A stretch of DNA of 64,000 nucleotides from an uncultured Gemmatimonadales bacterium (GCA_963809895.1 CAWELD010000010.1:192001-256000), one strand, 5' to 3'. Shown: positions 1 through 64,000, counted from the stretch's first letter. The notes: a model not told the origin generated them from the letters alone. Made by a program: numbers and translations.

Positions 1-235
1 CGCTCCGCTCACGCCCATTCCCGGTGCGGTGCCCGCGGCCACGGCCTGGCCGGAGGGGTGTCGCTTCCGGCCGCGCTGCCCTCACGCGTGGGAACGCTGC
101 GCCGTCGAGCCCCCGCCCCTGCTGGACGTCGCGAGCGACGACTCGTCGGGGCAGCGCGCTCGCTGCTGGCTGGTGGAGGAGCCCGCGCGCCGGGGCGAAC
201 ACCGTGGGGCGGAAGCAGGAGCTGGAGACGCGTGA
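1..235 (+). CDS. Oligopeptide/dipeptide ABC transporter ATP-binding protein, C-terminal fragment (5' truncated by window)
   Basis: Frame open from the window start: LTPIPGAVP...GCRFRPRC...C..EPPPL...RCWL, the OppD/DppD C-terminal Cys domain. Stop overlaps the next start (GTGA). Confidence 0.85.
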   Translation, partial: APLTPIPGAVPAATAWPEGCRFRPRCPHAWERCAVEPPPLLDVASDDSSGQRARCWLVEEPARRGEHRGAEAGAGDA

Positions 236-1239
236 ACGCCGCTCCCGCGCTCCTGGAGGTGGAAGGACTGCGCACCTGGTTTCCGGTGCGGCGGGGGGTG
301 CTCCGACGCGTACGGGGCTACGTCAGGGCGGTGGACGGCGTCTCCTTCACCCTTCACCGCGGCGAGACCCTGGGTCTGGTGGGCGAATCGGGGTGCGGGA
401 AGTCCACCACGGGTCGCAGCCTGGTGCGGCTGGTGGAGCCCACGGACGGGCGGATCGTCTTCGATGGAGAGGACGTGCGCGCCATGGATGACGAGGAGCT
501 CCGGAAGCTGCGCCGACGCGTGCAGATCGTCTTCCAGGACCCCTACGGCTCGTTGAACCCCCGTCTGACGGTGGGGGCCATGCTGGACGAGGTGCTGCGC
601 GTGCATCGGTTGCACGGAGGGGCCGTGGGCCGGCGGCGTCGCGTCGTCGAGCTCCTCGAGCAGGTGGGCCTCTCCCCGGGAGACCGGGAGCGGTATCCCC
701 ACGAGTTCAGCGGCGGCCAACGGCAGCGGCTGGGCATCGCGCGAGCCCTCGCCGTGGAGCCCGAGCTGATCGTGCTCGACGAGCCCGTATCGGCGCTGGA
801 CGTCTCCGTGCAGGCACAGGTCGTGAACCTCCTGACGGATCTTCAGAAACGGCTCGGGCTCACCTATCTCTTCATCGCTCACGACCTCGGGGTGATTCGC
901 CACGTCAGCGACCGGGTGGCGGTGATGTACCTGGGACGAGTCGTGGAGCGCGGCGCCGCCGAATTGGTCTACGAGGCCCCCGCGCATCCCTACACACGGG
1001 CCCTCCTGACGGCGCTGCCGGGGCGCGCTCCGGCGGGCGACGACAGGCGGCAAGCCGTGCTGCACGGAGAACTTGGAGGCATTGCCGATCCCGGCCCGGG
1101 CTGTCCCTTCTACCCGCGGTGTCCGCATCCTTCGAAGGACGCCGAGTGTCAGGCCGGGGTCCCTGCGCTCCATCGCGTGGAGAAAAGGCATTTGGCCGCA
1201 TGTGTAAAGGTCTCTTCCTACATCCGTACAGGGGGTTGA
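232..1239 (+). CDS. Oligopeptide/dipeptide ABC transporter ATP-binding protein (OppF/DppF-like)
   Basis: Walker A GESGCGKS, QDPYGSLNPR, signature FSGGQRQR, Walker B LDEP, H-loop IAHD, C-terminal GCPFYPRC. GTG start at 232. Confidence 0.93.
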   Translation: MNAAPALLEVEGLRTWFPVRRGVLRRVRGYVRAVDGVSFTLHRGETLGLVGESGCGKSTTGRSLVRLVEPTDGRIVFDGEDVRAMDDEELRKLRRRVQIVFQDPYGSLNPRLTVGAMLDEVLRVHRLHGGAVGRRRRVVELLEQVGLSPGDRERYPHEFSGGQRQRLGIARALAVEPELIVLDEPVSALDVSVQAQVVNLLTDLQKRLGLTYLFIAHDLGVIRHVSDRVAVMYLGRVVERGAAELVYEAPAHPYTRALLTALPGRAPAGDDRRQAVLHGELGGIADPGPGCPFYPRCPHPSKDAECQAGVPALHRVEKRHLAACVKVSSYIRTGG

Positions 1240-1265
1240 CACCGGTAGATGGGGAAGGTCATTAT
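1236..1265 (+). promoter_or_regulatory. Putative sigma70-type promoter for the ExbB/TolQ gene
   Basis: TTGACA (1236-1241), 18 nt, CATTAT (1260-1265), about 90 nt upstream of the start. Confidence 0.45.
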
Positions 1266-1354
1266 GGCGACTCGCCGCCAACCCTTGATGTCTACGGTCC
1301 TGCGAGACGGCAGGCCCGCACGCACACCTTGAAACACTCTGGCTGGAGGTCCTT

Positions 1355-2056
1355 TTGGTCGGTGTGATGCGTCTTTACGGAGCGCTGCTCCAGATTCCCG
1401 GGATGGAAGCCCCGGAACTCACGTTCAGTGAGCAGGTCGCGAAGCAGTGGAACGATACCGGCTTCATGCGCTGGCCCCTGGCTCTCTGCCTGGTCATCGG
1501 TATCATCGTCATCATCTGGAAGTTCTTCGACCTCACGGCCAAGAGCACCAAGACCCGCAAGATCCTCACGGAGGTCGACGAGCTCCTCAACCAGCACCGC
1601 ATTCGTGAGGCCATCGAGGTCACCCGGGATTCCAACGCCCCGGCGGCCAAGATCCTCTACGCCGGCCTCGAGCGTCACGACGAGGGCACCGAGCGTGTGA
1701 TGAAGGCCATCGAGAACCAGGGGCTCATCGAGCTGTCCAAGCTCGAAAAAGGCCTGGTGATCCTGGCCACCCTCACGAACATCGCGCCGCTGCTGGGCTT
1801 CCTGGGCACCGTGATCGGGATGATCCAGGCCTTCCAGTCCATCGAGCTCGCGGGTGAGGTGGAGGCGACCCTGGTCGCCGGAGGCATCAAGGTGGCCCTC
1901 CTCACCACGGCGGCAGGTCTGACCATCGCCATTCCGGTGAGCATTGGCCACAACTACTTCGTCTCCAGGATCGACAGCCTGGTCATCGACATGGAGGAGT
2001 CGGCGCAGAAGATGATCGACGCGCTCCATGCCATGCAGACGCATCAGAGCGGCTGA
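1355..2056 (+). CDS. MotA/TolQ/ExbB proton channel family protein
   Basis: APLLGFLGTVIGMIQAF and GGIKVALLTTAAGLTIAIP motifs. GGAGG precedes the TTG start. Confidence 0.92.
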   Translation: MVGVMRLYGALLQIPGMEAPELTFSEQVAKQWNDTGFMRWPLALCLVIGIIVIIWKFFDLTAKSTKTRKILTEVDELLNQHRIREAIEVTRDSNAPAAKILYAGLERHDEGTERVMKAIENQGLIELSKLEKGLVILATLTNIAPLLGFLGTVIGMIQAFQSIELAGEVEATLVAGGIKVALLTTAAGLTIAIPVSIGHNYFVSRIDSLVIDMEESAQKMIDALHAMQTHQSG

Positions 2057-2083
2057 TCCCGGACGCGACGACCAGATAGCCGA

Positions 2084-2116
2084 AAGGGGCTCCCCGCCGC
2101 CGCGGGGGGCCCCTTC
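2084..2116 (+). terminator. Putative intrinsic terminator hairpin
   Basis: aaggggctccccgc-cgcc-gcggggggcccctt just after the ExbB-like stop; U-tract weak. Confidence 0.55.
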
Positions 2117-2222
2117 GTCGTCCCGGTGCGCGGGCTCGTTCCTCGGCGAGCGGCGTGCCTCGGCGCACGAGACCCTCGCACCCCAGGGGGAATCGGGTGT
2201 AGGATGTAAACAGACGTTCCTC

Positions 2223-4603
2223 ATGGACTCCAGCCCGCGTCGCAGTCCCCCCATGCGTTGGTCCGCACGCTCCACCCGGCTACCCGTCGCACTCGCGCTG
2301 TCCGCGGCGCTGATGGCGCCCGCTCGTCCGCTGGTCGCCGCGCCCGCGGCCGGCGACTCCACCGCCGTTCTGGACTCGGCCAGAGCCGAGATGGCCGTGG
2401 GCCGGAACTGGCACGCCGCCGCGCTGCTGGCCCCGCTTCGCAAGGAGGGCGGGCTCGATCGCGCCGGCCTTGTCCTGCTGGCTCGCGCCGAAGCCGGATA
2501 CCGGAACTGGACGGGGGTGCGGACGGTGCTCGAGGAGGTGGCGGCCACGGGCGACCTCGACGGACCGACCTGGCAGCTCCTCGGTCGCGCGCGAGAGGCC
2601 GTGGACGCTCCCGGCCCCGCCGCCGAGGCCTATCGTCGTGCGCTGGCCGGCGGCCTGCCCACGGCCGAGGCCCGCGTCACCCGCCTGCGGCTGGCCCGCG
2701 TGCAGTGGTCGGCGGACCACAGAACGGAGGCCCTGGCGGTCCTGGACTCGGTCGAGGTCCCGGGGCCCCGGTCCTGGCTCGCGCTGGAGCTCCTGGCGCC
2801 GGCCATCGATCGCGGCGACACCGCCGTCGTGCGCACCCTGCTGTCGCGCATCACGGCGCCCACGCCCCTGGACCTCGCCTGGGACGCGACGGCCCGCTCC
2901 CGGTGGGAGGCCGGCGACAGCGTGGGCGCGGCCGAGGCGTATCGGGCGGTATTGGCGGGCTCGCCCACCGACGCCCGCAAGGCGCCGGCCTGGCGGGTGA
3001 TCGGAGAGGTGGCGCTCGCCGGAGGGGACAGCGCCGCGGCGCGCTCGGCCTTCGAGGAGGCGGTGGTGGCCTCACCGTACGGTCGCTCCGGGGGGATCGC
3101 GGCCCGCCATCTCGTCGACCTGGGCGGGCTCACCGCGTCCATGGCGTTGACGGCGGCGCGCTCCCTGGACCGGCTGGGAGACGGGGCCAGGGCCCTCAAG
3201 GCGTACGATCGCTACGTCGCGCGGTCCGAGGCCGCCGGAGAGGAGCCGGCGCCGGCGGCCCGGGTGGAGCGAGCGCGCATCATGGCCACGGTCCGCGACC
3301 GGCAGGAGGAGGCCATCGGCGAGTACCGGGAATTGTCCACGAGTCCAGACCCGGACGTCGGATCCCGGGCGCTGGTGCTGTGGGCCGGACTCCGCCGCCG
3401 GCAGGGACGCACCGGCGACGAGGCGACCATTCGGCGTTGGCTGGTGGAGCGCTACCCCAACACACCCGCCGCCGCCGACGTGGTCTTCTTCAGGGGAGAC
3501 GCGGCCCACGACCGCCAGGACCTGAGCAAGGCGCTCGAGGAGTACGGGCGAGTCGCCGAGATGGCGCCGGCGCTGGACCGGGCCGGGCTGGCCCGTATGC
3601 GCATGGGCATGATCCTCCTGGAGAAGGGAAGGGTCGCGGAGGCGGCGAAGGTCTACGAGGGATACCTGGCCGCCTTCCCGTCGGGGCGCCGGTGGGAGGA
3701 AGCGACCTACTGGGCCGCGCGCACGCGGCTTGGCGCTGGGCGATTCGGCCCAGGGGGCGACGTTTCTGAAGCGCCTTCAGGACGAGGAGCCGTTCTCCTA
3801 CTACGCCATGCTCACCGCGGACCTGCTGGATCGGCCCTTCGCGGTGGAAGGCCTGCCGGCCGGACCGGAGCCGGTGGATCCCGGACTGGCTGCCGGCCGC
3901 CCTGGACGAGCTCGACCTCCTCAGGGCGGCCGGACTGGATGCCGGCGCCTCGAATGCCGCGGACGCCATCGTGGCCCGCGGGCGACGGGAAGGGCACGCC
4001 GTGCTCATGACCGTGGCGGAGCACCTCATCGATCGTGGCCGCACCATGGAGGGGATCAACCTGGGGTGGGAGCTCCGGCGCGAGGGTGAGCCGTGGAGCC
4101 TCCGCCTACTGCGGGTCGTGTACCCGTTCCCGTACCGGGAGATGGTGACCCGCGAGGCCCGGGAGTGGGGTGTCGATCCGTACCTGCTGGCAGCGCTCAT
4201 CCGCCAGGAGTCGGCGTGGGTGCCGGACATCGTGTCCGCTGCCGGGGCCGTGGGCCTCATGCAGGTGATGCCCGCCACCGGCAAGGACCTGGCCCGCTCC
4301 ATCGGGCCGGCCGACTTCACCACGGAGAGCCTGGAGACGCCGGAGGTGAACCTGCACCTGGGTGCGCGCTTCCTGGTGGACGTCATCCAGCGCTACGGGC
4401 CGGACATGCCGCTCATCCTGTCGGCCTACAACGCGGGCCCCACCCGGGCGGAGCGCTGGAAGGGGTTCCCCGAGGCGGCCGATCCGCTGCGTCTCACCGA
4501 GCGCATTCCCTTCGCCGAGACCCGGGGCTACGTGAAGAACGTGACCCGCAACGCGCGGCTCTACCAGGCCCTCTATCAGGTGGACGAGCGGGTCGCGCGC
4601 TGA
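2223..4603 (+). CDS. Slt70-like lytic transglycosylase with TPR-like N-terminal region; two +1 frameshifts (~3730 and ~3890) as assembled
   Basis: Signal-like N-terminus and TPR-type helices in the 2028 frame; EEPFSYY in the 3730 frame; SLT motifs IRQES, GAVGLMQ, AYNAG, ETRGYV in the 3971 frame. Removing one base at each junction gives one continuous protein. Confidence 0.85.
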
Positions 4604-4768
4604 CGCCCGCGGCGACTCCGCCGAAGCGGTTGGCGTCGTCGATAACCGGGACGTCGCGTGGATCGTTTGAAAACATCTGTTTGACTTGCTGCCAGCGCGG
4701 TCGATTCTCTACCATGAATGCGGACCGGGCTCCGGTCCGAGTGTTCATCCGAAGAAGGAGGGAGCAGG

Positions 4769-4972
4769 ATGTCCAGAGGGACCGTGAAGTGGTTCAATGA
4801 CGCCAAGGGATACGGATTCATCCAAGCCCCGAACCAGAGCGACGACGTCTTCGTCCACTTCAGCGCGATCCTCGGGGACGGCTTCCGAACCCTCGCCGAA
4901 GGCGAGGAGGTAGAGTTCGAGGTCATGGAGACTGATCGAGGCCTACAGGCCGCGAACGTCATGCGGGCCTGA
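4769..4972 (+). CDS. Cold-shock protein (CspA family), 67 aa
   Basis: GTVKWFN, KGYGFI, DVFVHFS. RBS AAGGAGG upstream of the ATG. Confidence 0.96.
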
Positions 4973-5001
4973 TCGGTCACACTCCCTCGCAGGCATCGAA
5001 G

Positions 5002-5039
5002 GCGCCTCGCGGCCAAGCGGTCGCGAGGCGCGTCTTCTT
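5002..5039 (+). terminator. Intrinsic terminator after the csp gene
   Basis: gcgcctcgcggcc-aagc-ggtcgcgaggcgc followed by gtcttctt. Confidence 0.65.
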
Positions 5040-5052
5040 ACACGAATCCCTT

Positions 5053-5357
5053 GCAGGTCGCTGAAGAAGGGGAGTACCCCGCGCGCACGGCGCTTTCGCG
5101 CGTTCAGCCAAGGAACGACGACGAGTCGTAGCAGCGCTACGGCGAGGAGGAGAGACGATGGATCGAACACGCGGAACCGCCATGCGCCCATCCGTATGTG
5201 GCCTATGAACTTGGACGGCAGTGGGTTGGGGCGGCACGGCCCCTCCTCCGTCGTTGAAGCTCCTCGACGTAGCTATGGCTATGCCTTCGTCACTTCGCCT
5301 AGGATGAGGGGCCGTGGCGCTCCCAACGCGGGGTGCTCTCCTTCTTCAGCGACCTGC
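5053..5357. mobile_element. Non-autonomous MITE/REP-like element with 31-bp terminal inverted repeats
   Basis: 5053-5083 gcaggtcgctgaagaaggggagtaccccgcg and 5327-5357 cgcggggtgctctccttcttcagcgacctgc are reverse complements (29/31). Two internal stem arms; no convincing ORF. Confidence 0.65.
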
Positions 5358-5363
5358 TAGACC

Positions 5364-8138
5364 GTGCAGATCCCCCCAAAGAAGCGTCCGCGCCTGTTCC
5401 TGGTCGACGCCTACGCCCTCATATACCGGTCCTTCTTCGCGTTCATCAACCGCCCCCTGGTGAACTCCCGGGGTGAGAACACCTCGGCGCCCTTCGGCTT
5501 CACCAACTTCCTGGAGCAGCTCAAGGCCGATTTCGAGCCGGACTACCTCGCCGTGGTCTTCGACGCCGGGGATTCCTTTCGCGAGGAGATGTACCCCGAA
5601 TACAAGGCCACTCGCGAGAAGATGCCCGACGAGCTCAGGGCGTCGCTGCCCCGGGTACGGGCCATCGTCGAGGCCTATCGCGATCCGGTCATCGAGCTCG
5701 AGGGCTACGAGGCCGACGACGTCATCGGAACGCTGGCGACCAAGGCCGAGAAGGCCGGCCTGGAGGCGGTCATCGTGTCCGGCGACAAGGACTTCTATCA
5801 GCTGGTGGACGCGCACGTCCACCTGCTGAATCCGGGACGCGGCGGTCCCAACGGTGTGGATGCGGAGTGGGTGGACACCCGCAACGCCGACGAGAAGTTC
5901 GGCATCCCCCCCGAGCGGGTGGTGGACTACCTCGCGCTCATCGGGGACTCCTCGGACAACGTGCCGGGGGCTCCCGGAATCGGGCCCAAGACGGCGGTGA
6001 AGCTCCTGGCCGAGTACGAGACGCTGGAGGAGCTGCTGGAGAAGGCCGCCGACCTGTCGGGCAAGCGGGCCCGGGAGGCCCTCACCGAGCACGCTGACGA
6101 CGTGCGGCTGTCTCGCCGGCTCGTGACCATCATGCGGGACCTGCCCCTGGAACTCGACCTGGAGCGGCTGCGCATGGCGGCCCCGGACCATGCCCGCCTG
6201 CGCGACCTGTTCCTGGATCTGGAGTTCCGCCGGCTGGCGGAGAAGTACACGCGGCTGGCGCTGGAGGCCGATGCGCTGGAGAGCGCTACGGCCGAAGAAG
6301 CGGCCTACCGCCTGCTCGCCGATGCGCCCGCCGTGGAGAAGTTCGTCACCCGCGCGCGAGAGAAGGGACGTGTCGCCGTGGACGCCGAGACCACCGACCT
6401 GGATCCCATGCGCGCGGACGTGGTGGGTCTGGCCATGGGCCTCGGTGGCGGCGACGCCGTCTATCTGCCCTTCGCCCACCGTCCCTCGTCCACCCCCACG
6501 CTGGACGCCACCGAAGAGGAGATCCCCAATCTGCCTCCGCTGGGGTCCGAGGCCATGGCTCCCCTGCGTGAGCTGCTGGCGGACCCGGCGGTGGAGAAGG
6601 TGGGCCACAATCTGAAGTACGACATGCTCGTGCTGGAACGGGCGGATACCGAGCTCGCAGGCCCGCTGTTCGACACGATGGTGGCATCGTACGTCCTGGA
6701 TCCGGGGCGGCGCTCGCACGGTCTGGACGAATTGGCCATGGAGATCCTGGCCCACAAGGCCACGGCCTACCACGAAGTGGCGGGCAAGGGCCGCAAGGAG
6801 ATCCCCTTCGCCGAGGTCCCGCTGGACGAGGCGCTGGACTACGCCGCCGAGGACGCCGACGTGGCGTGGAGGCTCTGGGAACGGTTCGCGCCCGAGATGG
6901 AGGAGCACTCCCTCACGCGGCTGTTCCGGGAGCTGGAGATGCCGCTGGTGCCGGTGCTGGCGGCCATGGAGCGGGAGGGGATCCGTATCGACGGAGACTT
7001 CTTCAAGGAGATGAGCACGAAGCTCAGGAAGGAGCTGCAGCTCATCCAGGACGAGATCTACAAGATCGCCGGCGGGGAATTCAACCTGAATTCGACGCCG
7101 CAGCTTCGCGAGGTCCTCTTCACGCGGCTGGAACTGCCGGTCGTGAAGCGCACCAAGACAGGCCCGTCCACCGATGCGTCGGTGCTGGAGGAGCTCGCCG
7201 CCGAGGGACATGCCGTGCCGCGGCTCATGCTGGAGTACCGGGAGCTGGAGAAGCTCAGGAACACCTACGTGGACGCGTTGCCGCGGCTGGTGAATCCCGA
7301 AACCGGGCGGATCCACACCAGCTTCAACCAGACCGTGGCGGCCACGGGACGGCTGTCGTCCAGTGAGCCGAACCTGCAGAACATCCCCATTCGCACGAGC
7401 CTCGGTCGGGAGATCCGCAAGGGTTTCGTGGCGGAGGAGGGACGGCTGCTCCTGGGCGTCGACTACTCGCAGATCGAGCTGCGAGTGCTGGCGCATTTCT
7501 CGGGGGATGCGCCGCTGGTGGACGCCTTCCGGCGGGGCGTCGACATTCACCGGCAGACCGCTGCGGTCATCTTCGACGTGTCGGTGGACGACGTCACGGC
7601 GGATCAGCGGGGGCGGGCGAAGACCATCAACTTCGCGACGCTCTACGGGCAGGGCGCCTTCTCCCTGGGGCGTCAGCTGGGGATTTCCCGCGACGAGGCC
7701 CAGGCCTTCATCGATCAGTACTTCGAGCGCTTCTCCGGCGTGCGGGCCTTTCTCGACGAACAGGTGGCCAAGGCGCGGGACCAGGGCTATGTGGAGACGC
7801 TTCTGGGCCGCCGTCGGTACATCCCGGAGCTCAAGTCGCGCAACTGGAACATCCGTCAGTTCGGGGAGCGGGTGGCGCAGAACACCCCCATCCAGGGCAC
7901 CGCAGCCGACCTCATCAAGCAGGCCATGCTCGACGTGGCCGCGGCCCTGCGCGAGCAGGAGCCCGAGGCCCGCATGCTCCTGCAGGTGCACGACGAGCTG
8001 CTCTTCGAGGTGCCGGAGGAGCGGATCGACCCCGTCAGGGAGCTCGTGGTGGAGCGCATGGAGTCGGCGCTGGAGCTCGAGGTGCCTCTGGTGGCGGAGT
8101 GGGGTGTCGGTCGGAGTTGGTACGACGCCAAGGCCTGA
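5364..8138 (+). CDS. polA: DNA polymerase I
   Basis: 5'-3' exonuclease (EADDVIGTL, SGDKD, GIGPKTA), 3'-5' exonuclease (DAETT, HNLKYD), polymerase motifs DYSQIELR, RAKTINF, QVHDEL. Confidence 0.98.
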   Translation: MQIPPKKRPRLFLVDAYALIYRSFFAFINRPLVNSRGENTSAPFGFTNFLEQLKADFEPDYLAVVFDAGDSFREEMYPEYKATREKMPDELRASLPRVRAIVEAYRDPVIELEGYEADDVIGTLATKAEKAGLEAVIVSGDKDFYQLVDAHVHLLNPGRGGPNGVDAEWVDTRNADEKFGIPPERVVDYLALIGDSSDNVPGAPGIGPKTAVKLLAEYETLEELLEKAADLSGKRAREALTEHADDVRLSRRLVTIMRDLPLELDLERLRMAAPDHARLRDLFLDLEFRRLAEKYTRLALEADALESATAEEAAYRLLADAPAVEKFVTRAREKGRVAVDAETTDLDPMRADVVGLAMGLGGGDAVYLPFAHRPSSTPTLDATEEEIPNLPPLGSEAMAPLRELLADPAVEKVGHNLKYDMLVLERADTELAGPLFDTMVASYVLDPGRRSHGLDELAMEILAHKATAYHEVAGKGRKEIPFAEVPLDEALDYAAEDADVAWRLWERFAPEMEEHSLTRLFRELEMPLVPVLAAMEREGIRIDGDFFKEMSTKLRKELQLIQDEIYKIAGGEFNLNSTPQLREVLFTRLELPVVKRTKTGPSTDASVLEELAAEGHAVPRLMLEYRELEKLRNTYVDALPRLVNPETGRIHTSFNQTVAATGRLSSSEPNLQNIPIRTSLGREIRKGFVAEEGRLLLGVDYSQIELRVLAHFSGDAPLVDAFRRGVDIHRQTAAVIFDVSVDDVTADQRGRAKTINFATLYGQGAFSLGRQLGISRDEAQAFIDQYFERFSGVRAFLDEQVAKARDQGYVETLLGRRRYIPELKSRNWNIRQFGERVAQNTPIQGTAADLIKQAMLDVAAALREQEPEARMLLQVHDELLFEVPEERIDPVRELVVERMESALELEVPLVAEWGVGRSWYDAKA

Positions 8139-8247
8139 CGAAGGCCCAGCGGCCCATGGGACCGCCCGGTTCGCCGGGCCATCATGCGGGTGTGTCGCCG
8201 GGGGAGTGCCCCGGTGGAGGACGCCCTCTTCTCAAGGAGATACCCGC

Positions 8248-8619
8248 ATGAGCCGGTCCGTGAACAAGATCATCCTCGTTGGCAACGTGGGTCGCGATCC
8301 CGACGTGAACCAGACGAAGAACGGGACCAAGGTGGCCCACATGTCGCTGGCGACCAACCGTCGAACGCAGGTCGGGGGCGACGAGTCGGAGCGCACCGAT
8401 TGGCATCGCCTGACCTGCTGGAACCGACTGGCGCAGTTCGCCGAGGACTACATCCACACGGGCGACCGTCTGTACGTGGAGGGGCGGCTGGAGTACGACA
8501 GCTACGACCGGGACGGCGTCACCATTCCCACCGCCGAGATCCACGTGCGCGAGGTGGTGCTCCTGTCCCGACGCGAAGAGCTCACGGAGGTGGCGGAAGA
8601 GGTCGCCGAGGTCGCCTGA
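8248..8619 (+). CDS. ssb: Single-stranded DNA-binding protein, short form (123 aa)
   Basis: SVNKIILVGNVGRDP...TDWHR..W..LA...G..LYVEGRL OB fold. RBS AAGGAG. Confidence 0.93.
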   Translation: MSRSVNKIILVGNVGRDPDVNQTKNGTKVAHMSLATNRRTQVGGDESERTDWHRLTCWNRLAQFAEDYIHTGDRLYVEGRLEYDSYDRDGVTIPTAEIHVREVVLLSRREELTEVAEEVAEVA

Positions 8620-8634
8620 TCCGACACCGGCGGG

Positions 8635-10700
8635 TCAGAGCCAGGGCTGGAAGCGGCGGCTCACGGAGAAGATCAGCTCCCAGTCGCCGTCGGGACCGAG
8701 GCCCCGGCCCACGTCCAGGCGGAGCACGTCCCAGAGCAGGTCCAGGCCCGCGCCCACACTGGCGCGCACGCCTGCGTCGCCGTCGCCGGTCCAGCCGACC
8801 GGCAGGTCCTGTCCGGCCGCCAGCGAGGCCTGGCCGGCGGCGGCGAAGACGTGGGCTGTGACCCAGGGCTGGCGGATGCTGTGGCCGACCGTGGCCGATG
8901 CCAGCCAGAAGCGGCGGCCGACCTGCTCGCGGTAGGGTTGGCCCGGGAGCGTGCCGCGACCGCCGAGCACGAAGAGCGCCTGGGGGGCGCACCGCTGTCG
9001 GCCATGCCACCCCGCAGCTCCACCTCGAGCTTCAGATCCCGGTAGGCCTGATCCCGGGTCCAGGCCAGGAGGGCCTGGCTGGAGGCCCAGGCTCGACCGT
9101 CCTGATGGGCGATGCGGGTGTCGAGGCGCGCGCGCCCGCCCAGGGGCAGGCCTGGCAGGTCCAACCCCAGGTCCAGGGCTTGTAGCCAGCCTTCTTCGAT
9201 GGGGCGCACCGGGCGTAGGTCGGTGCCGAGGTCACCGACGACCCGTGTCCCGGACGTGTGATGCTCCACCGCGAGTCCGAGATCGAGGCTCCGGCCCTCG
9301 GCGGGCCCCACGCGATGGTGGACACCGACTCCGCTGCTGAACCACGGGTCCAGGTAGTCGCGCCCGCCCAGGGTCGCCAGGGAGTTCAGGACTCCGCTGG
9401 CGCCCCGAACCGGACCCAGGTCGCGGAGGGCGTTGAGCTCGGCGCGCACGCTGCTGGCGGGGCGCTCCGCGCCGTCGTCCAGCTCCGCGCTCGCCGCTCC
9501 CTTCTCGCGGGCGAAGGCCCAGCCGCCGTGCACTCGCAGGCTCCATGTCGTGCGCGGGCGGAAGGACATGCCCATGCCGAGGAAGACCCCCTCCGCCCGG
9601 TCGTAGCGAATGCCCTCGGACACCGACGGCAGATAGAGCCGCAACCGTCTGAGTCCGCTCAAGGTGCGCTCGGCCGCAAGACGGCGGACCTTCTCCTGGA
9701 GCTCGTCCATGGAGGGCGTGGGGGCCAGCCCTTCCTCCTGCAGGTCCGACATCAGGGGGCGCTCGAAGGGAAAGGCGCGGCGCTCGGCCTCCGGCACCGC
9801 GCTCACCCCCCGGGTCTGGAACAGGCCGTCCGGGAGGTCGGGGTTGAACTCGTATCCGTGGATCTCGAACCGCCCGCGGATGATGCTCCCGGCCAGGAAA
9901 TCGAGTTGCGGAAGCTCGCGGCGGAGCTCGACCTCCTGGCGGTAGGGAAGCCAGTAGCGGTCCATCCACAGCCCGTTGTCCAGCGAGATCCGGATGTAGT
10001 CGAGGTAGGAGTCGACGTACGAGGCTGGCGTGAAGCTGAAGCTCATGCGGACGATGGCCGCCGTGGATTGGTCCAGATAGATGGACCCCACGAAGCCCGG
10101 GTGGTCCATGGCCTTGGGTCGGACCTGGATCTCGTAGACCCGCACCGGCTCCTTGCCCGAGGCGAACGAGATGGTGAGGGAGTCGGCGAGGCGGAAGTCG
10201 TAGGTGGCCTCGGAGCGGGGCGCGACGGGGTGCAGCACCGCCTCGACCTCGTCGCCGTCACCCAGGCGGATGAGATCGCCGAATTCGTCCTGGACCACGG
10301 TGAGGTGGTCCAGATGGTAGCGGATGTTGGTGGGGAGGACCTTCTCGTCGCGCAGTCCGACGATGCGCTGCTTGGTGTCGTTGGGGGCGCGCCAGAACAC
10401 CTGCAGCGCGATCTGATCCGCCTTGACCAGGGTGCGCTCGTCGCTGTCGGGGCGGTCCAGGAAGAAGTAGACGAAGCCACGGGCGTCGGCACGGTACGCC
10501 CGGAACGAGGAGTCCACGCTGGTGCTGTGTCGGGTCTGGCGCGCGCGCGCGACGAGGTCGAGCACCCGCGGCGTGTTCCAGTCGCCAGGCTCCTGTGCCC
10601 GGCCCGACGGGGCCAGGGCGGCCAGAAGCAGCAGCGCAAGCAGATGCGGGGACGGACGGACGGGCAAGGGCGGGTGCCGGAATGCAGAGAAGGAGTGCAC
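8635..10700 (-). CDS. Predicted exported/outer-membrane beta-barrel protein; frameshift at a G6 run (~8982-8987)
   Basis: Signal peptide (LLALLLLAALAPSGRA/QE), RYDRAEG motif, amphipathic beta strands. Adding one base in the run joins ORF 8673-10922 to ORF 8635-8970 (..PPQALFVLGGRGTLPG..SRRFQPWL). Confidence 0.7.
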
Positions 10701-10767
10701 GTCCGGAGTGGTACAGCACCCCCTCGGGGCCGGTTCCGGCCGCCCAGGGCTCAGCGGGTCCAGAAAC

Positions 10768-10808
10768 GGCCGCGGGCCCCGCCTCCGGAGAGGTCGGGGC
10801 CCGCGGCC
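10768..10808 (-). terminator. Terminator hairpin after the sigma factor gene
   Basis: ggccgcgggccccg / cggggcccgcggcc inverted repeat, followed by gtttct on the minus strand. Confidence 0.6.
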
Positions 10809-10827
10809 CTGGCAGGTCCGTCTGGGC

Positions 10828-11688
10828 TCAGTTGGCGTTCCAGAATCCGGACAGCGACTCCCCGTGGGGGCTCTCGCGAAGCTTCTCGAAGGCGCGGTTG
10901 CGAATCTGGCGGATGCGCTCACGGGTCACACCCAGGAGAGAGCCGATCTCCTCGAGGGTCCGCTCCTCCCCGTCGTCGAGGCCGTAGTACAGGTAGAGGA
11001 TCTTGCGCTCGCGCTCGGTCAGGTAGGTCTCGAACATCTGCTCGAGGAAATCGCGGCGGGCCACGGCCTCCACGTCCTCTTCGATGTCACCGCCCTCGGC
11101 TCCGGCGAAGCGCTCGCCGAAGCTGGCGCTGTCGCGGTCGCTACGATCGATGGGGGCGTCGAGGCTGAGCTCGCTGGCCGCCACCCGCCGCAGAGCCCGG
11201 ATGGTCTCCACGGGCTCCGACATGTCCTCGGCGATCTCCTGATCCGTCGGCGACCGGCCCAACTGCTGCGTGAGGGCGGTCTCCGTGCGGGCCAGCTTGG
11301 CCAGGTTCGAGTTCTGGTTCAGGGGGATGCGCACGGAACGCGTCTGCTCCGCGAGGGCCTGGAGCACGGTCTGGCGGATCCACCATACGGCGTAGGAGAT
11401 GAATTTCACCCCCTTGTCCGGATCGAACTTCTTGACCGCCTTGAGGAGACCCTCGTTGCCGATGCAGACCAGCTCGGCGAGTCCCAGCCCCCGACCCTGG
11501 TACTTCTTCACGTAGGAGATCACGAAGCGGAGGTTCGCCGTAACCAGTCGTTCGGCGGCCTCCTTGTCTCCCGCCCGGGCGCGACGGGCCAGCGCCCGTT
11601 CTTCCTCCGGGTCCTGGATCAGGGGGTACTTTTCAACGTCCTGCAGATACTGGTCGAAAGAATCCAGGCCACGAGAGGGGGAAAACAT
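10828..11688 (-). CDS. RNA polymerase sigma factor, RpoD/SigA family (286 aa, no region 1.1)
   Basis: ANLRFVIS, KFDPDKGVKFISYAVWWIRQ, region 4 TLEEIG..GVTRERIRQI. Confidence 0.95.
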   Translation of the reverse strand: MFSPSRGLDSFDQYLQDVEKYPLIQDPEEERALARRARAGDKEAAERLVTANLRFVISYVKKYQGRGLGLAELVCIGNEGLLKAVKKFDPDKGVKFISYAVWWIRQTVLQALAEQTRSVRIPLNQNSNLAKLARTETALTQQLGRSPTDQEIAEDMSEPVETIRALRRVAASELSLDAPIDRSDRDSASFGERFAGAEGGDIEEDVEAVARRDFLEQMFETYLTERERKILYLYYGLDDGEERTLEEIGSLLGVTRERIRQIRNRAFEKLRESPHGESLSGFWNAN

Positions 11689-11811
11689 CCGTTTCACTAC
11701 CTCGCCGATGCGTGTGACCAAGGGAGGGACCCCCGATGACCGGGAAGCATCGCGCTTCCGTGGACCACGAGGGGGGCCGAGTGGGCGTGACGGGGCCCGA
11801 AAAGACAAACC

Positions 11812-11840
11812 AAGTTATAAAAGCGTGTTTGTCCAGTCAA
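11812..11840 (-). promoter_or_regulatory. Putative sigma70-type promoter for the sigma gene
   Basis: Minus strand TTGACT, 17 nt, TAACTT in a locally AT-rich patch. Confidence 0.5.
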
Positions 11841-11946
11841 AGGTTTTGTTCCCAGGATGATACACCCTTCTCGCGTGGGTCCGAGCCGGGCGTCTGTCGA
11901 CGCTCAAATGCCGGTCAGACCAGGAGTTCCGGACGCGGCGAGGTCG

Positions 11947-13236
11947 TCACGCCGCTCCGCCCCCAGGCGGCGCCGCCAGAACGAGGCTGGCGTTGATGCC
12001 ACCGAATCCGAAGGAGTTGCTCAGGGCCAGATCGACCCGGGCCTCCAGACCGTGGGCGGGGACGTGGGCCAGCCGGCAGTCGTCGGCGGGATCGTCCAGG
12101 TTCAGGGTCGGAGGCAGCCATCCCCGTTGCATGGCGAGGCAGGTGACGACGGCTTCGATGGCGCCGGAGGCCCCGAGAGCGTGACCGTGGTAGGGCTTGG
12201 TGCCACTGACGTGGACACGGTCGGCGGCACTGCCGAGCACGGCGCGCAGTGCCTTGGCCTCCGTACCGTCGTTCAGCGGCGTGGATGAAGCGTGCGCGCT
12301 CACGTAGTCCAGGGCCCCGGGCTCCACGCCGGCGCTGTCCAGGGCTTGTCGCATGGCGGCGGCGGCACGTGAGCCGTCGGGCCGCGGCGCGGTCATGTGG
12401 TAGGCATCGCTGGTGGTACCGTATCCGAGGATCTCGGCGTAGATCCGCGCACCCCGAGCCCGGGCCCGCTCCAGTTCCTCGAGGACGAGCACCGCCGCGC
12501 CCTCACCCATGACGAATCCGTCGCGATCCCGGTCGAAGGGTCGGCACGCCCGCGCCGGGTCGTCGTTGCGCGTGGTCATGGCCCGGATGAGCGCGAAGGC
12601 GCCGAAGCTCAGCGGACCGAGGGGCGCCTCCACGCCCCCGGCGAGCGCCACGTCCGCATGACCGTCCCGAATCAGGCGCCAGCCGTCTCCCAGCGCGATG
12701 GTCCCCGAGGCACAGCTCATGGCGTTGGTGGAGTTCGGACCCGTGAAGCCGAATTCGATGGCCGCCTGACAACTCGCGGCGCCACAGAACACCGTGGTCG
12801 CGAGCCTGGGATTCACGGCCCGGATGCCCCGATCCAGGTAGTGCGCCAACTCCTCCTGGGCTTGCGCCAACCCGCCCAGGGCGGAGCCCATCTGCACCGC
12901 CACGCGCGGTCCGGCTTCACTCGCCACGTCCAGGCCGGCGTCTTCGACGGCGAGCCTCGAGGCGGCGATGGCGAACTGTCCGAAGCGGTCCAGACGTCGG
13001 GCACGATCGGATCCCATGTGGGCTCCGGCATCGAAGTCGTGGATCTCCGCGGCGACGGTGGTGCGGAGCTCGGAGGCGTCGAAGCGCGTGATGGCCGCCA
13101 CCGGCGACTCACGTCGGCGTAGCCCGGCCCAGAGGGCGTCCACGCCGGTTCCCACCGCAGTGATGGGGCCGAGGCCCGTGACCACAACGCGCCTCGGGTG
13201 TCGCCCGCCGACGTCGGTCTCTCCGTCTCCGCTCAT
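11947..13236 (-). CDS. Beta-ketoacyl synthase (FabF/KS-alpha-like)
   Basis: RRVVVTGLG, catalytic C (MSCASG), DAYH, HASST, GHALGASG, SNSFGFGG. ATG overlaps the upstream stop. Confidence 0.92.
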   Translation of the reverse strand: MSGDGETDVGGRHPRRVVVTGLGPITAVGTGVDALWAGLRRRESPVAAITRFDASELRTTVAAEIHDFDAGAHMGSDRARRLDRFGQFAIAASRLAVEDAGLDVASEAGPRVAVQMGSALGGLAQAQEELAHYLDRGIRAVNPRLATTVFCGAASCQAAIEFGFTGPNSTNAMSCASGTIALGDGWRLIRDGHADVALAGGVEAPLGPLSFGAFALIRAMTTRNDDPARACRPFDRDRDGFVMGEGAAVLVLEELERARARGARIYAEILGYGTTSDAYHMTAPRPDGSRAAAAMRQALDSAGVEPGALDYVSAHASSTPLNDGTEAKALRAVLGSAADRVHVSGTKPYHGHALGASGAIEAVVTCLAMQRGWLPPTLNLDDPADDCRLAHVPAHGLEARVDLALSNSFGFGGINASLVLAAPPGGGAA

Positions 13237-13715
13237 GCCCGCCCTCCTTCGTCCAGGGTCTCGGCCGCGCGTGCGATGCCCGCCAGCGTGCGGCCCGCGA
13301 TGTGCTGCACGAAATGCGGTCCGATCACGTGGTTCGCGGCCCAGCCGCTCACGAGGGGCCACTCGGGGCCCGGCCATTCATGGACGATTCTCAAGAGTGT
13401 GCCGCCCTCCTCGGCGGGTCGGACCTCCCACCACACGTCCATCCCTCGGGTCACCCCCTCCACATGGCGGTAGCGCACCGTGCGGGCGTCGGCATCGTGG
13501 CTCATCTCGGACACCCACCAGGTCGGGTAGGGAAGAGGTCCGAAGTTCCGCCACGCAGCCATCTCCACGAGGCCGGCCGCGAAGCCGTCCCTGCGGCGGA
13601 AGCGCACCCACCGGTAGTGGGGCAGGATGTCCGGCCACCGCTCCACGTCCGCCGCCAGCTGGAAGCAGACGTCGGCCGGTGCCCCGGTTCGGTGCTCGTC
13701 CACGGTTCGCATCAC
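13233..13715 (-). CDS. SRPBCC/START family protein (polyketide cyclase-like)
   Basis: AP.DVCFQLAADVERWPDILP N-terminal signature, about 160 aa, C-terminal helix. Confidence 0.85.
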   Translation of the reverse strand: MMRTVDEHRTGAPADVCFQLAADVERWPDILPHYRWVRFRRRDGFAAGLVEMAAWRNFGPLPYPTWWVSEMSHDADARTVRYRHVEGVTRGMDVWWEVRPAEEGGTLLRIVHEWPGPEWPLVSGWAANHVIGPHFVQHIAGRTLAGIARAAETLDEGGRA

Positions 13716-14911
13716 GTCACTCCTGAGAAGCCCGTCGCCAGGCGCACCAGGAGCCGGGGCCGGAGGAGGGATCGCGCGGGCCGGCCGTCACCGGTGACCG
13801 CGATCAGCTCCGCCAGGGCGTCCGTTCGGTCCAGCCGCCTCAGGATCAGCGACAGGAGGTCTGGCCGTTGCATCACTGCCTCGACGACCCGTTGGATCCT
13901 GCGGCCGGGTGTGAAGGCTGCCCGGAGCTGCCGAGCGTACGACCCCAGCATGTCGCGGGAGGTCCCTCCCCGCGCCAGTGCCTCGGACACGATGGGCGCG
14001 GCGAGCTCCGCCGACCGCAGCGCGCGGAAGATGCCCTGACCCGTGAGCGGATCGAAGTAGCCCGCGGCGTCTCCGACCAGGACCACCCCGTCGTGCACCG
14101 GCGAGCGCACGGGCCAATCGAAGGGACCGCTGCCCAGAGGCCGGGACACCGCGCTCGCCCCCGCGAGTCCCGGAAGCACGTTCGCGGCCAGGGACAACAG
14201 GCCCGCCGCCGTTCTCGGCAAGGTGCCGGCGCGGGCACGAGGCACCACCACCGTCAGGGTCCAGCGCGAACCTTCGGGATCCAGGGGCGCCAACCCCAGG
14301 GTGCGGCGCCAGTCCAGGTGCAGTCGCCCCCGGTCCGGCGGCAGGTCCACCCCCTCCAGGTGAAGGGAGAGTGAGGCTTTGTGGACCCGGGGACGTCTGG
14401 CGACGGCGCCCACCGAGCGCGCGACCACGGAGCGGAGACCGTCTGCGCCGATCACGAGGCTCGGGTGCAGCGGCGCGCCATCCCCCTGAAGCCGCACCAC
14501 GGGTCCACGGCGCCGCTGGCCGGGCTCGACCGAGGCCACGCGCACCCCCTCGCGCACCTCCGCACCGGCCTCTCGCGCGGCGCTCAGGAGGGTGTGGTCG
14601 AGGCGTTGTCGCGACAGGCCCCAACCGGTGCCCACGTCGACCGGAAAGCGGGCGTCGAAGGCGCCGGCCGCCGGAGTGTGGAGCCTCCAGCCGCGCAGGA
14701 GGGCCGGGCCTAGCGCCCGCACCCTGTCGGCCAGCCCCAGGCGATGGAGCGCGGCCACCGCGCCGGGATCCAGGCACTCGCCACAGGCTTTGGCGCGCGG
14801 GAAGCGGGCGCGATCCAGGACCAGGACGTCGTGCCCCGCGCGCGCCAGCAGGAGGGCGGTGGCGCTGCCGGCGGGCCCCCCGCCCACCACGACCACCTCG
14901 GGTCCGTGCAT
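13712..14911 (-). CDS. FAD-dependent oxidoreductase (geranylgeranyl-reductase-like family)
   Basis: VVGGGPAGS, FPRAKACGE, GADG..S, VGDAAGYFDPLTGQGI. Confidence 0.9.
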   Translation of the reverse strand: MHGPEVVVVGGGPAGSATALLLARAGHDVLVLDRARFPRAKACGECLDPGAVAALHRLGLADRVRALGPALLRGWRLHTPAAGAFDARFPVDVGTGWGLSRQRLDHTLLSAAREAGAEVREGVRVASVEPGQRRRGPVVRLQGDGAPLHPSLVIGADGLRSVVARSVGAVARRPRVHKASLSLHLEGVDLPPDRGRLHLDWRRTLGLAPLDPEGSRWTLTVVVPRARAGTLPRTAAGLLSLAANVLPGLAGASAVSRPLGSGPFDWPVRSPVHDGVVLVGDAAGYFDPLTGQGIFRALRSAELAAPIVSEALARGGTSRDMLGSYARQLRAAFTPGRRIQRVVEAVMQRPDLLSLILRRLDRTDALAELIAVTGDGRPARSLLRPRLLVRLATGFSGVT

Positions 14912-15624
14912 CAGCTCCGTCCCTCCAGGACCAGGCGGAAGGGGAGATGGCGCCTGACGCGGACGTTCCGCAGGCCGGCCTTCCGGCCCACGGTGTCGAG
15001 CTCGTCGGGCGTGAAGGAGCGCAGCACGGACAGGGGACCGTCGTGACGGGTGATGGGATTGCGTCTCCAGACGGTGGCCGCGAGCAGGCGGGCGCCCAGG
15101 TAGTTGAGGCGGCTCCGCTCCAGATCACCCACCAGCACCCGGCCGCGTGTCACGCGGGCCATCTCCCGGACCAGCGAGACGGCGTCGTCGGGGCCGAAAT
15201 GGTGGAGTGTCAGCGTGCAGGTGCTGACGTCGAAGGAGTCGTCGGCGAAGGGGAGCGCGAGGCCGTCGGCCCGGACGAGTCGGACCGGCGGCCCGCAATC
15301 ACCGAGGCTCCGTCGGGAGGCCACGGTGAGCATGGGCCCGTGCAGGTCGACGCCGACGCCGCGCGCCGGTCCGGTCCGTCGGTCCAGCCAGGCGCAGGTC
15401 CGGCGGAGCACCTGGCCGTCTCCCGTGCCCACGTCGAGCACGTGCACGCCTCGTCCGGGCGGGAGGTCGCGCAGATGCCGCCGCAGGGCGCGTTCTCCGC
15501 CGAGCCAGCGGTCCACCGCTTCCACATGGGCCAGGGACCGCTCGAGCTCCCTGGGATCGGCGGCCGCCGGGTCGTCCAGCAACTCGTCGTCGTGTCGGCG
15601 GATGGGAGGAGCGAGGAGGCTCAC
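14911..15624 (-). CDS. SAM-dependent methyltransferase
   Basis: ELLDDP N-terminus, [36 protein letters not shown] start at 15624. Confidence 0.88.
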
Positions 15625-15625
15625 G

Positions 15626-17395
15626 TCAGCGCGGCGGATTGAAGCGATCCGGACCCACCGGCGTGCGGCGGCTGCGGGCCATGTCGGGATCTTCCAGGCT
15701 CTCGGTGAGCCCCAGCAGGTCGCTGAAGGACACCCGGAAGACGAGATCGGAGAAGCCGGCACCCGACTCCACCGGGAAGGCCAGGTCCACGCGCACCACG
15801 CCCCGTGTGCCGGCCGGAAAGCCGATGCGCAGACCGGCTCCCACGGTGGCCCGCCAGCCCGAGTCGAATCCGAAGGGCGCGTCGCCCGCCCACATGCGGC
15901 CCATGTCGGCGAAGAGCGTCGCGCCGAGGTCGAAGAGATCGGGATACGGCCAGCCGAAGTAGATGCGGTCTTCGGCGGACGCCACGATCCGCCGTCCCCC
16001 GGGGTAGTCCTCGTCGCGGTAGCCGCGCACGCCGGTGCGCCCACCCAGCGTGAGCTGAAACGGCTGATCCATCTCCCAGCCGCCGGCGCCGGCCAGCCGC
16101 GCGAAGAGGGTGTGGCGTGGCCAGATCGCCGATTGCCAGTAGAAGAGGAGATCCCCTTCGGCGAGGATGTCGCGCCACCCCTCACGGTCCGTGGCGCCGG
16201 AAAAGATCTGGCGGGCTTCGATGCCGAAGTTCGAGACGATGACGAAAGGAGACGGAGCCCCGGCGCCGTAGATCCGCACGCGCGTATACAGGTCGTCGGG
16301 ACGTCCTTCGGAGGCCAGGAAGCCGAGGCTGCGCCCCAGGGTGAGCGACATCTCCGTGCCCACCTCCACGTCCTGGACTCCACGCAGGGCATCGAGTCCC
16401 TGACGCTGCACGAAGTCGATGTTGCGCTGGCCCAGGAGCAGATTGATGCGAGTGCCCGACCGGTAGTGGGTCTGGTCCGCGAGCCGGAGGGCATCGTCTG
16501 CGGGCGCCGAGTCCTGGGCGGAGAAATCCCGGCTGTCCACGCGCTTGACGTCTCCGGGATACCCGGGAAACGCGAGACGCTCGCGCGAGAATCCCAGCCC
16601 GAACACGGTGAGATTGCCCGGCTCGCCCACCCGTGCCGCCATGGTCAGCTCCGAGCGCTCCTCGTCTACCGGCAGGAGCAGGTGGGCCGACTCGCCCGGC
16701 GGCCCCACCGAATAGCTGAAATAGTCCTCGCGGCGGAAGTACTGCTGGCGCGCGGCGAAGCGCCCCACCTCGCCCACGAAGGGGTAGAAGAGCTCCTCGT
16801 CGAGGAAAGGCCCGACCCTGGTGCGCCCCCCCTGCAGACTCCCGTCGAGCCGTGTGTTGAAGAGCCGGGGCGTGAAGATCTGTCCCCCCACCTCGCGCAC
16901 GGCGTCCAGCTTGTGGTAGAAAGCTCCGACCGTCATCCCCTGGCCCAGGAAGTTCTCCTCGGTGAGACCGAGCTCCTTCAGGCGGAGGCCGCCGTTGACG
17001 TCCGCCTTGAGGTCGACCACCAGCGTCCAGTCGTCGCGCGTGTCCACGACTACGTGCCAGTTGCCGTCGGGCTGGCGGATCCCGTAGACGTCGACGCGCG
17101 CCAGGAAGTCGTAGCGGCGCAGGAGCCGTTCCGAGTCCTGAATCTTGAACGCATCGTAGCAGCCACCCTCCTTCACCAGGAGCTCCCGGAGGAGGAAGCG
17201 CTGCCGCGTACGGATGTGCACCCGGTTGGCGAGTCTGTAAGCCCATCCGTACGAGGGGTTTCCGAGCTCGCTCAGATCGAAGAGCGAGCGATTGTCGACG
17301 AAGATGTGCGTGATGCGTCCGTCCGGGCACGTCTCCTGAGCCGCCAGCGGAGCGGCGCAAAGCAGCAGGAGAAGAGCGAGGACGGGTCTCGGCAT
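15626..17395 (-). CDS. Omp85/BamA-like outer membrane protein with N-terminal POTRA-like domain
   Basis: Signal peptide, [12 protein letters not shown]...[33 protein letters not shown]. Confidence 0.75.
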
Positions 17396-17494
17396 GCAGG
17401 TGCGGGGGATTTCGGGGGGGTGGGGAAGGTGCTTAATCTACGGGACCCTCAATGTCTGGCGAACGAGCTTACTCGTACATACACGGAGTTCCCC

Positions 17495-19765
17495 ATGGAG
17501 GATCGTAAGCGGGAAGCGCTCGAGTATCACCACCTCGGTGATCGCCCCGGGAAGATCGAAGTCGTACCGACCAAGCCCGTGGCCACCCAGCGTGACCTGT
17601 CTCTCGCCTATTCCCCCGGCGTCGCGGAGCCCTGCAGGGAGATCCACCGCGAACCGCTGGACGTCTTCAAATACACGGCCCGCGGCAATCTGGTCGCCGT
17701 GGTCTCCAACGGTACGGCAGTACTGGGTCTCGGTGACATCGGTCCGCTGGCGGCCAAGCCCGTCATGGAGGGCAAGGGCGTGCTCTTCAAGCGCTTCGCG
17801 GGCATCGACGTCTTCGACATCGAGATCGACGCGCCCGAGGCGGACGACGTCATCCGCTTCTGCGAGATGCTGGAGCCGACGGTGGGGGGGATCAATCTCG
17901 AAGACATCCACGCTCCCGACTGCTTCGTCATCGAGAAGACGCTCAAGGAGCGCCTGGACATTCCGGTGTTCCACGATGACCAGCACGGCACCGCCATCAT
18001 CGGCGCCGCGGCACTCCTCAACGCCCTGGAGCTCATCGGCAAGGAGCTCGCCGAGGTGAAGGTCGTGTTCAGCGGGGCCGGGGCGTCGGCGTTGGCCACC
18101 GCCGACCACATCATGCGGCTCGGCGTGCAGAGGAAGAACATCCGCATCTGCGACTCCAAGGGCGTCATCTACCAGGGACGCACGCAGTCGATCAACGAAT
18201 ACAAGGCGCGCTTCGCGGTGGAGACCGACGAGCGCACCCTGGCCGACGCCATGAAGGGGGCCGACGTCTTCATCGGCCTGTCGGTGGCCGGCGTGGTGAC
18301 TTCGGAGATGGTGAAGGACATGGCGGAGAATCCCGTCATCTTCGCACTGGCGAATCCCGACCCGGAGATCCCGCCCGAAGACGTGGAGGCGGTACGTTCC
18401 GACGCCATCATGGCCACGGGGCGCTCGGACTACCCGAACCAGGTGAACAACGTCCTGGGCTTCCCCTTCATCTTCCGCGGTGCCCTCGACGTGCGGGCCA
18501 CGACCGTGAACGCCGACATGATGCTGGCCGCCACCCACGCGCTGGCGGAGCTGGCGCGGACCGACGTGCCCGAAGCCGTGCGCTCGGCCTACGACGACGA
18601 CACGCTGTCCTTCGGCCGGAAGTATCTGATCCCCAAGCCCTTCGATCACCGCGTTCTCTTCCACGTGGCCCCGGCCGTGGCCCGGGCCGCCATGGAGTCG
18701 GGCGTGGCCCGCACCCCCATCGACCTGGACGAGTATCGGGATCGGCTGGTGGCGTCGCTGGGACCCGGCCGGGAGGTCATGCGCTGGATGACCATGCGCG
18801 CCCGGGGCCGTCCCGCCCGGGTGGTGTTCCCCGAGGGGCACAACGACACCATCATCCGCAGCGCGGTCCAGATGCTCGAGGAGGGTGTTTGCCAGCCGGT
18901 GCTCCTGGGACGGCCGCCCAGGGTGCAGGAGAAGGCCGACGTGCTGGGCGTGGACATCAGCGGCGTGGAGATCGTGTACGCCGCCGAGCTGGACGACGTG
19001 CGCCATCGCTACGCGCAGGAGCTCTTCGAGCGCCGTGGGCGCAAGGGCCTCACCCTGGCCGAGGCCCGGTGGAACATGTACAAGCCCATCTATTTCGCCG
19101 CGTCCATGGTGCGCGCGGGCGACGCGGACGCGCTGGTGGCGGGCATCGAGGCCAACTACCCCGAGATCCTGCGGCCCTGCCTGCAGGCCATCGACGTGGA
19201 GCCGGGCGTCAACCGTGTGGCGGGCCTCTACATGCTGGCCTTCCCCAACAAGGAGTTGCTCTTCTTCGCCGACACCACCGTCAACATCGATCCGGACGCC
19301 GAAGCCCTGGCGGACATCGCCCTGCTGTCGGCGCGCTTCGTGAGCGAGCTGGGCGTGACCCCGCGCATCGGCATGGTGTCGTTCTCCAACTTCGGCTCCG
19401 CCCGGCACCCCGAGTCCACCAAGGTCGCGCATGCGGTGGATCTGGTTCGCCAGCGGGCGCCGGATCTGGAGATCGACGGCGAGATGCAGGCGGACACGGC
19501 GTTGGATCCGCGCAAGCTGAAGAACGTCTACCCGTTCAGCCACCTGAAGGGTGGGGCCAACGTGCTGATCTTCTCGAATCTCACTGCCGCGAATTCGGCC
19601 TACAAGCTCCTGGACCAGCTCGGGGGCGCCGAGGTGATCGGCCCGATCCTGCTGGGAATGGCACGTCCGGTCCACATCCTGCAGCGGGGAAGCTCACAGC
19701 AGGAGGTCCTGAACCTGGCGACCATCGCCTCGGTGGACGTCCAGGCCCGTTCTGGCCATTCTTGA
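17495..19765 (+). CDS. maeB: NADP-dependent malic enzyme fused to phosphotransacetylase-like domain
   Basis: [44 protein letters not shown]-terminal PTA domain (DGEMQAD, GPILLG). Confidence 0.96.
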
Positions 19766-19823
19766 ATCCCCGAACGCTACGACCGCGGCCGGCGTACCGG
19801 CCCGTTGATTTGCGAGAGTTCCC

Positions 19824-21425
<1,602 letters not shown>

Positions 21426-21440
21426 CAGGGGTCTGGTGGC

Positions 21441-21458
21441 GGGGGCGGTAACGCCCCC
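21441..21458. terminator. Short hairpin between convergent genes
   Basis: gggggcg-gtaa-cgccccc between the pckA stop and a convergent stop. Confidence 0.4.
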
Positions 21459-21459
21459 C

Positions 21460-22632
21460 TCATCCCACTTTCCGCCGCCCGCTCACCAGGATCCCGACGC
21501 CGGCACCCACGATCAGAGCCAAGGCCAGTCCGCCCCAACCCGCCGTCCCGGGAAGGGGCCCGGGCCGGACCGCGCCGTAGACCTCCTGGCCGCGCGTCCG
21601 CACGTATGCGCCCAGCGACGTGCCGAACGCCTCGGCGAAGGCGTCGTCCAGCGGCAGCGTGGAGGTCCAGAACGCGCGGAAGGCGTGGGGACCGAACCGG
21701 GCTTCCAGCCTCTGCAGGAAGTTCCCGTCGACCACTCCGGGCATGGGCGTGCCGATCCAGCGGGGATCCTCCACGGAGAGCACGCCAGCGTCGCGCGGAA
21801 GACCGCGGTTCTGGATGTTCAGGGGGATCGAGGGCGCCGCCTGCGCGACCAGTGACGCGCACACGGGCTCGTCACCGGACAGGCAGCGCTCGGCATCGAC
21901 GGGCAGATTCCGCGTGGGTCGCAGGCCACGGGTCATCCAGGTGCTCAGACCCGACTCGGGGAGCTGGCCGAGGGCCCTCCAACGCGCCCGCGCGGTCGGA
22001 AGCTCCGCCGTGGCGGCGGTCGCCCACGCCAGCACGCCGGCATCACCGCCGAGCCAGGTGGCCACGCCGGGCCCCGGCAGGCCGTAGCGCCCGACGAACC
22101 AGCAGGGTCCCATGACCTCCGACAGCCCGCCGTCGAGGCGCGGGCCTCCGCGCCTGGCCGCCGGCACGTCCACGGTGACGCACCATGTGCGACCGTGACG
22201 TCGGCCGGCCAGGGCGACGAGTGGTGCTCGGACGAGACGAAAACGGAGCTCGTCGGCGTACGGATCCGACGTCCTCAGATCGCTGCTGGTGGTCCGGAGG
22301 ATGCCGAGCGCAACGCCTGGCTCGAGGCGGCCACGGCTCGCCATGTCACCGAGCTCGCGTTGCCATCCGGAGGTCAGGGACACCGGCGGCGGAGTCCTGT
22401 CCAGGATCGTGAGAGTCCGTCCAGAGGCGGCCGCGGCCGTGACGCGGGCCGACAACGAGTCGGCCAGCGCCAGCCGGCGCAGGCGCACGGCCAGGAGCGA
22501 GGCGCGTGCCTCGCCGGATGGCGCCGTCGGTTCAGCCCCGATCGCGTTGACGCCCGGGGCGGTGGGCGGCAGGAACGCCGCCGTGATGGCCGCGCACGCC
22601 ACGAAAGTCAGGGCCAGCCAACGGCGTGTCAT
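21460..22632 (-). CDS. Hypothetical exported protein with C-terminal membrane anchor (peptidase MA-like C-terminal helices, no HExxH)
   Basis: N-terminal hydrophobic segment, FLQRLEARFG..AFRAFW....LDDAFAEAFG, C-terminal TM plus RRK. ATGA overlap with upstream gene. Confidence 0.7.
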   Translation of the reverse strand: MTRRWLALTFVACAAITAAFLPPTAPGVNAIGAEPTAPSGEARASLLAVRLRRLALADSLSARVTAAAASGRTLTILDRTPPPVSLTSGWQRELGDMASRGRLEPGVALGILRTTSSDLRTSDPYADELRFRLVRAPLVALAGRRHGRTWCVTVDVPAARRGGPRLDGGLSEVMGPCWFVGRYGLPGPGVATWLGGDAGVLAWATAATAELPTARARWRALGQLPESGLSTWMTRGLRPTRNLPVDAERCLSGDEPVCASLVAQAAPSIPLNIQNRGLPRDAGVLSVEDPRWIGTPMPGVVDGNFLQRLEARFGPHAFRAFWTSTLPLDDAFAEAFGTSLGAYVRTRGQEVYGAVRPGPLPGTAGWGGLALALIVGAGVGILVSGRRKVG

Positions 22633-23627
22633 CGTCCCAACCTCCAGCGCGTGCTGGTCATGGCGAGCAGGGCACACAGCGTGACCCACGCGAAGGCCAG
22701 ACGCCGATCACGGCGCTCGTCGGCGCTCCGATGCGCCGGGGCGGCCTCGAAGACGCGGGTGCGCCACGCGGCCACCAGGGTGCCTATGTCCACGTCGGCG
22801 GCGCGCTGGAGGGTCACCCTGGGTGATTCGTCGGAGGCGTCCACCCGCAGCATGCGCCCGAATGCCTCCGGGCCTCCCCGCTCCAGGGCGAAGGTCAGCA
22901 GCGACGCCCGCGCCCAGGAGTCCAGGGCGCCGGCATCGGCATCCCCCGAATCCGCCAGACCGAGGGCGCGGACACAGGCTGCGACCACGCCGTCGATGCA
23001 GTCCCGTGCGTCCATGGAGGGCGACAGCAGGAGAGACCGATAGCGCATGCCGTAGTCCGTCACGGCCTGGAGCGTCCGGGTTCCGTACCATCGTCGGAGA
23101 CCCTCGGGGAGGGCCTGCTGGAGCGCGACGCCCATCCGGGAGCGCAGCTCGGCCCGGCGCTGCTCCGGGGTCCCGGCCCACGTCGCCACGTTCTGGCTCG
23201 GGGATTGGATGCGGTGATCGCGATCGGTCTGGACGACCATGGGCTCCAGCGCGGCGACGGGGCGCGTCACGGGCCCGGTCCAGGACGCGTAGTCTTCCTG
23301 CCAGACGTCTTCGGCCACGCTCCCGACCTGGCCCGCGTCGGACGCCCAGGTCACGATCTGGAAGGGTCCGACCGCCAGCGTGTCGAGGCCGGTGGCGGTG
23401 GGGCGGCTGGCCTGCTGCTGGAGGGCGTCCTGCCGGCGCCGCGCCTCGCGAACGGAGACCATCTCCTTGTCCAGCTCGGCCTGCAGGCGGGCCCGTGCTC
23501 TCGCGAAGGTCGCCGAATCCTCGCTGACGATCTGTGCCCCCGCGCTCCCGGCTACGAGCAGGAGCAGGCTCACGGCCAGGAGGCTCGTGGCGTGGACTCC
23601 GATCCGCGTCCTGCGCTGCCTACACAT
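22629..23627 (-). CDS. Hypothetical exported protein with C-terminal membrane anchor (peptidase MA-like C-terminal helices, no HExxH)
   Basis: Signal peptide (..AGA/Q), coiled stretch, SLLTFALERGGPEAFGRML...LVAAWR, C-terminal TM. Confidence 0.7.
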   Translation of the reverse strand: MCRQRRTRIGVHATSLLAVSLLLLVAGSAGAQIVSEDSATFARARARLQAELDKEMVSVREARRRQDALQQQASRPTATGLDTLAVGPFQIVTWASDAGQVGSVAEDVWQEDYASWTGPVTRPVAALEPMVVQTDRDHRIQSPSQNVATWAGTPEQRRAELRSRMGVALQQALPEGLRRWYGTRTLQAVTDYGMRYRSLLLSPSMDARDCIDGVVAACVRALGLADSGDADAGALDSWARASLLTFALERGGPEAFGRMLRVDASDESPRVTLQRAADVDIGTLVAAWRTRVFEAAPAHRSADERRDRRLAFAWVTLCALLAMTSTRWRLGR

Positions 23628-24303
23628 CGATGAGGAACCAGTTGCCGGTGAAGATCTGGAGCGGGCTCGGCCAGCGGCTCACGGCATCGGCGAGCCACGA
23701 CGTGAAATGGACCCCCTGGAGCGCCGGCACGAAGTCCCCGGCGAAGGTGACCACGACATCTCCGAGCAGGGGTGTGAGGATCACGGCCGTCAGCACGATG
23801 ACGGCGGTGCGGATCGTGCCTGCGGCCAGGGCGAAGACGATGCCGTACGCCGTGAGCACGGCCGCGAGGAACCGAAGGGTGAGAGCCCCGGGGTAGCCGT
23901 GCAGGCCCGTGGGAATGCTCAGTGACGCAACGGACAGGTAGGCGCCGCTGGCCAGGCCCGCCGTGGGGATCAGCGCGAGCAGGGCGCCGGCGCCGAACTT
24001 GAGGCCCGCGTATCGCCAGCGGGGGAGGGGAAGCGAGAGCGCGTATACGTGCTGCCCGTGGTGATCCCAACTCCAGGCGCTCAGCGCCAGGGTGGCGCCG
24101 GTGCCCGCCGCCAGGAGGGGAAAGAGGGGATTCCAGGTCGCGCCGACGGTGAAGATCTGATGGATGTAGAAGGTCGCCGGAATGCTCCCGCCGCCGCCCA
24201 GGGCCTGCACGGCGATGACCGGCAGGGCAAAGGCCGCGACCACGAAGGGCAGGAGCCCCCAGCGCACCGTCTTCCAGTGCAGATAGAGAAGTTGTCTCGC
24301 CAT
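23620..24303 (-). CDS. ABC-2-type permease-like membrane protein
   Basis: About 6 TM helices, YALSLPLPRWRY...KF motif; follows an ABC ATPase. Confidence 0.8.
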   Translation of the reverse strand: MARQLLYLHWKTVRWGLLPFVVAAFALPVIAVQALGGGGSIPATFYIHQIFTVGATWNPLFPLLAAGTGATLALSAWSWDHHGQHVYALSLPLPRWRYAGLKFGAGALLALIPTAGLASGAYLSVASLSIPTGLHGYPGALTLRFLAAVLTAYGIVFALAAGTIRTAVIVLTAVILTPLLGDVVVTFAGDFVPALQGVHFTSWLADAVSRWPSPLQIFTGNWFLIDV

Positions 24304-24307
24304 GCTG

Positions 24308-25228
24308 CTAGTCCTCCTCGTGCTCGGTCAGACGGCTGCGTTGCGCCCGCAGGAGCTCCACGAAGCCGTCTTCCAGATCCAGGTCGATCACATCGCGAAC
24401 GTCGGCGCCCACGCGGGCCAGGTAGTCCCGGTGCCCGTCCTCCCACCCACGGACCACCCAGGTCTCGAAGGGTGACACGCCGTTGGGGGCCGCCCGGCGC
24501 AGGACGCGGAACGGAGTCTCCTCGGGGAGTGCTGCGGGCGCGCCATCCACCCGCAGGCGCTTGATGCCGCGCTTGAAGGTGTCCATGGGCAGCTCGTCCA
24601 CCAGACGACCCCGGTCGAGGATCCCCACCCAATCGCAGATCCGCTCCAGCTCGTGCACCAGGTGCGACGAGATGAAGACCGTGGCGCCCGTGTCGGACAC
24701 GTAGTCCAGCACCGTGGTCATGACGTCGCGGCGGATGACCGGGTCCAGCCCGTCGGTGGGCTCGTCCAGGACCAGGAGCTCGGGGCGCTGGCCCAGGGCC
24801 AGGGACATCAGCAGCTTGCCGGTCTCGCCCTTGGACATGCGGCTGATCTTGCGGGTGGGGTCCAGCCCCAGGCGCTCCAGGAGCTCATCGGCCCAGTGGG
24901 GATCCCACATGCGATGGAAGGAGGCGTGGTAGCGGAGGGCCTCTTCCACGGTCAGTTGGGGATAGACGTGGGGCCTCTCGGGCACGTATCCCACCCGGGA
25001 GAGGATGTGGGGCAGGTCCCGAGGCACGTGGCCGTCCAGCACCCGCACCGCGCCGCTCCCCGGTCGGATCATCCCCATGAGGATGCGGATGGCGGTGGTC
25101 TTGCCCGAGCCGTTGGGGCCCAGGAAGCCGTAGATGGATCCGCGAGGCACCCGCACCGTGAGGTCGCGGAGCGCGAAGGAGCGGCCGGGGCTCCAGCACA
25201 CGTCGGTGAGCTCGATGGCGTGGCTCAT
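24308..25228 (-). CDS. ABC transporter ATP-binding protein (YtrB-like)
   Basis: GPNGSGKT, MSKGE, LDEPTDGLD, ISSH. Confidence 0.93.
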   Translation of the reverse strand: MSHAIELTDVCWSPGRSFALRDLTVRVPRGSIYGFLGPNGSGKTTAIRILMGMIRPGSGAVRVLDGHVPRDLPHILSRVGYVPERPHVYPQLTVEEALRYHASFHRMWDPHWADELLERLGLDPTRKISRMSKGETGKLLMSLALGQRPELLVLDEPTDGLDPVIRRDVMTTVLDYVSDTGATVFISSHLVHELERICDWVGILDRGRLVDELPMDTFKRGIKRLRVDGAPAALPEETPFRVLRRAAPNGVSPFETWVVRGWEDGHRDYLARVGADVRDVIDLDLEDGFVELLRAQRSRLTEHEED

Positions 25229-25629
25229 GGCTCCACGGCCTCCTTCTTCGCTCCCTCGACCTCTCCCGCCGCATCGTGCAGCGCCTCGAGGAACTCGCCG
25301 ACGGGTACGCCCCGCCGCGCCGCTTCGGCCAGGGCGCGCCGCGCCATGTCCCGGGCCTGCCGGCGGCGCTCGTCGTCCCGAGCGGGCGAGGGGACCTGAC
25401 GCACGAAGGTTCCGGCGCCGTGTCGGGTCTCCACGAAGCCGTCGGCCTCCAGGGACCGGTAGGCCTGCACCACCGTGGCGGGGTTCACCCGTGCCGTCCG
25501 TGCGAGCTGCCGCACCGAGGGCAGCGCATCGCCGGGTGACAGATCATGGGTCGCCACCGCCATGCGCACCCGTGCCGCGATCTGCGCGTAGAGAGGCGTG
25601 GGGCTCCGGGGATCCAGGTCTTCGAACAC
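25225..25629 (-). CDS. GntR family regulator, YtrA subfamily
   Basis: PLYAQI...PGDALPSVRQLA...VNPATV..AY..LE..G....G.GTFV with a short C-terminal domain. Confidence 0.93.
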   Translation of the reverse strand: MFEDLDPRSPTPLYAQIAARVRMAVATHDLSPGDALPSVRQLARTARVNPATVVQAYRSLEADGFVETRHGAGTFVRQVPSPARDDERRRQARDMARRALAEAARRGVPVGEFLEALHDAAGEVEGAKKEAVEP

Positions 25630-25644
25630 GTCACAGGTCTCCGG

Positions 25645-26820
25645 TCACGAGCCACATGCGACCACACCGGCGGGCCATCCCGGGGGAGCACTGGCGCCGT
25701 AGCCCAGTAGGCACAGTCGGTCCAGGTTCCGGTGCGTGGCGACCAGTGCCCAACCGCGGTCGTCGGCGTTCAGGATGTCCAGCTCCAATCCCACCGGGAT
25801 CTCGATGGAGAGCGAATCGAGCCGGCTCGTGTAGGTGAAGTGGTCGGCGTAGTGAAGCTCCTCGGCGACGGCGAGCTGCCTGAGGATTCCTCGAACCTCC
25901 GCTGCCAGATCGACCGTGTCCGCGGCCATGTCCTCCCGCCTGTCGTCCACGTTCACGGCGAGCCACTCGGGAAGCTCCGCGGTCTCGTCGCTGGACTTCA
26001 GGGCGTAGACCCGCGCGAAGTTCACGCCGTTCGGATCGAGCCAGCGTCCCAGCACCTCCATGTCCCGGAGACGTACCTCCTGAGGATCGAAGGCCTCGGG
26101 AAGCGCCAGGACGGCGCGGGGTCGTCCTCCCTCCACCGTCGTCCAGCGGATCATGCCACCGGCAGCGTCGGGTTCGCGGATCAGCAGATCGCCACCGGCG
26201 GTGATCCGCACCTCACGCCAGGGCCTGGCGCCGCCAGGGGATGGCAGCTCCGACAGCAGGGACTTCACCCGCGCGCGCTCCTCGGGCGTCAGCGCACCGC
26301 TCACGAGGAAACGACGGAACGGCCACACATCCATGGCGAACACGCTGTCGCCGGACAGGTCCACGCTGCTCATGGTGCCCTGGATCCGCCCCTGGAGGTC
26401 GAAGCGGGTCGCGCGATCGCCACGGCTGTCCAGCGCCAGGACCGATGCAGGCGTGAGGTACACCCGCGACAGCCACTGGAACTCCCCCGGCCCGTCGCCC
26501 TGGCGACCCCAACTGCGCAGCCACTTGCCCTCGGCGTCGAAGACCGAGATGCGGTTCGCGCGGCCGTCGGCCACCAGGACGTCGCCGCCGGCCATGCGCC
26601 GCACGCTCACGATCTGGTCGAAGAGGTAATGGCGGTCACCGGACACGAGGCCGATCTCGAGCGACGGAGTCTCGGAGATCGACAGGACCGGCAGCGCTGA
26701 AGGGTCGGCGGCGCCGTCCGACGGCTGATGCTCCGGGGCGCACGCACCGGCGAGCAGGCTCGTGGCCAGGAGAGTCTTGGCCGCGAGGCGATGCTGAACG
26801 GCTGCAGATGCACGACGCAA
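25645..26820 (-). CDS. Lipoprotein with 6-bladed beta-propeller (NHL-like) repeats and C-terminal pilin-like domain
   Basis: Lipobox LAGAC; FDAEGKWLRSWGRQGDGPGEF; C-terminal LRQLAVAEELHYAD..TY...GW...ATH....C...C. GGAGG 6 nt before the TTG start. Confidence 0.75.
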   Translation of the reverse strand: MRRASAAVQHRLAAKTLLATSLLAGACAPEHQPSDGAADPSALPVLSISETPSLEIGLVSGDRHYLFDQIVSVRRMAGGDVLVADGRANRISVFDAEGKWLRSWGRQGDGPGEFQWLSRVYLTPASVLALDSRGDRATRFDLQGRIQGTMSSVDLSGDSVFAMDVWPFRRFLVSGALTPEERARVKSLLSELPSPGGARPWREVRITAGGDLLIREPDAAGGMIRWTTVEGGRPRAVLALPEAFDPQEVRLRDMEVLGRWLDPNGVNFARVYALKSSDETAELPEWLAVNVDDRREDMAADTVDLAAEVRGILRQLAVAEELHYADHFTYTSRLDSLSIEIPVGLELDILNADDRGWALVATHRNLDRLCLLGYGASAPPGWPAGVVACGS

Positions 26821-26849
26821 CGAGGTCCTCCGCGCTGGAGACGAGACAC

Positions 26850-26885
26850 TGTATCGCTGTATCGGTCAACCAATACACCAATACA
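26850..26885. promoter_or_regulatory. Palindromic operator, YtrA/GntR type
   Basis: tgtatcgctgtatcggt-ca-accaatacaccaataca: 17-bp arms matching 14/17, each with two TGTATYGS units. Confidence 0.75.
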
Positions 26886-27038
26886 CCCGGAGACGCCCGT
26901 CGGTCAAGACTCTCGAGCGGGGGCCGGGAGAGGGTGACCCTGACGGCGCCCACGGACCACCGTAGTTTTCGCGGGCCCGGCGTCTTAGAGTGGGATGTCG
27001 GTTTCCATGCCTTCTCCCCCTCCCGACTCGACGCAGCC

Positions 27039-28454
27039 ATGGCTTCCGTGCCCCCCCGCCGCCGGTCGTTCGACCGGTCCATCGTCGAAGGCTCCCTGCC
27101 CGGAGCCGTCTGGCGGCTGGCCTGGCCCACCATGATCCAGAACGTCATCGGGGGGATGCAGGGCGTGATCGACCACGCCATGGTCGGCCACTACGTCGGC
27201 TTCACGGGCAACGCCGCCATCGGCGTGTCATGGCAGATCTTCCTGGTGGTGATCGTCTTCATCACCTCGCTCTTCACCGGGATGGGCGTTCTGGTGGCCC
27301 GCTTCACCGGCGCCGACGATCACGAAGCGGTCAACCGCACGGTGTATCAGGCCTTCCTCACCGCCGCCGGGTTGTCGCTCCTCATCATGGCTCCCGTGGG
27401 ATACGTATTGGCGCCCAAGCTCCTGGGGCTGGTGAACGCCACACCGGCAGTGCAGGCCGAGGCGCTGCCGTATCTGCGCACCATGTTCCTGTTCAGCTTC
27501 GGCATGATGATGTTCTTCATGCTGAGCGGGGCGCTGCGCTCGGCCGGTGACGCCACCACGCCTCTGCGTCTGGGCATCGTCCTCACGGCGCTGAACGTCA
27601 CGCTCAACGTCATCTTCATCGCCGGCCTCGGACCCGTTCCCGCGTTCGGCACCCAGGGCGCGGCCATGGGCACGGTCATCGCCGGGGCCCTGGTGAGCGT
27701 CGGAGCCATCGCCCTCATGTTCACCGGGCGGCTCGTCATCAGCTTTCACCGGGGGATGTCCCTCAGGCCCGATCCAGGCATCATCCGGGAGCTCTTCCGC
27801 TTCGGCCTGCCCACCGGCGTCCAGGGCGTGGCGATGAACGTGGGCGGCGTCTTCCTGCTGCGCTTCATCGGTTCGCTGGATGCCAGCGCCGAGGCTCAGG
27901 CCGCGTACGCCATCAGCTACACCGAGCTGTTCAGCTTCATCACCTGGACCTCGGTGGGCCTCATGGGAGCCACCGCCGCAGTGGCCGGCCAGAACCTCGG
28001 CGCCGGCCGCCCCGAGCGCACGGAGCAGGCCGTGCGGGTGGCGGCGCGCATCGGTCTCGGCGCCGCGGCGCTGGTGGGCTCGCTCTTCCTGCTGATTCCC
28101 CGGGCGTTGCTGGGGATCTTCGGGATGCAGGACCCGGCCGTGGTGGACCTGGGGGTCCAGCTCCTGCACTTCCTCAGCGTGTCGGGGCTCTTCATCACCG
28201 TGGCCCTGACCTACACCGGTGGGCTCCAGGGCACCGGCGACACCCGCAGCCCCCTCTACATCTCCATCGTCTCGCAGCTCGTCATTCCCCTGGGGATGTG
28301 CGCCATCCTGCAGGCGACCCGGGGCCTGCGCCCCACCGACATCTGGCTGGCGATCCTCATCGGACACGCCACGCGTTGCACACTCAGCGTCCTGCGCTTC
28401 CGCCAGGGCAAGTGGCGCGGGATCGAGGTGGACATCGGCACAGCACGGGCCTGA
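27039..28454 (+). CDS. MATE family efflux transporter
   Basis: IVEGSL...WRLAWP, ID..MVG, LRSAGDA.TPL, GQNLGAG, LQGTGDT; about 12 TM. Confidence 0.93.
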   Translation: MASVPPRRRSFDRSIVEGSLPGAVWRLAWPTMIQNVIGGMQGVIDHAMVGHYVGFTGNAAIGVSWQIFLVVIVFITSLFTGMGVLVARFTGADDHEAVNRTVYQAFLTAAGLSLLIMAPVGYVLAPKLLGLVNATPAVQAEALPYLRTMFLFSFGMMMFFMLSGALRSAGDATTPLRLGIVLTALNVTLNVIFIAGLGPVPAFGTQGAAMGTVIAGALVSVGAIALMFTGRLVISFHRGMSLRPDPGIIRELFRFGLPTGVQGVAMNVGGVFLLRFIGSLDASAEAQAAYAISYTELFSFITWTSVGLMGATAAVAGQNLGAGRPERTEQAVRVAARIGLGAAALVGSLFLLIPRALLGIFGMQDPAVVDLGVQLLHFLSVSGLFITVALTYTGGLQGTGDTRSPLYISIVSQLVIPLGMCAILQATRGLRPTDIWLAILIGHATRCTLSVLRFRQGKWRGIEVDIGTARA

Positions 28455-28527
28455 AGGTTTGCGGGTCCGGGGGGCGGAATCTCCCTCGGGGCAGGCGTGA
28501 TCCCGGCCCGTTGGATTCGCCGCCCCT

Positions 28528-28586
28528 TCCCATTGACATCTTAGGGGACGTCGGCGAAGTTTGGGTCCCATAGACATTTTATGGGA
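28528..28586. promoter_or_regulatory. Two 21-bp palindromic boxes upstream of padR (probable operators)
   Basis: tcccattgacatcttagggga (28528-28548) and tcccatagacattttatggga (28566-28586); the first contains TTGACA. Confidence 0.7.
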
Positions 28587-28661
28587 GTCGACGCCCACGG
28601 CCTGGCCGGCGAGCGATGGTCCCGCCGCGGTGGGCCGTAGAAGACGACGAGGGGTGATGCC

Positions 28662-29012
28662 ATGAGTCGGATGGACATTCTACAGGGGACGCTGGACGTC
28701 CTGATCCTCCAGACCCTGGAGGCCGCGGGGTCCACCCACGGGTACCAGATCGCCCGTTCCATCAAGGAGCGGTCCGACGAGGTGCTCCAGGTCGAGGAGG
28801 GTGCGCTCTATCCCGCCCTCCACCGACTGCAGCGCCGGGGCTGGGTGCGCTCCGAGTGGGGACGCTCCGAGAACAAGCGACGGGCCAAGTTCTACGAGCT
28901 CACCGACGAGGGGCGGCGCGCCTTGCGTACCGAGGCCACGGCGTGGGACCGCTACGCCGCGGCGGTGGGCAAGGTCCTGGACGGCGCGCCTCGGGGAACG
29001 GTGGCGCCGTGA
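28662..29012 (+). CDS. PadR family transcriptional regulator
   Basis: LQGTLD.LIL...HGY.I...EEGALYPALHRL...W..SENKRRAKFY.LT..G. Confidence 0.95.
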   Translation: MSRMDILQGTLDVLILQTLEAAGSTHGYQIARSIKERSDEVLQVEEGALYPALHRLQRRGWVRSEWGRSENKRRAKFYELTDEGRRALRTEATAWDRYAAAVGKVLDGAPRGTVAP

Positions 29013-31648
29013 GCGTCTGGGATACGCTCCGTCGGGTGCTGGGGCGTCGAGGTCTGGAGCGGGAGGTGGCCGAGGAGGTGGAATCGCATCTCCTGCACCG
29101 GGTGGACGACCTGGTCGCGGAGGGCCACGATCCGGACGAGGCCCGGCGGCGGGCCGAGGCGGAGTTCGGAGACGTGGCGCGCATCCGGCGGCAATGTGCC
29201 AGCGAGCTGGAGCGTACCGTCCGCCTGCAGGGCCCGGGCCGGGTGCTGGACGCCGTCGGGCACGACCTGGCCTGGGCCTGGAGGCAGCTCCGGCGCGGAC
29301 CCGGATTCGCGCTGGTGGCGGTAGCGACACTGGCGCTGGGCATCGGGGCCACCACGACCATCGTGGCGGTGGTGGACGCGGTGGTGCTGGAGCCGCTTCC
29401 CTTCCATGAGCCGGATCGCCTGGTGGCCGTGGAGGAGACCACGCCCGCCGGCGCGTCCTTCGTGGCTTCCGAGCCCGACTTCCTCGACTGGCGGGCCGGC
29501 GCCACGGGCTTCTCGGACATGGCCGCCATCACGACCCGGAGCGGCATCCTGTCGGGGCAGGCGGGTGAGCCCCGCGCCGTCCAGGTCGGCTGGGCGTCCG
29601 CGTCGCTCCTGGACGTTCTGGGCGTACAGCCTCTGTTGGGTCGCGGGATACGCCCCGACGAAGACCGGCCCGGCGGGCGGGCCCCGGTGGTGGTTCTGAG
29701 CCACGAGGCCTGGCGGGAGCGCTTCGGGGGCGACCGGAACGTGGTGGGCTCGACGGTGCTCCTCGACGGCCAGGCGCACACGGTGGTGGGCGTGCTCCCG
29801 GCCGGTCTGTCCTTCCTGGACCGGATGGACCTGCTGGTGCCTCTGGGCGCCGATCCGGCCAGCGACCGCGAGGAGCACTACCTGGACGTGTACGCGCGCC
29901 TCGCCCCGGGCCGCACGCTGGAGAGCGCAGCGCAGGAGCTCGGCACCGTGATGGCGGGCGTCGCCGAGCGGCACCCGGAGATCGCGGGCTGGGGCACCCG
30001 GGTGCGGCCCGTTCGCGATGTCCTGGTGGGCTCCGACCTCACGCGCGCGGGTTGGGTGTTGCTCGCCGCCGCGGCCCTCCTTCTCCTCATCGCCTGTGTG
30101 AACGTGACCAACCTGTTGTTGGCTCGCGCCACCGTGCGGCGGGGTGAGGTGGGGGTGCGGGTGGCGCTGGGTGCCGGCCGGGGGCGCATCGTGCGTCAGC
30201 TCCTCACCGAGAGCGCCGTGCTGGCGGCCGTGGGAGGCGCCCTGGGGATGCTCATCACCTTCCTTGCCCTCCCGGCGGTGCAGTCGCTGGGAGCCGGGCG
30301 CATCCCCCGCCTCGATCAGGCCGCCATCAGCCCGGCGGTCCTGATCGCCTGTCTGGCATCGGTCTCCGTCGCGGCGCTGGCGTTCGGGCTCGCCCCGGCA
30401 TTCGACCTTCGAGGCAGCGGGCCCATGGGCGCGCTCCGTGGGGCGGGGCGGGGAGGTCAGGCGGCGGGCCAGGGCCTGCGGTCCGCCATGGTCATGGGTC
30501 AGATCGCCCTGTCGGTGATGCTGCTGGTGGGCACGGGGCTCCTGGTCCGTTCGTTCATGCGGCTGGCGGCGGTGGATCCGGGCTTCGACGCCCGCCACGC
30601 CCTGGCGGTGACCGTCAGCATGCCCGATGCCGTCTACGACTGGACCGAGCGGCCGGTGATGGTGGACCGGATGCTCGGTGCCGTGGCGGCCGTTCCGGGC
30701 GTGACGGCGGTGGGCGCCACGGCCGTGGATCCCTTCGGCGGGATGAACCTGGCGAACTTCGCGGCCCGCGAGGATCGCATGCCCGCCGATGCGCGCGACT
30801 TCCTGCCGGTGGCGTGGCGCACGGTGACCCCGGGGTTCTTCCGAGCCATGGGGGTGGAGTTGCGCGAGGGCCGGCCCTTCCGTGCCGACGACGGTTGGAA
30901 GGACACGGGCACGCCGGTGATCGTGAGCGCGTCGCTGGCCGGGGAGCTGTGGCCGGAAGGAGATGCGCTGGGATCGACGCTGGTCTGGGGGGATCCCTCG
31001 GGCTCGCGCCTCACCATCGTGGGCGTGGTGAACGACGTACAGGACGTGACGGCGGGGGCCGATCCGCCGCCCATCATCTATCGCGCCTACCGGCAGATTC
31101 CCTGGGCCGTGGTGACCTTCATCGTGCGGACGCGAGCCGGAGCGGCCGGCCAGGTGCCGGGCGCGGTCCACGAGGCGCTCAGACGGGTGGCGCCCACGCT
31201 CGCGGTGCCGGAGCTCCATCCCCTCGAGGCCAACCTGGACTCGGCCGTGGCGCCGCGGCGCTTCAATGCCATCCTCCTGGGCACCTTCGCCGGAGCCGGG
31301 TTGCTGCTGGCCCTCGTGGGCGTGTACGGCGTCACCTCCTTCTTCGTGAGTCGACGCGTCCGCGAGATCGGCATCCGGTTGGCACTGGGAGGCGAGCCCT
31401 CGGGGATCCGCCGCATGGTGCTGGTCCAGAGCCTGCGCCTGGCGGTGGCGGGGACGTTGCTCGGGGGACTCGGAGCGTGGATCGCCGGCCGCTGGATTGC
31501 ATCGCTCCTCTACCGGACCACGCCCGGCGACGCTCTCACCTGGGTCGCCGTTCCCCTGATCCTGCTGGCGGCGACGATGGTGGCGGCGTGGGTGCCTTCG
31601 CTACGCGCCACCCGGGTGAATCCCAGAGACGCGTTGGCGGCCGAGTAG
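29009..31648 (+). CDS. ADOP-type duplicated MacB/FtsX ABC permease
   Basis: EV.EEV..HL prefix, PGFA.VA..TLALGIGA, LLLIACVNV.NLLL, R.ALGA, duplicated second half (REIGIRLALG). GTGA overlap with padR. Confidence 0.92.
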   Translation: MSVWDTLRRVLGRRGLEREVAEEVESHLLHRVDDLVAEGHDPDEARRRAEAEFGDVARIRRQCASELERTVRLQGPGRVLDAVGHDLAWAWRQLRRGPGFALVAVATLALGIGATTTIVAVVDAVVLEPLPFHEPDRLVAVEETTPAGASFVASEPDFLDWRAGATGFSDMAAITTRSGILSGQAGEPRAVQVGWASASLLDVLGVQPLLGRGIRPDEDRPGGRAPVVVLSHEAWRERFGGDRNVVGSTVLLDGQAHTVVGVLPAGLSFLDRMDLLVPLGADPASDREEHYLDVYARLAPGRTLESAAQELGTVMAGVAERHPEIAGWGTRVRPVRDVLVGSDLTRAGWVLLAAAALLLLIACVNVTNLLLARATVRRGEVGVRVALGAGRGRIVRQLLTESAVLAAVGGALGMLITFLALPAVQSLGAGRIPRLDQAAISPAVLIACLASVSVAALAFGLAPAFDLRGSGPMGALRGAGRGGQAAGQGLRSAMVMGQIALSVMLLVGTGLLVRSFMRLAAVDPGFDARHALAVTVSMPDAVYDWTERPVMVDRMLGAVAAVPGVTAVGATAVDPFGGMNLANFAAREDRMPADARDFLPVAWRTVTPGFFRAMGVELREGRPFRADDGWKDTGTPVIVSASLAGELWPEGDALGSTLVWGDPSGSRLTIVGVVNDVQDVTAGADPPPIIYRAYRQIPWAVVTFIVRTRAGAAGQVPGAVHEALRRVAPTLAVPELHPLEANLDSAVAPRRFNAILLGTFAGAGLLLALVGVYGVTSFFVSRRVREIGIRLALGGEPSGIRRMVLVQSLRLAVAGTLLGGLGAWIAGRWIASLLYRTTPGDALTWVAVPLILLAATMVAAWVPSLRATRVNPRDALAAE

Positions 31649-31755
31649 CGGCTCCTCCAGGCGATCCACCGGAACCCCCGACGGAGACGGGCACCCGCGG
31701 ACGCGTCGGGAGTACGCAGGCCCGCGACCGCACCATCCCCCCAACCCCCGAATCC

Positions 31756-32331
31756 ATGGCGAAGAAGTACTGGCTGATGAAGAGCGAAGCCGACGTCTAT
31801 TCCATCGACGATCTGGAACGTGACGGACGCACGCTCTGGGACGGCGTCCGCAACTATCAGGCGCGCAACAACATGCAGGAGATGAGCGTCGGGGACCGGG
31901 TCCTCTACTACCATTCGCGCCAGAATCCGTCGGCGGTGGTCGGCGTGGCCGAGGTGGTGCGGGAGGCCTATCCCGACCCCACCCAGTTCGATCCCGACAG
32001 CAAGTACTTCGACGAGAAGTCCGATGAGGACGACCCGCGTTGGTGGCTCGTCGATATCGCCTTCGTCAGGAAGCTCGACCGGCCGGTCAGCCTCCACGAG
32101 ATCAAGGATCGGTCCTCACTCTCGGACATGGTGCTCGTCAACAACTCGCGCCTCTCGGTGCAGCCGGTGAAGAAGAGCGAATACGACGAGGTGCTGAAGC
32201 TCGCCGACGGTGTCCGAAGGCTGACCCACCGGCCTCACGCGGTAGCAGGCGCGGTGGTCGCGCTCAGGCGAGCTTCCGCTCCGCCAGCCACTCCTCGGGA
32301 GGGCGGGTGCGGGTCAGCTCCCGGGGCTTGA
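31756..32331 (+). CDS. EVE domain protein; true stop may be 32224
   Basis: YWLMKSE, WDGVRNYQARN, YYHS, YPDPTQFD, SRLSVQPV. The tail beyond ~32215 looks like frameshift read-through. Confidence 0.9.
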   Translation: MAKKYWLMKSEADVYSIDDLERDGRTLWDGVRNYQARNNMQEMSVGDRVLYYHSRQNPSAVVGVAEVVREAYPDPTQFDPDSKYFDEKSDEDDPRWWLVDIAFVRKLDRPVSLHEIKDRSSLSDMVLVNNSRLSVQPVKKSEYDEVLKLADGVRRLTHRPHAVAGAVVALRRASAPPATPREGGCGSAPGA

Positions 32332-33343
32332 GCCGGAACCAGCGGGCCACCAGCAGGATCTCGGCCGCCTCGTGGGCCGAGAGGCCTCGCGGGCCGGGGA
32401 GCGGTTCCTCGTAGACGGCCCGGATGCGCTCGGCCGCCCGCTGACGCCCCGGGGCGTTCTTCGGGAGCGCCAGGGCCTCCCGCACCAGTCCGCGCTGGAT
32501 GAGGTAGATGCGGTCCGCGCCGCGGAAGCCCGGCACCCGGTAGACGAAGGTGAGCCGGGCCACCTCACCCTGAAAGGCCGTGAGCTCCTCCTGGAAGCGC
32601 CGCAGCCGCTCGAGGCGGTCCCGGAGCAGGGCGGCGTACTCGAAGTCCATGCGCGAGGCGGCGCCGGTCATCATCTCGAGGAGCCGATGGAGCGGGGCCT
32701 TTCCGCGACCCTCCAGAAAACGCTGCGCCTGCTTCACGCGTGCCTGGTAGGCCGCCGCCTCGACCCGGCCGCAGCAGGGCGCCATGCAGGTGCCCAGGTC
32801 TGCCCGCAGGCAGCGCGGCGCCCGGGGTCCCCCGAATATCTCGAGCTGATCACCGAAGTGGATCGGGGTGGAGCCCGGACAATCCCTCAGTCCCAGCACC
32901 TGTCCCAGGTCGCGGATCGTGTGTGCCACCCGACCCACCTTGGGAAAGGGCCCGTAGTACACGGCGCCGTCGTCGGCCACCCGGGTCACGGGCAGCACCC
33001 TGGGTGCGGGCTCGCGGGTGACCTTCACGAAGGCGTACGCGCGCTTTCGCTTGTGCTGCACGTTGTACCGCGGACGATGCCGCTGGATGAGCCTCATCTC
33101 CCGGACCAGAGCACCGAACTCGTCGGGGACGTAGTCCCAGTCGATGCGCCGTGCTTCGCGAATCAACTCGCCGGGCTTCTCCCCCTTCGGCGACCTGAAG
33201 TAGGAGAGCAGGCGCGTGCGCACGCGGATGGACTTCCCCACGTACAGCAGCCCGTCGTCGGGGCCGTACATGCGATACACGCCGGGACGGTTCTCGGCGT
33301 GGGCGCGGACGTACTCTCGTAGCGAGGGTCTGGGATGGCTCAC
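32264..33343 (-). CDS. UvrC N-terminal-like (Cho-like) GIY-YIG nuclease with UVR domain
   Basis: PGVY...LLYVGKS..R.RL.SYF, E..LI....P.YN, YYGPF, Cys cluster (LRDC..CL....TC.APC), MDFEYAA.LRD. Confidence 0.88.
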   Translation of the reverse strand: MSHPRPSLREYVRAHAENRPGVYRMYGPDDGLLYVGKSIRVRTRLLSYFRSPKGEKPGELIREARRIDWDYVPDEFGALVREMRLIQRHRPRYNVQHKRKRAYAFVKVTREPAPRVLPVTRVADDGAVYYGPFPKVGRVAHTIRDLGQVLGLRDCPGSTPIHFGDQLEIFGGPRAPRCLRADLGTCMAPCCGRVEAAAYQARVKQAQRFLEGRGKAPLHRLLEMMTGAASRMDFEYAALLRDRLERLRRFQEELTAFQGEVARLTFVYRVPGFRGADRIYLIQRGLVREALALPKNAPGRQRAAERIRAVYEEPLPGPRGLSAHEAAEILLVARWFRLKPRELTRTRPPEEWLAERKLA

Positions 33344-33459
33344 GGGACGGCGGGTTGTTTCGCATTATCTTCGGTTTGCGAAGATAGGCCGCGACGCGAC
33401 GCGACGCTACGGTCCCGAACCGCCATTGATCGTGCCCGGCACCTGGGGTAGAGTCCGTC

Positions 33460-34758
33460 ATGAGCCACGAGCCACGCGTTGTTCGCGACCCCCTCTGGAA
33501 CACGATCCAGCTGGACCCCACCGCCGTGCGCATCGTCGACACGGCATCGTTCCAGCGGCTCCGCTACATCCGACAGCTCGGGTTCGCTCATCTGGTCTAT
33601 CCGGGCGCGACGCACACGCGTTTCGACCACGCCCTGGGCGTCTACCACCTCACCACCACGGCGCTGCGGTTGCTCCGTGAGCGGGGAGGCGTGGCGCCCG
33701 AGGTCTGGGAGGGGGAGGAGCTGGTGCCGTACGCCGCACTCCTGCACGACATCGGGCACTACGCCTACTCCCACGCCCTGGAAGAGCTCGAGCAGGATCG
33801 GATTCCCGCCGACCACGAGGAGGTGAGCCGGCGCTTCTTCGAAACCACCGAGCTGCGCGACGCTCTGGCTCCGTTGGGTCTCGGCGCGGCCGAACGTCTG
33901 CACGCGCTCATCCGGGGGCAGAGCGGGTTGCCCCTGGGAGGACTGGTCAGCGGAAGCCTGGACCTGGACAAGATGGAATACCTGCGGCGGGACGCCCGCT
34001 TCTGCGGCGTGCCCTACGGCGAGGTGGACGTGGACCGTCTGCTGCAGGGACTGGCGGTGCTGCAGGATCCCGACACGGGTCGCTGGGAGCTCGGGGTCCA
34101 CGAGAAGGCGGTGGCCGCCCTCGAGTCGCTCCTGTTCGCCAAGTACCAGATGTTCAGGAACGTCTACTGGCATCACGCGGTGCGAAGCGCGACGGTGCTC
34201 TACAAGCGGGTGGTGGAGGACGCGGTGCGAGGGGGCCTGCTCGATCCCGAAGAGCTCATCGGCCCCACGGATCAGGAGTTGCTCTACGAGGTGGGACGCC
34301 GAGCCGTCGAGGACGACGGCGACATCGCGGCGCGACTGGCGTCGCGGTGGATCCCCGCCCTGCGCCATCGTCGCCTTCCCAAGCGGGCGCTGGAGATGAG
34401 CGCGTCGGACCTGGAAGGCCGGCGCGTGGAGGACTGGGCGGTGGGCGATTCGCCGTGGAAGCGAGCGGTGGAGGACGAGCTCGCGGCCGAGGTGGGCCTC
34501 GAGCCGGGCGAAGTGATGATCGACTTTCCGGCGAAGCGCGCCATGTTCCAGCTCGACCTGCTCATCCGGCGGCGGGACGGCCGCGTGGAGCGTCTGGGGC
34601 CCGGCGGACTGCCGGGCGTCCTGGACCTGCCCCGCGTCGCCCAGCAGCTGCACCAGAGTGCGCGCGCGCTGCGCGTCTTCACCTTCGAGCGTCGCACCAT
34701 CGACCCCGACCGGATCCTCTCGAAGATCACGCAGCCGGTCAGCGACGCCGGCGACTGA
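33460..34758 (+). CDS. HD-domain phosphohydrolase (dNTP triphosphohydrolase-like)
   Basis: FQRLRYIRQLG...YPGATHTRFDHALG, LLHDIGH, D.DKMEYL.RD, VYWH. Confidence 0.9.
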   Translation: MSHEPRVVRDPLWNTIQLDPTAVRIVDTASFQRLRYIRQLGFAHLVYPGATHTRFDHALGVYHLTTTALRLLRERGGVAPEVWEGEELVPYAALLHDIGHYAYSHALEELEQDRIPADHEEVSRRFFETTELRDALAPLGLGAAERLHALIRGQSGLPLGGLVSGSLDLDKMEYLRRDARFCGVPYGEVDVDRLLQGLAVLQDPDTGRWELGVHEKAVAALESLLFAKYQMFRNVYWHHAVRSATVLYKRVVEDAVRGGLLDPEELIGPTDQELLYEVGRRAVEDDGDIAARLASRWIPALRHRRLPKRALEMSASDLEGRRVEDWAVGDSPWKRAVEDELAAEVGLEPGEVMIDFPAKRAMFQLDLLIRRRDGRVERLGPGGLPGVLDLPRVAQQLHQSARALRVFTFERRTIDPDRILSKITQPVSDAGD

Positions 34759-34759
34759 A

Positions 34760-35548
34760 TCAGCCCGGGCCGGCCGGCTCCTGGGCTCGGCCGGCACCGG
34801 GTGCGCCGGCCGCCACCAGCACCACCGTGACGTTGTCCGTGCCGCCGCCCTCGTTGGCTGCCTGCACCAGCGAGGTGGCGACCTTCTCCGGTGAGTCGGG
34901 GGACGCCATCAGGATCTCGCGGATCGTGTCGTCGGTGAGATGCGTGGTCAGGCCGTCGGTACAGAGCAGGTAGAGATCGCCGACGTCCGTCTGCTCATGC
35001 CGGAGCTGCGGCTCCGGGAGGTCTTCCGAGCCCCCCACGACGCGGGTGAGGACGTGCGCCATGGGGTGTACCCGCGCCACGCCCGGCCGAAGGTTGCCGG
35101 CGTCCACCTGTTCCTGGACCCAGGTGTGGTCCCGACTGAGACGGGTCAGCGAGCCCTCCCGCAGCCTGTAGGCCCGGGAGTCTCCGACGTGGACCAGCGT
35201 GGCGACGCCCGTGTCGGGGCTCACGTGCAGCGCGGTGAGCGTAGTGCCCATCCCGCGACGCGCGGGGTGGAGATGGCCCTCTTCCATCAAGCGTCGGTGG
35301 GCCGATTCGACCCCTTCGAGCATTCTCTCGCCCCATGCTCCATTCGAACTTGGAGGGGAGTGGCCGAGCACCTCGCGGACGAAGGTCTCGACCGCCAGGG
35401 CGCTGGCTTCGGCTCCGGCAGGGTGTCCACCCATGCCGTCGGCCACCACGGCCAGTCCGGCATCGCTTCGAATGCGGAACGCGTCTTCGTTGCGGGGGCG
35501 GACCTGCCCCTGATCGGAGCGTCCGATGATGGTGAGGTCGAGGGCCAT
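34760..35548 (-). CDS. PP2C-family Ser/Thr protein phosphatase
   Basis: R..NED, VADGMGG, MGTT, HVGDSRAY, DHT, LCTDGL, GG.DNVT. Confidence 0.94.
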   Translation of the reverse strand: MALDLTIIGRSDQGQVRPRNEDAFRIRSDAGLAVVADGMGGHPAGAEASALAVETFVREVLGHSPPSSNGAWGERMLEGVESAHRRLMEEGHLHPARRGMGTTLTALHVSPDTGVATLVHVGDSRAYRLREGSLTRLSRDHTWVQEQVDAGNLRPGVARVHPMAHVLTRVVGGSEDLPEPQLRHEQTDVGDLYLLCTDGLTTHLTDDTIREILMASPDSPEKVATSLVQAANEGGGTDNVTVVLVAAGAPGAGRAQEPAGPG

Positions 35549-35751
35549 GGATCGGGGAGGGAAGTGAAACAAAGAAGGTAGTCTCTGAGGGCTTCCGGAA
35601 CCAGCCTGGAACCCCTCGGGCGGGGTGGGTTAGGAGGCCGTGGACGACGCGTTCGGAGGTGGTTCCGGGCGACCGCATCGCGGTTCCTCCTCGCCCGGGT
35701 CACGGGTCAGGAACAATGCAACCCTCCGGGGTTTAGCAACGTCCAACACTA

Positions 35752-35780
35752 TTGACACATGAGATCCTGTGGCCCATCTT
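35752..35780 (+). promoter_or_regulatory. Putative sigma70-type promoter
   Basis: TTGACA, 17 nt, CATCTT, about 100 nt upstream of the sigma gene. Confidence 0.4.
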
Positions 35781-35878
35781 CCAGGGCTCTGGATTTTCCG
35801 AGCAAGGCTCAGGCGTGCTCGCGCGCGCCCAACGAGGCTCAAAAAAACCGGAAGCTCTGGTTCAAGGAGATAGATGCG

Positions 35879-36784
35879 ATGGCCGCTACCGCCACCAAGA
35901 CCCGCCGGAAGCGTAAGGGTCGCGGCAACCCGCTTACCGGCTTCGATGCGAGCATCGAGGAGCAGACCGCCCTCGACCAGTACCTACGCGACGTAAGCCG
36001 TCACGAGCTCATCACTCCCGAGAAGGAGAAGGAGCTGGGCGCCCTCGCGCAGGCTGGCGACGAGGATGCGGTGCAGGAGCTGGCTCGCGCCAATCTGCGC
36101 TTCGTCATCAGCGTGGCCAAGAAGTACCAGAACCGCGGCGTCTCCCTCACGGATCTCATCCAGGAGGGCAACGTCGGGCTGGTCACGGCTGCGCGGAAGT
36201 TCGATCCCGAGCAGGGCGTGAAGTTCATCTCCTATGCGGTCTGGTGGATCCGTCAGGCTATCCTCGCCTCGCTGGCCAACCATGGCCGGTCGGTGCGTGT
36301 GCCGCTCAACCGGGCCAGCGACCTCGCGCGCATCTTTCGCGAGAAGGAGCGCCTCAAGCAGGAGCTGGGGCGCGAGCCTTCCTCCGAGGAGCTGGCGGCC
36401 GCCACGGATCTGACTCCGGAGCTGGTGGAGTCGCTGCAGACCCTGAACGCGGCGGAGATCCGACTGGACGCCCCCATCGGTGACAGCGAGGACTCCCAGC
36501 TCGTGGAGCGCTTCATCACCGAGGAGGCGGCGGAGCCCGAGATCGAGGTGGAGAGCCGCCTGCTCACCGAGGCCGTCACCGAGGCGCTGTCGACGCTGGA
36601 CGCCCGGGACGCCAAGGTGCTGCGTCTCTACTTCGGCCTCGAGGGCGAGCGTGAGCACACCCTCGAGGAGATCGGCAACATGCTGGGCGTGACGCGCGAG
36701 CGGATCCGCCAGCTGCGCGACCGTGCGCTGCGTCGGCTGCGTGAGGGTGGAAAGGGCGCGGCGCTGGAGTCCTTCGCCGCGTGA
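35879..36784 (+). CDS. RNA polymerase sigma factor, RpoD/SigA family (301 aa, no region 1.1)
   Basis: ANLRFVISVAKKY, DLIQEGN.GL, KFISYAVWWIRQ, TLEEIG..GVTRERIRQL. RBS AAGGAG. Confidence 0.96.
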   Translation: MAATATKTRRKRKGRGNPLTGFDASIEEQTALDQYLRDVSRHELITPEKEKELGALAQAGDEDAVQELARANLRFVISVAKKYQNRGVSLTDLIQEGNVGLVTAARKFDPEQGVKFISYAVWWIRQAILASLANHGRSVRVPLNRASDLARIFREKERLKQELGREPSSEELAAATDLTPELVESLQTLNAAEIRLDAPIGDSEDSQLVERFITEEAAEPEIEVESRLLTEAVTEALSTLDARDAKVLRLYFGLEGEREHTLEEIGNMLGVTRERIRQLRDRALRRLREGGKGAALESFAA

Positions 36785-36854
36785 TCCCGGGAGCCTGGGC
36801 GCAGGTGTTGTCCAGGCCGGGTTCCTGATCGTGCCGGGCGCACGAGTCGATCTC

Positions 36855-36896
36855 GACGCCCCCCGGACGTTTCGACGTCCGGGGGGCGTTCGTTTT
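36855..36896 (+). terminator. Intrinsic terminator
   Basis: gacgccccccggacgt-ttcg-acgtccggggggcgtt followed by cgtttt. Confidence 0.8.
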
Positions 36897-36916
36897 CGCG
36901 CTGGGCAGGTCCGCCG

Positions 36917-37825
36917 TTGTTGATGGGTGTCGTCTACGGGTCCGGCGGGGGCGTGTATCGGGTGGCCCTGGACGACGGGCGGGTGGTGGATGCCTCGCTG
37001 CGCGGACGCGTGAAGCGCGAAGTGCGCCTGGGCGATCGTGTGGTGGTCGGGGACCGCGTGCAGGTGGAGAAATCCGCCGAGGGGGCGTGGACCATCGAGG
37101 CCGTGGAGCCCCGCCGGACCCGCATCGTCCGCCGTAGCGGCCCGGGTGGACGTCCCAAGGTCGTGGCGGCCAACGTCGATCGCCTCCTGGTCGTGGTGGC
37201 GGCCGACTCCGACCCGCCCCGACAGATGGTGGACCGCCTGCTGGTTCTGGCCGAGTCCGACGATCTGGACGCGATCGTCGTGGTCAACAAGATGGACGTG
37301 GGCGACGCCGCCTCGCGCGCCGCGCCCTTCCTGGAGACCTATCCGCCGCTGGGATATCCGGTGGTGCCGGTGAGCGCGCGCACCGGCGAGGGGATGGAGG
37401 CCCTGCGTCGCTACCTGTGCCAGGGTACGGTGGCCCTCGTGGGGCCGTCCGGCGCCGGCAAGTCGAGTCTGCTCAACGCCGTGCAACCGGGGCTCGCCCT
37501 CCGCACGGGCGAGGTTTCGCGCAGGACCGCCCGTGGCCGGCACACCACCGTATCGGCCCGCCTGATTCCGTTGGCGTGCGGCGGGCTGGTCGCCGACACG
37601 CCCGGGTTCGCCGAGGTGGGGCTCTGGGGCATCGCGCCCGAAGATCTGGACCACTGTTTTCCAGAGCTTCGCGGGTTGCGTGACGAGTGCCGGTTCCGGG
37701 GATGCGCGCACCTGAGCGAACCGGACTGCGCCGTGAGCGCGGCGCTGGCCGAGGGCAGCGTGGACCGCCGCCGCCTGGAAAGTTACCGGCTGTTCCGGGA
37801 CGAGCTGGAGCAGGCCGAGCGCTGA
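36917..37825 (+). CDS. rsgA: Ribosome small subunit-dependent GTPase A
   Basis: Circularly permuted GTPase NKMD, GPSGAGKSS, HTT, DTPG; zinc finger CRFRGCAH..EPDC. Confidence 0.95.
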   Translation: MLMGVVYGSGGGVYRVALDDGRVVDASLRGRVKREVRLGDRVVVGDRVQVEKSAEGAWTIEAVEPRRTRIVRRSGPGGRPKVVAANVDRLLVVVAADSDPPRQMVDRLLVLAESDDLDAIVVVNKMDVGDAASRAAPFLETYPPLGYPVVPVSARTGEGMEALRRYLCQGTVALVGPSGAGKSSLLNAVQPGLALRTGEVSRRTARGRHTTVSARLIPLACGGLVADTPGFAEVGLWGIAPEDLDHCFPELRGLRDECRFRGCAHLSEPDCAVSAALAEGSVDRRRLESYRLFRDELEQAER

Positions 37826-37831
37826 CGGCCT

Positions 37832-38635
37832 TCAGGCGCGCGGGTGGTCCGCCGCCTCGCTGCGCAGGGGGGTCACGCTGGGGGTGCCGCTCGCGGGATC
37901 GATCGAGACGGACACCGGCCAACGGTACACCGAGGCGAGTACCTCTTCGGTGAAGACCTGCTCGGGAGTTCCCTCGGCCGCCACCCTGCCGTGGTCCAGG
38001 AGGAGGAGGCGGTCCGAGAAGCGCGCGGCGAGATCCAGGTGATGCGTGACGAGCAGCACGGTCATGCCTTCGTCGGCCGAGCGCCGCAGGAGCTCCAGGA
38101 TCGTCATCTCGTGCCGGATATCCAGCGAAGCCGTGGGCTCGTCCAGGACCAATGCCCGGGGCTCCTGCGCCAGCGCCCGGGCAATCCTCACGCGTTGCAG
38201 CTCGCCGCCGGAGAGCGTGCGGACGTTCCGCCCCGCCAGGGGGGTCACGTCGCAGCGGTCCAGCGCGGCGGTGATGGCGGCCCGATCGCGGGGGGCCTCG
38301 CCGCCCAGCGCTCGCTGATAGGGATAGCGGCCCATGGCCACCAGCTCTCGGGCGGTCATGGGAAAGGGCATGGGCTCCGACTGGGCCACGGCGCCCACCT
38401 CCCGCGCCAGCTCCCGACGCGGCCACTCCGCGACGGGTCGATCCCCGATCAGGGCCTCGCCACCCACGGGAGCCAGGAGTCCGAGAAGGGTCCGCACGAG
38501 CGTGGACTTTCCCGATCCGTTGGGCCCGAGCACGGTGTAGAGGCAGCCGGCGGGCACCCGCATGCTCACCCGATCCAGCGCCGCCGTCGCGGAGCCGGGA
38601 TAGTGCACGATCAGGTCGCGGGCCTCGAAATTCAC
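37832..38635 (-). CDS. Cobalamin/iron-chelate ABC transporter ATP-binding protein
   Basis: GPNGSGKS, MGRYPY, LSGGELQR, LDEPT. Confidence 0.92.
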   Translation of the reverse strand: MNFEARDLIVHYPGSATAALDRVSMRVPAGCLYTVLGPNGSGKSTLVRTLLGLLAPVGGEALIGDRPVAEWPRRELAREVGAVAQSEPMPFPMTARELVAMGRYPYQRALGGEAPRDRAAITAALDRCDVTPLAGRNVRTLSGGELQRVRIARALAQEPRALVLDEPTASLDIRHEMTILELLRRSADEGMTVLLVTHHLDLAARFSDRLLLLDHGRVAAEGTPEQVFTEEVLASVYRWPVSVSIDPASGTPSVTPLRSEAADHPRA

Positions 38636-39618
38636 GCCATGCTCCTGCGCAGCAGGACCAGGAAGACCGGTACGCCCACGAAGGCGGTCACGACCCCGAT
38701 GGGGATCTCGGTGGGAGGCAGGAGCGTGCGTGCGACGATGTCGGCCAACGTGAGGAAGGCCGCGCCGGTGAGGAAGGAGAGCGGGAGCAGCGCGCGGTGG
38801 TCGGAGCCCACCACCAGACGGAGGCCGTGGGGCACGATCAGCCCCACGAAGCCGATCACGCCCGCCACGGCCACACCGGCGGCGGTGATGAGCGATGCCA
38901 CCACGAAGGCCACGCGCTTCACACGCTCCACGTCCGTGCCCAGGTAGAGGGCGGTCTCCTCGCCCACCGACAGGAGGTTGAGGGCGCGCCCGAGCCCCAT
39001 GAGCACCGCCGCGGCGGGCAGCGTGTACGCGGCTGCCACGATCACGTCTCGCATGTCCGCGCCGGCGACGCTGCCCATCATCCAGAGGACGGCGCTGCGG
39101 ATGGTCGCGGCATCGGAGAGCGAGAGGATGAGCGCGATGACGGCGGCGAAGAAGGCGCCCACCACCACGCCCGCCAGGAGCAGGACCCGAACGTCCAGGC
39201 TCCGGTCCGCCGAGCGCGCCACCTGAAAGACCAGGAGGATGGCGAGGAGCGCACCGAGGAACGCAGCGACGGGCAAGGCCCCGGAGCCCATGGTGGTGAG
39301 CCCCAGCGCCAGCGCCAGGACCGCCCCAACCGCCGCGCCTCCCGAGATCCCCAGGATGTAGGGCTCGGCCAGGGGGTTCCGCAGCAGCGCCTGGAAGGTC
39401 GCGCCGGCCAGCGCCAATCCCCCGCCCACCAGCCACGCCAGCAGGGTCCGTGGAAGCCGGAAGCGAAGCACGATGTCGCGTGTGGCATCGTCTCCGCGGC
39501 CCCGCAAAGCGCCCCATACCTCCGTCGGCGACAGCGGGACAGGGCCCACCAGGACGGCCAGACCCACCGCGACCAGGGTGCACACCGCCAGGAGCACCGC
39601 GGCTCGCCGCCGTGTCAC
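38632..39618 (-). CDS. FecCD/BtuC family ABC permease
   Basis: RLPR, FQALLRNPLAEPYILGISGGA, GVIGFVGL.VPH, EIPIGVVT. Confidence 0.94.
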   Translation of the reverse strand: MTRRRAAVLLAVCTLVAVGLAVLVGPVPLSPTEVWGALRGRGDDATRDIVLRFRLPRTLLAWLVGGGLALAGATFQALLRNPLAEPYILGISGGAAVGAVLALALGLTTMGSGALPVAAFLGALLAILLVFQVARSADRSLDVRVLLLAGVVVGAFFAAVIALILSLSDAATIRSAVLWMMGSVAGADMRDVIVAAAYTLPAAAVLMGLGRALNLLSVGEETALYLGTDVERVKRVAFVVASLITAAGVAVAGVIGFVGLIVPHGLRLVVGSDHRALLPLSFLTGAAFLTLADIVARTLLPPTEIPIGVVTAFVGVPVFLVLLRRSMA

Positions 39619-40475
39619 CTCGAGATCCCCGGATGCAGCGCCCTGGCCACCGCCCACGCGGCCTCTGCCAGGTCCGGCCCCGGCTGTTCCACGGCGGCGG
39701 GGAGGACGCCGACGCGCGCGTCGCCCACCAGGGAGGCCGGGGGCGTGGTTCCGGGACCCACCAGGACGACCTCCACGTCTCGTACGCGGAGCACCTCCGG
39801 ACTCACGGGCCCGTACAGGCGGTCCAGGTCGGAGAAGACGTTGACGCCACCGCCGATGCGGATGAGCTGATCCACGAAGGTGCCCGGGCCCGCGACCCAC
39901 GGAGGCTCGCCTCCCAGCAGAAAGGCCGCGCGTACCGGTGGGAGCGCGGCCGCGGCTCGTCGGATGCGGTCGAGCTGGCCGTCCATGTCCGCCACCAGCG
40001 AGTCCGCCGCGGCGCGCCGATCGAGGACCTCACCCATCTGCCGGATGATGGCCCGCACGTCGTCGACGCCGTCGGGACGCACCGCGATCTGGGCGATGTC
40101 CAGCTCCCTCAGCCGCGCCGGGGTGTCGGTGTCCGAGGCGCCTCCGAAGCGGATGACCAGGTCGGGGTGCAGCGAGACCAGGACCTCCATGCTCGGATGC
40201 AGCCCCCCGCCCACGCTCGGCAACGACGCCAGTGACGGGATCGTATCGAAGTCGGTGCGGCCCACGAGGCGATCCCGGGCACCGAGGGCGACGATGATCC
40301 GGCTCACCGAGGGCACCAGCGAGATCACGCGCCGGGGCGTCGGCGCTTCGCCGTCGGCGGCGGGATGGCCCGCGGTGGCTCGCCCGGCGGAGCCTGCCGC
40401 CTGTCCCTGGGGTGCCTCGTGATCGCAGGCCGCCAGTCCCGGGATCAGGAGGATCGCCAGCAGGAGCCGGCGCAC
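39615..40475 (-). CDS. BtuF-like helical-backbone substrate-binding lipoprotein
   Basis: Lipobox LAAC, PRRVISLVPS, LVGRT, E....L.PDLV, GG.NVF, PGP. Confidence 0.88.
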   Translation of the reverse strand: MRRLLLAILLIPGLAACDHEAPQGQAAGSAGRATAGHPAADGEAPTPRRVISLVPSVSRIIVALGARDRLVGRTDFDTIPSLASLPSVGGGLHPSMEVLVSLHPDLVIRFGGASDTDTPARLRELDIAQIAVRPDGVDDVRAIIRQMGEVLDRRAAADSLVADMDGQLDRIRRAAAALPPVRAAFLLGGEPPWVAGPGTFVDQLIRIGGGVNVFSDLDRLYGPVSPEVLRVRDVEVVLVGPGTTPPASLVGDARVGVLPAAVEQPGPDLAEAAWAVARALHPGISR

Positions 40476-40518
40476 GGGCGGGCTGCGGACGGGACCACCC
40501 CCGGGATGGCCCACCGCG

Positions 40519-41538
40519 TCAGCGGTCGGCGGCGGGATTGGTCCGTTGCGTGCAGGGCTCCTCGAAGACCCGCTCCCAACGGTCCCCATCGCGGCGGTCC
40601 AGTGCGGCCACCCAGCGCGTGTCCTCGCCCAGAACCTCCAGCAGGATCTCGTTCTGACCGTCGCCGTCCCAGTCGGCCGCGCCGAACCAGCGTGCCGCCT
40701 TCTTGCCGCCCTCTCCTTCGACCTGGTACCAGTCATACGCCAGCTGGAAGCTCTCTCCGTGCGCGCTTCCGAGCACGAAGAGGCTGTACGCCACGGGTGT
40801 CGGCGACGGGGCCACCGCCAACTCGTCACGGAACATGAAGGTGGCGGCCACGCCGACCCCGGCGCTGTCCGGCGTGGGCACGACGTGCAGATCGGCTCGC
40901 GCCCGGCCCAGATCGTCGGGCCAGTAGGCGTCTTCTCGCATGATCACGCGGCTGGCCAGGTTCAGCGAGCCGCGTCGCGCCTCTTCGGTTTCACGGTCCG
41001 CGACGTAGCCCGCATGACCCGGGACGGCCCCGTCGGTGCGGCGCAGAGCCAGAAAGCGCGTGGCGCCGGAGGCCTGCAGGAGAAGCTCCGGTGTGCCGGA
41101 GACCGTGGGATGCACGGTGCAGGTCCCCGTCACCACGTCGGAGGTGTCGGCCACCAGGGTGCCGACGCGACTGCCACCGGCGAAGAGGAGGAACTCGGTC
41201 CCGGGCCGAAGACGGGTCGCCCGGAAGTGCTCCGCGAAGCCGGGCGCTTCGTCCTCGTTCGACAACGGGAGCAGCGTATCGCCGCGCAGCTCCGCTACCG
41301 GCCGCAGCGTGACGCGCGCGTCGGACCTGGTGCCCATGTACAGCACGGGGCCCGTGGGAAGCGGTGGCGGGGGCGGACCCTCCGGCGACTCGGCGGCGAG
41401 GCTGTCCACCTCGGGAGTCTCCACGGGAGGCGGAGGCTGGAGCCGCACTTCGGCGCCACCCCAATCCACGTTGTCGCAGCCCGCTGCCGTCACTATGATC
41501 ACGAGCGCCGCGAGCCGGCGAATCGCCTGTGATGCCAA
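40519..41538 (-). CDS. Hypothetical lipoprotein
   Basis: Lipobox-like AAGC, Pro-rich linker, C-terminal DWDGDG.NE (FG-GAP-like) motif. Confidence 0.7.
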   Translation of the reverse strand: MASQAIRRLAALVIIVTAAGCDNVDWGGAEVRLQPPPPVETPEVDSLAAESPEGPPPPPLPTGPVLYMGTRSDARVTLRPVAELRGDTLLPLSNEDEAPGFAEHFRATRLRPGTEFLLFAGGSRVGTLVADTSDVVTGTCTVHPTVSGTPELLLQASGATRFLALRRTDGAVPGHAGYVADRETEEARRGSLNLASRVIMREDAYWPDDLGRARADLHVVPTPDSAGVGVAATFMFRDELAVAPSPTPVAYSLFVLGSAHGESFQLAYDWYQVEGEGGKKAARWFGAADWDGDGQNEILLEVLGEDTRWVAALDRRDGDRWERVFEEPCTQRTNPAADR

Positions 41539-41702
41539 GGTTTCTCAGGGGTCGGAGGCGCACCCCCGGCACGGGGGCTCCCCGGTGGGCCCGGGGTCGG
41601 TCTCGAGGATCTGGAAGCTAGCCTTGGGCCGGGGACCGTGCAAAGCGGTGTCCCGCCATGGGCGGCATCGCTCCGGCGAGCTCTACCCGCACGAAGGATG
41701 CC

Positions 41703-42182
41703 ATGTCCGCGGACCCAGCTCACTTCAGGAAGGTGATGGGACACTTCGCCACCGGGGTGGCCGTGGTGACCTCCCGCACGTCGGAGGGCGACCCCTGCGG
41801 GGCCACGGCCAACGCGGTGGCGTCGGTGTCACTGGAGCCGCCCCTGGTGTTGGTGTGTCTCGCTACGTCGTCCGTGACCCACGGGTGCGTGCTGGAGAAC
41901 GGGGTGTTCGCCATCAACGTGCTGGACGCAGGCGCGGGAGCGCTGGCTCGGCGTTTCAGCCGAGGCCGGCGTGCCACCCGCTTCGAGGGTCTCGAGCTCG
42001 ACGAACAGGCCTCGGGCAGCCCGGTGCTGGCCGATGCCCTCGCCTGGTTGGACTGCCGCATCGAGGCCATTCATCCCGCGGGTGACCACGCCATCGTCGT
42101 GGGCCGGGTGCTCGCTTGCGATGCCCGGGCCGGTGACCCGCTGGTCTTCTTCCGCAGTGGTTTCCGCGAGGTGGCGCCCTGA
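41703..42182 (+). CDS. Flavin reductase family protein
   Basis: FRKVMG.FATGV.VVT, SVSLEPPLV, FAINVL, GDH...G.V. Confidence 0.93.
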   Translation: MSADPAHFRKVMGHFATGVAVVTSRTSEGDPCGATANAVASVSLEPPLVLVCLATSSVTHGCVLENGVFAINVLDAGAGALARRFSRGRRATRFEGLELDEQASGSPVLADALAWLDCRIEAIHPAGDHAIVVGRVLACDARAGDPLVFFRSGFREVAP

Positions 42183-42778
42183 GACCCGGCGCGCGTCTGG
42201 CCGGCGTTCCGGCCTTCGCACTCGGCCTCGTGGCCGCGCTGGTGGCCGAGCTCGCCGCGGGGCTGCTCCTCTTCGCCGCCGACGGGTTCCTGCAGGCGCT
42301 CACGCTGGTGCTGGCGGTGGGTCTGGGATCGTTGGGATTGGGGCTGTTGACGGCTCCGTCGGGGCCGTCGCTTCCGGAGATCGCCCGATCCCTTCGCAGG
42401 CGCTGGTTCCTGGTGCTCGCGGCCCTCGGCGTCGCCGGCGGGCTCTCGGTGGTCTGGTCTCTCGGCGCGGGCCTGCAGCAGACGCCACCGGCTCGTGGGT
42501 TGGCACTGGCGTTCCTGGAGGCCTTCCCCCTGTACGCCGTCGGCACCGTGCTGGGCGCCGTGCAGGCGCTTCACCCGGGCTCGCGGAGCGGCGCCATGGC
42601 GGCGCTGGGCGGGGCGTTGGGCGTGGTCCTGGAAGGGAGCGTGCTGCTGGTGCGCTTCGAGCCCGTCTCCATCTACCTCCTCTGCATCGTCCTCCTGTCG
42701 GGCTCCGCGCTCGTGCACGGTCGGGCTGTGTTGGCGCTGGTCGCACCACCCCCCCAGAACCCGGAGGGGCCGCCATGA
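42179..42778 (+). CDS. Hypothetical multi-pass membrane protein (start uncertain: CTG 42179 or GTG 42230)
   Basis: About 6 hydrophobic segments; overlaps both neighbours by 4 nt if the CTG start is used. Confidence 0.65.
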   Translation: MRPGARLAGVPAFALGLVAALVAELAAGLLLFAADGFLQALTLVLAVGLGSLGLGLLTAPSGPSLPEIARSLRRRWFLVLAALGVAGGLSVVWSLGAGLQQTPPARGLALAFLEAFPLYAVGTVLGAVQALHPGSRSGAMAALGGALGVVLEGSVLLVRFEPVSIYLLCIVLLSGSALVHGRAVLALVAPPPQNPEGPP

Positions 42779-43842
42779 AGTTGGCTCATCTCTCCGACCT
42801 CCACCTCGGCCACCGGGCCTTCGACCGTACCCAGGGTGGGCAGAATCTCCGGGAGCTCGACGTGGCGGCGGCCTTTCAGCGGGCGGTGCAGGAGGTGATC
42901 CTTCAGGCGCCCGACGTCATCGTGGTCGCCGGCGACGTCTTCGATCGTCCCGCGCCTCCGCCCGGCGCCCTGGTGACGCTGACCCGGGGCCTCGAACAGC
43001 TCCGTAGCGCGCTGCCCGAGACCCCGGTCCTGATGGCAGGCGGCGCCCGCGACGTTCCGCGGCGCTCGGGAGACCCGGGCGCGCTGGCGGCCATGGACGC
43101 CTTCCCCCATGTGGAGGCCGCCACCTCCACGGCGCGCAGCGTCCTGTTCCGGGAGCGGTCGCTCCACGTCCAGCTTCTGCCGCACCGGGCCGTGCTGCGC
43201 GGGCCGGTGCCGGTCATGGAGCCGGATCCCCGGGCACGCTGGAACGTCCTGGTGGCTCACGGCCGGTTGGCGGGACCGGGGGACCCCCCCGACCTGGGCC
43301 TGCCGCTGGAGCTGGACGGTTGGGACTACGTGGCGCTGGGCTCCCGCCACACGCATCAGGTGGTGCGGCCCGGAGTCGTCTACGCTGGCGCCCTGGAGCG
43401 GGTGGGGCCGACGCCCTGGAAGGAGGCCGGCGAGGAGAAGGGCTTCGTGACGGTGGATCTGGACACGGGCGGCGTCCGCTTCCATCCGGTGCGCGGGCGG
43501 CCCGTGGTGGCGCTGGCGCCCACCCGCGTGCCCGCCGGCGACGCCCGGGCGCTCCGGGAGCGGGTGGCCGAGGTGGTACGCGAGGTTCCCGGTGGCATCG
43601 ACGGCAAGATCGTCCGAATCCGCCTGCGTGGCCCGGCGCCGGCGGACCTGACCGCGCTCCAGGGCGCCTTTCTCACGGGCCTCGCGGCCCGCGCCCTCCA
43701 TCTGTCGGTGGAGGTCGAGGCGGAAGGCGGTGGACGCGGGCCGGCGCGCGAGCTTCCCGATCGGGTCGCGGAGCACCTCGCCGATGACGCGCCGCCGGCG
43801 GTGGGCGCCCTGGTGGACCGGGTCCTGCAGGCCGGCGCATGA
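42775..43842 (+). CDS. SbcD/Mre11-like metallophosphoesterase with degenerate motifs III and V
   Basis: MKLAHLSDLHLG, AGDVFD, VAHG, YAGALER, KGF; GNHD replaced by GARD, GHxH by GSRH. Confidence 0.85.
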   Translation: MKLAHLSDLHLGHRAFDRTQGGQNLRELDVAAAFQRAVQEVILQAPDVIVVAGDVFDRPAPPPGALVTLTRGLEQLRSALPETPVLMAGGARDVPRRSGDPGALAAMDAFPHVEAATSTARSVLFRERSLHVQLLPHRAVLRGPVPVMEPDPRARWNVLVAHGRLAGPGDPPDLGLPLELDGWDYVALGSRHTHQVVRPGVVYAGALERVGPTPWKEAGEEKGFVTVDLDTGGVRFHPVRGRPVVALAPTRVPAGDARALRERVAEVVREVPGGIDGKIVRIRLRGPAPADLTALQGAFLTGLAARALHLSVEVEAEGGGRGPARELPDRVAEHLADDAPPAVGALVDRVLQAGA

Positions 43843-45338
43843 GGATCGGGGCGCTCAGGACCCATTCCCTGCCGGGGGTCGGCGCGGCCGAGGTCGAGCT
43901 GCCCGGAGGGCTGGTGGCGGTGGTGGCCCCCGACGGGCGTATCCGACGCGCGCTCGCCCGCATACTGGAAGGCGAGGCTTCGGGCGCGGCCTCCGACGTG
44001 CTGCTCTTTCCTCGCGTACCGGATCCGGTGCTGGCGCGCCTTCCCGAGGGGCTGCTGCACCGGCTGCGGACTGGAAGCGGACTGGCCGACGCCGATCAGG
44101 TCCTGGAGGTGGCTGCGCGGGCGTTGGCGTGGGCGGCGGGCCTGGACCGGGTCGAGGCCGCGCGGGTGAGGCTGGCGCAGTTGAGGGGGAATCCCGAAGA
44201 GTCCGGCGGGCCCACGGCGGAAGCGCTTCTGGCGCGCATCCGTGAGCTCGAAGGGGCGCCGGCCGAGCTGCACGGTCTGGAAGAGGAGCTCCGGGAGCTC
44301 AGGGGCGACGACGTGGAGGTGTCGGGTGACCTGGAGCAGGCGACCATGGAATGGTTGCGCGAGCGCCAGGACGCCGAGACCCAGCTCCAGACCTATCGCG
44401 ATCGCGCCCGTGAGCTGCGGAGCCGCCTGGGGGAGCTCGCCGACGCCGGAGCCGACGCCGATTGCCCCATCTGCGGGCGCCCCCTCCGGGATCACCTGCC
44501 CAGGGTCAAGGAGACGTTGGAGGAGGAGTGGGAGGCCGTGGTCCAGGATGGAAGCTGGTGGCGACGCCGGCGGGAGCAACTGGATCTCAAGCCGGACCGT
44601 CTGCAGGAGCTCGAGCGCAAGGCGCTGCGCGTGCACGCGGCGACCGAAGAGCTCGGCGAGCGCGTGGACAGGCTGCGCGACCGGGTCCGGGAGCTGGACG
44701 ATCTCAGGGTGCGCCTGGCGTCGTTGGCTCCGGACGACGGCAGCGCCGATCCCAGAGGCATCGTGCCGCGCACCGTGTGGGAGGCGGCCGACCGGGCGCT
44801 GGCGGGCACCGCGCGTGAGCTGAAGGCCGAGGCCCGGGCTCGGCTCCTGGACCGCGCATCCGGATTCCTCGGACGAATCACCGCGGGGCGCGTCCTGGGC
44901 ATGGGATGGGCCCCGCCGGGGCATCTCACGCTGGAGGGGATGGACGCCCCCCTGTATCCTCCGTCGGAAGAGGAAGCGGCGGCGGCTACGGTCGCGGCGC
45001 GCCTGGCGGCCGTGGAGCTCGTCTGGGAAGACGCCGGAGCCAAAGGCGCCGGGCTGCTCCTGGGCGACGGCTTCGATCGCCTGGACGAAGCGGCCCGTGT
45101 GCGAGCCGTGGACCTCCTGCGCCAACGTGCCCGCCGCGGCTTCGCGCAGATCGTCGTCGTGACGCGCGGCGAGGTGGTAGACCTCTTTCCAGAGGGCTTC
45201 GACGCAGTGGTGGAGCTCCGGGGTGACGGGTCCGGCGCCGCCTCGGTCCCGGCGGGCACGGGTGTGCTGAGGCTGGTCCCCACTCAGGCCGGTCCCTCGT
45301 CCGGTAGCGCCGCCACGGCCGTGACCTCGAGCAGGTAG
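43839..45338 (+). CDS. SbcC/Rad50-like coiled-coil protein with zinc hook and degenerate ATPase motifs
   Basis: Coiled coil around CPICG; terminal segments align by eye to Rad50 ATPase halves without canonical Walker A/B. ATGA overlap with the sbcD-like gene. Confidence 0.8.
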   Translation: MRIGALRTHSLPGVGAAEVELPGGLVAVVAPDGRIRRALARILEGEASGAASDVLLFPRVPDPVLARLPEGLLHRLRTGSGLADADQVLEVAARALAWAAGLDRVEAARVRLAQLRGNPEESGGPTAEALLARIRELEGAPAELHGLEEELRELRGDDVEVSGDLEQATMEWLRERQDAETQLQTYRDRARELRSRLGELADAGADADCPICGRPLRDHLPRVKETLEEEWEAVVQDGSWWRRRREQLDLKPDRLQELERKALRVHAATEELGERVDRLRDRVRELDDLRVRLASLAPDDGSADPRGIVPRTVWEAADRALAGTARELKAEARARLLDRASGFLGRITAGRVLGMGWAPPGHLTLEGMDAPLYPPSEEEAAAATVAARLAAVELVWEDAGAKGAGLLLGDGFDRLDEAARVRAVDLLRQRARRGFAQIVVVTRGEVVDLFPEGFDAVVELRGDGSGAASVPAGTGVLRLVPTQAGPSSGSAATAVTSSR

Positions 45339-45676
45339 CCACGCTTCAGCTCACCGCACGGGATCACCGCTCGGGCGGGGCGATGCTCGCCGAGCATCTC
45401 TCCGTAGATGCGGTTCACCTCCGGCCACAGCTCCAGGTCCGCGACGAAGATCGTCACCTGCAGAAGGTGGGACAGGTCGGTACCCGCGGCCTTCAGGACG
45501 GCCTCCACGTTGTGGAGTGCTCGCCGGATTTGACTGTCCGCGTCCGCCACGGGTGCGTCCGGCGCCACCGGATTGATGGGAAGCTGGCCGGCCACGTACA
45601 CCAGGCCACCGTGCACCATGGCCTGGCTGTAGTGCCCGGCGGGTCGGGGCGCTTCGGAAGTTTGAACGATTCGCAT
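45284..45676 (-). CDS. RidA/YjgF family protein
   Basis: AP.P.GHYSQA...VAGQLP, N..Y, PARA, LLEV. Confidence 0.93.
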   Translation of the reverse strand: MRIVQTSEAPRPAGHYSQAMVHGGLVYVAGQLPINPVAPDAPVADADSQIRRALHNVEAVLKAAGTDLSHLLQVTIFVADLELWPEVNRIYGEMLGEHRPARAVIPCGELKRGYLLEVTAVAALPDEGPA

Positions 45677-45679
45677 GGC

Positions 45680-46852
45680 TCATTGGGCTTGATAACGTGC
45701 GTGCTCCCGAGCCGGCGGCGCCTCGGGCCGCCAGCGGAAGCGCTCCAGGCGTGGGTTCTCCACGCCCTCGACGGCGTCGGCGACCAGGCCACCCAGGAGG
45801 GGCGCGAACTTGAAGCCGTGCCCGCTCCCGCCCGACGCCACCACCAGCGCCGGGCGATGGGGGTCCCGGGCGATCCAGAAGTCGCCGTCCGTACTGTCGC
45901 AATAATGACAGGCGCGCGTTCCTGCCAGGGGAGCGTCGGCGAGGCGGGGGATGGCGTCACGAAGGAACCGGCGCCCGCGGGCCTCCCATTCCGCCGGGAC
46001 GGGGCCGGGGTGCTCGGGCCGCCCCGGCCAGCCGCGTCCGTGGTGGCCGATCTTGACGATGCCGTCTTCTCCTGCCGGGAAGCCGTACCAGCCGGTGCCG
46101 GTGATGTCGGCGCTCCAGACCGGCAGCCGAGGCGGTCGCAGCTCGTCGGCCGACCCGGGTCGTAGAAGCAGGACGGGCAGAGCCACCGGCCGGAGCGCGC
46201 CGGCCAGAGCGGGCACGAGCTGCGGTGTCCAGGCGCCCGCGGCCACCACGATGGCCTCGGCCTGCACGAACCCTCCGCCACGGAGCTGGACGCCCGCCCC
46301 GTCGACCGTGTCCGCCACGATCGTCTCGGCCCGGCCCTTCCGGATGTCGACACCTTCGGCGCGCGCCGCGGCGGCCAACTCCGACACCGCCTGCCCGCTC
46401 TCCACCCAACCGGCGTGGAGGCTGAGATATCCGTCCACGAACGCGTCTGCGTTCCAGGCCGGATGCTCGCGCCGGATGGCGGCCCGGTCCAGCCTGCGCA
46501 CCGGGTGTCCGAGCCCCGCCACCGCCTGCATGCTCTCGTACTCGAATCCTCCGGCCGCCAGCGGGCCGCGGCTCAGGAGCAGAAAGCCCACCTCGTGAAA
46601 GAGGGGCCGGGTGAACAGGTCCTGGTTCCAACAGCGCCAGCCGTCCAGCGCTTCCTCTGCGAGCCGGGTGAGAAAGAGGTCGCTGCCGTAGTCCATGCGC
46701 ACGATCTTGGAGCGGTCGGTGGACGAGGCCTCGGGGCGAGGAATGGGACCGGGCTCGACCAGGGTGACGGCCCACCGGCGCCGGGCCAGCTCCCGGGCGG
46801 TGGTGACGCCGAAGACTCCGCAGCCGATCACCAGGGCGCGCCTGGTAGGCAT
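45680..46852 (-). CDS. FAD-dependent amine oxidase (sarcosine/pipecolate/fructosyl-amino acid oxidase family)
   Basis: VIGCGVFG, ASSTD.SKIVR..YG, CHYCD..DGDF.I, GGSGHGFKF.P. Confidence 0.88.
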   Translation of the reverse strand: MPTRRALVIGCGVFGVTTARELARRRWAVTLVEPGPIPRPEASSTDRSKIVRMDYGSDLFLTRLAEEALDGWRCWNQDLFTRPLFHEVGFLLLSRGPLAAGGFEYESMQAVAGLGHPVRRLDRAAIRREHPAWNADAFVDGYLSLHAGWVESGQAVSELAAAARAEGVDIRKGRAETIVADTVDGAGVQLRGGGFVQAEAIVVAAGAWTPQLVPALAGALRPVALPVLLLRPGSADELRPPRLPVWSADITGTGWYGFPAGEDGIVKIGHHGRGWPGRPEHPGPVPAEWEARGRRFLRDAIPRLADAPLAGTRACHYCDSTDGDFWIARDPHRPALVVASGGSGHGFKFAPLLGGLVADAVEGVENPRLERFRWRPEAPPAREHARYQAQ

Positions 46853-46926
46853 GACGTCCTGCCGGGAGTGGGGAAAGTGGGTAGCTTGACGTGCGATGGC
46901 GCAGTCTGACACACGGGAGGTGAGCC

Positions 46927-47892
46927 ATGCAACTCCGGGTCCTGTCGCGCGACGATCTCCACGGACTCCTGGACATGCCCTCGGCCATCGCGGCCATGCG
47001 CTCCGCCTTCGAGCAGCTCTCCGACGGCCGGGCGCAGATTCCGGTGCGGGCCGCCGTGGAGGGGCCGGTCGCGACCCTGCTGGCCATGCCGGGTCGCCTC
47101 GAGGTGCCCCAGGCGCTGGGGGCCAAGCTCGTGGCCGTGGCGCCCCACAATCGGCGCGAGGGTCTGCCGGCGATCCACGCCGCCGTCGTCCTTCTCGACG
47201 CCCTGTCGGGCGTGCCCCGAGCAGTGATGGAAGGATCCTGGCTCACCGCGCTTCGCACAGGCGCGGCCTCGGGGCTGGCCACGGAGCTGCTGGCGAGGCG
47301 GGATGCCCGTGTGCTGGCGGTGGTGGGAGCCGGTGCTCAGGCCCGGTTCCAGGTGGACGCCGTGCGGGCGGTCCGCAGCGTGGAAGAGGTGCGGATCCAT
47401 TCGCGCGGCGGTCGCTCCGCCCGGGCCCTGGCGTCGGAGCTTCATGACGTGAGGGTGGAGGTGGCCGAGACCGCCGACGACGCGGTGCGTGGCGCGGACG
47501 TGGTGGTGACCGTCACCGACAGTAGGGCGCCGGTCGTGTCGAACGATGCCGTGACGCCCGGTACACACCTGAACGCGGTGGGCGGCTACCGGAGGGACAT
47601 GCAGGAGCTGCCGACGTCGCTGATGGCCCGGGCCCGGGTGGTGGTGGATCAGGTGGCGGCGGCCCTGGCCGAGGCCGGCGATGTGGTGATCCCCCTGGAG
47701 GCAGGCGTCCTCGACACGGCCGAGCTCGTGGAGCTGGGGGCCGTGGCGGCGGGGGCGGCGCCCGGCCGTCGCCACGTCGACGAGATCACGGTCTTCAAGT
47801 CGGTGGGGAGTGCTGCTCAGGATCTGGCCGTGGCCGCCCTCGCGCTCGAGCGCGCGACCACGGCCGGCGTAGGCACGCTGGTGGAGCTCTGA
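46927..47892 (+). CDS. Ornithine cyclodeaminase/mu-crystallin family protein
   Basis: MPG, K.V...P.N...GLP, LTALRTGAASG, GAG.QA, FKSVG.A.QD. Confidence 0.93.
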   Translation: MQLRVLSRDDLHGLLDMPSAIAAMRSAFEQLSDGRAQIPVRAAVEGPVATLLAMPGRLEVPQALGAKLVAVAPHNRREGLPAIHAAVVLLDALSGVPRAVMEGSWLTALRTGAASGLATELLARRDARVLAVVGAGAQARFQVDAVRAVRSVEEVRIHSRGGRSARALASELHDVRVEVAETADDAVRGADVVVTVTDSRAPVVSNDAVTPGTHLNAVGGYRRDMQELPTSLMARARVVVDQVAAALAEAGDVVIPLEAGVLDTAELVELGAVAAGAAPGRRHVDEITVFKSVGSAAQDLAVAALALERATTAGVGTLVEL

Positions 47893-47908
47893 GCCGGGTC
47901 GGTCGGGC

Positions 47909-50221
47909 TCAGTTCCCCAGGGTCGACCAGGCTTCGCCCTCGGCGCGGTACCGATCCATGGCGGTGGTATCGCCGCGCGCGTACTCGCCCTGGGCCAGGG
48001 CGTAGTAGGCCCAGGCGTAGTAGTTGGGGATGCCCAGGGTGGCCACGTCGGGCCAGTGGTCCCAGTCGGGAATCCCGCCGCGGTGCATGAACACCGAATC
48101 CACCAGGACCTGGGTGCGCGGCAGGTCCAGCCAGTTTCCCGTCACCTGGTTCAACGGTGACCCCTCCGGCATCTGCACCACGCCCACCTCGGTGGAGTCG
48201 GGCAGTGGATGCGGATTCAGCTTGAAGGCGAGGCCCTGGCGCACCAGGTAGTCGTCCAGCCCCAGCGAGGTGGCCGCGTTCCCGCTGCTGGCGAAGTGGA
48301 TCGGACGCTGGCCCATGGAGTTGTTCAGAATCGCCAGCGCGTATTGCTGCCACGGGTACAGGACCGTGCCCTGGGGCAGGGTGGCGCGCACGTCGCCGAA
48401 CGCGAAGGTGCGCGCCCGGTCCAGCGGCACGTAGCTCTGCGCCACCTGATCGATGGTCGCGTCGTCCAGCGGCAGGATGGAGGTGGTGGGAGCCTGCACC
48501 GGTCGGGGCAACACGAGGGCCGCCTTGCCCTCCGCCGCGGCTGCGGCGGGGTCGTCGGTGTAGACGGCGTTGGTGTTGTCCGCCTGGTAGCTACGCTGGC
48601 AGAGGATGCGCGTGGGATCGTCCCGCCACGATACGCCGGTGGGGCACGGGGTGGTCAGATCGCGCAGCTGCTTGGCGTACCACCCGGTGTTCAGGTAGGA
48701 GGTGACGATGACGGTCACGTCTCGCCGGATGCCCTCCACCTCCTGCAGGTACCAGAGCGGGAAGGTGTCGTTGTCTCCGTTGGTGAACAGGACGCCGTAC
48801 GGCTCCACGCTCATGAGGAGATTGTAGGCCCAGTCGCGTGCTGCGTAGTTGCCCGCCCGACTGGCCCAGGTCCAGTTGAGCCCCAGCGGGAGCAGGGCCA
48901 GCATCAGCACGGGCGCCCCCCGCGCCAGGCCACCCAAGCGCTCCGTGAGCGTCTGCCAGATCGCCACGAGGCCCATGCCGGCCCACAGCCCGAAGACCGA
49001 AAAGCTCGCCACGAAGAAGTAGTCCCGTTCGCGCACCTCGTGGAGATCGAAGTTGTTCTGCGGGTCCGGGATCGTGTACCCGTAGCGGAAGTTCAGATAG
49101 TAGATGAGCCCCACCGACAGCGTGCCGAAGAGCACGAAGGTGTACCAGAAGCTGGCCCGGTCGCGACGCTGGTGCTCCATGGCTCCCCAGACCCCGAGTC
49201 CGGTGAAGAGCATGGTGAAGAGGATGCGTAGCGGCGGGAAGAGCGAATCCTCGCCGGACACCGACCGGGACCACTGCCAGTCGAAGTACTGCAGGTAGTT
49301 CAGGAGCTGCGAGGCCAACGGGGCCTGCCGGGGCTGGAGCGGAGGCTTGTCGTACTGCTCGCGCTTGAGCGCCGCGTTGAGTGGCTCGCACCCGGCGTTG
49401 CCGTAGGTGGCGATGCTGGTGAGGGCGCTGCCCATGCTCTGGCATTCGGGCGCCGCCTCGTTGATGACCGGATCGAGCTCGGCGCGGATCGGCAGGACCA
49501 GGTGGATGGAGAGACCCACCAGCACCGCGACGATGGCCGGGGGATAGAGCCGCCAGTTGAGCAGAGCCTTCGGGTGGACCAGGAGCACGAACACGCCCAT
49601 GGCCGGGGCCGCCAGGAAGGCCATGAGGTGGTTGCCCACGCTCAGCGCCAGGATGAAGACCATGAGGACGAGGAGGTTGTCGTCCTTGCCCTTGCCCAGG
49701 TTCTCCTGCCACCGGATGACGAGCCAGCTCAGGAGGGCGATGGTGAGCAGCGAGACCGTGTAGACCTTCTCGTTGACGTTGGACTGGTTCCACACGGTGA
49801 AGGCCGTGGCGCTGACCAGGACCGCGGCGGCGGCACCCACGAGCCGGAAAACACGGCTGGTCGAGAAGTGCCTCAGCACGTGGTGGATGACCAGGAACCA
49901 GAAGGCGTGCGCCCCCGCGCTCATGAAGGCGCTGAACAGGTTGATCCGCACCGCCGGGGACAGCCCCGTGGGAGCCAGCAGCACGGACCAGGCTCGCGCC
50001 AGGACCACGAACAGCGGGTTTCCGGGGGGATGGGGGATGCCCAGGATGTAGCCGGTGGCGATGTACTCGCTGGTGTCCCAGAACGCCGTCGTGGGGGACA
50101 GCGTCACGGCGTAGAGCATGAACACGGCCAATCCTGCGACGGCGGCCCAGCCGTAGGGGGGAGGTGGGCTCGCGCCGGCCTCTGGCGCCACCGTGCTGGT
50201 CTGATCCGTCGCCGTGCTCAC
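47909..50221 (-). CDS. DUF2723 (TMEM260-like) membrane protein, putative GT-C glycosyltransferase
   Basis: WDTSEY, GIPHPPGNPL, W.QS...E.VY, RERDYF, FTNGDNDTFPLWYLQEVEG.R.DV. Confidence 0.88.
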   Translation of the reverse strand: MSTATDQTSTVAPEAGASPPPPYGWAAVAGLAVFMLYAVTLSPTTAFWDTSEYIATGYILGIPHPPGNPLFVVLARAWSVLLAPTGLSPAVRINLFSAFMSAGAHAFWFLVIHHVLRHFSTSRVFRLVGAAAAVLVSATAFTVWNQSNVNEKVYTVSLLTIALLSWLVIRWQENLGKGKDDNLLVLMVFILALSVGNHLMAFLAAPAMGVFVLLVHPKALLNWRLYPPAIVAVLVGLSIHLVLPIRAELDPVINEAAPECQSMGSALTSIATYGNAGCEPLNAALKREQYDKPPLQPRQAPLASQLLNYLQYFDWQWSRSVSGEDSLFPPLRILFTMLFTGLGVWGAMEHQRRDRASFWYTFVLFGTLSVGLIYYLNFRYGYTIPDPQNNFDLHEVRERDYFFVASFSVFGLWAGMGLVAIWQTLTERLGGLARGAPVLMLALLPLGLNWTWASRAGNYAARDWAYNLLMSVEPYGVLFTNGDNDTFPLWYLQEVEGIRRDVTVIVTSYLNTGWYAKQLRDLTTPCPTGVSWRDDPTRILCQRSYQADNTNAVYTDDPAAAAAEGKAALVLPRPVQAPTTSILPLDDATIDQVAQSYVPLDRARTFAFGDVRATLPQGTVLYPWQQYALAILNNSMGQRPIHFASSGNAATSLGLDDYLVRQGLAFKLNPHPLPDSTEVGVVQMPEGSPLNQVTGNWLDLPRTQVLVDSVFMHRGGIPDWDHWPDVATLGIPNYYAWAYYALAQGEYARGDTTAMDRYRAEGEAWSTLGN

Positions 50222-50333
50222 CGCGCGTGGTCCCAAGCCTGTAGAGACGTAGTGGAAGCCGCGCCCTCGGGGGCGCGGAGCCGCGAAGCGGAAAGATAGC
50301 CTGCCACCGTTCGCAGCCGAAGAAGCGGGGCAC

Positions 50334-52352
50334 TCATGACGAGGTCGGTCCGAGGCGGAGGACTCCGACGCTGTCGACGTCGAGCGTCCAGTCCGGGGGG
50401 AGCCATGTGGTGGCCGAGTAGTCCAGGATCAATGCCGGGCCCTCGATCCGGTGTCCGGGGCGCAGGTCCTTCCTCCAGGCGCGGGCCGTGCGCAGGGTCT
50501 CGCCTCCGTACACGACCCGGGCTTCCCCGAGAGGTGGCGGACCTTCGGCTCGCGCCAGCTCGGGGAGGGGGACGTCGGCCCCGGGAGCCGTGGCCACCGC
50601 CCGCAGCGTGACCGCCTCGACCGGCGCGTGGTCGCGTCGGTAGCCGTAGCGCAGTGCATGGGCCTGGTGGAACGCCTCGATCCACTCGGCCGCGGGCACC
50701 CGTAGCTCGAAGCTCTGGCCACGGTAGCGGGCGTCCACGCGCCGTTCCACCACGATGTCGCGACGCTCGATGCCCTCGGCTACCAGCGCCTCCACCGCCA
50801 CCCGCTCCAGCTCGGCGAACACCTCCGACAGCCGTGAGGCGGTGCCGGGATCGTCGCTGCTCGAGAGGACGGAGCGCGACGCCTCGCGGGTCACCGGCGC
50901 CGTGAGAATCCCCCAGGCGGACAGGAGGCCCGGGTCCGGGGGGATCAGGGCGCGGGCGGCGCCCAGGCGGTTCGCGAGCTCGGCCGCGTGCAGCGCTCCG
51001 GCACCTCCGAAGGCCACCAGTGGGAACTCCGCGGGATCGTAGCCCCGCTCTACGGAGATCACGCGCAGCGCCCGCTCCATAGCGGTGTCGGCCACGGCCA
51101 GGACGCCCTCCGCGGCGTCTTCGGCGGTGGCCCCCAGCGCGCGGGCCAGGGCCGCCAGCGGCTCCTCCACCGCGTTCCGGTCCAGGCGGCCCTCCCCTCC
51201 CAGGAAGGCGTCCACCGGAATTCGCCCGAGCCAGACGTGGGCGTCGGTCACCGTGACGCCCTGTCCGCCACGGCCGTACGCGATGGGGCCGGGGTCGGCG
51301 CCCGCGCTCTCGGGTCCCACGCGCAAGGCGCCGCCCGGATCGACGTGCGCCAGGGAGCCGCCGCCCGCGCCCACGGTGTGGATGTCGAGCACGGGCACCG
51401 CCACCGGGTGACCACCGATCTCGAACTCGCGGGTGTGAAGGGGCCGTCCCGGGCACAGGGACACGTCGGTCGACGTGCCCCCCATGTCGAAGGTCACCGC
51501 CCCATCGAATCCGGCGCGTCGTGCCCAGGCGAGGGCCCCGACCACGCCTCCGGCTGGACCGGAGAGCACCGTATGGACCGGCTCCCGCCGGGCGCGCCGG
51601 ACCGCCAGCGTTCCGCCGTTCGACCCCATGATCGCCAGGCGCGTCGCTCCGGCGTCGCGATCCAGGCGGCCGAGGTAGCGGTCCATGACCGGCGCCACGT
51701 ACGCATTGACCACGGTGGTACTGGTGCGCTCGTACTCCCGGTATTCCGGCAGCAGGCGGGACGACACCGACAGTGGCAGATCCAGGGCAGTCAGGGCCTC
51801 CGCGACGGCCTCCTCGTGGGCGGGATCCGCGTAGCTGTGCAGGAGGCACACCGCGACCGACTCGGCGCCACTGTCGCCGACCCGTGCGGCCAGCGTCGCC
51901 AGTTCACCGTCGTCCAGGGGGGTCACCTCCTCGCCCTGGGGGCCCAGGCGGCCCGCAATCCCCAGGCGACGCTCGCGAGGCACCAGCGGAGGTTCCCGGT
52001 GGCCCACCAGCGCGTAGAGCTGTGGCCGATTCTGGCGCCCGATGGCGAGCACGTCTTCGAAGCCCTCGTTGGTGACCAACGTCACCCGGGCGCCTTTGCG
52101 CTCCAGCAGCGCGTTGGTGGCCACCGTCGATCCGTGCAGGAGCAGGAACGGCTCGCCCGCTGCCAGGATCCGGCCGAGACCCTGAAGCACGGCCTCGGCC
52201 GGATCGCCCGGCGTCGACGGCACCTTGAGCGTGCTCAGGCGACGGTCGCGCCACAGGAGCAGATCCGTGAAGGTGCCACCGGTATCCACGGCCACGATGG
52301 TGGACGGGGCCTCGGACGCTGACGTTGACGGGTCGGGAGCGGGTCGGGACAT
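50334..52352 (-). CDS. Hydantoinase/oxoprolinase family protein (A subunit)
   Basis: VDTGGTFTD, HGSTVATNALLE, LSGPAGGV, DMGGTSTD, GAGGGS, GP.SAGADPGP. Confidence 0.93.
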   Translation of the reverse strand: MSRPAPDPSTSASEAPSTIVAVDTGGTFTDLLLWRDRRLSTLKVPSTPGDPAEAVLQGLGRILAAGEPFLLLHGSTVATNALLERKGARVTLVTNEGFEDVLAIGRQNRPQLYALVGHREPPLVPRERRLGIAGRLGPQGEEVTPLDDGELATLAARVGDSGAESVAVCLLHSYADPAHEEAVAEALTALDLPLSVSSRLLPEYREYERTSTTVVNAYVAPVMDRYLGRLDRDAGATRLAIMGSNGGTLAVRRARREPVHTVLSGPAGGVVGALAWARRAGFDGAVTFDMGGTSTDVSLCPGRPLHTREFEIGGHPVAVPVLDIHTVGAGGGSLAHVDPGGALRVGPESAGADPGPIAYGRGGQGVTVTDAHVWLGRIPVDAFLGGEGRLDRNAVEEPLAALARALGATAEDAAEGVLAVADTAMERALRVISVERGYDPAEFPLVAFGGAGALHAAELANRLGAARALIPPDPGLLSAWGILTAPVTREASRSVLSSSDDPGTASRLSEVFAELERVAVEALVAEGIERRDIVVERRVDARYRGQSFELRVPAAEWIEAFHQAHALRYGYRRDHAPVEAVTLRAVATAPGADVPLPELARAEGPPPLGEARVVYGGETLRTARAWRKDLRPGHRIEGPALILDYSATTWLPPDWTLDVDSVGVLRLGPTSS

Positions 52353-52417
52353 TTTCAGCGGTTCGCCGCCGCGGTCCTCGGGATCCGCGGCGTGGTCGTC
52401 TTCGATTCGAGAGCTTC

Positions 52418-53929
<1,512 letters not shown>

Positions 53930-53955
53930 CGGCCACGCTCCGCGGGACGCCGTCG

Positions 53956-55332
53956 TCAACCGCCCAGGGTGTCCGCCACCTCGGCGTAGAGGCGGATCAG
54001 GGCCTCCGTGCCGCGCTCCACGTTCTCGACGGGGATCCACTCGTCGGGGGCGTGCATGTTGCAGCCCGGGAGCGCGAAGCCCACCAACAGGACCGGGGCG
54101 CCCAGAATCTCCTCGAAGTCACCCACGATGGGGATCGAGCCCCCCTCGCCCACCAGGACCGGCGCCTTCCCGAAGGACTCCTTCAGCGCCCGCGAAGCGG
54201 CATCGAAGAGCGGCCCGCTGGGATCGGCCCTCCAGGGGCGCCCGCCGTGCAGCTCCAGCACCTCGGTGCGCACGCCGGCGGGCGTCACCCGGTCGAGGTG
54301 GGCCCGGACCTGCTGGGCTACCCTGGCCGGATCCTGATCCGGCACCAGGCGGAAGCTGATCTTGGCCATGGCCCGAGCGGGTAGCACGGTCTTGGCGCCT
54401 TCGCCCGTGTATCCCGACAGCAGCCCGTTGACCTCGCAGGTCGGACGAATCCAGAGCCTCTCCAGCGTGGAGTAGCCCGCTTCTCCGGCCAGTGCCGGCG
54501 CTCCCACGCTGTCGCGGAACTCCTCGTCGTCGAAGTCCAGCGCGCGAATCGCGGCTCGCGTGTCTTCGTCCCACTCCAGCACATCATCGTAGAAGCCGTC
54601 GACGGTGATGCGGCCCTCCTCGTCGTGCATGGAGTCGATGATGTGTGCCAGCGCCGCGGCCGGGTTGGGTACCGCCCCGCCGTAGGCACCGGAGTGCAGG
54701 TCGCTGCGGGCCGCCGACACGTGGAGCTCGAGATAGGCCAGCCCGCGCAGGCTGAAGAGGAGCGAGGGCTGCCCCTCGGAGAACATCTGCGAGTCCGAGA
54801 TGATCACTGCGTCGGCGGCGAGGCGGTCCTTCCAACGCTCGACGAAGGGGACCAGGTTGGGCGACCCGATCTCCTCCTCGCCCTCGGCGACCACCACGAC
54901 GTTGAGCGGGAGCGAGCCCGCGCCCCTCAGGCTGGCCTCCAGCGCCTTGACGTGCATGTAGAGCTGGCCCTTGTCGTCGGCGGAGCCGCGGGCATAGATG
55001 AGTCCGTCCCGGATCTCCGGCTCGAAGGGTGACGACGTCCATTCGTCCAGCGGCTCCGGAGGCTGCACGTCGTAGTGGCCGTAGATCAGGAGCGTCGGCG
55101 CATCGGGTCCCGCTTCGCGCCATTCGCCGAGGACCACCGGGTGTCGGGGTGTGTCCATGACCTCGGCATCGAGGCCGGCCTCACGCATCCGCTGGGCGAG
55201 CCAGGTCGCGGCGCGCGTCGTGTCGGCATCGTGGGCGGAGCTCGCGCTCACGGAGGGGATGCGGAGAAAATCGAACAGCTCTTCCTGGAACCGGAAGCGG
55301 TGCTCCTGGGCGAAGCGTATCGCGTCGTTCAT
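53956..55332 (-). CDS. M20 family dipeptidase
   Basis: LRIPSVS, YGHYDVQP, RG.ADDKGQ, EGEEEIGS, DLHSG, GGSIP, HAPDE. Confidence 0.93.
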   Translation of the reverse strand: MNDAIRFAQEHRFRFQEELFDFLRIPSVSASSAHDADTTRAATWLAQRMREAGLDAEVMDTPRHPVVLGEWREAGPDAPTLLIYGHYDVQPPEPLDEWTSSPFEPEIRDGLIYARGSADDKGQLYMHVKALEASLRGAGSLPLNVVVVAEGEEEIGSPNLVPFVERWKDRLAADAVIISDSQMFSEGQPSLLFSLRGLAYLELHVSAARSDLHSGAYGGAVPNPAAALAHIIDSMHDEEGRITVDGFYDDVLEWDEDTRAAIRALDFDDEEFRDSVGAPALAGEAGYSTLERLWIRPTCEVNGLLSGYTGEGAKTVLPARAMAKISFRLVPDQDPARVAQQVRAHLDRVTPAGVRTEVLELHGGRPWRADPSGPLFDAASRALKESFGKAPVLVGEGGSIPIVGDFEEILGAPVLLVGFALPGCNMHAPDEWIPVENVERGTEALIRLYAEVADTLGG

Positions 55333-55383
55333 GGGATCATTCGCGGTCGGGATAATGGGGGCCGGCTTCCGCCGGGCCACCGC

Positions 55384-55425
55384 AAAGAGAAGACGCCGTG
55401 CAACCCTCGGCGGGCGCGCGGCGTC
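55384..55425 (-). terminator. Intrinsic terminator on the minus strand
   Basis: Minus strand gacgccgcgcgccc-gccga-gggttgcacggcgtc followed by ttctcttt. Confidence 0.7.
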
Positions 55426-55660
55426 AGAGAACATGCAGGGTGGACGGGTGGTGTGGTGAACGAGTGCCCTGCTTTCGAAACAGCGACGCCCGGCGCTATC
55501 CCGGGCGCGAGGGATTGGTCATCCCTTCGACATAGTGGACCGCCACCGGACCCGGTGTCCGTGGTGGGTTGGACGACGGCGCCGGCCACGCGATTCAGCG
55601 TGGGCCGGCGTCGGTCTTTGTGGAGCTCGCCTGGAAGGGGATCCTCCGGGGACACGGTGC
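55384..55660 (-). ncRNA. Candidate structured RNA (sRNA or leader); family not recognised
   Basis: A 334-bp intergenic gap holding five or six consecutive hairpins and ending in a terminator. Confidence 0.45.
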
Positions 55661-55666
55661 AGCGGG

Positions 55667-55945
55667 TCAGACCAGGTGTCGCACGCCCCATCGGTACGTC
55701 CACGTCATGAGCGCCGCGAAGACCGCGGCGGCGCCCATGCCACCGGGGCTGAGCGAGCGCGGGTCGTAGAAGTGGAAGATCCCGACCCCGAGCATCCCGC
55801 CGATGACCGACGCGAAGGCACCGAGCCCCATGATCACCCCCGTGTGCCCGGAGGTCTCCTCAGGCCGCTTCACCACGGCCTTCATGACGAGGCCGATGAC
55901 GGCCCCCATGACGATCCAGATTCCGATTCCGATCCAGTTCTCCAT
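55667..55945 (-). CDS. GlsB/YeaQ/YmgE-like small membrane protein
   Basis: 92 aa, 3 Gly-rich TM helices (WIVMGAVIG...LGA..SVIGG). Confidence 0.75.
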   Translation of the reverse strand: MENWIGIGIWIVMGAVIGLVMKAVVKRPEETSGHTGVIMGLGAFASVIGGMLGVGIFHFYDPRSLSPGGMGAAAVFAALMTWTYRWGVRHLV

Positions 55946-56057
55946 CGGTCCTTTCGTGTTCGGCGTGGAAGGCGTCGAAACTTACCCCTGTGAGGCGGGC
56001 GTGGCCAGCCCGCGCCGCGCTTGTTGACCGCGGCATCTCATGGAGCGAGCATGGAGC

Positions 56058-56543
56058 ATGAGCGACGACCATGTGATCGACCTGTCCGCCTATTTGCGGG
56101 CGAGAGACGGGGGAGAGGCCGACGCCAGCCCGTTGGCCCTGGAGGGCACCGACGGCGAGCGTCGGCGATACGTCCTGCCGCTGTGGCGGATGGCGTATCT
56201 GGCCAGCGCACGTTGGGCCGGACTGGTGCGGCGCGACCCTTCCGGTGAGGCGGAGGCGGTGGTGATCCTGGACCTGCGGCAGGAGCCGCCCCGCCCCGAG
56301 CCGCCGGCCGGGATGCGGGGCCCCGCCGATGCCGACGTGCCCCCCACGTTCAAGGAGCTCGAGGGTGGCGACCTGGCCATGCCGTTGGGGGTGGGCCCCG
56401 ACGGAGCACGCTGGTTCGTGCTGGTGGGGGATCGAGAGGATGGTGGGCCCGTGACGGAACGCCGCGACGACCTGCTCTTCCTCGCCGGGGAGTGTGCCGG
56501 CCTGCTGACGCTGTTGGAGGGATCCAGCACTCCGGCGCGGTGA
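56058..56543 (+). CDS. Hypothetical protein
   Basis: Fills the gap between flanking genes with typical codon usage; GGAG before the ATG; no clear motif. Confidence 0.6.
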   Translation: MSDDHVIDLSAYLRARDGGEADASPLALEGTDGERRRYVLPLWRMAYLASARWAGLVRRDPSGEAEAVVILDLRQEPPRPEPPAGMRGPADADVPPTFKELEGGDLAMPLGVGPDGARWFVLVGDREDGGPVTERRDDLLFLAGECAGLLTLLEGSSTPAR

Positions 56544-56546
56544 CGC

Positions 56547-57212
56547 TCAGCCGCCGTCCTCGCGGCCCATTCGCCGCTTGAGCTCTTCGAGTCGTGCGTC
56601 GACATCGACCTGCGGCCTGCGGGGCGGCGCGTAGGGATCCACCCTCAGATCGTCGAATTCCCCTCCGATGTCACGGGCGGCGTCGCCGGCCCGCTCCGTC
56701 TCGGAGATGCGCTCTGCCATCCGGTCCAGCTCGTCGAAGAGGTCGTCGGCCTCGCCGAGGCTCTGACGGGCGCCGGTGCGGCCCGCCTGCGCCGCGAGCT
56801 CGTCGCGTCGCTCCCGGGCTTCCTTCACCTTGGCCAGCATCTCCTCGACTTCGGCACGGCGCAGCTCGACTTCCTGCGTCAGAACCGCGGCCTTCTGCTC
56901 CAGTACCTGGTGCCGCTTCCGGTGGCGCTCGGCGTATTCCACCGCCACCGCCACCGTCTCTTCGTCGCCGATGTCACGAGCCATGCGCTCGCGCCGCTCA
57001 CAGGTCTCCACTTCGGCCGCCTCGGCGGCGGTCTCACGGCGGGCCCGCTGGAGCTGCTCCTCGAGTCCCGACAGGTGGGCCTTCGCCTTCGCGGTCTCGT
57101 CCAGCATGCTCTTGAGCAGCCGGTCTACGGTTTCCGGGACCTGATCCCGGGCCAGCTCCTGTCGGAAATTGTCCACGGCTTCACGGAATGCGCGGCGCAG
57201 GTCGTCGAACAT
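56547..57212 (-). CDS. PspA/IM30 family protein
   Basis: 221-aa coiled coil, A...GDEE..A, FDELDRM.E.I, VD.RLEELKRRM ending. Confidence 0.82.
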   Translation of the reverse strand: MFDDLRRAFREAVDNFRQELARDQVPETVDRLLKSMLDETAKAKAHLSGLEEQLQRARRETAAEAAEVETCERRERMARDIGDEETVAVAVEYAERHRKRHQVLEQKAAVLTQEVELRRAEVEEMLAKVKEARERRDELAAQAGRTGARQSLGEADDLFDELDRMAERISETERAGDAARDIGGEFDDLRVDPYAPPRRPQVDVDARLEELKRRMGREDGG

Positions 57213-57215
57213 GGC

Positions 57216-57650
57216 TCAGGACTCGGCGAACATCTCGTCGATGGCGTCCCGGATCGCCTGGAGCGAGGCGCCGTCGCGGTGCATGCGATAGGCCGTGTCC
57301 GCCTCCATGAGGCACACGTCACAGCCCGCGGCGTGATCCGACTCGAAGCAGGTGAGCAGCGATCGGTGGCCGAAATGCTCGCTGCAGTCGCAGTGGCAAT
57401 AGAGTCCATCCAGGATCTGAGGGATCTCGACCGCTTCGAGATAGGCGCGGGACACGTCGGGATACGGCGCGTAGCGATCGGCCGGCACCACCAGGGCAGC
57501 GGTCACGTCGGGCCGGGGGTCGGGATGTACCGCGGCGCGGGCGATCCGAGGCGAGAGCAGGCGGAATCCCACCAGCGCCACCAGCACACCCGCCAGGAGG
57601 AGGATCGGTATGGGGATGCCGTTGCGGGCTCGCTTCTTCGTTTGCGCCAT
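57216..57650 (-). CDS. PCYCGC-motif-like membrane-anchored metal-binding protein
   Basis: N-terminal TM, LYCHCDC...GH.SLL.CF...H...C.VC, IR.AID. Confidence 0.8.
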   Translation of the reverse strand: MAQTKKRARNGIPIPILLLAGVLVALVGFRLLSPRIARAAVHPDPRPDVTAALVVPADRYAPYPDVSRAYLEAVEIPQILDGLYCHCDCSEHFGHRSLLTCFESDHAAGCDVCLMEADTAYRMHRDGASLQAIRDAIDEMFAES

Positions 57651-57768
57651 CTCCGAGGACTCCCTGACAGGTCCGCTGCCGCGAACCCGGGTACCAAGAG
57701 GGGAAGGATACCGTTCTAAGGTAGTATCGTCTGCCGGGGCGTTCCATTCACCGATGCCCCGCCAATAC

Positions 57769-57804
57769 GAAAGGGGCGCCCACCGTGCCGGTGGCGCCCC
57801 TTCG
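57769..57804 (-). terminator. Terminator after the ECF sigma gene
   Basis: aaggggcgc..cac / gtg..gcgcccctt inverted repeat; tttcgtatt on the minus strand. Confidence 0.6.
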
Positions 57805-57822
57805 CATGGTCGCGTCGCAAGG

Positions 57823-58434
57823 TCAGTTCACGAAGGGACCGATGCGCTGCGCGAACGAGTTCCGGGCGCGATGCAGCCGGCTCTTCACCGTGCCGAGATT
57901 GACGCCCGTGATCTCCGAAATCTCTTCGTAGCTCTTTCCCTCCAGCTCTCGGAGCCGGAACACGAGCTGATGATGCTCGGGAAGGTCGGCCACGGTCTCT
58001 TCCACGAGCTTGCGCAGGTGGCGCTTCCGGTAGAGGTCGTCGGGGCGGAGGTTGAAGTCCTCGAACTGAAGAGGGCGGTGATCGTCGTCCCAGTTGTTGG
58101 TGAGCTTCTGGAAGAGCACCAGAGGGCTCCTGGAGCGATTGCGCAGCTCGTTCTTCGAGAGATTGCTGGCGATGGTGTAGACCCAGGTCGAGAACTTCTT
58201 CGTCGTGTCGAATCGATGAAGGTGCCGGGTCACACGGATGAAGGCTTCCTGGACCAGGTCCTGCGCTCGGTCCGGGTCACCGGTCTTGCGGGTGATGAAG
58301 TGGGTCAGGCGGTCCCGATATCGACCGTAGAGTTCCTGGAACGCACCGGGACGGCCCTCCAGATGCGCCGTAACGAGCTCCTCGTCCGACAACTCGGGGA
58401 GGGGCCGCTGGCGCACCGGCTCTGGGTTGGGCAT
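57823..58434 (-). CDS. ECF sigma factor (RpoE/SigW-like)
   Basis: SDEELV, AF.EL..RY, DLVQEAF, FSTW.Y.IA.N, SYEEI...G...GTVKSRL.RAR. Confidence 0.94.
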   Translation of the reverse strand: MPNPEPVRQRPLPELSDEELVTAHLEGRPGAFQELYGRYRDRLTHFITRKTGDPDRAQDLVQEAFIRVTRHLHRFDTTKKFSTWVYTIASNLSKNELRNRSRSPLVLFQKLTNNWDDDHRPLQFEDFNLRPDDLYRKRHLRKLVEETVADLPEHHQLVFRLRELEGKSYEEISEITGVNLGTVKSRLHRARNSFAQRIGPFVN

Positions 58435-58550
58435 GTCCGTTCCTGTCGTGGAGGGCAAGTCAGCGTATAATCACGAATGATTCTTGATTCCACCTCGGAA
58501 GATGACACCTCGAGGCGGGAAGATCAAGCCCCACATTTTCACGATTACGC

Positions 58551-59678
58551 TCATTGTTGGATATTTGGACGATTTGTCAGTGCCTCTACCGACGACCCTG
58601 ACGTAAATCCGACGTATACAGCTTTTTCGACCGATAACGGTTCGTCTCGAGTCGCCAGCGCGGCGGTCGCAGCCGCATCCATCTCCTCGGTCACACCGGC
58701 CTCCATCTCGGCCATGACGTCCTGGCCGATCCCACGCGACTCCATGTAGGCCTCGAACAGACCGACCGGATCACGCCTGCCCCAGTGCTCGAAGAGCTCG
58801 GCCGGAAACGTGTCCCGGGCCTCACGCTCGTCGTGGGTCGCATGGCCACCCATGCGGAAGGTCTCGGCCACCACCATGGCCGGACCCTGTCCCTCCCGGC
58901 CGCGCGCTACGCCCAGGCGGGTCGCCGCGAGTACGTCCAGGACGTTGTTGCCGTCCGCTGGAAAGGAGCGCACGCCGTACGCCTCGGCGAGGCGCCCGAG
59001 GTCTCCGGGCCCGTGCTCTTCGGCTCGGGTACCCAACGCCACCTGGTTGTTCTGGAGGACGAAGACCACGGGCAGCCGTTCCACGGCCGCGAAGTTCATG
59101 CCTTCGTGGAAGGCCGCGGTGCGGGTGGCGCCATCGCCGACGAAGGTGAGCGCGACGCGTTTCTCGGCGCGCAGCTTGAAGGCCAGGGCGATGCCGCTCA
59201 CCACGGGGACGTTGATCCCCATGTGGCTGATGGGTTGGAGAATCCCCCGGCTCAGGTCGCCGATGTGGAGGTCGCGTCCGCCTGACGGAGAGCCGGCGGT
59301 GGCGAGGTAGCCGGCGAACATGTCCGCCAGCGGCATGCCCATCATGTGGAGCGCGCCGGCGTTGCGGATCATGGGGCAGACGACGTCCCGGCCCGGATCC
59401 AGGGCCGCCACCGCGCCCACGGTGACCGCCTCTTCACCGGTCCCGAGCCAGGCCTTGGAGATCACCCCGGTGCGCACCCAGCGCTTCAAACCGATGTCGT
59501 GCAGGCGGGTTCGGAGGAGGTCCCGATAGAGACCGAGAAGCTCGTCGCTACCGACGCGGGCGAGGATGGCGGTGCGCTCGGGATCCTCCACGAGGCGTCG
59601 CCGATAGCGGTCCATGATCTCCGGGTCCGGGGACCATTGGACGTATTCCGGGGGATCGAAGGCTGGATATCGTCGCAT
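58551..59678 (-). CDS. TPP-dependent 2-oxoacid dehydrogenase E1 alpha subunit
   Basis: G.EA, GDGAT...FHEGMNFA...NNQ TPP motif, DGNN, RMGGH..HD, DP. Confidence 0.9.
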   Translation of the reverse strand: MRRYPAFDPPEYVQWSPDPEIMDRYRRRLVEDPERTAILARVGSDELLGLYRDLLRTRLHDIGLKRWVRTGVISKAWLGTGEEAVTVGAVAALDPGRDVVCPMIRNAGALHMMGMPLADMFAGYLATAGSPSGGRDLHIGDLSRGILQPISHMGINVPVVSGIALAFKLRAEKRVALTFVGDGATRTAAFHEGMNFAAVERLPVVFVLQNNQVALGTRAEEHGPGDLGRLAEAYGVRSFPADGNNVLDVLAATRLGVARGREGQGPAMVVAETFRMGGHATHDEREARDTFPAELFEHWGRRDPVGLFEAYMESRGIGQDVMAEMEAGVTEEMDAAATAALATRDEPLSVEKAVYVGFTSGSSVEALTNRPNIQQ

Positions 59679-59944
59679 GGGCGAAAGGTAGCCAGCCGGA
59701 GCCTTCGGGCAACGCGGACACAACGAAAGAGCGGGGGAGGGGAGGGGCCCGAGGATGAAATCCAGCCCCCCCAGGATGGATCCACGGCACCGCCTCCGCA
59801 CTCGCCCCGCTCCGATGCGGCGCTTCGCTCACGCCACAGTCGTAATAAACCGGTCGTGCGCCCTGATGTCACTCTCAATTCGGTACGTTTTGAAAAAAAG
59901 TCCGTTGCAGGCGAGATTACGGGTCCCATGATCCACCGCATCGC

Positions 59945-60649
59945 GTGTTCGCCGTGACCTCATCCAACTCCCGCAGCCGTCCACGCGTCGCCGCCGTCTT
60001 CGGCCTGACGCTCCTGGAGGTCCTGCGCGACCAGGACCGTCCCACCGAAGTCCTCCAGGACGAGGACGTGTCGGTGACCATGCCTCGTCGGCTCGGACTC
60101 AGCGACGTCGTGGAGCGCCAGATCCGGACCTATCGGGAGGCGGTCCGAAAGCGGCGCAGGATGTCCGACGACCAGATGCGCGATCTGGTGCGGTTGGTGG
60201 TCCGACGACCGGACGCGGAAGACGTCTTCCGCGTGGCCGGCCATCAGTTGGCCGGTGGTGGAGGCGAGGACGATCCTGAACCCGGTGCCCTGCGCCGGCT
60301 GTTACCGCGCGGCGTCCGCTTCGCCCTGGCCCGGCGACGGGTGCGGCGCCGGTTGCGCGCGCTCTTCGGCCGCCGCGTGGGAGCCTTCGTACCGGGACCG
60401 TTCGCCCTCGAGGGCCGCTCGCTCCTCTTCATCCAGACCGACCCGGGTGGAGACGCCTGCCACTTTCTGTCGGGCCTGTGCCAGACGGTGCTGGACCAGT
60501 CGGTGGGCGATCGGGTACGGGTGGTCCATTCCCAGTGCGAGTCCCGCGGGGATGACGTGTGCCGGTGGTCGGTGGCCGCCGAGGCCCGCATCCGGGACAA
60601 GGAGAAGGTGGGCGAGCTTCTGCTGGGACCCGAGCTGGAGACGGGCTGA
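59945..60649 (+). CDS. Hypothetical protein with V4R-like C-terminus
   Basis: AC.F..GL......V.H..C..RGD..C.W pattern; start may be GTG 59954. Confidence 0.65.
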   Translation: MFAVTSSNSRSRPRVAAVFGLTLLEVLRDQDRPTEVLQDEDVSVTMPRRLGLSDVVERQIRTYREAVRKRRRMSDDQMRDLVRLVVRRPDAEDVFRVAGHQLAGGGGEDDPEPGALRRLLPRGVRFALARRRVRRRLRALFGRRVGAFVPGPFALEGRSLLFIQTDPGGDACHFLSGLCQTVLDQSVGDRVRVVHSQCESRGDDVCRWSVAAEARIRDKEKVGELLLGPELETG

Positions 60650-60701
60650 CGCCGTCTGGCCGGCCCGGACATCGATTTTCCACGAGCCGACAGGATCACT
60701 C

Positions 60702-61172
60702 ATGACGCAGGTTGCCGCGGGCGACACGGCGCCCGACTTCGCTCTTCCCGCCGACGACGGCTCCACGGTGCGACTCTCCGACCACCGTGGCCACAAGGTC
60801 GTCCTGTACTTCTATCCCAAGGACGACACCTCGGGTTGCACCGCCCAGGCGTGCGAGCTCCGGGACGACCTGCCCCGTTTCGACGAGCTGGGTGTGCAGG
60901 TTCTGGGTGTGAGCCCGGACCCGGTGAAATCCCATGTGAAGTTCAAGGAGAAGTACGACCTGAACTTTCCCCTCCTCGCCGACGAGGACCACGCGGTCTC
61001 CCAGGCCTACGGCGTCTGGAAGGAGAAGTCCATGTACGGGCGAAAGTACATGGGTATCGAGCGGAGCACCTTCCTCATCGACGAGGAAGGGCGCATCGCG
61101 GAAGCGTGGCGCAAGGTGAAGCCCCGGGGCCACTCGGACATGCTGCAGGACTACCTGACGAAGGAGGGCTGA
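60702..61172 (+). CDS. bcp: Peroxiredoxin BCP
   Basis: APDF.L, VLYFYPKDDTSGCT.QAC, GVSPD, RSTFLID. Confidence 0.95.
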   Translation: MTQVAAGDTAPDFALPADDGSTVRLSDHRGHKVVLYFYPKDDTSGCTAQACELRDDLPRFDELGVQVLGVSPDPVKSHVKFKEKYDLNFPLLADEDHAVSQAYGVWKEKSMYGRKYMGIERSTFLIDEEGRIAEAWRKVKPRGHSDMLQDYLTKEG

Positions 61173-61182
61173 CCCCGGGGGC

Positions 61183-61704
61183 TCAGGGCGGCCCCTCGGC
61201 CTTCATGCGACCCTCGACTCGCCGGAGCGTGTCTCCCAGCGCCCGGTGCACCTTGTACAGGCACAGGTCCTGGACGACCTGGCGTCCGGCAGCACGGGCC
61301 TCGGCCGCGGCCTCATCCGCGCGAATGCCCTCCTGGAGCCAGATCACCGGGTGTTCGGGGCGAGCCATGGCCTCGCGCACGATGTCCCCCGCCTCGGCCG
61401 AGGGACGAAAGACCAGGACCATGTCCACGGGCTCCGTCACCTCGGACAGCGAGTGACGTGCTTCCTTGCCCAGGATGCGGTCCGCCGTGGGATTGACGGG
61501 GATGATCTCCGCACCCTTGGCCGCCAGGTACGACGGGATGCGACGGGCCGGCTTGACGGGGTCCCGCGAGATTCCGACCACCGCGATGCGCATGGTCCTG
61601 CGAACGATGTCGTGGATCTCGTCCGCCGAAGGATTGTCCGCGTCGGAACTGGCCCGCAGGGTCGCGTCCAGCGCCGCCCGGTCGTAGGCTTGATTGGTCT
61701 TCAT
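61183..61704 (-). CDS. CoA-binding protein (YccU-like)
   Basis: IAVVG.S.DP.K, PVNP, VD.V.VFRP, WLQEGI, V.D.C. Confidence 0.9.
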   Translation of the reverse strand: MKTNQAYDRAALDATLRASSDADNPSADEIHDIVRRTMRIAVVGISRDPVKPARRIPSYLAAKGAEIIPVNPTADRILGKEARHSLSEVTEPVDMVLVFRPSAEAGDIVREAMARPEHPVIWLQEGIRADEAAAEARAAGRQVVQDLCLYKVHRALGDTLRRVEGRMKAEGPP

Positions 61705-61872
61705 GGCTGGGCTCGTCCAGTACGATGGGCGAGAAGGACGACAACGTGGGCGCTGCCGCGAGGAAGCGCCACCCCACCTTCACCTATTGATGTCCGTCAC
61801 CCGAATGATCAAGATGCGCGGCCTGACAGACCACGTGGTCGGCCGGGCGACTGATTCCATGCAAGGGAGATC

Positions 61873-62709
61873 ATGACAGGAACGATACTGATCGGCGCGG
61901 TGGCGCTGGTGCTCGGCGTCGCACTGGGATGGATCATGCGGGCGGGCCGGCGCCCGCCGCCGGACCCGGTGCGGGCTGCGCTGGGCGAGGTGGCCGCGCA
62001 CCTCGAGCAGGGTCGGCTGCCGTCGGCCGCCTCCGGTGAAGTCGACGAAATCCGAAGCCTTCGATCTGCGCTGGAGCGTGGCTGGGTCGCGCGGGACGAA
62101 CAGCGAGAAGAAGCGCTGCGCCAGGCTCTGGGGCGGATCGCCGCCTTTCTCGAGGAATCCGTGCAAGGGCCTCTCACGCGGGTTCGTGACGGTGACGAGG
62201 CCCTGCTGCGCGAGGGGGTGGAGCGGGCGCTGGGGGGGCTCAAGGACCTCGAGTTCTTCCTGCGCGAGCCGCTCACGCCCGACGAGACGCACAACCTGGT
62301 GCCGTTGGTGCAGCAGGTGGTGCGCGATTTCATCGCCGACTGGGAAGTGGGGGTCCGGTTCAGCGCGGATGCACAGCCCGTGCGCGCCCACATCCACCGG
62401 GACAGCTTCCTGGACGCCATCTACCTCCTGCTCCACAACGCCGGCCACTTCAGCGAGTGGAAGACCGTGGACGTGCAGGTGGAGTCCGATGGCGGGCGCG
62501 CGCGCGTGACGATCCGCGACCAGGGTCCCGGGTTCTCGCCCGAGGCGCTGGAGAGAGCCCGCGAGCTCTTCTACACCACCAAGCCGGCGGGGCTCGGGCT
62601 GGGCATTCCCTTCGCCCGCCGGATCATCGAGGGCTTCGGCGGCCAGCTCGACCTCCACAACCGCCCCGACGGCGGCGCCGAGGTGGTGCTGTTGCTGCCG
62701 GGGGCGTAG
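61873..62709 (+). CDS. Membrane-anchored histidine-kinase-like ATPase lacking the H-box His
   Basis: N-box LLHNA, G1 DQGPG, F-box FYTTK, G2 GLGLG; DHp region reads GRIAAFLEESVQGPL. Confidence 0.82.
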   Translation: MTGTILIGAVALVLGVALGWIMRAGRRPPPDPVRAALGEVAAHLEQGRLPSAASGEVDEIRSLRSALERGWVARDEQREEALRQALGRIAAFLEESVQGPLTRVRDGDEALLREGVERALGGLKDLEFFLREPLTPDETHNLVPLVQQVVRDFIADWEVGVRFSADAQPVRAHIHRDSFLDAIYLLLHNAGHFSEWKTVDVQVESDGGRARVTIRDQGPGFSPEALERARELFYTTKPAGLGLGIPFARRIIEGFGGQLDLHNRPDGGAEVVLLLPGA

Positions 62710-62716
62710 GGAGCGC

Positions 62717-63691
62717 TCAACCCACCCCGGCCACACGCGGCGGTCGCGCGGACGCTCCGGCCACCCCCAGGACGACCAGGCACAGACCCACCCATCCGGC
62801 CGGCGTGAGGCCCTGATCCAGCAGCACGGTGGCCAGGAGGGCGGCCACCACGGGCTCCGCGGTCGCCAGGATGGACACGTGGCCGGCGGGCACGCGACCG
62901 AGGGCGTCGTAGAAGAGGAACGCCGCCACCGCGATGGTGAGCAGGCCGTAGAGCGCCAGCAGCACCCATGCGCGGCTCGCGGTGGGTAGCGGCACCGGAC
63001 CCCAACCCACGGGCACCGCCACCAGCAGGATCAGGCAGGCGCCCCAGGTGGAATGCAGCACCGTGGCGACGCTCCCCCACCGGGGAGATGCGTATCGGCC
63101 GAAGAGCGTGTAGCCGGCGTAGGCCGCCGCGGCGGACAGTCCCCAGCCCAGGCCGGCGGGCGACAGGCTGATGCTCGCGCCCCGAGCTCCCGTGACCGTC
63201 AGCCACACGCCGCACACCGAAACCGCGCCGAGCACGATCTGGCGCCGTGTCGGACGCTCTCCGATCAGGGGGCCGGCCCCGGCCAGGACGAGAGCCGGTG
63301 CGAGGTAGAGCAGCGCCACGGTCGTCGGCACGCCTACGGCGTCCGTGGACATCTGGTATGCCACCTGGAAGAGCGCCGTGGCCGCGCCTCCGACCCCCGC
63401 GCACACGAGCAGACCGCGACGCGGGGTCTGCAGCGCACGTCTGCGGAAGAGGAGCGCGCCGCCGACGAGGAAGAGCAGCCCGGCCAGCGGGCGGAGCAGC
63501 GCCACGCTCTCCGGCGGCACGCCCGCCCGGAAGAGGGCCACCGAGAAGATCCCAGACGATCCCCACAGACTGGCAGCCGCCAGGACCTCCACGTAACCCG
63601 CGCCCGGGTGGGCTCCCCCCGCTCTGCGTGGGCCCTGGCCCGGGCCTCCGGAGCCGGCGGTGGGTCCTCCGGCGACCTGCGCGTCCGTCAC
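62717..63691 (-). CDS. EamA/DMT family transporter
   Basis: LWGSSG, LLY.AP, Y..L..V.A..VS......EPVVA; about 10 TM. Confidence 0.9.
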   Translation of the reverse strand: MTDAQVAGGPTAGSGGPGQGPRRAGGAHPGAGYVEVLAAASLWGSSGIFSVALFRAGVPPESVALLRPLAGLLFLVGGALLFRRRALQTPRRGLLVCAGVGGAATALFQVAYQMSTDAVGVPTTVALLYLAPALVLAGAGPLIGERPTRRQIVLGAVSVCGVWLTVTGARGASISLSPAGLGWGLSAAAAYAGYTLFGRYASPRWGSVATVLHSTWGACLILLVAVPVGWGPVPLPTASRAWVLLALYGLLTIAVAAFLFYDALGRVPAGHVSILATAEPVVAALLATVLLDQGLTPAGWVGLCLVVLGVAGASARPPRVAGVG

Positions 63692-64000
63692 AGGTAGCCG
63701 TAGATCTGGTAGAGCATCAGATAGACCACGATGCCGGTCACGGACACGTAGAGCCACACCGGATACGTCCAGCGAGCCAGGCGGGCATGCTCCCGGAAAC
63801 GGCGCTTCCGCACGAGATAGAGGAGGCGCAGGACCAGTGGCACGACAATCACCGCCAGCGTCATGTGCGAGAACAGGATGGTGAGGTAGGCGGTACGTGC
63901 GAATCCCTCGCCGGCGAATCGGTGCGTTCCGGTGAGAGCGGCCCGGGTGAGGTAGAAGACCAGGAAGAGCACGGAGGCCGTGACCGCACCGATCATGGCC
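63688..64000 (-). CDS. DUF420 family membrane protein (5' truncated by window)
   Basis: M..A...S.LFL..YL, Y..IL.SH..LA, H.RLARWT.P.WLYVSVTG..VY.MLY. Confidence 0.88.
   Translation of the reverse strand, partial: AMIGAVTASVLFLVFYLTRAALTGTHRFAGEGFARTAYLTILFSHMTLAVIVVPLVLRLLYLVRKRRFREHARLARWTYPVWLYVSVTGIVVYLMLYQIYGYL

Follow-up and report, generated by a model that had tools for sequence, protein, structure and literature searches.

What an SbcCD (Mre11-Rad50) complex can still be for, once its ATPase motifs and part of its nuclease site have been replaced, is the question raised by two adjoining genes in a 64,000-nucleotide stretch of DNA from an uncultured Gemmatimonadales bacterium (the window; coordinates count from its first letter and all features lie on the + strand). 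ORF A (42775-43842) is intact and encodes an SbcD/Mre11-like subunit of 355 aa, and ORF B (43839-45338), likewise intact, encodes a short SbcC/Rad50-like subunit of 499 aa without nucleotide-binding motifs; the ATGA at 43839-43842 is the ORF A stop overlapping the ORF B start. A first-pass annotation had read the pair as an apparently catalytically dead complex that keeps its zinc hook, and the reading frames, the ATGA coupling and all the motif strings on which it relied were confirmed in place.

The SbcD-like subunit

The AF2 model of the SbcD-like protein (pLDDT 91.5) has the Mre11-type nuclease and capping-domain fold, and its top Foldseek matches are all Mre11 or SbcD (3av0_A, E 2.6e-17; 4lty_A, E 2.3e-12). 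By profile, the TIGR00619 (sbcd) match is confined to residues 1-89 and scores 45.9 bits, under the cut-off of 77.65. Conservation of the phosphoesterase motifs was counted in 108 relatives. Motif I (SDLHLG, 42793-42810; D8 in 107/108, H10 in 108/108) and motif II (GDVFDRP, 42931-42951; D54 in 108/108, D57 in 107/108, R58 in 99/108) are kept, Arg58 being specific to this family, as canonical relatives have GDVFH there. In motif III, HMMER and MAFFT alignments place GARD (43042-43053) where canonical relatives have GNHD or GDHD, so that Asn has become Ala and the catalytic His has become Arg. G90, R92 and D93 are each found in 108/108 relatives and A91 in 106/108; the Asn is replaced in all 108, its position in the degenerate family taking A, P, V, E, G, R, T, L or S. 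Arg likewise stands in place of the His in all 108, but two basal fused relatives retain the catalytic His (GAHD, GGHD). The motif IV region, VAHGR (43252-43266), has its His here, but this residue is not conserved across the family (position 162: H 49, Y 44, C 14, T 1). Motif V reads GSRH (43339-43350) in place of GHxH, with the first His lost (position 190: S 52, G 34, H 12, F 6, Y 4) and the second, H192, present in 108/108, the canonical relatives having ALGHYH. Motif V is therefore half kept, and the claim that GHxH is gone holds for its first His and not for its second. When the family profile is aligned by HMMER with Mre11 of M. jannaschii, GxRD falls opposite GNHE, and the position of GSRH opposite GHIH.

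Five phosphoesterase motifs with two metal sites and a catalytic His are thus not found together in this subunit. D8, H10, D54 and H192 align with the residues that ligate one of the two metals in Mre11, and the set is near-invariant, as is, without exception, Arg92, which substitutes for the catalytic His. The second metal's own ligands are lost or unconstrained across the family, and the nuclease subunit is best described as only half dead, with the aligned ligands of one metal site kept. The view that the SbcD-like protein is simply dead accordingly had to be given up. The invariant ligand set together with Arg92 would suit residual or altered catalysis no less than it would a passive pocket.

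The SbcC-like subunit

The AF2 model of the SbcC-like protein (pLDDT 90.4) contains a Rad50/SMC-type head with both lobes and an antiparallel coiled coil; in a VIA second look, model residues 1-471 matched the P. furiosus Rad50 head 3qkt_A with Z 18.2 and an rmsd of 4.2 A over 265 residues, and E. coli SbcC (6s85_D) with Z 16.4. Pfam gave neither an AAA_23 nor an SbcC_Walker_B match on this protein, and NCBIfam Rad50 equivalogs, whose cut-offs are at least 700 bits, reached ~15-24 bits. Its length is ~480-500 aa across the family as opposed to 800-817 aa in canonical orthologues, and the N-lobe and coils are shorter.

Each of the nucleotide-handling motifs is degenerate, here and in the 78 aligned relatives in which conservation was counted. 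At the Walker A position, APDGRIRR (43926-43949) aligns to GPNGAGK[ST] of canonical proteins and GENGSGKS of archaeal Rad50; the Lys position (36) is R in 75 relatives, L in 2, M in 1 and K in none, the second-Gly position (35) holds L, V, S, I or T, and GK[ST] is absent in 78/78. Alignments to both archaeal Rad50 and canonical proteins place PSEEE (44961-44975) at the signature xSGGE, with E 39, D 34 and no Gly in 78/78 at position 377 and E in 74/78 at position 378, and place LLLGDGFDRLD (45054-45086) at the Walker B/D-loop LLxLDEVFGSLD, where position 409, that of the Walker B Asp, is G 54, A 21, D 2, H 1 and position 410 is D 35, E 33, H 7. The H-loop, VVTR (45156-45167) in place of xITH by alignment to canonical relatives, has R443 in 74/78 and His in 0/78. 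The archaeal Rad50 head alignment sets the degenerate strings on GENGSGKS, SGGE, LDE and SH, and a MAFFT alignment with ten canonical SbcCD pairs from Gemmatimonadota yielded the same assignments. The family therefore lacks Walker A, Walker B, signature and H-loop, the motifs of ATP binding and hydrolysis, and this half of the proposed catalytic death stands. Because the degenerate head positions vary from genus to genus, we argue that they are simply unconstrained and have not been rebuilt into a new interface.

The hook has fared differently from the head. In CPICG (CxxC; 44463-44477) the first Cys (C209) is present in 78/78 relatives and the second (C212) in 77/78; in the AF2 model CPIC (residues 209-212) is flanked by long helices and zinc binding is predicted, Pfam Rad50_zn_hook matching the ORF with E 0.0021, under its cut-off. 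The hook-proximal coiled-coil apex (44319-44594, residues 161-252) is the best-conserved part of the protein, with a mean majority-residue fraction of 0.78 compared with 0.55 in the N-lobe and 0.62 in the C-lobe, and with 49/92 columns conserved at 0.9 or above compared with 5/84 in the N-lobe, whereas in 8 canonical SbcC proteins the heads are the best-conserved part. Sequence constraint has thus moved away from the ATPase head and towards the hook apex.

Orthology, distribution and selection

To place these changes, 11 pairs from 7 genera of the window's own Gemmatimonadota family (f1) were compared with 10 loci from four other families of the phylum (f2-f5). At 10/10 of the latter, the adjoining pair consists of canonical SbcD (~384-488 aa; GNHD or GDHD, ALG[HD]YH) and canonical SbcC (~800-817 aa; GPNGxGK[ST], SGGEED, LDE, ITH, CPTC). 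All 11 f1 pairs are degenerate and short, with intact frames throughout, and in 3 of them the D and C parts are fused in one open frame; a length of 822-866 aa was found for 19/120 homologues among the matches listed. The coordinated loss in both subunits noted at first sight is thus real, being seen in 11/11 f1 pairs and in the 108 SbcD-like and 78 SbcC-like proteins, and since these replacements are seen again and again in a family that numbers hundreds of proteins, chance can be dismissed.

The degenerate pair is a changed orthologue of SbcCD and no extra paralogue beside a working copy. This follows from the adjacency of co-oriented sbcD and sbcC at the 10 canonical loci, from upstream genes common to the window's locus and the canonical pairs of two families (f2, f3), and from an SbcD tree in which canonical and degenerate rows lie on opposite sides of a branch with 100/100 support and a length of ~1 substitution/site. 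There was no match to the pair in 22/69 sampled f1 genomes, among them 11/11 of one genus (g2), which shows that it is dispensable to some members. No paper describing a degenerate SbcCD family turned up in literature searches.

Selection was estimated by NG86 from sequence pairs whose dS lay in the range 0.01-0.9 and whose identity was 85% or more, giving dN/dS of 0.05-0.24 for the SbcD-like and 0.06-0.22 for the SbcC-like protein. Between near-identical metagenome contigs, 9/10 single-base differences are synonymous, and dozens of columns are invariant among proteins otherwise 36-97% identical, a diversity of 7 genera and ~100 clusters at 50% identity. Transcription is weakly indicated by one 259-nt contig in one metatranscriptome. 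The pair is under purifying selection and not in decay. The proposed check on orthologues came out as anticipated, with motif loss common to f1 and dN/dS below 1; the scenario in which close relatives carry intact motifs and the window's copy decays neutrally is excluded by the same two results. Because the loss is family-wide and under purifying selection, a repurposed pseudo-enzyme complex, as suggested initially, is the right class of explanation.

Other end-processing genes in the genome

ORF B is the only zinc-hook match in the genome, in which no canonical SbcC with a hook was found; a canonical Gemmatimonadota SbcC used as query matched ORF B alone, and a genome search with SbcC_Walker_B gave no match above the cut-off. 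The canonical sbcCD that had been looked for elsewhere is thus not seen, and the idea of a hook-mediated regulator of a true SbcCD is left without a partner. The genome does contain an SbcEF (YhaON)-like pair at G000:C10:277858-281751, in which a Mre11-like gene with intact GNHD and GHVH adjoins an AAA_27 ATPase. This SbcE-like ATPase occurs in 48/69 f1 genomes and is nearly confined to that family in our sample of the phylum (0/166 in f4, 0/7 in f2, 0/4 in f3, and 3/94, all weak matches, in f5), a complementary distribution that counts as one event and carries no statistics because one lineage lies behind it. Within f1, the degenerate pair and the SbcE-like ATPase occur together in 38/69 genomes, the pair alone in 9 and the ATPase alone in 10.

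Possible functions of the degenerate pair

Our tentative reading, which we favour at a little under an even chance, is that the pair, an SbcCD orthologue maintained by selection without its ATP motifs and second metal site, works as an ATP-independent, hook-dimerised binder or tether of DNA ends that does not cut them. The two degenerate subunits would still come together as Mre11 and Rad50 do, with the hook as the site of dimerisation; the fusion of D and C in some relatives speaks for a physical link between them. The residual pocket of one metal and an arginine would hold a DNA phosphate without hydrolysing it. Catalytic end processing may be left to the separate, intact SbcEF (YhaON)-like pair; since no SbcE-like ATPase was detected in 9 of the f1 genomes that carry the degenerate pair, such a division of labour is not obligatory. 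A bolder generalisation, which we regard as doubtful, is that the Mre11-Rad50 machine of this entire bacterial family has dispensed with the nucleotide cycle, and that the hook apex and the one-metal/arginine pocket have become its working parts. It would form a class of SMC-like pseudo-ATPases bridging or recognising DNA ends or some other phosphate ligand, and would have arisen once, when an SbcEF-type nuclease took over cutting.

Among the alternatives, the one that survives best, although we consider it rather unlikely, is a changed enzyme in which the single metal site, with Arg92 (and Arg58), hydrolyses another nucleic-acid end or a small-molecule phosphoester and the SbcC-like protein serves as a nucleotide-free arm. 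Such strict retention of a metal site would be unexpected of a pure scaffold, D8, H10, D54, H192, R92 and D93 being invariant or nearly so while the neighbouring Asn position varies, and the GAHD and GGHD of the two basal fused relatives suggest stepwise remodelling. Members of the calcineurin-like phosphoesterase fold, however, generally require two metals, and arginine is a poor general acid with which to replace the catalytic His; the Asn is gone from every one of the 108 relatives, of which only 49 retain the motif IV His and only 12 the first His of motif V.

A binder or tether of ends also seems to us preferable to a regulator or adaptor of some other machine, for instance the SbcEF-like nuclease or Ku-dependent end joining, which the pair would recruit or restrain through its hook apex. 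The concentration of constraint in residues 161-252 is what a binding surface would lead one to expect, the genome encodes Ku, and the degenerate pair and SbcE-like ATPase coexist in over half of the f1 genomes; yet each also occurs without the other, and their loci in the window's genome lie ~40 kb apart and are not co-transcribed. Moreover, no CxxC was seen in the SbcE-like ATPase sequence, which, with ORF B as the only hook match, makes hook heterodimers between the two impossible. We hold this role to be improbable.

Still less probable, to the point of being a marginal candidate, is a membrane-associated or non-DNA structural complex working with the product of the upstream membrane-protein gene (42230-42778; 182 aa, no Pfam match), a putative partner in keeping with the membrane scaffold imagined at the outset. 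Its stop overlaps the SbcD-like start in a further ATGA (42775-42778), and homologues lie upstream at 10/10 other f1 loci. A homologue, however, also precedes canonical sbcCD at L035, in sister family f2, so the neighbourhood is older than the motif loss; the C-terminal part varies by genus, with differing soluble extensions and no Pfam family, and in genera g14, g15 and g23 ~770 bases separate the matched part of the membrane gene from the SbcD-like gene. A marker of the conserved sbcCD locus, a flavin-reductase-like gene (41658-42182; Pfam Flavin_Reduct, E 2.1e-43), lies upstream at 7/10 other f1 loci and at L035 and L036, the two canonical loci from the same taxonomic order. With Flavin_Reduct, the membrane protein, RidA and DAO as neighbours, the surroundings are metabolic, and the degenerate pair occupies the ancestral, housekeeping chromosomal place of sbcCD. 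Lastly, decaying pseudogenes that have as yet acquired no stops would agree with all catalytic motifs being struck together and with the 22 f1 genomes that have no match, but this reading, to which we give almost no credence, is refuted by the selection and conservation data, namely intact frames at 11/11 f1 loci, low dN/dS, dozens of invariant columns and confident models, in alignments that represent no single recent clone.

Significance and comparison with known systems

The Mre11-Rad50 field has long sought to separate ATP-driven head engagement and cutting from the hook scaffold by means of engineered point mutants. The degenerate pair is a natural separation of the same kind, in which all the ATPase motifs have disappeared, together with one metal site, and the hook, the folds and the other site are retained and selected across many genera, with canonical orthologues in sister families as built-in controls. 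The complex is small (355 + 499 aa, or a fused single chain of ~840 aa), and it makes testable whether an MR-type architecture can bind or bridge DNA free of nucleotide, what the hook-proximal coiled coil is for, and whether a single-metal Mre11 site is a binding or a catalytic one. A warning for annotation also follows, in that public records give many members of the family the label 'DNA repair exonuclease SbcCD'.

The closest known system is canonical SbcCD, the nearest examples being those of L036 (SbcD 384 aa, SbcC 814 aa) and L035 (488 aa and 800 aa), whose gene order is alike and which have upstream genes in common with the window's locus; the solved reference, E. coli SbcCD, is among the fold matches (PDB 6S6V, 6S85, 7YZO). 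Kept in common are the Mre11 nuclease and capping fold, the two-lobed Rad50 head, the antiparallel coiled coil, motifs I and II, the last His of motif V and the flanks of the CPxC hook (e.g. EEWESVVQD here, DEWESLVQD in L035). The degenerate pair is set apart by the loss of Walker A, signature, Walker B and H-loop, by GxRD, by unconserved motif IV and first motif V histidines, by a short SbcC that is best conserved at its hook apex, and by frequently fused subunits. Vps29 and the B subunits of replicative DNA polymerases are inactive calcineurin-fold scaffolds that have lost two-metal chemistry and retained the fold. Most metal ligands are lost in scaffolds of this type; in the SbcD-like family, by comparison, one complete aligned ligand set is invariant.

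Two further descendants or relatives of SbcCD deserve comparison. Lamassu LmuB/LmuC is antiviral and has been presented as an exaptation of SbcCD, with a prototypical Walker A kept in LmuB and a defence that needs ATP (PMC12663957). The likeness lies in an SbcCD descendant put to new use, with a shortened SMC-like subunit and, in some members, a zinc hook, and the difference in its LmuA effector and reduced LmuC, the degenerate pair having a full Mre11-fold subunit. PADLOC matched LmuB to the SbcC-like protein (E 3.5e-8 to 1.2e-6) in coiled-coil residues 108-287 only and gave no match on the SbcD-like protein; Foldseek returned weak LmuB matches as well. With Walker A absent, no LmuA-type effector gene among the adjoining genes inspected and a PADLOC match confined to the coiled coil, membership in Lamassu was rejected. 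The same confined match, and an ancestral housekeeping locus among metabolic genes, leave the decoy for phage inhibitors that had also been proposed without support. B. subtilis SbcE/SbcF (YhaN/YhaO) has a role in double-strand-break repair (PMC2811018), and it resembles the degenerate pair as a second Mre11-like and SMC-like pair beside, or replacing, SbcCD. SbcE, however, has a unique central domain but lacks a zinc hook, and corresponds to AAA_27, while the SbcC-like protein has a hook and gave no AAA_27 match; SbcEF membership was therefore rejected for the degenerate pair, and it is the other locus of the genome that fits.

Motif loss in the gene pair and across its family

The SbcD-like protein P0001 (355 aa) is encoded by ORF A at 42775-43842 and the SbcC-like protein P0002 (499 aa) by ORF B at 43839-45338, both on the plus strand, with the stop of ORF A overlapping the start of ORF B in ATGA. 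This coupling and all the motif strings quoted in the first-pass annotation were each located at the position claimed for them: GARD (43042-43053) and GSRH (43339-43350) in the SbcD-like protein, and APDGRIRR (43926-43949), CPICG (44463-44477), PSEEE (44961-44975), LLLGDGFDRLD (45054-45086) and VVTR (45156-45167) in the SbcC-like protein, all on the plus strand. Pfam Metallophos matched residues 1-70 of P0001, and TIGR00619 (sbcd), whose cut-off is 77.65 bits, scored 45.9 over residues 1-89. For P0002, the library model search returned Rad50_zn_hook (E 0.0021), Rad50 and SMC equivalogs that matched the coiled coil only, and no match to AAA_23 or SbcC_Walker_B. The undamaged parts of both proteins are all that the library models detect.

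The final 55 nt of the SbcC-like gene (45284-45338) are shared with a convergent RidA (L-PSP) gene on the minus strand (45284-45676); they encode a genome-specific C-terminal tail that is poorly conserved and of low confidence. Many long overlapping ORFs on the other strand or in other frames were also observed within 38000-50000 of the window, e.g. 43380-45125 (minus strand, 581 aa) and 41971-43842 (623 aa); since stop-poor alternative frames are expected at 72-74% G+C, such ORFs were not counted as genes.

Word-seeded searches (E up to 0.001, about 8,000 scored candidates per query) found 363 relatives of P0001 and 400 of P0002; the best 120 for each query showed 39-97% identity, and the named sources among them were Longimicrobiales, Gemmatimonadetes or Gemmatimonadota. 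Across 108 SbcD-like sequences, D8 was present in 107, and H10, D54, G90, R92, D93 and H192 in every one. The motif III Asn position was occupied by Ala (106), Ser (1) or Val (1), the motif IV His position by His (49), Tyr (44), Cys (14) or Thr (1), and the first His position of motif V by Ser (52), Gly (34), His (12), Phe (6) or Tyr (4). Among the kept residues, D8, H10, D54 and H192 would correspond to the four residues that bind one Mn in P. furiosus Mre11, and the lost or variable ones are presumably the ligands unique to the second metal site plus the catalytic His; thus the nuclease site is half dismantled in a very orderly way and its erosion is not random. The earlier view of the SbcD-like protein as a dead nuclease holds with regard to the loss of the catalytic His and second-site residues, but not with regard to the aligned ligands of one metal site, which are invariant.

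In the SbcC-like proteins it is the nucleotide-binding motifs of the head that are lost. None of 78 sequences contained GK[ST], Arg stood at the Walker A Lys position in 75 and at the H-loop position in 74, and the Walker B Asp was found in two; in the hook, C209 was kept in 78/78 and C212 in 77/78. Searched with a profile, 1.84 billion cluster representatives yielded 122 matches at E up to 1e-30. The string G..G.GK[ST] was absent from all of the best 88 matches and occurred in 15 of the best 150, 11 of them 728-822 aa long and four shorter (488-595 aa). The degenerate head positions vary by genus, with Walker A reading, for example, GRxR, GPLR or DPLW, the signature SEEE, AEED, PDED or GGED, and Walker B GD, EE, SE or PE. 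Judged from these sequences, the variation suggests that the positions have been freed from constraint and do not make up a new interface common to the family. We also considered an ATP-free latch, in which the Arg at the Walker A position pairs with the EEE signature of the other protomer, and dropped it, as two genera (g3 and g5) have neither element.

Predicted folds and the hook apex

In profile searches against solved structures, GNHE of M. jannaschii Mre11 fell opposite the family's GxRD and GHIH opposite the GSRH position, while the head strings of the SbcC-like family aligned with the archaeal Rad50 motifs GENGSGKS, SGGE, LDE and SH. The AlphaFold2 models, for which 108 (SbcD-like) and 78 (SbcC-like) relatives were aligned, were both confident, with pLDDT of 91.5 and 90.4, respectively. 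The top matches of the SbcD-like model were all to Mre11 or SbcD (3av0_A, E 2.6e-17), and Foldseek matched the SbcC-like model to Rad50 and SMC heads. In a second look (VIA), residues 1-471 of the latter model gave Z 18.2 with P. furiosus Rad50 (3qkt_A; rmsd 4.2 A over 265 residues), and the model gave Z 16.4 with E. coli SbcC. Given these structure matches of both models, the Mre11 architecture is, as modelled, retained in the SbcD-like protein and the Rad50 architecture in the SbcC-like protein. The coils and N-lobe of the degenerate family are shorter, fusion of the D and C frames is frequent, and in the SbcC-like model CPIC is located between two long helices.

Conservation in the degenerate SbcC-like proteins is concentrated around this hook. 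The hook-proximal apex (residues 161-252) had a mean majority fraction of 0.78, with 49 of 92 columns at or above 0.9, compared to 0.55 in the N-lobe (5/84 columns) and 0.62 in the C-lobe (22/130). The pattern was reversed in canonical Gemmatimonadota SbcC, a small set (n=8), in which the heads scored 0.70-0.87 and the coils and hook 0.45-0.63.

Orthology with canonical SbcCD

Stretches of 13 kb were fetched around the match in 20 other genomes, 10 from the window's own family (f1) and 10 from two families of the same order (f2, f3) and two of the same class (f4, f5). At all 10 loci of f1 (genera g1, g14, g15, g23, g5, g10 and g3) the two proteins show the degeneration seen in the window, three of the loci carrying single fused D-C frames of 844-969 aa, and the adjacent pair is canonical at all 10 loci of the other families. 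Within f1, the orthologues examined therefore share the motif loss. The canonical SbcD proteins are 384-402 aa long (488 aa at L035, an f2 locus), with GNHD at eight loci and GDHD at two, and ALGHYH at nine and ALGDYH at one; canonical SbcC is about 800-817 aa long and carries GPNGxGK[ST], SGGEED, LDE, ITH and CPTCxRP. A flavin-reductase-like gene lies upstream at 7/10 f1 loci and at the two canonical loci from the window's order (L035 and, in f3, L036), and a homologue of the membrane gene is found at 10/10 f1 loci and at L035. In a maximum-likelihood tree of SbcD, a single branch with support 100/100 split the 11 degenerate from the 10 canonical rows; after addition of 16 fused representatives the canonical group was still set apart by a branch with 100/100 support and a length of 1.03. 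The fused relatives P0271 and P0275, which keep GxHD and GDVFH, diverge close to the base of the degenerate rows. The pair is an orthologue of canonical SbcCD, not an additional copy.

P0271 (846 aa) and P0275 (887 aa) combine GDVFH with GAHD or GGHD, so that they have lost the Asn but still carry the catalytic His, and are without Walker A; from their sequences, they may be intermediates of stepwise loss. Other relatives from the cluster-representative search include two short SbcC-like proteins with both a hook and Walker A, P0371 (488 aa) and P0380 (502 aa), the latter retaining SGGD and LDE as well, and P0248 (548 aa), which is without Walker A and keeps the Walker B DE. In 401 sampled Gemmatimonadota genomes no close relative of P0380 was found, only hook-region matches to canonical SbcC of f2 and f3.

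At E up to 1e-5, P0002 matched 319 of the 401 Gemmatimonadota genomes, a tally that takes in one genome flagged unpublished (G157): 47/69 in f1, 5/7 in f2, 2/4 in f3, 163/166 in f4 and 94/94 in f5. Since the pairs of other families are canonical (8/8 f4/f5 loci examined, plus L035 and L036) and those of f1 degenerate, this tally mixes both forms. The other phylum tallies, for the SbcE-like ATPase and P0380, drew on the same phylum, and nothing else depends on G157. With canonical SbcC as query against one genome per f1 genus (80 genera), a full-length match was obtained only in G452, and the other matching genomes gave hook-region, C-lobe or unrelated SMC-like frames. The G452 match (G452:C160:3832-6219; 924-aa frame) has 32% identity to canonical SbcC. 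G452 has the degenerate form too, with the hook-region match that is typical of it, and may have acquired the canonical-like SbcC secondarily.

The window's genome (95% complete) was also searched for a separate canonical sbcCD, which the first-pass annotation had envisaged, and a hook-bearing canonical SbcC was not found with the queries used: TIGR00619 matched the pair, a YhaO-like gene and, weakly, one other site, PF13558 gave nothing over cut-off, PF04423 matched the pair only, and the pair was the sole match of canonical L036 SbcC.

Selection on the pair

Nei-Gojobori ratios were calculated on codon alignments of all locus pairs, those with dS 0.01-0.9 and at least 85% amino-acid identity being considered unsaturated. 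In unsaturated pairs dN/dS was below 1, at 0.05-0.24 for the SbcD-like gene (e.g. 0.19 at dS 0.12 for loci L033/L034 and 0.10 at dS 0.46 for L030/L048) and 0.06-0.22 for the SbcC-like gene. For the nearly identical loci L020/L054 (dS 0.005) the ratio was 0.755, from very few changes. At pS about 0.5, divergent pairs had ratios of 0.3-0.7; relaxed selection was considered for these and rejected, the values being taken as saturation. Near-identical contigs from three metagenome runs and one metatranscriptome contained 10 single-base differences, nine synonymous and one D208N; the dN/dS of the window's own lineage rests only on these 10, each from one low-depth contig. A further 18 related metagenome loci were 35-61% identical, none near-identical to the window, and RNA was represented by one 259-nt contig in one metatranscriptome (X12), too weak for a claim of expression. 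Selection on the pair is purifying, and the reading of the pair as genes in decay is highly improbable.

Genome context and the SbcEF-like pair

Around the pair lie a Flavin_Reduct gene, the gene of a 182-aa membrane protein, and convergent RidA, DAO and ornithine-cyclodeaminase genes. A defence-system reading was dropped, as PADLOC gave nothing but coiled-coil matches to LmuB, PbeC and JetC; the locus is no defence island. The upstream membrane protein (42230-42778, plus strand) is about 180-230 aa long in the window's genus, and homologues in other genera (L028-L030, L033-L035) have long, differing C-terminal soluble extensions in frames of 445-477 aa, that of L035 running on into a dehydrogenase-like region. 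Pfam contained no family for either the 182-aa window protein or the 445-aa L028 form. A sigma-70-like promoter match (41471-41499, plus strand; consensus match only) was the sole one in 41300-45800 (shuffles mean 0.0); lying upstream of the flavin-reductase-like gene, this putative promoter fits a single transcript running from the flavin-reductase gene through the membrane and SbcD-like genes to the SbcC-like gene. A terminator-like site was also picked up within the SbcC-like gene, at chance level.

On the same contig, about 22-26 kb past the window's end, lies a second pair on the minus strand (G000:C10:277858-281751; L024:859-4752). It consists of a 414-aa Mre11-like gene (G000:C10:280507-281751) with DxH, GDLFD, GNHD and GHVH intact, and an adjoining 880-aa AAA_27 ATPase with Walker A, LDE, CH, a hydrophobic central segment and no CxxC. 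By these motifs the two form an SbcEF (YhaON)-like pair (PMC2811018). In the phylum sample the SbcE-like ATPase is almost confined to f1 (48/69 genomes), with 0/7 in f2, 0/4 in f3, 0/166 in f4, 3/94 weak matches in f5, 4/13 in f10 and 1/3 in f12. Considering that 38 f1 genomes have both systems, nine the degenerate pair only, 10 the SbcE-like ATPase only and 12 neither, a link in which SbcEF was gained and SbcCD released from catalysis is attractive, but it concerns one lineage and is not obligatory. The genome also encodes Ku (PF02735, E 2.7e-52; G000:C10:576216-576752), and an end-joining pathway may thus exist beside the pair.

Proposed function

The folds, the hook, one ligand set and the Arg are kept, the nucleotide motifs are gone, and selection is purifying. 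On this basis we tentatively propose, at a little under an even chance, that the pair is an ATP-independent, hook-linked scaffold that binds or bridges DNA ends and does not cut them. In this model the two proteins would go on assembling in the manner of Mre11-Rad50, with the hook as the joint. With no nucleotide there would be no clamp-and-cut cycle, so that the shape of the assembly would do the work: DNA ends would be bound or bridged, a phosphate would sit in the metal-plus-Arg pocket, and dimerisation or contact with partners would fall to the apex. The SbcEF-like pair would do the cutting.

An invariant ligand set is not readily accounted for by a passive scaffold, and for this reason we give some weight to the main rival, an altered one-metal hydrolase, which we regard as doubtful. 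A role as regulator or adaptor is unlikely, and a membrane role very unlikely.

Comparison with known systems

In the literature searched, subscription journals excepted, we found no description of an SbcCD that is naturally without ATPase. Lamassu, already described as an exaptation of SbcCD (PMC12663957), retains Walker A and has gained an effector, whereas the window pair is without Walker A. The pair departs from SbcCD in its two-metal motifs, its ABC motifs and its scores against curated model cut-offs, and agrees with it in structure, position and phylogeny. What the analysis brings is orthology with canonical pairs, the complementary distribution of SbcEF, a shift of constraint to the apex and candidate intermediates, and the pair is best called a degenerate SbcCD orthologue.
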